30,820 nucleotides of DNA from a virus (Duplodnaviria; Caudoviricetes), in IMG/VR virus record IMGVR_UViG_3300049844_000026, positions 1 to 30,820 of that record. The stretch is one strand, 5' to 3'. Under the pieces are notes generated by a model. The model searched no databases. It saw only the letters and a program-made list of their open reading frames with translations, and was not told where the DNA came from. Position numbers and translations under genes: made by a program. Within the stretch, counting starts at the first letter, position 1, and each line of letters opens with the position of its first letter. Shown here one piece after another: positions 1 through 30,820 of the stretch.

Positions 1-253
1 TGAGCAGGTAGCCTTCAAGCTCCCACATCTTGTCTACAGCCTTCTCGAACGAGTATTTCTCTCCGAGTGCTTGGTTGTAATTTGCAATGTCAACGCAAGC
101 TGAAGTTCCTTCGATTGAGAATCCATTTTCAAGAATGATCTGACAAACCGTTGTCTTTCCATTCGGCAGCAACGTATATGTCGTGCTTTTGATCTTCGCG
201 AGCATATCGCTCATTGACACCTTGTTTGGCATCGGCTGATTTACTTCTTGCAT
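1..253 (-). CDS. Phage Gp49/Gp66 family protein (N4 gp49 / Sf6 gp66-like), truncated by window edge
   Basis: Not in ORF track. Hand translation from ATG 253: MQEVNQPMPNKVSMSDMLAKIKSTTYTLLPNGKTTVCQIILENGFSIEGTSACVDIANYNQALGEKYSFEKAVDKMWELEGYLL. The TxCxxxLxNGFxxxGxSACV...WxLEGYLL pattern is typical of this family. Confidence 0.8.
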   Translation of the reverse strand, partial: MQEVNQPMPNKVSMSDMLAKIKSTTYTLLPNGKTTVCQIILENGFSIEGTSACVDIANYNQALGEKYSFEKAVDKMWELEGYLL

Positions 254-454
254 TTATTTCTCCTGAGTTAATGCGTTGTGGGATTCTTGTGCGGCCTTGA
301 TCTCTTCAATCGCCGCGTTTCTCATCATCTCGAACAGTGGCTTCGCCTGTGCTGGATCTCTGGTTTTTAAGCCTTCGAGAATCAAATTGATCTCGTCGAT
401 ACCAAGCACGAAGTTGACCTTGACTGCTCGATGATCAAAACATTGGTTCGTCAT
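254..454 (-). CDS. Hypothetical protein
   Basis: 66-aa ORF filling the gap between the AAA ATPase and the gp49-like gene. Its stop abuts the next ATG. Start uncertain. Confidence 0.6.
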   Translation of the reverse strand: MTNQCFDHRAVKVNFVLGIDEINLILEGLKTRDPAQAKPLFEMMRNAAIEEIKAAQESHNALTQEK

Positions 455-1427
455 CGTCTGCTTTCTCTGGTTGTGGTGATTGTGATTTATGTGTTTCGGC
501 TAGCTGCTGCTGGTTAGCCAAAGCATTCAGCGAAGCAATGCTCTCATTCTCGTTTGCAGTGCCGAATGCTCGTTGGTCGTCGAATGCTTTCGCGCTTGCT
601 TTAGCTGAATCCAAGAATGCCTTGCCGAGAATTTTCTGAATGTCAGATGGAGTCTTAGACCATTGCTCTTTCAGTGATTCCATGCCTCCTTCTGTTGACA
701 TATTAACCAAGCCGCGATGACGCTCAACATCTGGATCTAATTGCTTTGCTCCATCAACCCAAGCTCGCAACTTCATTCCGTGATCTTGACCAATGTAACC
801 AGATCCAGAGAAGATGCTTGAAAGCTCGCTTGGCAACTTCAAGATGTCTTGACTGCGGCCCATGTCGTGCATCATAAAACTGGCAGTCATCTCGAATGGA
901 GCGTTCTGCTCAATGATTGGCTGAAGACCAAGTTGCTTTGGTTCGCGTGGATTTGTAAAGTCAGTCTTTTCACGGGCGCGAATGCACAAGATGACATGGC
1001 ATGGTGATTGCAAGATTGCGTCCATCATCTTTTTCCATTCGGCCTTAGCCAGCTTCCAGTTAGCCATACGGCTGTTTGAGTTATTCGCAATGTCTTGCGC
1101 ACCGCCCATACCCTCCCATGCGTGACTGATTGAGTCGATGATGAGAACTTCAGCGCCAGCACTGCTTGCTGCTTTGATTGCTTCAATGTATCGAGCTGGG
1201 CTGAATGGAGCTGTTAAATCTCCAATGTTGAACGGAGATGGAAGCGTGTCAGCGTACAACGAGCCACGGCGATTCTCTGAATCTACAAAAAAGATCTTGT
1301 CTGCATCATTTTTTGCTAAGCCGTATGCAAGCTGCAATGCTGTATATGTCTTGCCAGAGCCTGAAACTCCAGCGAGACCGATTACCAAACGTGCGCCTTC
1401 GCGCTGTACTTTTTTAAATTGAATCAT
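435..1427 (-). CDS. AAA-family ATPase, Sak4-like single-strand annealing recombinase
   Basis: Walker A GVSGSGKT, Walker B VLIIDSISH, acidic tail (DDDEPMF). Lies in the same arm as a RecE-like nuclease. Confidence 0.8.
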   Translation of the reverse strand: MIQFKKVQREGARLVIGLAGVSGSGKTYTALQLAYGLAKNDADKIFFVDSENRRGSLYADTLPSPFNIGDLTAPFSPARYIEAIKAASSAGAEVLIIDSISHAWEGMGGAQDIANNSNSRMANWKLAKAEWKKMMDAILQSPCHVILCIRAREKTDFTNPREPKQLGLQPIIEQNAPFEMTASFMMHDMGRSQDILKLPSELSSIFSGSGYIGQDHGMKLRAWVDGAKQLDPDVERHRGLVNMSTEGGMESLKEQWSKTPSDIQKILGKAFLDSAKASAKAFDDQRAFGTANENESIASLNALANQQQLAETHKSQSPQPEKADDDEPMF

Positions 1428-1428
1428 C

Positions 1429-1854
1429 TTAGTGCCTCACAAATCTTCCGGTTGATTTATCTCGAATGTTTTCAACGAGACCAGTTCTTAAAGCGTGAAT
1501 AAAATTTTCAGATGGAGTACACCATTCAAGATTGCTCATGCTGTTGTTTTGCTTGTTTCCATCTATGTGATTTATTTCATTAAGCATTCGCGTGTTTTCT
1601 ATGAATGCAAAAGCAACGATTCTGTGAATCATTATCTTTTTCCTTTCTGCATTCACACACGTATGAATCCTCAAGTAACCGCAATTTGAAATTATTGGTT
1701 TTAGCCACTTTCCATTCCTACGATTTCCCCTGGAGTCAACCCTAGAGTGGCTATAAACACGACCATCAAAAGTGACAGAATAGATTCCTTCAAACCCAAC
1801 CGCCTGCCTTGAGAATAATGGCGTATCGCCATGCGCTACACATCTCATCTTCAT
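1429..1854 (-). CDS. NUMOD4-HNH homing endonuclease
   Basis: GFEGIYSVTFDGRVYS (NUMOD4-like), HRIVAFAF, INHIDGNKQNNSMSNLEWCT (HNH). Likely start at ATG 1854. Confidence 0.9.
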   Translation of the reverse strand: MKMRCVAHGDTPLFSRQAVGFEGIYSVTFDGRVYSHSRVDSRGNRRNGKWLKPIISNCGYLRIHTCVNAERKKIMIHRIVAFAFIENTRMLNEINHIDGNKQNNSMSNLEWCTPSENFIHALRTGLVENIRDKSTGRFVRH

Positions 1855-1867
1855 GATTTGATTTCCC

Positions 1868-1975
1868 AAAAAGAAACGCCACTTAAACCGTAGTACGAGT
1901 ACGGAATAAGTGGCGTCAGCCTAGTGGCTTACCCATGATTGCGTCTCGTACACGCAATGAATAAGCCTGACGCAA
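1868..1975 (-). ncRNA. Structured leader RNA: multi-stem element plus terminator-like hairpin with mutually complementary 7-nt loops (c4-antisense-like architecture)
   Basis: Stems 1913-1919/1967-1973, 1926-1931/1962-1967, 1938-1944/1952-1958, 1876-1885/1907-1916 and 1888-1892/1900-1904. Loops 1945-1951 and 1893-1899 are exact reverse complements. A U-rich tract follows the last stem on the minus strand. Confidence 0.65.
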
Positions 1976-1980
1976 TTGTA

Positions 1981-2172
1981 TCATGACTGTGAACTCTTTT
2001 CAAAAACAACAGCCCGTCGAAACGATTTCTCAGAGCAAAATTTATTGACATCTCCGCCATCGGAGTACGAAACGAATCCGCCATGAATTGCGACAACTCG
2101 ACGGTGTGTGCTTCGTGCGTTTGGTTTGCGTGGCAAATACACCTTGCCAAGCTCAATCACGTTTTTCTTCAT
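1981..2172 (-). CDS. Hypothetical protein
   Basis: 63-aa ORF with GGAG upstream, overlapping the end of the upstream gene. Confidence 0.6.
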   Translation of the reverse strand: MKKNVIELGKVYLPRKPNARSTHRRVVAIHGGFVSYSDGGDVNKFCSEKSFRRAVVFEKSSQS

Positions 2173-2332
2173 GTTTGGCTCCTGATTTGCATTTACCGTG
2201 TTGGTTAATAAATTTCTTCATTTCCAACGTGTACTCGCCAACCTGAATCGGAAACTTCACAGCCTGTTTTGCACCGCAAGCGTGACAGTTGAAGTGACCG
2301 CCCTTATAGTTCATGTGATCTTTGTTAGACAC
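2153..2332 (-). CDS. Small putative Zn-binding protein (CxxC...HxxC)
   Basis: GTG at 2332 with AAGGAG 7 nt upstream, overlapping the nuclease stop. Contains CHAC and HGKC. Confidence 0.6.
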   Translation of the reverse strand: MSNKDHMNYKGGHFNCHACGAKQAVKFPIQVGEYTLEMKKFINQHGKCKSGAKHEEKRD

Positions 2333-3173
2333 CGTCAATCTCCTTTTCAGCCCAAACTGGTAACGATAGATTTGTGATTTCTTTTGAGTAGCTTGGCCAC
2401 TCTTGCTTGCGATGACACTCAACAATCTTCGCAAGCTGTTCGCGGTAACGCTTGTGGCCGTAGTCGATCATCTTTGATGGCGCTGAGTACATAGCTGTAG
2501 CGTATGGCGCGTCTTTTTCTTGGCAAAAATACAGAAACGGTGGACGCTCTGCCGTCTTCCAGAATCGTTGCCACACATCACAGTAAAACGCTGCTTGGTA
2601 GTGGTAGTCGAGATTCCAATACGAACGGCCGAACTCGTGTGGTGACGCGTCCTGCGTTGTCTTGCCATCCAGAATCAATCCATTCGGAAACTGCTCGCAA
2701 GGCATGATGGCCAGATCTGGGCGAATCTTCAGCGTGAGAGATGTCTCTTCGTCGGTGATGAAGATTGAGTTTTCGATGATGCAGTTTTCGTGAGCGAGAA
2801 GCATTGACATAACTGGATGTTTGCTGGCCAGCTCTGCCATCTTCAGGATCTCGCGATACTCATCAGGCTTGAATGGCGTCTTTCCGCTGGCTTCAATCTC
2901 AGCGAAAAATGCTTTGCCTTCTTTGGTGCGACGATCAATGCCTTCTGGAACTTCGACGAAATCCTTACTGAAGTTTTCTGGCTCAAACAGAGCTGTGTGC
3001 CAAGCAGTTCCAGTGAGCATCGCTGCTGTTGCTTCTTTCTTTTCGCGCTCTGGATTCACGTAGGAATGGTAATAGTGGAGGGCTGATCTTTCCATTGCTT
3101 TGAAGTGGCTGCTTGAGATGCCATCCATCGCATGATATTCCTCGTTTGTGAGGGTTGTGGTGATGTAGTTCAC
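2325..3173 (-). CDS. PD-(D/E)XK exonuclease, RecE/exonuclease VIII-like (DUF3799)
   Basis: NEEYHA..GISSS, GTAWHTALFEP, KIRPD, ILDGKTT and YHYQAAFY motifs. Confidence 0.9.
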   Translation of the reverse strand: MNYITTTLTNEEYHAMDGISSSHFKAMERSALHYYHSYVNPEREKKEATAAMLTGTAWHTALFEPENFSKDFVEVPEGIDRRTKEGKAFFAEIEASGKTPFKPDEYREILKMAELASKHPVMSMLLAHENCIIENSIFITDEETSLTLKIRPDLAIMPCEQFPNGLILDGKTTQDASPHEFGRSYWNLDYHYQAAFYCDVWQRFWKTAERPPFLYFCQEKDAPYATAMYSAPSKMIDYGHKRYREQLAKIVECHRKQEWPSYSKEITNLSLPVWAEKEIDGV

Positions 3174-3203
3174 GACTTACTTTCGTTGTTGATGAGATTG
3201 CAG

Positions 3204-3279
3204 TGTATCACAGAACTTCACGCTTGTGAAAAAATATTTTAAAAATATTTCTTGCAAAACTTCACAGCTGTGATATATT
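3204..3279. promoter_or_regulatory. Divergent sigma70-like promoter pair with two palindromic operators
   Basis: Rightward: TTGCAA(3252)-16 nt-TATATT(3274) with TGn. Leftward: TTCACA-17 nt-TACACT with TGn. AT-only core between them. Palindromes TTCACGCTTGTGAA 3217-3230 and TTCACAGCTGTGAT 3261-3274. Confidence 0.7.
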
Positions 3280-3304
3280 TCAGTTTTCACAACAGGAGAA
3301 CGCA

Positions 3305-3571
3305 ATGAAATATGTGATCGAAATACATGAGGTGGATTTAGCACCAACAGATTGGAACCTAAAGAAGAGCTGGCCTCATGTTGGCTTGTTCACTGCGAAA
3401 GACGAGTCGTACTCTATGTATCATGTAACGAACGATTCTGAGCACGTAGCATTCATTAGCCACCCAGAGTTTTTCAAGAAAACCCCATACGTTGAAGCAG
3501 GAGAAGCAGTCAGCGAATCACTGCTATTGAAGGCTATTGCCGCTGCTGCTCATGCGAAGGTGTTGTCATGA
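3305..3571 (+). CDS. Hypothetical protein
   Basis: AGGAG RBS. First gene after the rightward promoter. ATGA overlap with the next gene. Confidence 0.75.
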   Translation: MKYVIEIHEVDLAPTDWNLKKSWPHVGLFTAKDESYSMYHVTNDSEHVAFISHPEFFKKTPYVEAGEAVSESLLLKAIAAAAHAKVLS

Positions 3572-3885
3572 GTACGAAGCACACACCTGGGCCCTGGAGT
3601 AATGGACTTGACGCATTCGGAAAGCCGATCATCTGCCAGCAATACGATTCTCAACTTTTTGGCGCAGAGGAACCAAACGAAGAATGGCAAGCAAACTGTA
3701 GATTAGTTTCCGCAGCTCCAGACCTCCTATCCTGCCTAATCGAGATGGTAGAAGTTCACGACGAGCCATGCCGATTTGATCACCACGGCTGCTGTCAATC
3801 TCACTTTTTGGATGACGTGAATGACGGTGGATGTCGCGTTGCGAATGCGCGTGCAGCTATTACCAAAGCAACAGGAGAACAGTAA
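3568..3885 (+). CDS. Conserved phage hypothetical protein (KHTPGPW...AAPDLL type)
   Basis: MSTKHTPGPW, ANCRLVSAAPDLL and ARAAITKATGE are motifs common in phage early regions. Confidence 0.8.
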   Translation: MSTKHTPGPWSNGLDAFGKPIICQQYDSQLFGAEEPNEEWQANCRLVSAAPDLLSCLIEMVEVHDEPCRFDHHGCCQSHFLDDVNDGGCRVANARAAITKATGEQ

Positions 3886-4160
3886 TGAAATATTTATTGT
3901 TGGGTGGCCCTCACTCCGGCAAACAAATGCCAGACGTAGGCCACGTATTAAAGATGCCAAAGCAGATTCCTCTAAGTACTGTTTTGCATGGAGAAGGCTC
4001 TGATCAGATTGCTACTCAATGCGAGTCTGACAGATATGTTGCAACAAGCATCAGAGGGTCTGATAGGACTTTCATGGTGTACGTTTATGAGTACGACCTG
4101 CATAAAAATCTTGTTGGAATGATGATTTCTGAGTTGATGCGCATGGGAGAAAAGTCATGA
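3885..4160 (+). CDS. Hypothetical protein
   Basis: TAATG overlap and AGGAG RBS support a start at 3885 (MKYLLLGGPHSG). Confidence 0.7.
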   Translation: MKYLLLGGPHSGKQMPDVGHVLKMPKQIPLSTVLHGEGSDQIATQCESDRYVATSIRGSDRTFMVYVYEYDLHKNLVGMMISELMRMGEKS

Positions 4161-4366
4161 ATAAAGAAACAGGTGGGCCAGCGTTTCCGATTGACCGCAT
4201 TGCCATCAATAAAGAGTTCGGCAGCTCAGGCATGACTCTGCGCGACTACTTTGCTGCTCAAGCCATGCAGGCCTTGTTGATTGCAACAAAAACAGCGGAT
4301 GGAAACATGATTATCAAAGATGCTTACAACATCGCCGACGCCATGCTGAAAGCGAGGGAATCATGA
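4157..4366 (+). CDS. Conserved phage hypothetical protein (GGPAFP...GMTLRDYFAA type)
   Basis: GGPAFP, GMTLRDYFAAQAMQ and AYNIADAML motifs. ATGA overlaps on both sides. Confidence 0.85.
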   Translation: MNKETGGPAFPIDRIAINKEFGSSGMTLRDYFAAQAMQALLIATKTADGNMIIKDAYNIADAMLKARES

Positions 4367-4602
4367 TCAAAAACTGGCTATACGCCCTAGCAATCGCAAT
4401 CATCCTGAGCTGCTCTTATATGCTCGACGGTCACGCATTCGAGCCAAAGTATTTTTACTTCAACACTAAGCCAGAAAAGATTGAGGCTTACCAAGCGTGC
4501 AAGAAGATCGGTGGGCCTAACGCTTGGTTCATCGTCACAGACTCAGGAAGAATCATCTGCGTGAACAAGCGCGGCAACAAACTATCGGAACAACCAAAAT
4601 GA
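4363..4602 (+). CDS. Hypothetical exported or membrane-anchored protein
   Basis: N-terminal hydrophobic segment, a C-terminal Cys pair, ATGA overlaps. Confidence 0.7.
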   Translation: MIKNWLYALAIAIILSCSYMLDGHAFEPKYFYFNTKPEKIEAYQACKKIGGPNAWFIVTDSGRIICVNKRGNKLSEQPK

Positions 4603-4922
4603 ACAATCCGTACTTCAAATTCATAGTAAAGAAAAAAGATCTCGACATTGACCTGACTGCGCGTGAGCTTCTTGATCGAATCGCGATGGCTTGTAGTGTT
4701 GGACATCCAATGACTGTTTCTCGCATCATGAGCATCAAATCAATCGCATCTCCAGCAACGCTATATCGCAAGTTGGAAGACCTGCTTGATGCAAATCTGG
4801 TTTACCACAAGCAGACAATGAAGAATCGTCGAACGAAGTACGTAATGCTGACAACAAAGGCTGAGAAGCACTTTAAAGAGCTTGGTGAGTGCATGAGAAA
4901 GTCTGTGGAGTCTGTAGAGTGA
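4599..4922 (+). CDS. MarR-like winged-helix DNA-binding protein
   Basis: Start at 4599 by ATGA overlap. SPATLYRKLEDLLDANLV helix followed by RRTKYVMLTTKA wing. Confidence 0.75.
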   Translation: MNNPYFKFIVKKKDLDIDLTARELLDRIAMACSVGHPMTVSRIMSIKSIASPATLYRKLEDLLDANLVYHKQTMKNRRTKYVMLTTKAEKHFKELGECMRKSVESVE

Positions 4923-5521
4923 CAATCCAATCAGTTAGTTACGATCAAGACTACATCATCAAGTCGATCATGGAGTTGTGTGGAATTGAATGGTTTTCAG
5001 CAGACTTGACTTATGGCAATGGTGGTTTTTGGAAAAACCTTCCGGAGCCAACAATGAAGTTTGACATTGATCCACAAACACCCGAAACAAAACAAGCATC
5101 ATCAACCAATATCCCATTGGCAAGTGGCATTCTTGGTTCTGTAATTTTTGATCCACCATTCTTGACTTACATCAAGCAAGGCCGTGAGCACAACTCAGTC
5201 ATGGGTAAGCGATTCAGTGGGTACTGGCGTTATGAAGAGCTGGAAGAGCACTATCGCGGAACAATCAAAGAGGCGCATCGACTTCTAGAAAAGAAAGGCA
5301 TTTTTGTCATCAAGTGCCAAGACATCATTCACAACCACAAGATGCACTGCACTCACGCAAACATCATCAAATGGTCTGAAGGAATGTTTAGATTGAAGGA
5401 TCTATTCATCCTTGCTGCAAAGAATCGTATGCCAATTCCGCAAACGGAAGGAGCAAAAAAGAAAGTGCAAAAACACGCTCGCATTCATCATTCGTACTTC
5501 ATGGTTATGGAGCGCCTATGA
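4919..5521 (+). CDS. SAM-dependent DNA amino-methyltransferase (N6-A/N4-C type)
   Basis: Motif I-like ADLTYGNGGFW followed by catalytic VIFDPPF. GTG at 4919 overlaps the upstream stop. Confidence 0.8.
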   Translation: MTIQSVSYDQDYIIKSIMELCGIEWFSADLTYGNGGFWKNLPEPTMKFDIDPQTPETKQASSTNIPLASGILGSVIFDPPFLTYIKQGREHNSVMGKRFSGYWRYEELEEHYRGTIKEAHRLLEKKGIFVIKCQDIIHNHKMHCTHANIIKWSEGMFRLKDLFILAAKNRMPIPQTEGAKKKVQKHARIHHSYFMVMERL

Positions 5522-7182
5522 CAATCACCCTCCGCCCATACCAGCAAGACGTAGTAAACGAAGTCCGCAACGCATTTGCAGAAGGCTACAAATGCCCTTT
5601 GGTTGTCGCATCAACAGGAGCTGGCAAGACTGTGATGTTTAGCTACATCGCAAAGAACGCCGCAGACAGAAATAATGCGATCCTGATTGCTGCACATCGC
5701 AAGGAGATCATTCGTCAGATCAGCCTATCACTGGCCAGATTTGCTTTGCCGCATAACGTCATCGCCGCACCTGCACTCGTAAGGCAGATCAAGATCGCGC
5801 AGTTCAAGGCATTTGGCAAATCATTCGTTGACACGACATCATCGACGATGGTTGGCTCAGTGCAAACAATCGTTGGTCGATTCGACATGATCGACGCAGC
5901 CATTGCAAGACTGTCGAAGCGAATTACAAAGCCAGCCAAAACAATCGTGATTCAGGATGAGGGACATCACGTAGTGCAAAACACAGCATGGGGTCGCGTC
6001 ATGGATCGCTACGGGCCAGCTGTCGGCAACGTCAGCCTGATCGTCACAGCGTCTCCTCAGCGCCTCGATGGTCGTGGACTAGGTAAAGGTCACGGTGGTT
6101 ACGCAGACACGATCATTGAAGCGCCACCAATGTCGTGGCTTATCGAAAACGGATTTCTGTCGCCATATCGCGTGTTCACTGCGCAGCATCAGATCGACGT
6201 GTCGTCAGTCAAGACGCGCATGGGTGACTATGCCGCTTCAGACTTGCAAGAAGTGGTCGATAAGCCTCAAATTACAGGTGATGCCATCACTCACTGGCGA
6301 AAGCACGCAAACGGCCTCAAAACGGCTATTTTCTGCGTCTCCGTTGAGCACAGTAAGCACGTTGCTGCTGAGTTCAATGAGAACGGCATTCCTGCTGCTC
6401 ACATTGACGGTGGAACTGACGACACAGAGCGTGACAAAGCGATCATCGACTTTGCGAACGGAAAGATTCTCGTCATCACGAACGTCAACATCCTCAGCGA
6501 AGGATTTGATCTGGCCAGCATTGCCCAGCAAGACGTGACGATTGACTGTGTGGTTGACTTGGCTCCAACGCAATCGCTTGTGAACGCATTGCAGCGCTGG
6601 GGCCGTGCTTTGCGTCCTGCTGCTGGTAAGACTGCCATCCTGCTCGACCACGCTGGCAACGTGATGCGTCATGGCTTGCCAGACGAAGACCGAGCATGGA
6701 CGCTTGAAGGCGTCAAGAAAAAGAAGCGAAAGACCGATGAAGATGACGAAGATGATGTCAAGGTCAAGTGCTGCCCAGAATGTTTCTCGATCCACGAGCC
6801 TCAACCGGTGTGCCCGAACTGTGGCCATGTGTACGAAATCAAAGCCAGAAAGATTGAGCACATTGAAGGCGAGCTCAAGGAAATTCAGCAGGCTCAGATT
6901 GAGAAAATGCGCCGCGACAGGATGCTCCAACAGGGCAAGGCGCAGACTGTTGATGAACTCGTGCAGCAAGGCATGAGCAAAGCACGAGCCGAGAAGATCA
7001 TCGAAGCCAGACTTGCTAAGCAGGCGTTGCAGGAGGAGATTTTTAATAAGCTCTCAGAGATTCAGGTGAAAACCGGCTTCGGCCCATACCAGACCTGTGG
7101 CTTTACCCGCGCAGACATCTTGCGAATGAAGCCCAAGGAGCTGAAAGCCTTGAGTGTTACAATCACAACTGTGAACAATTAG
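5518..7182 (+). CDS. Superfamily 2 DExH helicase with C-terminal Zn ribbon
   Basis: LRPYQ, TGAGKT, DEGHH, TASP, SEGFD, QRWGRALR and CPEC...CPNCG. Confidence 0.95.
   Translation: MTITLRPYQQDVVNEVRNAFAEGYKCPLVVASTGAGKTVMFSYIAKNAADRNNAILIAAHRKEIIRQISLSLARFALPHNVIAAPALVRQIKIAQFKAFGKSFVDTTSSTMVGSVQTIVGRFDMIDAAIARLSKRITKPAKTIVIQDEGHHVVQNTAWGRVMDRYGPAVGNVSLIVTASPQRLDGRGLGKGHGGYADTIIEAPPMSWLIENGFLSPYRVFTAQHQIDVSSVKTRMGDYAASDLQEVVDKPQITGDAITHWRKHANGLKTAIFCVSVEHSKHVAAEFNENGIPAAHIDGGTDDTERDKAIIDFANGKILVITNVNILSEGFDLASIAQQDVTIDCVVDLAPTQSLVNALQRWGRALRPAAGKTAILLDHAGNVMRHGLPDEDRAWTLEGVKKKKRKTDEDDEDDVKVKCCPECFSIHEPQPVCPNCGHVYEIKARKIEHIEGELKEIQQAQIEKMRRDRMLQQGKAQTVDELVQQGMSKARAEKIIEARLAKQALQEEIFNKLSEIQVKTGFGPYQTCGFTRADILRMKPKELKALSVTITTVNN
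7155..7175 (+). promoter_or_regulatory. Extended -10 promoter and operator upstream of the cro-like gene
   Basis: TGT-TACAAT (7155-7163) overlapped and followed by ATCACAACTGTGAA (7162-7175). Confidence 0.6.
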
Positions 7183-7190
7183 GAACCATC

Positions 7191-7379
7191 ATGCACTTAG
7201 ATGAAGCAATAAAACACTACAAAACACAGCGCAAGCTGGCCGAAGTTCTCGGTGTGTGCGAGCCTTGCATCAGCAATTGGCGCTCGCGAGGAAAGATCCC
7301 TGCAATGGCGCAGCTGAAGATTCAAAAACTCAGCCGTGGCAAATTGAAGGCCGACATCAATGTGTTTGGGGTGAAGTAA
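7191..7379 (+). CDS. Cro-like HTH transcriptional regulator
   Basis: 62 aa; TQRKLAEVLGVCEPCISNW..GKIP..AQLKIQKLSRGKLKAD is a typical Cro/YdaS pattern. Confidence 0.85.
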   Translation: MHLDEAIKHYKTQRKLAEVLGVCEPCISNWRSRGKIPAMAQLKIQKLSRGKLKADINVFGVK

Positions 7380-7423
7380 AGATCATAAATTGCAGTACAA
7401 TGAAAGTACTGCAAAGGAGTTTT

Positions 7424-7903
7424 ATGATTACAAAGTCAAGAGTGCTGGAGCTTTTCAATTATGTTGATGGTGTTCTCGTATATAAAAGCGACGGCCTTCG
7501 AAGGAGAGCTGGTCAAAAGGCCGGATGGAAAACTGACAATGGATACCTTCGCGTAGACATTGATGGTAAAAAATATTACGTCCATAGAGTCGTATGGGTT
7601 TACCACAACGGCGATTGTGGTGATTATCTGATAGATCATATAGATGGAGATAAGACAAATAATCAAATCTCAAATCTTCGTCTATCAAATAAATCTCTCA
7701 ATGGCTTCAACAGAAGAAAAGCAAGAAGCGACAGCGAAAGCAGCCTTATAGGAGTTCTATCTGGAAAAACAAAAAAAGGAACAAAAACATTTCAGGCTCG
7801 CATAACAATAAATGGCGTGCGAATTGGACTTGGAAACTACAAGAGCGCAGAAGAGGCGCACCTTGTCTATCTTGATGCAAAGAAAAAACTAATAAATTTT
7901 TAA
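7424..7903 (+). CDS. HNH homing endonuclease with C-terminal AP2-like domain
   Basis: AGGAG RBS before ATG 7424. HRVVWVYH, IDHIDGDKTNNQISNLR, then FQARITINGVRIGLGNYKSAEEAHLVY. Confidence 0.9.
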   Translation: MITKSRVLELFNYVDGVLVYKSDGLRRRAGQKAGWKTDNGYLRVDIDGKKYYVHRVVWVYHNGDCGDYLIDHIDGDKTNNQISNLRLSNKSLNGFNRRKARSDSESSLIGVLSGKTKKGTKTFQARITINGVRIGLGNYKSAEEAHLVYLDAKKKLINF

Positions 7904-7911
7904 GGATAAAA

Positions 7912-8214
7912 ATGTCTTATTCAGAAGTGGAAATGAAACTTATTCAGTGGGGTGAAGCTCGCAAGATCATTCAGAATGGCACGGCTATTTCGCAGGCAAT
8001 CAAAACTCTTGAAGAGACGACTGAACTGCTCGATGCGATCAACCGCGATGACATGGATGAGGTCAGGGATGCCGTTGGTGACATCGTTGTGACGCTGATC
8101 ATGGTGTGCGCGATCAAAGACATTGATTTGGTGCAGTGCTTGGAAGGCGCTTACCAGCAGATCAAAGATAGGCGAGGCCACCTCACACCGCAAGGAACGT
8201 TCATCAAAGAGTGA
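7912..8214 (+). CDS. MazG-like nucleotide pyrophosphohydrolase
   Basis: KTLEETTEL...DAVGDIVVTL...AYQQIKDRRG. Confidence 0.9.
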   Translation: MSYSEVEMKLIQWGEARKIIQNGTAISQAIKTLEETTELLDAINRDDMDEVRDAVGDIVVTLIMVCAIKDIDLVQCLEGAYQQIKDRRGHLTPQGTFIKE

Positions 8215-8220
8215 TTTGCG

Positions 8221-8265
8221 AAAAATAAAAAATTTAGTTGTTTATTTAACAAATCGTGATATACT
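8221..8265 (+). promoter_or_regulatory. Sigma70-like promoter with UP-like A tract
   Basis: A tract, then TTGTTT(8238)-16 nt-TATACT(8260) with TGn. Shares GTGATATA with the 3252-3279 promoter. Confidence 0.55.
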
Positions 8266-8296
8266 TGTTTCACACCAACACAATCGAAAGATGAAA

Positions 8297-8497
8297 ATGC
8301 AGAAATTATTGAAGATCAAAGACGTGGCCGAGATCCTTGGTCGCTCACCAACAACGGTTCGCGTCGACGTTTCTCGCCGACCAGAGACGTTGCCACCGCG
8401 CATCGTAATGCCAGGATCCAACCGAGTCGTGTGGGATGCCAATGACGTGTCTGAGTGGCTGGCCAAGCAGAAGCGAAGCGATGAGGTGACTGTATGA
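8297..8497 (+). CDS. AlpA/excisionase-like HTH protein
   Basis: LLKIKDVAEILGRSPTTV...LPPRI...RVVW....VSEWL. Start at 8291 or 8297. Confidence 0.8.
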   Translation: MQKLLKIKDVAEILGRSPTTVRVDVSRRPETLPPRIVMPGSNRVVWDANDVSEWLAKQKRSDEVTV

Positions 8498-8769
8498 CCG
8501 ACATCGTAGAAACATTGACTGAGCGTGGATCTCGCTATGGCACGTTCACTGGTCATGCCGAAGCAACCCAGACGCTGAAGGCAATCTTTCGCTCAAAGAT
8601 GGGCGAGAAGTGGGACAGGCTGGCTGACGACCAGAAAGAGTCACTTGAGATGATCGCCCACAAGCTGGGCCGCATCATCAATGGCGACCCAAACTACGCA
8701 GACAGCTGGGTAGATATTGCAGGCTACGCCAAGCTCGTCGCAGATCGACTGGAGGGCATCGTTCGATGA
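8494..8769 (+). CDS. DUF6378-like conserved phage protein
   Basis: ERGSRYG..., HKLGRIINGDPNYADSWVDIAGYA. Confidence 0.85.
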   Translation: MTDIVETLTERGSRYGTFTGHAEATQTLKAIFRSKMGEKWDRLADDQKESLEMIAHKLGRIINGDPNYADSWVDIAGYAKLVADRLEGIVR

Positions 8770-9155
8770 AAGCCACAACCAAACAAAAAATCAGGGATGA
8801 GCTACTCCGTTGCAGGCCAAATGGTCTTACGTCAAACGAGTTGTCAGATCGACTCTCGATCAATCCAAACTTGGTGCGTGTAACGTTGACAAACATGGAT
8901 GACGTTTACATTTACAAATGGATGGTCACAAAAGCTGGCCACGGATTTATTGCGGTGTGGAAGTGCGTGCCAGTGCCAGAGAATGCCGCGCGTCCTGAAA
9001 CGCCACCACCAAAGCCTCGCAGAATCTATGACGAGAAATACAAGGCTCGCAAACGCGCCATGTACGCTGCTAAGTGCGGCAAGGTGATTCAAGACGCAGG
9101 CTCGGGCATTAGAACTCAAATTCGCGGCCCATGGCCAACGCAGGTGCAGCTATGA
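8766..9155 (+). CDS. Hypothetical protein with N-terminal HTH
   Basis: GLTSNELSDRLSINPNLVRVTL; ATGA overlaps. Confidence 0.7.
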   Translation: MKATTKQKIRDELLRCRPNGLTSNELSDRLSINPNLVRVTLTNMDDVYIYKWMVTKAGHGFIAVWKCVPVPENAARPETPPPKPRRIYDEKYKARKRAMYAAKCGKVIQDAGSGIRTQIRGPWPTQVQL

Positions 9156-9289
9156 ACGACGACGACCAAGAAGACGAATTTTGCTCATGGTGCAGTGGGT
9201 CAGGTGAAGGAATGTATGACGGTGCTACGTGTAGCAAATGCCACGGCTCTGGCGTTGAGCCTGTTGAAAACGAGGATGATGAGATATGA
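9152..9289 (+). CDS. 45-aa DnaJ-type zinc-finger mini-protein
   Basis: Not in ORF track. MNDDDQEDEFCSWCSGSGEGMYDGATCSKCHGSGVEPVENEDDEI has two CxxCxGxG motifs. ATGA overlaps at both ends. Confidence 0.8.
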   Translation: MNDDDQEDEFCSWCSGSGEGMYDGATCSKCHGSGVEPVENEDDEI

Positions 9290-9474
9290 AAATATTTTTT
9301 GCAATCATGGCTATTGGACTTCTATGTCCAGCATGGATGGCTTTAGGTGATTTGACTTGCTGGTTTTGGACTGGTGGCCAATGCTCAAACCTTGTTTGGG
9401 ATAGCAACAGAACTCTAATAGCTTGCGCTTCTGCTGGATTGTCGCTACCTTTTCTCGGGTTGCTTGTATCATGA
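9286..9474 (+). CDS. Small two-TM membrane protein
   Basis: Two hydrophobic stretches; ATGA overlaps at both ends. Confidence 0.7.
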   Translation: MKIFFAIMAIGLLCPAWMALGDLTCWFWTGGQCSNLVWDSNRTLIACASAGLSLPFLGLLVS

Positions 9475-9578
9475 ACTGGCCCTTCCCACCAGCAACAGGC
9501 GCAAAGCCTTGGACTGCCAAACAAATCAAAGCGTATCAACAAGCGCAACGCGCACAACTGCCAGAAAGCCCACTATGA
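9471..9578 (+). CDS. 35-aa hypothetical protein
   Basis: Not in ORF track. MNWPFPPATGAKPWTAKQIKAYQQAQRAQLPESPL, with ATGA overlaps at both ends. Confidence 0.7.
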   Translation: MNWPFPPATGAKPWTAKQIKAYQQAQRAQLPESPL

Positions 9579-10303
9579 GTAAAGAAGCAATTAGGTTGTC
9601 GGCTATTTTTAACTTGGCTGAAGAAATCTACAAAGAGAAAAAAGTTATTCCGTGGACTGAGGCCATTGAGGAAGCACTAGCCAAGCAAGAGCGGGGTGAG
9701 CCTGTGGCGCTAGACGAGTACGACGCTGGCCTATTGAATGACTATGGCGGTGGCAATGTTGCATGGTGGCAAGACTACATTCGCGCAGAGCTTGGACGCG
9801 CATATGAGCACTATCAATCTCAAATGCCGACACAGGATGGATTGCTTGCAGTTATCAAGTCAAACACTGACCGCCAAATCGAATGGGACAACAAGACACT
9901 CGAAGAGCGATGGTTGTACCACGAAGAAAACGCTTGCCCGCATTGCGGTGGTAGCGGCCATAAGGATGACGTTGAAGAACTCAAGGGGCAAGAGCCTGTG
10001 GACAGCGATCTACTCGATGATGCGCGAGCCGTCTTGGAAATCATCGTTCATGACCAGCCCGCAGAAACCTTCCGCGATGCTCGCGCCTTAATACCAAAGC
10101 TCAGAGAACGGCTTGGCTTGCCTCCCATAATCAATTTCACCCACCCACAGCCAAAGCGTGAGCCGCTGACGGTTGAACAACTGCGCCAGCACTGGCAGGT
10201 CGCCAAAGTGTTGGACATGACGGATGCCGAGATCGACTTCGCTGACTACGTACTCATCGCCCGTGATGTAGAGGCGCTGTATGGCATTAAGGGGGAAGCA
10301 TGA
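9575..10303 (+). CDS. Modular hypothetical protein (EPVA-junction type)
   Basis: Start at 9575 by ATGA overlap. Segments are joined by ERGEPVA, GQEPV and PKREPLT. One CPHCGGSG motif. Confidence 0.75.
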   Translation: MSKEAIRLSAIFNLAEEIYKEKKVIPWTEAIEEALAKQERGEPVALDEYDAGLLNDYGGGNVAWWQDYIRAELGRAYEHYQSQMPTQDGLLAVIKSNTDRQIEWDNKTLEERWLYHEENACPHCGGSGHKDDVEELKGQEPVDSDLLDDARAVLEIIVHDQPAETFRDARALIPKLRERLGLPPIINFTHPQPKREPLTVEQLRQHWQVAKVLDMTDAEIDFADYVLIARDVEALYGIKGEA

Positions 10304-10488
10304 CAAGAAAACCAATCGGCCTAACAGTGCCACACAGAGAGGTAGGCTACAAAGAACCAAAAGGATGGTGCGGCCTTGCTGACAGCGAGATCATTGAGAT
10401 TCTGCGCGACTACAACATGGAGCCATCGCCAAACAGGATGAACTACACCAAAGAGATCATCCGCACATTGATGGAGAGAAACACATGA
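10300..10488 (+). CDS. Hypothetical protein
   Basis: ATGA overlaps; WCGLADSEI...LMERNT. Confidence 0.7.
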   Translation: MTRKPIGLTVPHREVGYKEPKGWCGLADSEIIEILRDYNMEPSPNRMNYTKEIIRTLMERNT

Positions 10489-10610
10489 GCTACGAACTAA
10501 AAAGCCTGCTGACGTTGATCGGGTTGATCTTTGCATCAGCAGGCTTGACTGCGGTTGTTCTCTACTGGTTCGTCAGAAGAAGCGTCTACAACCACGACGA
10601 TCAAGCGTAA
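10485..10610 (+). CDS. 41-aa single-TM protein
   Basis: Not in ORF track. MSYELKSLLTLIGLIFASAGLTAVVLYWFVRRSVYNHDDQA, with GGAG RBS and ATGA overlap. Confidence 0.6.
   Translation: MSYELKSLLTLIGLIFASAGLTAVVLYWFVRRSVYNHDDQA
10499..10546 (-). terminator. Probable intrinsic terminator of the late/lysis transcript
   Basis: Perfect 11-bp inverted repeat AAGCCTGCTGA 10502-10512 / TCAGCAGGCTT 10536-10546 ending in a T5 run on the minus strand, about 55 nt after the endolysin stop. Confidence 0.55.
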
Positions 10611-11089
10611 GCGCGTGTGCCTTGCTTGTCGATGATGAGCTTTGACTTCATTGGCACATCGCCTTCGTTTGTAGTGATTGCTACATGAGTCCAACCTCCG
10701 CCGTTAACTGGATCTGAGAACTCGCGAATGACTTGCTGATATGGCAGATTGCTCGCGATGATTGCTTTCACAACTTGCTCAGGAATCATGCCTGGCACGC
10801 GAATATCGGCTGCACAGCCACGACGATGATCGCTCTTGTTGCTTGATCCGACTGCGTTATTCACTGCCTCGCTGCGGAATGCGCTATTCACCATGATTGG
10901 CTTGCCACCCAAAACAACTTTTAGTTGCTCCAAAAAGTCGGCCAAGCGCGGCAGGTTTGCTACAGCGTTCACGAACACTTCTTGACCGTTGATGATGCAC
11001 TTCTCGCGCTCAGTCGGAGTGTTGTCCAACTCGCGGTGATCGGTGTGTGTCAATTCTTCAAGCGTGAAGTGTGGGGTTAAGTTTGTCAT
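10601..11089 (-). CDS. Endolysin, peptidase M15A family
   Basis: LTPHFTLEEL, NSAFRS...VG....SDHRRGCAADI and WTHVA (His/Asp/His Zn ligands). Confidence 0.9.
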   Translation of the reverse strand: MTNLTPHFTLEELTHTDHRELDNTPTEREKCIINGQEVFVNAVANLPRLADFLEQLKVVLGGKPIMVNSAFRSEAVNNAVGSSNKSDHRRGCAADIRVPGMIPEQVVKAIIASNLPYQQVIREFSDPVNGGGWTHVAITTNEGDVPMKSKLIIDKQGTRAYA

Positions 11090-11487
11090 TTAATAGCCTT
11101 CAAGTTGTTGTAAAAATCAATGCACGAATTCAGTTCGATGATTGCTTGGTCGCCGTCTGCGGTGATGGCGATAAGGTCGTCAGCAGTCTTTGGGTCAAGT
11201 TCGGCTCGCGCTTCTGAATCCCCTGCGGCAGATCCGGCAGAGCAACTGGCACGGACTGACAACCTGACAGCGCCAGCAGCGACATCAGCGCGAAGCTGGT
11301 CAACTTTGATTTGAGCATCTCGTTTTTCCTTTTCAAGTTTTGCTGTTGTGGCAGCGGCCTCATCGCGCATCGACGATTCAATGCGCTCCACTTCTGCTTT
11401 GATCGCTTGGCGCTCGTCGTACTTGCCAGCGAGGAATGCCATCAGCAAGCACGCAATGAAGATGCCTAGATTACGCAGCATTTTCAT
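11086..11487 (-). CDS. Rz-like inner-membrane spanin
   Basis: N-terminal TM, coiled coil, RLSVRASC, ARAELDP...GDQAIIELNSCI. Contains an embedded lipoprotein ORF. Confidence 0.9.
   Translation of the reverse strand: MKMLRNLGIFIACLLMAFLAGKYDERQAIKAEVERIESSMRDEAAATTAKLEKEKRDAQIKVDQLRADVAAGAVRLSVRASCSAGSAAGDSEARAELDPKTADDLIAITADGDQAIIELNSCIDFYNNLKAIK
11130..11318 (-). CDS. Rz1-like outer-membrane spanin lipoprotein (embedded in Rz)
   Basis: MLKSKLTSFALMSLLALSGC lipobox, Pro-rich mature part, fully nested in another frame of Rz. Confidence 0.85.
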   Translation of the reverse strand: MLKSKLTSFALMSLLALSGCQSVPVALPDLPQGIQKREPNLTQRLLTTLSPSPQTATKQSSN

Positions 11488-11851
11488 CAGCCTGTGGAGG
11501 CGGAGTTTCGTCTGTCAATTTCTTGTAGACGTAGTTCACGCCAGCGTTCACGAATGTCATACCTGCCACTCCGCCAAGAACTCCACCAGAAAGCAGCATG
11601 GCATCGTTAACCTGCTTGGCAAAGATTGCATCAATTGGGGCCATACGCAGCATTGGCTGGATGGTGAAGATCAACGATGTGATGGCAATCAACACGGTGG
11701 ACGCGAACACAAATGCAATTGTGAGGATCACAACAGCCCACACGCGCACTTGAATCTGTTCTACGGTCATGCGCTCTTCAGGAATGAGCGGCTGTCCATC
11801 AATGCCAAGCATGATGCACAGAACTTTTTTCAGTTTCTCGGTGAATGTCAT
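11471..11851 (-). CDS. Two-TM membrane protein, holin candidate
   Basis: Two long hydrophobic segments; directly upstream of the spanin and endolysin genes. Confidence 0.6.
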   Translation of the reverse strand: MTFTEKLKKVLCIMLGIDGQPLIPEERMTVEQIQVRVWAVVILTIAFVFASTVLIAITSLIFTIQPMLRMAPIDAIFAKQVNDAMLLSGGVLGGVAGMTFVNAGVNYVYKKLTDETPPPQADENAA

Positions 11852-12039
11852 TTTTCGTCCTTTATCAACATCTCAGGTGGAAGTAGTTTGTCTGGGCAAG
11901 TGCCTTCGACTGTGCAAATTGGTGGCTTGCATTCTGCGTTTTCCCAGTTGCGCGGGTTCTGGCATGGGTAGCGATAGCGATCTTCACCAAAGATGAAAAC
12001 CGATGCGACCAATGCGATCATCAAAAGTATATATTTCAC
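11848..12039 (-). CDS. Small exported Cys-rich protein
   Basis: Signal-like N-terminus, then EDRYRYPCQNPRNW..ECKPPICTVEGTCP (4 Cys). Confidence 0.75.
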   Translation of the reverse strand: MKYILLMIALVASVFIFGEDRYRYPCQNPRNWENAECKPPICTVEGTCPDKLLPPEMLIKDEK

Positions 12040-12260
12040 TATTCACCTTTCTCGGTGTTGTTCACCAGTTTTAACAGTCTCTCCAGCTTCTCACGTTCCT
12101 CACGCAGCACAAGTGCGGCCTTCTGGTTTTCGCGAGTGCTGTTCTTTAACTCACCCTTCATCTTGCGACCTTCGAGCAAAAACAAAAACATCAAGACAAG
12201 CAAGATGCCAAACAAGAGGCACAGCAGGAAAGTTATTGCGTTGAATTCGCGCTTATCCAT
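12039..12260 (-). CDS. Single-TM protein with coiled coil
   Basis: Probable start at ATG 12260 (MDKREFNAITFLLCLLFGILLVLMFLFLL), then a charged helix. Confidence 0.7.
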   Translation of the reverse strand: MDKREFNAITFLLCLLFGILLVLMFLFLLEGRKMKGELKNSTRENQKAALVLREEREKLERLLKLVNNTEKGE

Positions 12261-13003
12261 ACTGTTCCCATCAACGTCCAGAAGTAAATCACCGTCACAA
12301 TCGCCCAGAACCAAGTCATGTTGCGGTCAATGTCGTCGCTGCGCTTCTGTGCAGCCTTCGCCTCTGTTGCCGCCTTCTCGCGCTTTTGCTTCATCTGGCG
12401 AGCCGCTTGACCAACTTTGACCTTGTCCTGCATCTCCTTGAACTGGCTCCAAATTGGGCCGAGTTGCCAAGGCGCATTGGTAGTCATCAAGCTCATGAGT
12501 GCTGGGTAGGCTGAGTCCACCTCAACCTGCAATTGCGTCAGCTCTAGCACTTCCTTTTGGTCGATTTCGTCCTTTCCAAAAACCTCTGCGTACCGCTTCT
12601 CCGTGTACGTCTTCAGGGTGTGATAGTTGTCAAACCAGTCGCCAACGTGCCCGATGAACTGCTGGACGATTTCGTCTTGGGTTGGGATGTGGTCGATGTA
12701 TCCATCATCCTTCTTAGATTTCTTTCCAGTTGCTTTTGCTTTAGGTGTTTCACTATGTTCCGGTGCGACCTGAAGTGGTGTTGGAGATGTAGGTTTACCA
12801 CCTCTTCCAAACATCCCAGTGAGCCACCCCCAGATACCAGTAACTTCGGCATAGATTTTCTTTGCGTCAGTAACACCGCCTTCAACAGTTTTCTTAACGC
12901 GCTGAATCTCAACAGACCCTTCACGAAGGCAGTCGCAGCAGAACTGTATGCCAGCCCACGCACCACGCATGGCTTGGAGGGCGAGCATAATTTCTGGGCC
13001 CAC
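12233..13003 (-). CDS. Hypothetical helical protein with C-terminal TM
   Basis: 256-aa ORF filling the gap; TWFWAIVTVIYFWTLMGTVWI near the C-terminus. Confidence 0.75.
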   Translation of the reverse strand: MGPEIMLALQAMRGAWAGIQFCCDCLREGSVEIQRVKKTVEGGVTDAKKIYAEVTGIWGWLTGMFGRGGKPTSPTPLQVAPEHSETPKAKATGKKSKKDDGYIDHIPTQDEIVQQFIGHVGDWFDNYHTLKTYTEKRYAEVFGKDEIDQKEVLELTQLQVEVDSAYPALMSLMTTNAPWQLGPIWSQFKEMQDKVKVGQAARQMKQKREKAATEAKAAQKRSDDIDRNMTWFWAIVTVIYFWTLMGTVWISANSTQ

Positions 13004-13004
13004 A

Positions 13005-13211
13005 TCACAGGCCGATCAGCTTCTTGAAGAATTCAGCAGCAGCACCAGGGCCTAGCAATACGGCAGCGAGAACCGCATAGATCAGATACTGCATCTTGTC
13101 CATGCGCTCTGCACCCTTATCAAGACGGTCGCTGATCGTTTCATAGCGTTGTGCGCACACGGCCTCGTGAGTATCGAGGCGAGCTTCAGTGACTGAAATC
13201 ATTTCCATCAT
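13005..13211 (-). CDS. Small coiled-coil plus TM protein (XhlA/holin-like)
   Basis: RLDTHEAVCAQRYETI...YLIYAVLAAVLLG; first gene of the membrane-protein cluster. Confidence 0.7.
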   Translation of the reverse strand: MMEMISVTEARLDTHEAVCAQRYETISDRLDKGAERMDKMQYLIYAVLAAVLLGPGAAAEFFKKLIGL

Positions 13212-13741
13212 TCAGCCTCGTCTGCTGGTTCAGGCGTGTTGCCTTGTGACAAAGCACGCTTTTTTGTTGCAGAGATTTTGCGCTTAGTTTCATCAGACAA
13301 TTTACGCCCCCTTTGTGCGTTTCCAACCTTGCACTTTGTCTCGGCTGAAAGTTTAGTTCCAAGTTTTGCTTGTCTCAGTTTCTCACGATGCTCTGGCGTA
13401 AAAGCTGGTCTGTTTGGTCGTTCAGCCATTTGCTTCTTAACCTGTTCAGAATAGTTTTCTCTTGCCTGTGCATACGTTGTTGAGTTGACCTTGCCATATT
13501 TACCCAAGTTGCTCATCATAAAGAAAGAGCGACCTGCAACACCACCACAAGCCTTCCAAAGCATCCAATGTGCAATGTAGTGTTGTCGTGGTGTCAACTT
13601 GATTAAATTGTCCTTATCATCAGAGCCGCCAAGACTGCGTGGCACGATGTGATGCATCTCGCAATATCCATCCACGGATTGACCTTTTAGGGCATCCATG
13701 AACCGCTGATAACGGCTGTAATGATGTTGGCTTTTAACCAT
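13208..13741 (-). CDS. HNH homing endonuclease with NUMOD3-like repeats
   Basis: EMHHIVPRSLGGSDDKDNLIKLTPRQHYIAHWML, then TPEHREKL, LSAETKCKV and LSDETKRKIS. Probable start at 13741. Confidence 0.9.
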   Translation of the reverse strand: MVKSQHHYSRYQRFMDALKGQSVDGYCEMHHIVPRSLGGSDDKDNLIKLTPRQHYIAHWMLWKACGGVAGRSFFMMSNLGKYGKVNSTTYAQARENYSEQVKKQMAERPNRPAFTPEHREKLRQAKLGTKLSAETKCKVGNAQRGRKLSDETKRKISATKKRALSQGNTPEPADEAE

Positions 13742-13955
13742 TTGGCAACAGCTTTGCAATTGTTTCAGTAGCCCATTCCTGAGTTACTGTGCCGCCTTCT
13801 TCTGCTGGCTCTGGAAGATTTCCTTCTTGAAGCCACTTAGCAAACTGCTGTGCATCTGTGTTGGCGGGGTCGAATGGGATGAAGGCGTTGTCTGCAACGC
13901 GCTCAATAGACAACGGGTTAACAGCACCTTCTGGTGTTTTCACAAGTTTATACAT
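13734..13955 (-). CDS. Small tail-fibre-associated protein (assembly chaperone-like)
   Basis: Directly after the fibre gene; IPFDPANTD..F..WL.EGN.PEPA motif. Confidence 0.75.
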   Translation of the reverse strand: MYKLVKTPEGAVNPLSIERVADNAFIPFDPANTDAQQFAKWLQEGNLPEPAEEGGTVTQEWATETIAKLLPNG

Positions 13956-15428
13956 TTATAGCTCCGCTGTTGCTGAAAGTGTTGCTGCGTATTGAGTAAG
14001 GGCCGTAGAAGAAGCTGTAACAATAAATGAATTACCGCTTGTTGTAATAAAATCGGAAGGGTAGGCTGCCGAAGTATTGACGTTGCTGAAAATTGTTTTA
14101 ACTGCCACAGTAGGCGCAGCTCGTTTAGTTACAGCATAGTTAACTACGCCTCCTTCAGTCACGCCGGATGTACCATTAAACCGCGTATATGCAAGCGGCT
14201 CTTCGTAATACCGCTGACACAAAGCCAACTCAGTACCATACGGGCGGTAGTCAAACGATGTGGCTGTGCTGCCTTTTTCTAGTTGAACGCCTGTGATGTA
14301 GAAAGTTGCGCCGTTCGTTCCTACTACGCTGGTTGCGCCTGTGGCAGATAAGTAAAGTGCACCAGCCCATGCCCCCGCAGTGCCACTCAATGTAGTGCCT
14401 ACACCAAGGCCAAACCGCAAGATTGCAGCAGTGTTATTTGTACCCAACCATGTGCCAGTCGTATCGCCAGCAATGGTGATCGACTTCTGCTCCCATGTAT
14501 TTGCGGAGTTGATGACGAACGTGAAAGGATAGCTTCGGTTGCCAGCGGCGTTAGTTACTGAACCGCCAAACGTGCCAGTCAAACTAGAACGCACCCAAAA
14601 CGAAACAGTGACTGGCGATGCGTTCGCTGTACCCCATGCCATGTCAGCAAAGTTAAAGCCCTCAATACGCTGTGAAATGTTGTACCAATCTGAGGAGCCG
14701 ACAGAATACGCCGATGTTGAAGTAATGCCTAAATAATTTGAGAATCCAACGGGCGGCGTCACCGCGCCAGCATTTTGTTGGACAGTCGCTTTACCTGTTT
14801 GAGTGTTTTGAAAAAACCAGCGGTCAAGCGTATACGCACTATCTGGCGTCACACTAGCCCCCGCATTACGCTGGTCAATCACCATCGCACCATTGATGAT
14901 GCGGTTTTTCATTGCGTTTGTGCCGTTGTTTGCGGCAATTGCAGCAAGCGCAGCATTAAACGCTTGAACGTCAACTCCGATTTCAACGCCAAGGTTGTCT
15001 CGCGCTGTCGCTGGGCTTGCCAGCCCAGAAAGATTCCCAGCCTTCGTCAACAACGATGCAGGATCAATTGATGCAGCAGAAGCGGCGGCAGCGTCGGCCG
15101 AAGCGTCGGCAGCAATAGCGCTCAAATTCGCTGCATCAGCAGAAGCATCAGCAAGGTTTGCGCTTGTCGCAGCTTCACCAGCCTTAGTTGTTGCAATGCC
15201 TGCTTGTGTAGTCGCCGTGCCAGCCGCTGCGGTGGCAATGCCAGCCTGAGTAGTCGCCGTGGCTGCATCGGCATCAGCAGCAGCTGCGTCTGCATCAACT
15301 TCTGCGGCAACAGCGTTTGCAGCAGTACCCCAGTCATCAAGAGCAGCAACAAAGGCAAACGCCTTCGCATTAAATTGTTCTGGCGAGTCGCCTAACGCTG
15401 GTGCGTCTGGTAGTGCTGGGATTGTCAT
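13956..15428 (-). CDS. Tail fibre / receptor-binding protein
   Basis: Ala/Thr-rich coiled shaft, ARDNLG motif, KNRIINGAM beta-rich domain, GVQLEKGSTATSFDYRPYGTELALCQRYY. Confidence 0.8.
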   Translation of the reverse strand: MTIPALPDAPALGDSPEQFNAKAFAFVAALDDWGTAANAVAAEVDADAAAADADAATATTQAGIATAAAGTATTQAGIATTKAGEAATSANLADASADAANLSAIAADASADAAAASAASIDPASLLTKAGNLSGLASPATARDNLGVEIGVDVQAFNAALAAIAANNGTNAMKNRIINGAMVIDQRNAGASVTPDSAYTLDRWFFQNTQTGKATVQQNAGAVTPPVGFSNYLGITSTSAYSVGSSDWYNISQRIEGFNFADMAWGTANASPVTVSFWVRSSLTGTFGGSVTNAAGNRSYPFTFVINSANTWEQKSITIAGDTTGTWLGTNNTAAILRFGLGVGTTLSGTAGAWAGALYLSATGATSVVGTNGATFYITGVQLEKGSTATSFDYRPYGTELALCQRYYEEPLAYTRFNGTSGVTEGGVVNYAVTKRAAPTVAVKTIFSNVNTSAAYPSDFITTSGNSFIVTASSTALTQYAATLSATAEL

Positions 15429-16342
15429 GTAAGACCCTCAAGTTCAAGTGTGCAGTCAGAATGCGTTGGGTACGAGATCGAAACTTGGAAGTCCTTGTAG
15501 ATCCCGAAAATGATTGTTGACTCGTAATCTCCGTGGCCAATCCATAAACATGGAGTTGCACGCACATCGGCTAAATACGAAACCGTCGAATCCACATCTT
15601 TCTTTTCCAGTAGCATACCAAAACTGGCACGCTTTGAAAAGGCTCGACGAACCAATACTGTGTCGCCAAACTCATTTGTCTCTTTGCGCGAGTAGTCCTG
15701 AATGCCGACGTTTGCACCGAGATTGACGCCAAGTCCAATGCTTCGGATCTGGCCAAACAAGATTACACCAACCGACATCTCGCCACCGCCGGTCAGGTCA
15801 ATCAAAATATCGGCCTCTGGGTACGAAGGCAGATCTGCTTGAACAGACAGCTCAGCAACCGATCGAATGCTAAAGAACCACTCCCACCAGCCAACAATAT
15901 CAGGATGCGACAAGAGCTGCGTTGTTTTGTCGTAAACCGTGCCATAAGTCGGGTCGATCATGCGCACTCGAACCGCATCAACGCCAGTCATATTCAGCAC
16001 TGACACGTTGTTCACTACCAAGCCAGGTGTGATCCTGTAGCTGATTGTGTCGGCCTGTGTGGTTTGAGTGCTGTTGGATGTGTCAAAGACTTTCCAGCGG
16101 TTTGTTGGGCCAACTTCGACCCACCAAGTCAGTGCGGTTACTGGGTCGTGATTCGTGTTCGATGACTGGAGCGACTCGTAAACCTTGTGCGTGCTTGTCA
16201 AAATCACACGAGCGCCAACGGCATAGGTAGTTCCACTAGACCACGCAGCGTAATCATTCTCAGGCACATCAGACGACACCAGCATGGCTGTAGTCATCGT
16301 CACTGGCTTGACCACTTTCAGTGCATACGTTGCTGCTGTCAT
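15425..16342 (-). CDS. Tail-tip protein (distal-tail position) with carbohydrate-binding-like insert
   Basis: Immediately after the tape measure gene. AWSSGTTYAVGARV..HKVYESLQ resembles CBM5/12 modules. Function inferred from position. Confidence 0.65.
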   Translation of the reverse strand: MTAATYALKVVKPVTMTTAMLVSSDVPENDYAAWSSGTTYAVGARVILTSTHKVYESLQSSNTNHDPVTALTWWVEVGPTNRWKVFDTSNSTQTTQADTISYRITPGLVVNNVSVLNMTGVDAVRVRMIDPTYGTVYDKTTQLLSHPDIVGWWEWFFSIRSVAELSVQADLPSYPEADILIDLTGGGEMSVGVILFGQIRSIGLGVNLGANVGIQDYSRKETNEFGDTVLVRRAFSKRASFGMLLEKKDVDSTVSYLADVRATPCLWIGHGDYESTIIFGIYKDFQVSISYPTHSDCTLELEGLT

Positions 16343-19300
16343 ACCACCGCCCTCGTTTCTGGAATGCCGTCAATATCCCAACGCTCGACGACTTTTGTAA
16401 GTCTTGATTGTAGTTGGACAATCGCTCTGGCTTGTGCCTGATTGTCAACTCTCAAGGCAGAAATCTCCTCAATCAGCATGGCTGTCGATGACGATCCAGA
16501 CATCAATCCAGCGGTTGTCGATGTTGGAGTCAGCTCCAAACCGTCAGTCTGCGTATTGGCTGCCAGGTCAACCGATGAGATCGTGGAAATTGCCTTTTCA
16601 GCAGATCCGGCTCCAAGCACTGCCAGCGTCTCAGATAGGCTACCAGCCAAGAAGCCACGCATACGTGCAACTTCGCTTGCCGTGCTTGCAGTTAGGGTAA
16701 ACGCTTGCTCCAGTGCTGTACTGATTGTCGGCAGCTTCGACAACGCAGTCAGATCGCCTGCGCGAGCCTGAGCTGTAGTTGTCGCGAACTGAGCCTGCAA
16801 TGCAGCAGCTGATTGCTCTGCCGTCGATCCTGTCATGGATTGCTTGAGTCGTTCAATCTCGCTTACAGTACCTTGGCTTGCCTGTTGCAATGCCTCTTGT
16901 GCAGCCTTTTCGTCCTGCAACGCCCAGATGCGTTCTTGCAATGCGCGATTCGATTCATTCAGCGATCCAAGCTCAATCTTGCGAATCTCGGCCACATTGT
17001 TCGTCTCTTGCAGCAATTGCATCTCAAGGCTGCTACGCTCATTGGCCAGATTCTGCTCAGCCAACGCGGCCTCTTCAGCCGCAGCCTTTGCATCTTGCAG
17101 TGCAGTCACCTGATCAAACAATGCACGGTTTGTTTCGCTCAATGCAGCACGCTCAAGCTCACGAAGCGCTTTTGTGTCACCTTGCAATTGCAAGATCTGC
17201 TTGTCAAGACCTGCACGCTCCTGAGCTACAGCGTCCTCTTCTTGCAGGGCTGTAATCTTGTCGTACAAGGCTCGGTTAGTCTCATCCAGTGCAGCACGCT
17301 CACGGGCGCGTAAAGCAACGGTGTCGCCCTGCAAATTCAGCAGAGTTGTCTCAAGACCGTATCTCTGACTTGCGATTGCTTGCTTTGCCTGCTCAAGCGA
17401 ATCAATGTAGGCCGCAAACTGTGGAGCCAACTCAAGCAAAGCATCGCGCTGGCGCTTGCCAGCTTCTGTTGCTGTGTCTTGGGCGTCGACCAGCTTCCTG
17501 TACTCTTCGATGGTTGTTGGCAGTTTTGCCGAAACCATATCTGGCAAGAGTTCTTTAAACGACCTGTACAGGTAGCCTTTAAACAAAGAGAAGCCGGTAA
17601 TTTGCTTGCTCGTAACCTCAACCCATCCAGCCTGAGTCTTGATGCCAATTGCATCAAACGATGCTTGCAAGTTCTTCAGGTAATCAGCTTGCTGTGCGGC
17701 AGGATCAAGCAAATACTGCGTGTAGTTGCTTTGCAGATTCTGGCTGGCTTTTGTCACAGCATCAAATGCTGGGGCAAGCGAGATCAGTGCAGCGTATGTC
17801 TTCTGGCCAGCGTCAGTGTTTAGATTCTGAGCGTTGACCAATTGCTTGTACTGCTCGACACTCTTTGGAATTGCCAAACCAATTGAGGAGAAACCCTCTT
17901 TCAGAACCTTTGCAACCTGAGCGTTTTTCTCCAAATCAGAGAAGAATGCCTCGTAATATGCAGATGTCTGGCTGCGGAAGTTTTCAACGCCGCCGAACAC
18001 GTCGATCAGGTTGCTTGCAGCAACGGATGATTGAACTGAAATTGAAAGCAGGTTGTCATTAAACAGCTTCAACACCGAGTTGACAGCGCCAAGACTTTCA
18101 CTCAATCGCATCAGTGTCTGGGTTGCAGTCTCGCCCTCTTTCTTAACTGGCACAAACCAGCCGTCGAAGAACGCAAATGCGTTGTCGTTGATGATTCGCT
18201 TGGCCAGATCTTCAGAGAATCCACCCAGCGCGTCTTCAATGGCTTTGCCTTGAGCAGTTGCATCAAGTCCAGCCAAGCTGATCTTGATTGACTTGGCGTA
18301 GTTGTTGATTGAGCTCGCGCCTGCACCAATAGACTTCGCATACTCACGAGTCGAGTCGGTGATGTTTTTGACAGAAGAGTCAAGGAAGCGATCCAACTCA
18401 GTCGACACTGCGCTGAAGTTCGTGCCAGATCTGCTTGAACGGAACCAGCCACCAGACTGAGACCACTCTTGGAAGTTGCGCACATCAGCCCCAGTCTGTG
18501 TGGAGAACGTGCCAGAGATGCCGGAGCCAGTTGTGCGCACTGCGCCCATGCCGAATGCGCGGTTGATAATGCCAGACACAACGCCAGCCAGAGGGCCTGT
18601 GTACGCAGAGCCAACAACCGTGGCGATGTCCATCAGCTTTCCGTTGCCGATCTTGTATTCGCCGCTGATTGCCTTGCTCATGGCGTATGCGGCAATCGCG
18701 TTGCCAGCCACAGTCAGCGCTTGTTGTGTTGCTAGGCCGCTTTGGGTAAGCGCGTAAGATCCTTGGCCAGCTGCTGTCGTTGGGCCAGCCGCCTGAGTGG
18801 CCAATCCTAATGACTGGCCAGTACTGGTTGATGCTACAGCTCCAAAACCTTGAGCGATAGCAGATGCAACACCATCAGTCAAAACGGTCTTGATGCCGCT
18901 GAGCATCTGGAACGTAGACATTCCATTGGCAAAGCTCAACGACGATGAGCTCGCACCAGCAGACCCAGACGCAGCACCAGCAGCCTGCGCACCAGCTGAG
19001 AACAGAGACAGAATTCCGCCACCAATAGGAGCAATGATCGCAGAGATAGTCGGACGAAGAATCATCGTCTTAAACATATTCTCAAGCGTGTCTCTGAGGT
19101 TCTGGCCAAGGCTCTTACCGCTTTCGAAGCCGCGCATCAATGCGTCAGTCAATGACTGGTTGATCTGATCTGCCGTCTTGGCGAAGTCGTCTTGGATGAC
19201 TTTGTTGATTGCGGCAGATTTCTCGATTGCTTTGGCTTCGTCTATAACCTCAATTGCAGCCTTCTTTTTGTCGGCGTTCATGCCTGATTGTTCGATCTCT

Positions 19301-21375
19301 CGAATCTGCTTCGCATACTTCAGATCAACTGCGCGAGCAGCGACGATTTTCTGACGCTCAAGCGCTGTCAAACCAGTCAAGCGAAGCTCATCCTCATAGA
19401 CTTTCGCGATCTCTTTTGCATTTGCCAAAGACTCCTCAGCTCCAGCCATGATTGTTTCTGACTGAATCTGCTTTTGCACCTCGCCAAGCGACGTGTATGC
19501 GCCTTCCAGATCCTTGAGCAACTTACGCTCGCCAGCGCTCTTCGCGTTGGCAATCTGCTCAGACACGCGAGCTGCTTCTTTTTCGCCTTCGGTGATCTTT
19601 GCAGCAAACTTACCACGCTCCTCAAGTCTGGCAAGCATCTCTTTCTCAGATTTAATGCGAGCTTGAACTGCCGAAATCTGATTGTTGATAGAGTCTGCGT
19701 ATTCCTTGCCAGCGCCGCGATTGATGCCATCAATGACTGTGTTGTAGTCGCGCAGGACTGCGTTGTATTCGGCGGTTCCTTTTGCCAGTCCAACTAGAGC
19801 CTTCTCTTTTGCGGCATCTGCCTGTGCGCGTTCTATCTCTCGTTTCTTCTCATCAGAGTAAAACGACTTTGCCTTTTCACCAAGACCAATTGCTGCTGAC
19901 TCTTGCTGATTTTTAATTCGCTTCGCTTCTGCGTCAGCAATATCCTTGGTGATTCCCAAGAAGTCTTCTCGCAACTTGATGCGAGCTTTTAATTCTGTAA
20001 TTTCAGCTTGCGTACGCTCAGATCCCTGACGACCTTCAAGCGACTTCAAATATTCTTGCTTATTGGCCAATTGCTTGCGCAAATTGTTGAGCTCTGCGTC
20101 TGGTCTACCAATGTCAAGAAGGCCATCACGCAATCCAGCTAGTGCTCCAATGGTCGATTCTTTGAGTGATTTCCAAGACCTCTCAATCAGGCCAATGTTT
20201 GATACCAGCTTTGGTGTAGCGCCTTCAAGTGATGCTGAGTAAGCATCCTGAGCAACTTTTGCAGCCTCAGTCGTCTTTCCCTGTTCTTCTAGCGCCTTGA
20301 TTTGCGCATATACAGATCGAGTCAGGTAATTAGTTGATTCAGTTAGCTTCATTGAAGCCTGCAACGGAGCCTTGCCAAGATCTTCAAAGTTCTTGATTAC
20401 ATTCTCTACAGAATCACCGCCTGCCTTTTCAAATTCAATGGCAGCTTTGGTGAATCGCTCGAAGTTCTCTTTTCCGATCTTGCCAGACTGTGCGAAAGCA
20501 TTCAAAACCTCGGCAGCGCGGCTTTGTGTAATTGAGCCTTTATCGAGGCTTGCAGCCATCTTGCTCAATTCGAGCGCAGTGGTTCCTGCGGCATTGCCAG
20601 TCAGGATCAATGTCTTATTGAAGGCCTCCGTCTCGGCTGCGCCTTTCATGTAGCCGTAGGTAACAATTCCGAGTGCAGCTGCAACTGCCGTGTACGGATT
20701 AACCAATCCAGCGATATAGCCAGCCAGCGCCCGCGCAGCCAATCCGGCACTACCAAAAATATCCTTCAGCTGACCACCCTGTTGCAACAGCACAGTCAAT
20801 GGAGCTTGACCGCCTTGCAGTGACACCACAATGTCGGTGAACTGAGCTGGAACCTGACGCAGAGCAGCGGCTGTAGCCTTGGCTGTCATGCCGTATTCGT
20901 TGAGCTGCTTGCTGCCCTTGCCAAGAGATCCGTTTACGGCTTCGTTGGCTTTTTCAATTTCGCGCAGCTTGGCCAGGTATGGCTCCAGCTTTGTCATGTC
21001 TGCGCCGCGCTGCTCGGCGATTTTGGCCTGATATGCAGCTGTACCCTTGCCACCAGCCTCAAGCTCGGCTGTGGATCGCTGTACGGCCGCAATGATGCTG
21101 TTTGTGGCGCGTTCTTGGCGCTTAGCGACCTTTTCGGCCTCTTCCGCGAGCTTCTTTTGCTCTTGAATGACTTTTTTGATGCCAACGCCAGTTTGATCAG
21201 CAGCCTCCTGAGTCTTGTTGAACGACTCAGTGGCTTTCTTGCTTTGCTGATCTAGCGCCTGCGACAGCTCGTTGATCGAGTCCTTGGCTACCTTGGTTCC
21301 GTCCTTAACACCAGAGGCGTCAACGCCCATCTCAATGTTAATTTTTGGATTGTTTGAGTTACCTTGAGTAGCCAT
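16339..21375 (-). CDS. Tail tape measure protein
   Basis: 1678 aa, Ala-rich helical. Lambda-type N-terminal motif PAQFTDIVVSLQGGQAPLTVLLQQGGQLKDIFG. Follows the chaperone pair. Confidence 0.95.
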   Translation of the reverse strand: MATQGNSNNPKINIEMGVDASGVKDGTKVAKDSINELSQALDQQSKKATESFNKTQEAADQTGVGIKKVIQEQKKLAEEAEKVAKRQERATNSIIAAVQRSTAELEAGGKGTAAYQAKIAEQRGADMTKLEPYLAKLREIEKANEAVNGSLGKGSKQLNEYGMTAKATAAALRQVPAQFTDIVVSLQGGQAPLTVLLQQGGQLKDIFGSAGLAARALAGYIAGLVNPYTAVAAALGIVTYGYMKGAAETEAFNKTLILTGNAAGTTALELSKMAASLDKGSITQSRAAEVLNAFAQSGKIGKENFERFTKAAIEFEKAGGDSVENVIKNFEDLGKAPLQASMKLTESTNYLTRSVYAQIKALEEQGKTTEAAKVAQDAYSASLEGATPKLVSNIGLIERSWKSLKESTIGALAGLRDGLLDIGRPDAELNNLRKQLANKQEYLKSLEGRQGSERTQAEITELKARIKLREDFLGITKDIADAEAKRIKNQQESAAIGLGEKAKSFYSDEKKREIERAQADAAKEKALVGLAKGTAEYNAVLRDYNTVIDGINRGAGKEYADSINNQISAVQARIKSEKEMLARLEERGKFAAKITEGEKEAARVSEQIANAKSAGERKLLKDLEGAYTSLGEVQKQIQSETIMAGAEESLANAKEIAKVYEDELRLTGLTALERQKIVAARAVDLKYAKQIREIEQSGMNADKKKAAIEVIDEAKAIEKSAAINKVIQDDFAKTADQINQSLTDALMRGFESGKSLGQNLRDTLENMFKTMILRPTISAIIAPIGGGILSLFSAGAQAAGAASGSAGASSSSLSFANGMSTFQMLSGIKTVLTDGVASAIAQGFGAVASTSTGQSLGLATQAAGPTTAAGQGSYALTQSGLATQQALTVAGNAIAAYAMSKAISGEYKIGNGKLMDIATVVGSAYTGPLAGVVSGIINRAFGMGAVRTTGSGISGTFSTQTGADVRNFQEWSQSGGWFRSSRSGTNFSAVSTELDRFLDSSVKNITDSTREYAKSIGAGASSINNYAKSIKISLAGLDATAQGKAIEDALGGFSEDLAKRIINDNAFAFFDGWFVPVKKEGETATQTLMRLSESLGAVNSVLKLFNDNLLSISVQSSVAASNLIDVFGGVENFRSQTSAYYEAFFSDLEKNAQVAKVLKEGFSSIGLAIPKSVEQYKQLVNAQNLNTDAGQKTYAALISLAPAFDAVTKASQNLQSNYTQYLLDPAAQQADYLKNLQASFDAIGIKTQAGWVEVTSKQITGFSLFKGYLYRSFKELLPDMVSAKLPTTIEEYRKLVDAQDTATEAGKRQRDALLELAPQFAAYIDSLEQAKQAIASQRYGLETTLLNLQGDTVALRARERAALDETNRALYDKITALQEEDAVAQERAGLDKQILQLQGDTKALRELERAALSETNRALFDQVTALQDAKAAAEEAALAEQNLANERSSLEMQLLQETNNVAEIRKIELGSLNESNRALQERIWALQDEKAAQEALQQASQGTVSEIERLKQSMTGSTAEQSAAALQAQFATTTAQARAGDLTALSKLPTISTALEQAFTLTASTASEVARMRGFLAGSLSETLAVLGAGSAEKAISTISSVDLAANTQTDGLELTPTSTTAGLMSGSSSTAMLIEEISALRVDNQAQARAIVQLQSRLTKVVERWDIDGIPETRAVV

Positions 21376-21382
21376 GCAGCAC

Positions 21383-21703
21383 CTAACTGTTTGCTTGGCG
21401 CATTGATTCCAATGCCGCCGATTCCATTACACGAATGTCATCGAATGCAACTTTCCAGTCGTTCGATGGCAGACCGAGATTATCAATCATGCGGAATAGG
21501 ACGTTGTAGTCCAAACCTGTCGGCCCACCCATCCCGATTCGCCACTGTGTAGCTATCGCGATAAACAGGTCTACAGTTTGCCAGTTTTCGGGCCAAACTT
21601 CAACTGTTTGAGATGCCATAAAGCCAGAAAGATCAAACCCATTTCTGGGCTTGTCTTTCGGCTCTGGCAGGTATAAAGCCGAAGCGACCCGTCTTAGTTT
21701 CCC
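21383..21703 (-). CDS. Tail assembly chaperone, -1 frameshift extension (gpT-like, DUF1799-like)
   Basis: VWPENW..F....TQWR.G..GPTGLDY motif. Entered by a -1 shift at GGGAAAC 21697-21703. Confidence 0.85.
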   Translation of the reverse strand, partial: GKLRRVASALYLPEPKDKPRNGFDLSGFMASQTVEVWPENWQTVDLFIAIATQWRIGMGGPTGLDYNVLFRMIDNLGLPSNDWKVAFDDIRVMESAALESMRQANS

Positions 21704-22086
21704 AGACGGCCTTCGGTGATGGCAGAACGATAGGTGTTCATGATGGCCATTGCAGCTGCTGGCAGCTCGTCGCACAGCTGAGCAACGGCACGGCGACTGA
21801 ATTCGATGTCCAAATTCCAGCCGTCAGCGACCTTCATGATGTAATCGGCATTGGTTTCTTTGGTCTTCTCAAGAGCATCTGTCAACGAGAATTTTTGCTC
21901 TTCCTCGCCAGATCCTGTTGGAGCAACGCCAGCATCGTCCATCAGTGTGTCGATCATCTTGCCAAATTCGGTGCGCGTGCGGTACACATAGCTCATCTCA
22001 ATTGAGCCTTCGCCGCCCTCAAGCATTGGAATGTTGACGATTGCTTTGAAATTCTTTGGGCGTGAGCCGAGTACGATTTTTGCCAT
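21694..22086 (-). CDS. Tail assembly chaperone (gpG-like)
   Basis: Start at ATG 22086 (MAKIVLG) after AAAGGA. Ends EGRLGN with slippery G GGA AAC before the stop. Confidence 0.9.
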   Translation of the reverse strand: MAKIVLGSRPKNFKAIVNIPMLEGGEGSIEMSYVYRTRTEFGKMIDTLMDDAGVAPTGSGEEEQKFSLTDALEKTKETNADYIMKVADGWNLDIEFSRRAVAQLCDELPAAAMAIMNTYRSAITEGRLGN

Positions 22087-22185
22087 TTGGATGTTTCCTT
22101 TGGGTGTTGAAAATGCCAGTAGAAGAGCTGTCAAGCAGATCATTTGGTTCACCCATTGTATTCCAAAACTTTTCAGTTGTGACAT

Positions 22186-22887
22186 TCACAACTTTACTCT
22201 TGGATATTTTTTACCAGTTCTAGATGCAGATATCTTTGCTCTAGTTTCATCGGAAACTATTCTTCCAATTGATGATTTTGATATTTTCGCCCTGTATTCA
22301 TCGCTAAGATTTTTCCCGAACAATGGATGATTTGATCCTAATTTTGATCTTGACATCTTTCTTCTTGATTCTTCAGAGAAAACTTTTCCCAAATGAGACT
22401 CAGACATCTTTCTTCTGGTTTTTTCGGATGCTTTTCTTCCCGTATTCTTTTTCGCAACCTTCTGAGAAATTTCCTTGCTCCTCATTGGATTAGCATCGCC
22501 CATCATTTTTTCTGACTTAGCCAATCTAACTTCTGGCCTTTTCGATACGTTTTTATCTCCCATCAATCTGTTCGATAAATTTTTTCTAGCTTCATCTGAC
22601 ATCTTCATTCCAGATGCGCCTTCTCCACCATCCGTAAGATTAACAAGAACACCTCCAAATTGACGCCTTCCATATTGCTTTATTAGTGAGGCTTCAACTC
22701 TAAATGCCTCGTCTTCTGACAAATGTTGAGAATGTATCTCAACATCAACACCATGTATTGATGCAACAGAAGCCCAAAATTTAGATCTTCTAGAAAAATC
22801 AACAGATCTATTTCCCCTGCCTTTTCCTACATAAAACACCTCTCCACTTGATTTTTTCTTGTGAAGATAGACGTAAAAATTGTTCAT
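22186..22887 (-). CDS. GIY-YIG-family homing endonuclease with NUMOD3-like repeats
   Basis: FYVY...FYVGKG..NR...EA...E..LI...NLTDGGEG, then repeated SEETRxKxS-type units. Visibly more AT-rich than its flanks. Confidence 0.9.
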   Translation of the reverse strand: MNNFYVYLHKKKSSGEVFYVGKGRGNRSVDFSRRSKFWASVASIHGVDVEIHSQHLSEDEAFRVEASLIKQYGRRQFGGVLVNLTDGGEGASGMKMSDEARKNLSNRLMGDKNVSKRPEVRLAKSEKMMGDANPMRSKEISQKVAKKNTGRKASEKTRRKMSESHLGKVFSEESRRKMSRSKLGSNHPLFGKNLSDEYRAKISKSSIGRIVSDETRAKISASRTGKKYPRVKL

Positions 22888-22926
22888 AAAAAAATAGGGC
22901 CATCAAACGATGGCCCTATTGTATCA
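22888..22926 (-). terminator. Terminator-like hairpin after the major tail gene, overlapped by an extended -10 box
   Basis: 12-bp stem 22893-22904/22909-22920 with a T7 run. TGA-TACAAT (22918-22926) overlaps the 5' arm. Confidence 0.65.
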
Positions 22927-22946
22927 GTTAGCTAGTGTAACTAATA

Positions 22947-23594
22947 TCAGCTCGCGTAGGAGATTGAGCGGCCCAACAAAGTCAAGGCAGCAGTGACGCT
23001 GTTTGCTTGGTTGACGTTCAACGATGGAGCTTCAGACACGCTCATGTAGCCGTAACCGTAAGTCACAGCGCCGCCAGACAAGACCATCTTGAATGCGACT
23101 TTAGACAATGTGCGGCTAATGTCCAACATGGCTTGGTAGTTGGCGTTCGCTGGATCGTGACCCAAAGTCAGCGTGATGCTGGTGGCGTTGAAGCCAGTAG
23201 GGATGTTGATCGCGTTGCGACGAGCGATTGGGTTGATGGTTGTGAAGCGAGCGTCACCGCCGGAAGTGGCAATGGTCAACACTTGAGGGATTTCAGTCCA
23301 GCTAGACACCTTCTGTGCGCTACCAGTACCAGTACCAGCAGAGTAGAAGTCAGTGTCAGTAGAGTTCAAGCCAGTGACGCCGAATGTGTCAGCAGTCAAT
23401 GAATCGACTTTATACACGGTGTCAGTCGCATCTTCCCAGCCAGAAGTCAAAACAACTTCATCGCCATCGGAATAACCGTGCGATGTAGCGCTTGCTACAG
23501 CTGGTGAAGCGTTAGACAACGCTGTGATTGTTTTTGCAGATGCGAAGTCCTGAGAAAAATAGAACTTGCTGCCTTCGGGGAAGAAATAGGCCAT
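22947..23594 (-). CDS. Major tail tube protein
   Basis: AGGAG RBS before ATG 23594. ITALSNASPAVA...HG...GD.V...SGW pattern. Lies between the tail terminator and the chaperone. Confidence 0.9.
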   Translation of the reverse strand: MAYFFPEGSKFYFSQDFASAKTITALSNASPAVASATSHGYSDGDEVVLTSGWEDATDTVYKVDSLTADTFGVTGLNSTDTDFYSAGTGTGSAQKVSSWTEIPQVLTIATSGGDARFTTINPIARRNAINIPTGFNATSITLTLGHDPANANYQAMLDISRTLSKVAFKMVLSGGAVTYGYGYMSVSEAPSLNVNQANSVTAALTLLGRSISYAS

Positions 23595-23704
23595 GATTAA
23601 AACTCCTGTGAAATGTCCGGCCGGACGAAGCACTTACGTGCGCCATTGAGCGAAAACCACTCTACGTAGATTTTAGAGTGATTTTCAGATGAGTTGCAAG
23701 CTCT

Positions 23705-24058
23705 TTATCGTAAGTCTCGGATGACAAAATCCTGAATCGCGCCACGCAAACCAGTCTCTTGATCTGCAACTGAAACCAACTCTGCTGAGGCCTGCGCAGC
23801 AAACAGAGTCGATGTGCGCAAAGCTGAATCTGCGGCCAATATCAATTGAGATGCGCCAAGCCTGGTTTCTGCCCATACGTTGATCTGGATCACGGCCTCG
23901 CGCATATTCGGCACTGATTTGCCAAGCGGCTTGATTGACGTGCCGCCAATTTGGTTCCAAGTGATGAACGGACGCGCAGTGTTCTCTGGCGCGAAGTCTG
24001 GATAGACGTTATCGCACACTGTTTTCAGGACTGTGTAGACGTTTGATTCGAGGCTCAT
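23705..24058 (-). CDS. Tail terminator / completion protein (DUF3168-like)
   Basis: VYPDFAP....PFITW.QIGG, IQINVWA; synteny. Confidence 0.85.
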   Translation of the reverse strand: MSLESNVYTVLKTVCDNVYPDFAPENTARPFITWNQIGGTSIKPLGKSVPNMREAVIQINVWAETRLGASQLILAADSALRTSTLFAAQASAELVSVADQETGLRGAIQDFVIRDLR

Positions 24059-24534
24059 AGTTCACCTAACTTTTTCATGATAGCTCCCTCAGCTGCCGCC
24101 AAGGCTTCTTTGTATTTGTTTACAAGTGCAGGACGTAAGAATGGCTGTCTATCTGGTGCGAATGGGTTTAATCCGTACTCAACAAACAAACCATACGGAG
24201 CTTTCTCGTAGTTCCAGCTCACATGATATGTAGCCCTAGTTGGACTTGAGTTGTCCTTTGAATACACCTGATAAATTGCTTTTTGCAGCGTTCCAGGATT
24301 GAATCTGTATCGACCCTCTTTGCTCTCGCTGCCTTTCTTCCATGATTTGCCATAAAAGAAGTGAGGCTTTGTGCTGCGTCCCGCAAGCCTCTTTGCCTCT
24401 TCGTAAATTACGTTTGCTCCAGCCTGTGCAGCCGGACGAATCGCCTCAACAGCGGCATCTTCTAGTCTTGAAAGCAAATCATCAAACTGGGATGTATCCA
24501 TCCCGTATGTGACGCTATTCTGACCTTTAGCCAC
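24055..24534 (-). CDS. HK97 gp10-like tail completion protein
   Basis: Probable GTG at 24534. APYGLFVEYG...QPFLRPA. Confidence 0.85.
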   Translation of the reverse strand: MAKGQNSVTYGMDTSQFDDLLSRLEDAAVEAIRPAAQAGANVIYEEAKRLAGRSTKPHFFYGKSWKKGSESKEGRYRFNPGTLQKAIYQVYSKDNSSPTRATYHVSWNYEKAPYGLFVEYGLNPFAPDRQPFLRPALVNKYKEALAAAEGAIMKKLGEL

Positions 24535-24847
24535 CGTATACCTCGCAGGCCAGATCCATGTATTCCTTGTTCTGCTTATCGCGCAAAACTGCTTTGATCT
24601 GGTAAACGATCGAGCCGTGTGAAACGCGCATTGCAGCAGTAATTCCGGCCTTGTAGCGCACTCGAATGCTGGCACGAATAGTCGATGTCACTTCGCCGGA
24701 TTTGACCTCTTCCAAACCGCTGCGATGGCGAATATCAGCCCAGACTGTCGCGTATGTCGTCCAAGTATTGACTGGCTGGCCAATCTCATCTTGCGTTGTC
24801 GATTGCTGCTGGATGATCACTCGATTTTTAAGTTGGCCTGCTCTCAT
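24527..24847 (-). CDS. Head closure / head-tail adaptor
   Basis: MRAGQLKNRVIIQ...DEIGQP...W...ATVWA...IRVRY..GITAAMRV. Confidence 0.9.
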   Translation of the reverse strand: MRAGQLKNRVIIQQQSTTQDEIGQPVNTWTTYATVWADIRHRSGLEEVKSGEVTSTIRASIRVRYKAGITAAMRVSHGSIVYQIKAVLRDKQNKEYMDLACEVYGG

Positions 24848-24848
24848 G

Positions 24849-25172
24849 TCACATTCCCATATTGATTCGGTACGGATCAAGCAGCCACTTGATGCCAAGC
24901 GGAAGCTCAATCACGTTGCCGCCAGATTGCTGGGTCACAGACTCGCGATTTTCGTAGAGCGTGCCAACCTGAAGCAGCACAGCAGCTTTAACTGCGTCTG
25001 TCATCACCAATCCATCCAAGTCGCTGCCAATGCTGGATGCGTATAGATTTCGGTTCAAATAGCTTGATGCCGCCTGCTCGCAGCCGTCCAGATACATCTG
25101 AATCAGAGTGTCTTCGTCTGAATGATCTACGCGAAGATGAAGTTTGGCCGCAGCCAGCGTGATGATGCTCAT
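24849..25172 (-). CDS. Head-tail connector (HK97 gp6-like)
   Basis: AKLHLRVD..DED.LI, KAAVLL.VG.LYENRE, LLDPYR. Confidence 0.92.
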   Translation of the reverse strand: MSIITLAAAKLHLRVDHSDEDTLIQMYLDGCEQAASSYLNRNLYASSIGSDLDGLVMTDAVKAAVLLQVGTLYENRESVTQQSGGNVIELPLGIKWLLDPYRINMGM

Positions 25173-25783
25173 GGTCTTTCTTCCCAGCGTGCTTTAAATA
25201 CGCCTTGTGCAGTTTGGTTTCCAATGTTTGTGATCGAGATATAGTATGTACCAGCAGGCATACCAATTGGGTCTGAACTGCCGCCGGACACAGAATCGCT
25301 CTTGTTTCCACTGTTCACCTGAAACACATCGAGCAGGTTGCCACCAGTTACAACTCCGCCATTGTCCATGTCTACGTGCGTGACATACGAAAAGTCAACG
25401 TCTGACGTGTTATTCACCCGCATGACTGGAATGTCGTTGATGAACGGACTCGTGACAGTGCTTCCAGATCGAAGTTCAACCCTTACGCTTCCAGCCCAAT
25501 TGTCAACAAGAAAACTATTCAGGAAAACATCAACCGTGGTGATTGCACGGATGGCAATGCTGGAGCCAGTATTGATCAAATACTCGTGGAACGCTGAAAA
25601 CTCACGCCCAGCAAAAAATCCAGTCTGGCCAACGTCAACACGAACGCGAGCATACTGCCCATCTTCGTCCGTCATCAACTTTGCTGGCGGATAAGCCTCA
25701 ACGCGCTCGGCGTGCGTTCCATCCCCTCGGTCAACGAGGAGCTTCTTTAAGCCCTGCCAGAATGGGAAGTTCGTATTGCTCAT
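25169..25783 (-). CDS. Hypothetical beta-rich protein, probably virion-associated
   Basis: 204 aa in the head operon, ATGA-coupled to the connector gene. Function not assignable. Confidence 0.7.
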   Translation of the reverse strand: MSNTNFPFWQGLKKLLVDRGDGTHAERVEAYPPAKLMTDEDGQYARVRVDVGQTGFFAGREFSAFHEYLINTGSSIAIRAITTVDVFLNSFLVDNWAGSVRVELRSGSTVTSPFINDIPVMRVNNTSDVDFSYVTHVDMDNGGVVTGGNLLDVFQVNSGNKSDSVSGGSSDPIGMPAGTYYISITNIGNQTAQGVFKARWEERP

Positions 25784-25799
25784 GCCCAGAGTTTACCTT

Positions 25800-26387
25800 T
25801 CAAAGCGCAGGAATCCAACTCTTTTTAACATCCCAAGGACGTGGATTTCCGTGGAAACAGATCACACTAGCTCCAGTTGGCACGGTTTTCAATGAATGCG
25901 CCTTGTAGCTGAATATCTTGTTTGGCAACTCAAGCTGCCAGCGCTTGCACGGCAAAACGTCACGCAAATAACCCTGATCACCCCAATACTCGCGGGTGAC
26001 GCAGCGTTTCATGTGCGCCTCTGGATTTTCTATCCAGTCAGACCAAACCCTGTCCTTATCGCTATTTTTGATCAGCATCAAGCCGGACGCAGGCAGGTGT
26101 GGCTTGTAAAAGTCGCTCAGCAATGTGGTGTGTTCAAGCGATTCGAGCTGCTCAATTCCACCCACGACAACCGTGTCCAAATCAAAAAACAGCAGGTCGT
26201 CCTCGATGTCCGGCCGAAACAGTTCCATCTTCGCCCACCAGCCTGGCCAATCGTGTTTAAGCCTGATCGTCGGCACACCATCGACATCGACATCAGACAG
26301 GCAAACCAAATCAGGAACCTGACGTGCAAGCCACTGGACGTGCTGCGGCCCGTATTCCTTGCCACTTCTCAAAACGCAGATTCTCAC
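25800..26387 (-). CDS. GT-A fold glycosyltransferase (GT8-like)
   Basis: WWAKMELF, DxD motif FFDLDTVV, GDQGYL and CFHGNPRPW. Confidence 0.85.
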   Translation of the reverse strand: MRICVLRSGKEYGPQHVQWLARQVPDLVCLSDVDVDGVPTIRLKHDWPGWWAKMELFRPDIEDDLLFFDLDTVVVGGIEQLESLEHTTLLSDFYKPHLPASGLMLIKNSDKDRVWSDWIENPEAHMKRCVTREYWGDQGYLRDVLPCKRWQLELPNKIFSYKAHSLKTVPTGASVICFHGNPRPWDVKKSWIPAL

Positions 26388-26983
26388 AGCAGATCCTCAA
26401 GATTTTGTCGTGGAAACATATCGAGCGCAGTCACCCTGCTTGCATTGATGATTTCAGCTTCAGGATGGTCGTCTCTGAGCTTCTGAAACAACGCAGGCCA
26501 CCTGTCTATCTGCCTCGCATTTGCAAGCCCTCTGGGGTGGTTTCCATGCCAATGAGCCTTGCCATCAGTGTGCTGGCAATCGAACCCAAGCATGATCACG
26601 CGAGCTGCATCGCCAAACAGCGCCAGAGACACGCCGCCAGCGCCAGAATTGCCATAAGCGTTGAACTTGGCTGGATTCAGGTATGTCGTCATGTACTTCG
26701 CTGGCAGATTGTTCGTGCAGAACCTCTGTCCAACGAAGTCACGGTTCACTTCATCGAGATGCAAAGACCACCAAGGCTCATCAAGAGCAAACAGAGCGTC
26801 AGCCCAAGGCGCAGCTCTGAATGTGGTGTTGGCGACGATTACTGCCTTTTGGCCTTGCGTCCAGTCTTGCTGGATTTCTTCTCTGGCTCGCCAGCTTCTG
26901 ACTCGCTCGATGTCTCCTCTGTTGAGGCTTGGCCCACTGGCAAGGACGACGACTGTTCCTCCTCGCCACCTTCCGCTAAAGGG
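26384..26983 (-). CDS. DUF115/MptE/Maf/CstII-like domain, expressed as a -1 frameshift extension of the upstream ORF
   Basis: The frame is open well upstream of the track's TTG (26764): FSGRWRGGTVVVLASGPSL...VIVANTTFRAAPWADALFALDEPWW...GNSG...ARVIMLGFDC...HWHG. No start codon precedes these motifs. Slippery CCCTTTA at 26977-26983. Confidence 0.75.
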   Translation of the reverse strand, partial: PFSGRWRGGTVVVLASGPSLNRGDIERVRSWRAREEIQQDWTQGQKAVIVANTTFRAAPWADALFALDEPWWSLHLDEVNRDFVGQRFCTNNLPAKYMTTYLNPAKFNAYGNSGAGGVSLALFGDAARVIMLGFDCQHTDGKAHWHGNHPRGLANARQIDRWPALFQKLRDDHPEAEIINASRVTALDMFPRQNLEDLL

Positions 26984-27138
26984 CGATCCATAGCCTCCTT
27001 GGTTTCCATGCGCACAGCTTCTCCGCGTTCGATGAGAAACAAACCGAGCTGATCAGCAACTTCAACTGGAACGCCAGCTGGAAGACGGCCATAGCCAACA
27101 GCCATGACTGGCTTTTTCGATGTAACTACGATTTTCAT
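26839..27138 (-). CDS. Small post-capsid protein (0-frame product)
   Basis: GGAG RBS. N-terminal GxxxEVxxxxxxxLIxxGxA domain followed by a low-complexity tail. Confidence 0.8.
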   Translation of the reverse strand: MKIVVTSKKPVMAVGYGRLPAGVPVEVADQLGLFLIERGEAVRMETKEAMDRPLAEGGEEEQSSSLPVGQASTEETSSESEAGEPEKKSSKTGRKAKRQ

Positions 27139-27148
27139 AATCTACTCC

Positions 27149-27174
27149 ATCACAAATGTGAAATCATTCTATCA
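27149..27174 (-). promoter_or_regulatory. Extended -10 promoter and operator for the post-capsid cassette
   Basis: Minus strand reads TGA-TAGAAT, then TTCACATTTGTGAT (27149-27162), then the GGAG RBS. Confidence 0.6.
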
Positions 27175-27176
27175 AT

Positions 27177-27203
27177 AAAAAAGCCCTCCGAAGAGGGCTT
27201 TTT
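27177..27203 (-). terminator. Intrinsic terminator after the major capsid gene
   Basis: GCCCTC-TTCG-GAGGGC (C-UUCG-G loop) flanked by A and T runs. Confidence 0.9.
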
Positions 27204-27215
27204 GATTCACAACTG

Positions 27216-28364
27216 TTAAGCTGTGAAGTTGCCATACAGCAAGCCAGCAGGACGCTCAACACCTAAGCCAAGGCGCTCTTCAGCGCGGATAGTGATCAGG
27301 TTGTTGGTGAAGTCTGCATTTTGATAGCCCATCTCGATGACTGCGCCGCTGCGGTTATACAACACGGCAGAAGTGCGCAATGCGCCGATCAAGAACTTAC
27401 CAGCTGTCATGTTGTTAGACAACACAACGTTCACGCCGAATGGGTTCATACCAGCGGCCATGCCAGGCATACCGTACAGGTACTCACCAGCGCCGCCAGT
27501 GTAAGTCTCGCGAGTACGCTCCAAAGCGCCCCAATCAGCTGGGTTCACAACCACAGTGTCAGGAGCATTGCCAGTTGCCCACAATGCGTACTTGGCGCGG
27601 TTGATTGCGTCGACCAGCAAGTCATCGCTGGTAGCTGTGTAAGCGGTAAAGTTGCCGCTGTCAGTCAAGCCAGACAAGTTGGGGCTAGTGCCGTTGCCGT
27701 TCAACAACTGAGCGTCGATGCGCTGGGCCAAGCCGTCACGCAAGCGAGTTTCAATGTAAGCCACAACAGCAGGAGCGTCAGCCAACAGCTGATTCGAAAT
27801 CTTTATCCAGTGTGCAACAGTGGTAATTGGCACGTTGTATTGCTCGAAAGTCACGTCAGACTCAGGCTTGGCGGCGCCTTGAGACACTTCAGCAGCAGAG
27901 TTTGTCCAGCTGGCTTCGCGCAATGCGTTGACCATGTTGGTAGACACTGTGATGCTTGTCAAGGCAGCACGGATGCTGGTTGGAGCAAAGTTGCCAGGGA
28001 TGATGCCAGGCTTCTGGTCTGGGAACACAGTTGTCGAACCAGAGGTGACAGTGTTTTTGACTTCAAAGCGAGCGCGTTGAGTGTTGCCAACAACGATCTG
28101 CTTGAATTGCTCAGACTTCACGAATTCTTCAGCAGCAGACAAAGGTTTAGCTTCGGCTTGCATACCAGCAGTTTGCTTTTGAGCCAACTCAACCATTTGT
28201 GCAGACAAAGATTTGAACTGCTCAGACAGTTCTTTCACTTCGCCTTTGACTTCGGTGTCAACGTTGCCTTTTTCTTTGAGCTGACCTTCGAATTTCTCGA
28301 TTGCAGCTTGCAATTTCACTTCTTGCTTGGCCAAGCCAGCTTCGATGATGTCTTTGAGTTCCAT
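27216..28364 (-). CDS. Major capsid protein, HK97 fold
   Basis: N-terminal coiled delta domain, VSQGAAKPES, AHWIKIS.QLLADAP, QLLNGNG, TIRAEERLGL.V.RP. Confidence 0.97.
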   Translation of the reverse strand: MELKDIIEAGLAKQEVKLQAAIEKFEGQLKEKGNVDTEVKGEVKELSEQFKSLSAQMVELAQKQTAGMQAEAKPLSAAEEFVKSEQFKQIVVGNTQRARFEVKNTVTSGSTTVFPDQKPGIIPGNFAPTSIRAALTSITVSTNMVNALREASWTNSAAEVSQGAAKPESDVTFEQYNVPITTVAHWIKISNQLLADAPAVVAYIETRLRDGLAQRIDAQLLNGNGTSPNLSGLTDSGNFTAYTATSDDLLVDAINRAKYALWATGNAPDTVVVNPADWGALERTRETYTGGAGEYLYGMPGMAAGMNPFGVNVVLSNNMTAGKFLIGALRTSAVLYNRSGAVIEMGYQNADFTNNLITIRAEERLGLGVERPAGLLYGNFTA

Positions 28365-28382
28365 GATGATTTCCTTCAGGAG

Positions 28383-29021
28383 TTAGTTTGCTTTAATCTG
28401 GAATAGCTTGGCAATTTCTTGCTTCGCCTTTTCTTCTGCCAAAAGCTCACCTTTCAGCAAGGACTTGATGCGCGATACCAGCATACACGCATCATTCCGA
28501 CTAAAGCCACCTGACTCCCTCAGCGCAGCTTCAACTTCACGAATGCTTGAGGCAGTTTCAATTGCAGACTTCACGCTATTGATCGTAGCGTTCAAATCTG
28601 CTGGTTCTTCAACAACACTGATCTCAAACAGTTCAATTTCCTTGAGCAAGCGACGACCTTCGCCGATCAGCTCGCTCTTCGTTGGCATATAGCCGATCGA
28701 CATACCATCAATCGCGCCATGCTTCATCGAGGCATACACGTCACCAGCAACTGAATGGCCAGGCGTCAATTGACCCTCGACAAACAAACCCTTGCTGTCA
28801 ACAAACATATTCTTCCACTTGCCGATGATCGGGCCGTAGTGGTTCCAGCGCAAACGAATTGGACGCTCGCGATTCACAAGAGTCTTGTCGTATGCGTTCG
28901 GATCAATCGTGTCTCCATAAGCGTCTACGCCACCAAAGACGGAAGCGTAGCCGGAGAACGACATATCGTCACCGACGAATTTCAGTTGGAGCGAATCAAC
29001 GCCTAATTGTTTGATTTCCAT
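28383..29021 (-). CDS. Prohead protease, HK97 family
   Basis: FSGYASVFGGVDAYGD, WNH...IGKW, GMSIGY, EISVVEEPA. Confidence 0.95.
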   Translation of the reverse strand: MEIKQLGVDSLQLKFVGDDMSFSGYASVFGGVDAYGDTIDPNAYDKTLVNRERPIRLRWNHYGPIIGKWKNMFVDSKGLFVEGQLTPGHSVAGDVYASMKHGAIDGMSIGYMPTKSELIGEGRRLLKEIELFEISVVEEPADLNATINSVKSAIETASSIREVEAALRESGGFSRNDACMLVSRIKSLLKGELLAEEKAKQEIAKLFQIKAN

Positions 29022-29042
29022 AAAAGTTTCCCTCTTCACGGA

Positions 29043-29071
29043 ATTGTACGACCTCAGTGTAACAACAGCAA
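29043..29071 (-). promoter_or_regulatory. Putative promoter for protease and capsid
   Basis: TTGCTG-17 nt-TACAAT upstream of the protease gene. Confidence 0.45.
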
Positions 29072-29650
29072 CACATCGTTGCGCTTTCTTTTGGCTTTGC
29101 GAATCACTTCGTCAGCCAGCAATGGCCACGGTTGCCATTCCAAATCTTGCCTCTGCCGTCCACCCTGCGGAATTGCTGTTGGCTGAGGCTTCTGGCCAGA
29201 CGCCGAGAATTTGTCTGACGCCTCGGATGCAGATAGCAAGCCTTCAACCAGAACTTCTCCGGATGCAGACATGGAGTCAGATCCAGTCTCAGACGCATCG
29301 ATCAATCCGTCAATAAACGCAATCGCCTCAGACAGAAACTCATCAGATCCAGTCTCTGAGGCATTCAGTTCGCCAGACAGGAACGCGATGCCAGAAGCTG
29401 AAAGCGAATCCTCGCCAGTTTCTGACGCTTCGAGCGATCCCTGCGCCGTAATATCGCCAGCTGCGTAAAGCGTGTCTGCGCCTTCGGTGGCAGAAAATAG
29501 ACCAGAGGCGGGTAGCGCGAAGTATATTGGGGAGTCAAATACATCAACACCCTCGGCCTTTTGGTGAAAAAAGTAATACCAATTGGCTTGAACTATGCCA
29601 CCAAGGGAGGAGCCATCGCCCTCCAGTGCCGACATTGCTCCTGTTGTCAT
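29054..29650 (-). CDS. Acidic repeat protein (about 22-aa ASETGSD repeats), probably structural
   Basis: About five tandem units with 66-bp DNA periodicity. C-terminus KRKRNDVLLLLH. Confidence 0.75.
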   Translation of the reverse strand: MTTGAMSALEGDGSSLGGIVQANWYYFFHQKAEGVDVFDSPIYFALPASGLFSATEGADTLYAAGDITAQGSLEASETGEDSLSASGIAFLSGELNASETGSDEFLSEAIAFIDGLIDASETGSDSMSASGEVLVEGLLSASEASDKFSASGQKPQPTAIPQGGRQRQDLEWQPWPLLADEVIRKAKRKRNDVLLLLH

Positions 29651-30021
29651 GGTGCGTGCGTAATCGACGCGCTGTTGATTGTGATTGTCTGGCCAGCAGT
29701 GATTGTCACGCTGTCAAGATTGATGTCAGCGCCTGACGTACCAACGGTTAATCCGGTGATGATGTCGGTGCCATCGACTGCTGTGCGAATGCGTGCGGCA
29801 GCGGCCGTACCGCTGTTGTCGGCCGTTGTGTCAGACTTCGGAAAACCAGCAAACGTCATCACGCCAGATGCCACTGTAGCGGCTGGGTTATCAAGCGGAA
29901 TGACGGCCAGCACAGCGGCCATAGAGGCCGTGCCGATCTCAAGCACTGCCGTTGTACCCATAGCCGTCACAACGGCGTTCAAACGGGCATTTTTCACTGC
30001 GGTTGTGTATGTCACGGCCAT
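29647..30021 (-). CDS. Small Thr/Ala/Gly-rich beta protein, probably structural
   Basis: SGTAAAARI...GLTVGTSGADINLDSVTITAGQTITINS. Lies between portal and protease. Confidence 0.75.
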   Translation of the reverse strand: MAVTYTTAVKNARLNAVVTAMGTTAVLEIGTASMAAVLAVIPLDNPAATVASGVMTFAGFPKSDTTADNSGTAAAARIRTAVDGTDIITGLTVGTSGADINLDSVTITAGQTITINSASITHAP

Positions 30022-30023
30022 GT

Positions 30024-30820
30024 TTATTTCTCGTAGGTGATGATGGTTTTGCTGATTTCGTCGTTTGCATCGCGCTCGACGGTTTGCACAGCACGCTTAG
30101 GGTGATTGTCAACAACTGTCACGTCAGATGGCTTGATATCGTTGTAGACGTTTACTGTTGGGTTGACCTGCTTGAGTTCTGGCATCACAGCCTCAACAAC
30201 GACATTGTTTTCAGGAACGTTGATCACATTCTTTATGTCAGGAGTGTTCACGTTGGTGACATTTTTCTGCTCTGGCAGGTTGACATAGTTGTTGATCACT
30301 GGAGGTGGAGTTGGGGCGCTCTTTGTGCTTGTTTGCACCAGTGTGCGCAACGATTTCACCTCATCCATGAGTCGTTGCATCTCATCTTGCTTGAGCTTGT
30401 CATTGATGTCGGCCATCGGATCTGCGACAGGTGCGACAGTATCTGCTGACTGGCCAAGGCCATCGACAGGAGCCATAGCGCCCTGAATCAACAACTGATC
30501 GCCACCGTCTTTCTCTGGCAGATGCTCCATTGCGCGAGCTTCGTTCGGAGTCATCAAGCCGTTTGTAATGGCGATGCGATACGACTCGTAGCGAGATTTC
30601 ACGTCTGCGCGGAGTAGGGCGTCGAAGTCAAACGCGACATCCATGCGATCACGCTCTGAGGCAGTCATCAAGTTCACCAAGATGCTGGCCTCAATCTTCT
30701 CAAGCAATGGGCGCAGTGACAGCTTGTAGAAGCCCTGCATCACCTGCTCGATACCGGAACCCCAAACGCTCGTGCCAGACGAGTCGTTGACCATCACGGA
30801 CGGCACGCCGTACCAGCGGC
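30024..30820 (-). CDS. Portal protein (HK97 family), 3' part, with long C-terminal extension
   Basis: YG(V)P, WGSGIEQ, L.P....IE, FDFDALLRAD, GLMTPNEARAME.LP...GGD.L. Frame open to the window edge. Confidence 0.95.
   Translation of the reverse strand, partial: RWYGVPSVMVNDSSGTSVWGSGIEQVMQGFYKLSLRPLLEKIEASILVNLMTASERDRMDVAFDFDALLRADVKSRYESYRIAITNGLMTPNEARAMEHLPEKDGGDQLLIQGAMAPVDGLGQSADTVAPVADPMADINDKLKQDEMQRLMDEVKSLRTLVQTSTKSAPTPPPVINNYVNLPEQKNVTNVNTPDIKNVINVPENNVVVEAVMPELKQVNPTVNVYNDIKPSDVTVVDNHPKRAVQTVERDANDEISKTIITYEK

Follow-up and report, generated by a model that had tools for sequence, protein, structure and literature searches.

Directly downstream of the major capsid gene in an HK97-like phage operon, a 99-aa open reading frame (ORF) overlaps a −1 frame that encodes an enzyme-like domain and has no start codon ahead of that domain's N-terminal motifs. 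How would such an enzyme be made, and what would it do beside the head genes? The window, by which we mean the whole 30.8-kb virus record analysed, carries its morphogenesis operon on the minus strand. The operon starts with portal, protease and an HK97-type major capsid protein gene (27216-28364, −; phrog_10, E 1e-56), followed directly by the 99-aa ORF (26839-27138, −), the −1 frame and a second glycosyltransferase-like gene (25800-26387, −; phrog_1962, E 2e-65), which overlaps the stop of the −1 frame and sits in a variable glycan-enzyme cassette. It continues with an unknown gene (25169-25783, −; phrog_13935) between this cassette and the head-tail adaptor, and then with the adaptor, closure, neck, terminator, tail tube, tail chaperone and tape measure genes.

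The tail chaperones have an ordinary G/GT site, G GGA AAC then TAA, at 21703-21694 (−), between Phage_TAC_4 and DUF1799. Four homing-endonuclease-like genes (HNH, NUMOD or GIY-YIG) are present at 1429-1869, 7256-7903, 13208-13759 and 22186-22887, one of them separating the tail tube gene from the chaperone genes. The C terminus of the portal carries a long extension, and between portal and protease (29054-29650 and 29647-30021, −) lie a 198-aa acidic repetitive ORF, without a PHROG or Pfam match, and a 124-aa virion protein (phrog_3758).

An enzyme frame lacking its own start

The −1 frame is open from 27052 to 26384, after a TGA at 27055-27053, and its first ATG, GTG or TTG is the TTG at 26764, which begins a 126-aa ORF. 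This TTG lies 73 codons into a 199-residue stretch starting at 26983 (26384-26983, −), a predicted Maf/GT42-fold domain. The original prediction treated the 126-aa ORF as only the C-terminal part of a domain, and the profile match bears this out: phrog_4603 covers residues 15-199 of the 199-aa frame (E 4e-46). The coordinates first proposed for the ORFs, the slippery heptamer, the Shine-Dalgarno (SD)-like motif and the stem all match the sequence.

The 99-aa ORF consists of a folded domain, a Ser/Glu-rich linker and a basic tail. The predicted slip codon, CCT, is its codon 53, with 46 codons remaining in the 0 frame, and a −1 shift there would give a 251-aa product in which the 53-aa N-terminal domain (26980-27138, −) is fused to the enzyme domain. 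At the junction the predicted slip site is a C_CCU tetramer, extended here to the heptamer C_CCU_UUA (26977-26983, −). Of 5685 codons in the long minus-strand ORFs of the window, 14 hold an in-frame XXXYYYZ and 8 a C_CCY.

By eye, the interval separating the capsid gene from the small gene shows a hairpin with a T run after it at 27203-27175 (−); this hairpin was not among the output of the terminator scan and could reduce expression of the putatively frameshifted gene. A promoter scan of 26300-27400 returned no sigma-70 promoter-like site.

The two-frame layout is conserved after the capsid gene

We fetched 218 homologous loci (219 with the window), anchored 211 on the ASGPS motif, dropping 8 without this anchor, and clustered the anchored loci at 80% identity into 123 clusters. 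We classed a cluster as two-frame if its upstream frame stayed open for a minimum of 35 codons ahead of the anchor and 15 codons past it. The layout persists among homologues, with a −1 overlap in 97 of the 123 clusters; in the other 26 the enzyme gene stands alone. Two mis-anchored two-frame clusters were dropped, leaving 95 for the analysis of the site. Two-frame examples include Pseudomonas phage D3 (orf6.5/orf7), Psp6 and S20, and the D3 orf7 annotation begins at an internal start, 114 nt past the start of the match. Stand-alone enzyme genes include PAJU2 ORF010, P1 pmgO and P7 hdmB. The capsid gene is the upstream neighbour in 86/90 two-frame loci vs 1/23 stand-alone loci, and hosts, where named, are mostly Proteobacteria. 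Our tree is a quick version in which 53/119 forks are open, so we make no claim about the order of events.

Several loci depart from this layout in individual ways. In L192 (~3000-3200) the ASGPS-coding segment is duplicated inside the overlap and both frames are longer, and L175 (1327-2158) has a third arrangement, with a capsid gene, a small gene that has a basic tail to itself and a separate enzyme gene. An endonuclease VII-like gene replaces the capsid gene directly 5′ of the small gene in L052 and L119. Citrobacter phage phiNP (L024, 2956-3600) has a 200-aa Maf-like ORF beside its lysis genes, unannotated in the record. In P1 and P7 (L020/L021, 2941-4127) the adjacent 'morphogenesis' genes pmgO/pmgP and hdmB/hdmC both appear Maf/MptE-like, pmgP weakly.

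A C_CCY tetramer marks the junction

We searched the enzyme frame for CCC at a distance of 12-18 codons ahead of the anchor and found C_CCN at the edge of the enzyme domain in 89/95 two-frame vs 2/26 stand-alone clusters (Fisher p 1e-17, a value that overstates independence because the clusters are related). The CCC lies exactly five codons before a conserved Trp in 82/89. Its fourth base is U in 62, C in 19, A in 5 and G in 3 of the 89, against a U/C background of ~40%, so that C_CCY accounts for 81/89. The codon that follows is free. A full heptamer, which had been proposed as the slippery element, is present in only 27/89 and does not hold as a family rule; the conserved element is the C_CCY tetramer. 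Within the clade to which the window belongs, 12/12 distinct sequences have the heptamer, and all five C_CCA cases, D3 included, read C_CCA_AAG.

Six clusters lack the CCC. By eye, these carry G_GGA_AAA (L176, L206), G_GGA_AAG (L211), U_UUU (L048) or an upstream C_CCU_UUG (L023), and Psp6 (L022) has no clear slip site at the expected position. An enzyme-frame stop falls within three codons before the CCC in 21/89 clusters and directly next to it in 4/89; because these stops reach the codon before the CCC, the shift would be confined to the five codons before the Trp.

These preferences can be set beside reporter measurements. In E. coli, according to the available part of PMC4066793, the tetramers A_AAG, U_UUY, C_CCY and A_AAA are shifty, at 0.26-5.6% with an IS3 pseudoknot 5 nt downstream; C_CCU and C_CCC are equally shifty, and C_CCA and C_CCG are weak. 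The same portion of that study gives C_CCA_AAG as the best heptamer (54%) and places C_CCU_UUA among the motifs active without stimulators. The base preferences of the phage family match this hierarchy, which argues for frameshifting.

A predicted 3′ structure accompanies the tetramer

An SD-like AAGGAGG lies 10 nt 5′ of the slip site in this phage (26994-27000, −). As a rule for the family, the internal SD fails: 23/89 clusters have the motif, with no excess over synonymous shuffles and a hybridisation energy p of 0.25, and the wider motif set of PMC4066793 gives 28/84, again with no excess. The motif largely tracks a TK(V/E) peptide. It is a clade-level feature, with the SD-like AAGGAG and the hairpin both kept in 12/12 distinct sequences of the window's clade.

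The stem of this phage begins 8 nt after the heptamer and pairs TGGCGAGGA (26968-26960) with TCCTTGCCA (26946-26938), giving 9 bp with one G-U. This hairpin (26938-26968, −) is predicted by RNAfold but is modest alone (z −1.67; 13/200 shuffles fold as well). It corresponds to the upper part of a stem, S1, which joins the codons of a conserved Arg-Trp to those of Ala-Ser-Gly. Across 84 two-frame clusters, the 5/89 without the Trp codon being left out, S1 pairs at 9.2/11 positions vs 6.8 +/- 0.16 in synonymous shuffles; the figure for 17 stand-alone clusters is 6.2/11. The most common start of S1 is 5 nt after the tetramer in tetramer-only loci (26/58) and 8 nt after it in heptamer loci (10/26; Fisher p 0.0003, again with related clusters), so both modes lie 5 nt after the last slipping codon.

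A second pairing, S2, joins the loop to a downstream GCAGAC and makes the structure a candidate H-type pseudoknot. Its 6-bp core is perfect in 58/89 clusters, in two registers one codon apart, and in 0/26 stand-alone clusters; 16.9 +/- 3.6 are expected in synonymous shuffles. In this phage both elements are degenerate, with 7/11 pairs in the lower stem and 5/6 in the S2 core. RNAalifold on two alignments of 43 sequences recovered neither S1 nor S2, giving only a weak 4-bp alternative, and compensatory changes are few (9 cells in 6/19 pairs, equal to a slide-of--3 control). Both arms of the stem are dual-coding, and selection on 0-frame amino acids (Ser, Gln-Thr) could therefore explain part of the codon bias.

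Judged from sequence, the family signal is a predicted C_CCY tetramer followed by a 3′ stem or pseudoknot and is closer to IS3 than to dnaX. Like the IS3 elements in the available part of PMC4066793, it would pair a Z_ZZN motif with a predicted structure that starts 5 nt later. A_AAG, U_UUY and A_AAA make up most of the IS tetramers described there; in the phage family C_CCY prevails. The site of this phage itself resembles the heptamer-SD-hairpin arrangement of IS911 and dnaX, although, unlike in those systems, the SD is not family-wide. With heptamer, hairpin and AAGGAG in all 12 clade sequences, a dnaX-type reading may be right for this phage, and we infer that its clade uses that arrangement on top of the family tetramer. 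The dnaX-style signal originally predicted therefore stands for the window's clade and not for the family, in which the heptamer is a minority form and the SD is not enriched.

A programmed frameshift probably accounts for the overlap

Four homologues encode the two domains in a single frame. These in-frame fusions (P0034, P0040, P0139 and P0140; 244-247 aa; from Logan, ENA and JGI) share 76% identity or more across the junction region and probably represent a single lineage; the small domain of P0034 is matched by hhalign at 98% probability. In each of them a Pro lies five residues ahead of the Trp. The next residue differs in all four (M, V, Q and R, respectively), which indicates that no conserved internal start is present. 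The expectation of two products sharing a 53-aa domain, the longer a −1 fusion to a glycosyltransferase-fold domain, is thus supported both by the layout of the 97 clusters and by the junction register of the in-frame fusions, which is the same.

The enzyme might be translated separately, from a non-AUG codon or from the internal TTG as the 126-aa form, with the overlap incidental. Database products are indeed called at 121-137 aa and ~155 aa, and 46/89 clusters have a canonical or near-cognate codon upstream, 13 of them with an SD-like motif. The other 43/89 have no such codon, stops abut the CCC in several loci, and only 7/89 two-frame clusters have a canonical start in the 50 codons preceding the ASG motif. 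Internal starts would also remove the first core strand together with the invariant S16-G17-P18-S19, N52 and D68, and separate initiation leaves the C_CCY, the substitute slippery motifs and the in-frame fusions unexplained. We regard it as very improbable.

Still harder to credit is that the two frames reflect an assembly error, a decayed fusion gene or transcriptional slippage. The existence of in-frame fusions speaks for such readings. Yet contigs from four runs over 26300-27300, of which run X1 may be the source sample, are free of indels from 26839 to 27052; one of them, from run X6, covers 26670-27114 with 13 substitutions and zero gaps. The overlap is common to 170/211 anchored loci, and changes in the −1 frame are third-position-biased (81/122 variable columns). 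Transcriptional slippage was ruled out on the absence of long homopolymers: the longest run near the site is 3-4 nt in 82/89 clusters and never exceeds 6. A start-less enzyme frame that recurs over the same overlap in ~95 lineages suggests that the ribosome slips back one base, and from these sequence patterns a programmed −1 ribosomal frameshift at this locus is very likely.

The shared domain may resemble gpFI in fold

The 53-aa domain was modelled with an AlphaFold pLDDT of 82 and has a GINS-B/L9-N/gpFI-CTD-like predicted fold (DUF7210/DUF7302). In VIA comparisons it scored Z 6.2 to 5ghr, 5.3 to YqbF (2hjq) and 4.6 to the C-terminal domain of lambda gpFI (2lsm; rmsd 2.1 over 44 residues), the last being below the GINS and L9 matches. 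A PDB sequence search with the small domain reached at best E 0.12 (GINS, 3anw), and Foldseek returned no match at E <= 0.001 in PDB or BFVD. Pfam assigned DUF7210 to 22 of 83 small-domain members; the only families found in the 83 were DUF7210 and DUF7302, with no FI-family match. A wider search gave 666 relatives at E <= 0.001, and nearly all of the 150 listed are small proteins.

Past the slip site, the 0-frame tail is 34-51 aa long in 87/88 homologous clusters, a length partly built into the two-frame definition, which requires 15 codons past the anchor. At least 5 K/R stand among its last 18 residues in 75/88 clusters, and 37/88 contain [RK]GR[PK], which we take to be an AT-hook-like motif. 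In 5/26 stand-alone loci a small gene bearing a separate basic tail is still visible, and the short form therefore seems to have its own job.

The gene for gpFI sits right after the capsid gene. The phage small protein is likewise small and carries a domain whose modelled fold is similar, and it differs in having no sequence match to gpFI and in placing that domain at its N terminus. We know of no frameshift or enzyme fusion for gpFI. On the modelled structure, the likeness is at the level of fold only, a fold also found in GINS-B and L9-N. By analogy, the short form may act in packaging or head assembly; gpFI bridges the capsid and the terminase-DNA complex, according to the available part of PMC13595911.

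The extension is probably a sugar transferase

The enzyme model has a pLDDT of 94, and its closest fold is Maf (5mu5; VIA Z 16.4, rmsd 2.8 over 174 residues). The alignment spans residues 265-510 of the 632-residue Maf chain, its central domain, at 16% identity, and the 199-aa domain lacks the flanking helical domains of full-length Maf. Next come HPPK (8sd5, second at Z 12.0), SteA, Cst-I/II and sialyltransferases. The predicted model thus shares its fold, a modified GT-A fold, with Maf (PF01973) and GT42 Cst-II, and it departs from Maf in comprising the central domain only. PF01973 matches 60 of 73 homologues at E <= 0.05, the window's own protein being without a match, and searching PDB sequences with the enzyme alignment gave no match below E 0.3. 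In the family, D68 and D135 do not vary; they could be the counterparts of the catalytic acids E324 and D415 of Maf.

The same fold is used by nucleotide enzymes of the MptE/thiamine-pyrophosphokinase type, to which the HPPK match, thiamine pyrophosphokinases at Z 7-8.6 and the Pfam family name, MptE-like, would point. Maf nevertheless scores higher, Cst-I/II and sialyltransferases match too, and the neighbouring genes encode glycan enzymes, which makes a nucleotide enzyme improbable. Among 60 hand-picked downstream ORFs (58 of 109 extracted plus 2 from D3), the 37 tested against Pfam gave 8 glycosyltransferase-type and 8 methyltransferase matches. Neighbour types include GT2, GT4, GT-D, TOD1/MUCI70-like, nucleotide-sugar transferase, methyltransferase and radical SAM, and 8/94 loci have a second Maf-like gene. 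We consider the enzyme domain probably to be a sugar transferase. A point against the overall explanation is that its P1 homologue pmgO is non-essential, according to the available part of PMC10695390; pmgO is unmentioned in the main text of PMC9024508.

Relation to known frameshifts

The lambda-type tail chaperone G/GT makes two products that share an N-terminal domain through a −1 site conserved in position across siphophages. The present system is similar in its shared N-terminal domain, its second frame without a start and a site conserved by position, and differs in its head module, its enzyme-fold extension, its ~46-codon overlap, its basic 0-frame tail and its use mainly of a C_CCY tetramer. 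Frameshifts in phage structural genes are thus known, and besides G/GT they include −1 shifts in the capsid genes of T3, T7, Lactobacillus A2 and Listeria A118/A500 (PMC5009743, in its available part). Those too are head-module −1 shifts that add a C-terminal domain, but, as far as that source goes, they extend the major capsid protein (with an Ig-like domain in T3 and A2), whereas here a small accessory protein would gain a transferase.

Literature searches, with most subscription papers outside their reach, found no description of this frameshift. Term searches of PMC3711429, one supplement apart, and of PMC10885494 yielded no such case, and the cluster could be listed in that supplement or in those of PMC4066793. 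Tentatively, and at somewhat less than even odds, we propose an undescribed, widespread recoding signal in the head module of HK97-like phages (C_CCY plus pseudoknot, with the D3 heptamer as a variant), through which a gpFI-like chaperone doubles as the targeting domain of a Maf-type glycosyltransferase.

A proposed model for head-directed glycosylation

In the proposed mechanism, the stem or pseudoknot would stall the ribosome and tRNA-Pro would re-pair from CCU or CCC to CCC; in this phage C_CCU_UUA may allow tandem slippage of the Leu tRNA as well, with the SD assisting. The majority of ribosomes would stay in frame and make the 99-aa gpFI-like packaging or head-assembly helper with its basic, probably DNA-binding tail, and the minority that shift would make the 251-aa enzyme fusion. 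The shared domain would stand in for the acceptor-binding domains of full-length Maf and carry the enzyme to the prohead. There the enzyme may attach the first sugar to a head protein's Ser/Thr, and the transferases and methyltransferases encoded nearby would then lengthen the glycan. CMP-Kdo is generally available in Gram-negative hosts, and a CMP-sugar of this kind would be the likely donor. Maf enzymes move Neu5Ac and Kdo onto Ser/Thr (10.1101/2020.06.03.131540, in its available part).

That the shared domain tethers the enzyme to the head is plausible from its modelled fold and gene position; the 26 clusters with a stand-alone enzyme indicate that tethering is not obligatory. Head-directed glycosylation is the most likely purpose, though we give only even odds that a head or virion protein is the target. 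Precedent exists in mycobacteriophages, whose phage-encoded transferases decorate the capsid and tail tube (Freeman 2023, cited in the available part of PMC12619734); the hosts there are different, and here the enzyme would be a frameshift fusion, found mostly in phages of Proteobacteria where the host is named.

With the frameshift real, the target could also lie elsewhere: in the linker of the short form itself, in a protein of the neck or of packaging, in DNA or in a glycan of the host. The linker of the short form is indeed Ser/Thr-rich, stand-alone copies mostly follow head-tail adaptor or closure genes (14/23), the P1 copy is far from the capsid gene, and DNA and host serotype are other targets of phage glycosyltransferases (PMC12619734, available part). 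This is the less likely alternative given that the two-frame form follows the capsid gene so regularly, that the nearest fold is a protein O-glycosyltransferase and that PAJU2 ORF010 is annotated 'structural protein'. Taken as a whole, a frameshift giving a short form and an enzyme fusion for head-directed glycosylation is the best explanation of the locus, with a probability of roughly three in four.

Under the broader and less probable proposal of a widespread recoding signal, many Gram-negative phage capsids would carry Kdo or nonulosonic sugars, and the slip rate would determine how heavily. Alongside G/GT and the capsid extensions, the locus would count as one more conserved phage frameshift. 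It would also supply a natural family built mainly on C_CCY, which has been assayed in reporters yet has little prominence in IS elements. The annotations of D3 orf7 and of many truncated database proteins would need correcting. D3 is a culturable phage in which head-directed glycosylation could be tested, offering a route to testing virion glycosylation in Gram-negative phages that bears on antibody recognition of therapeutic phages.
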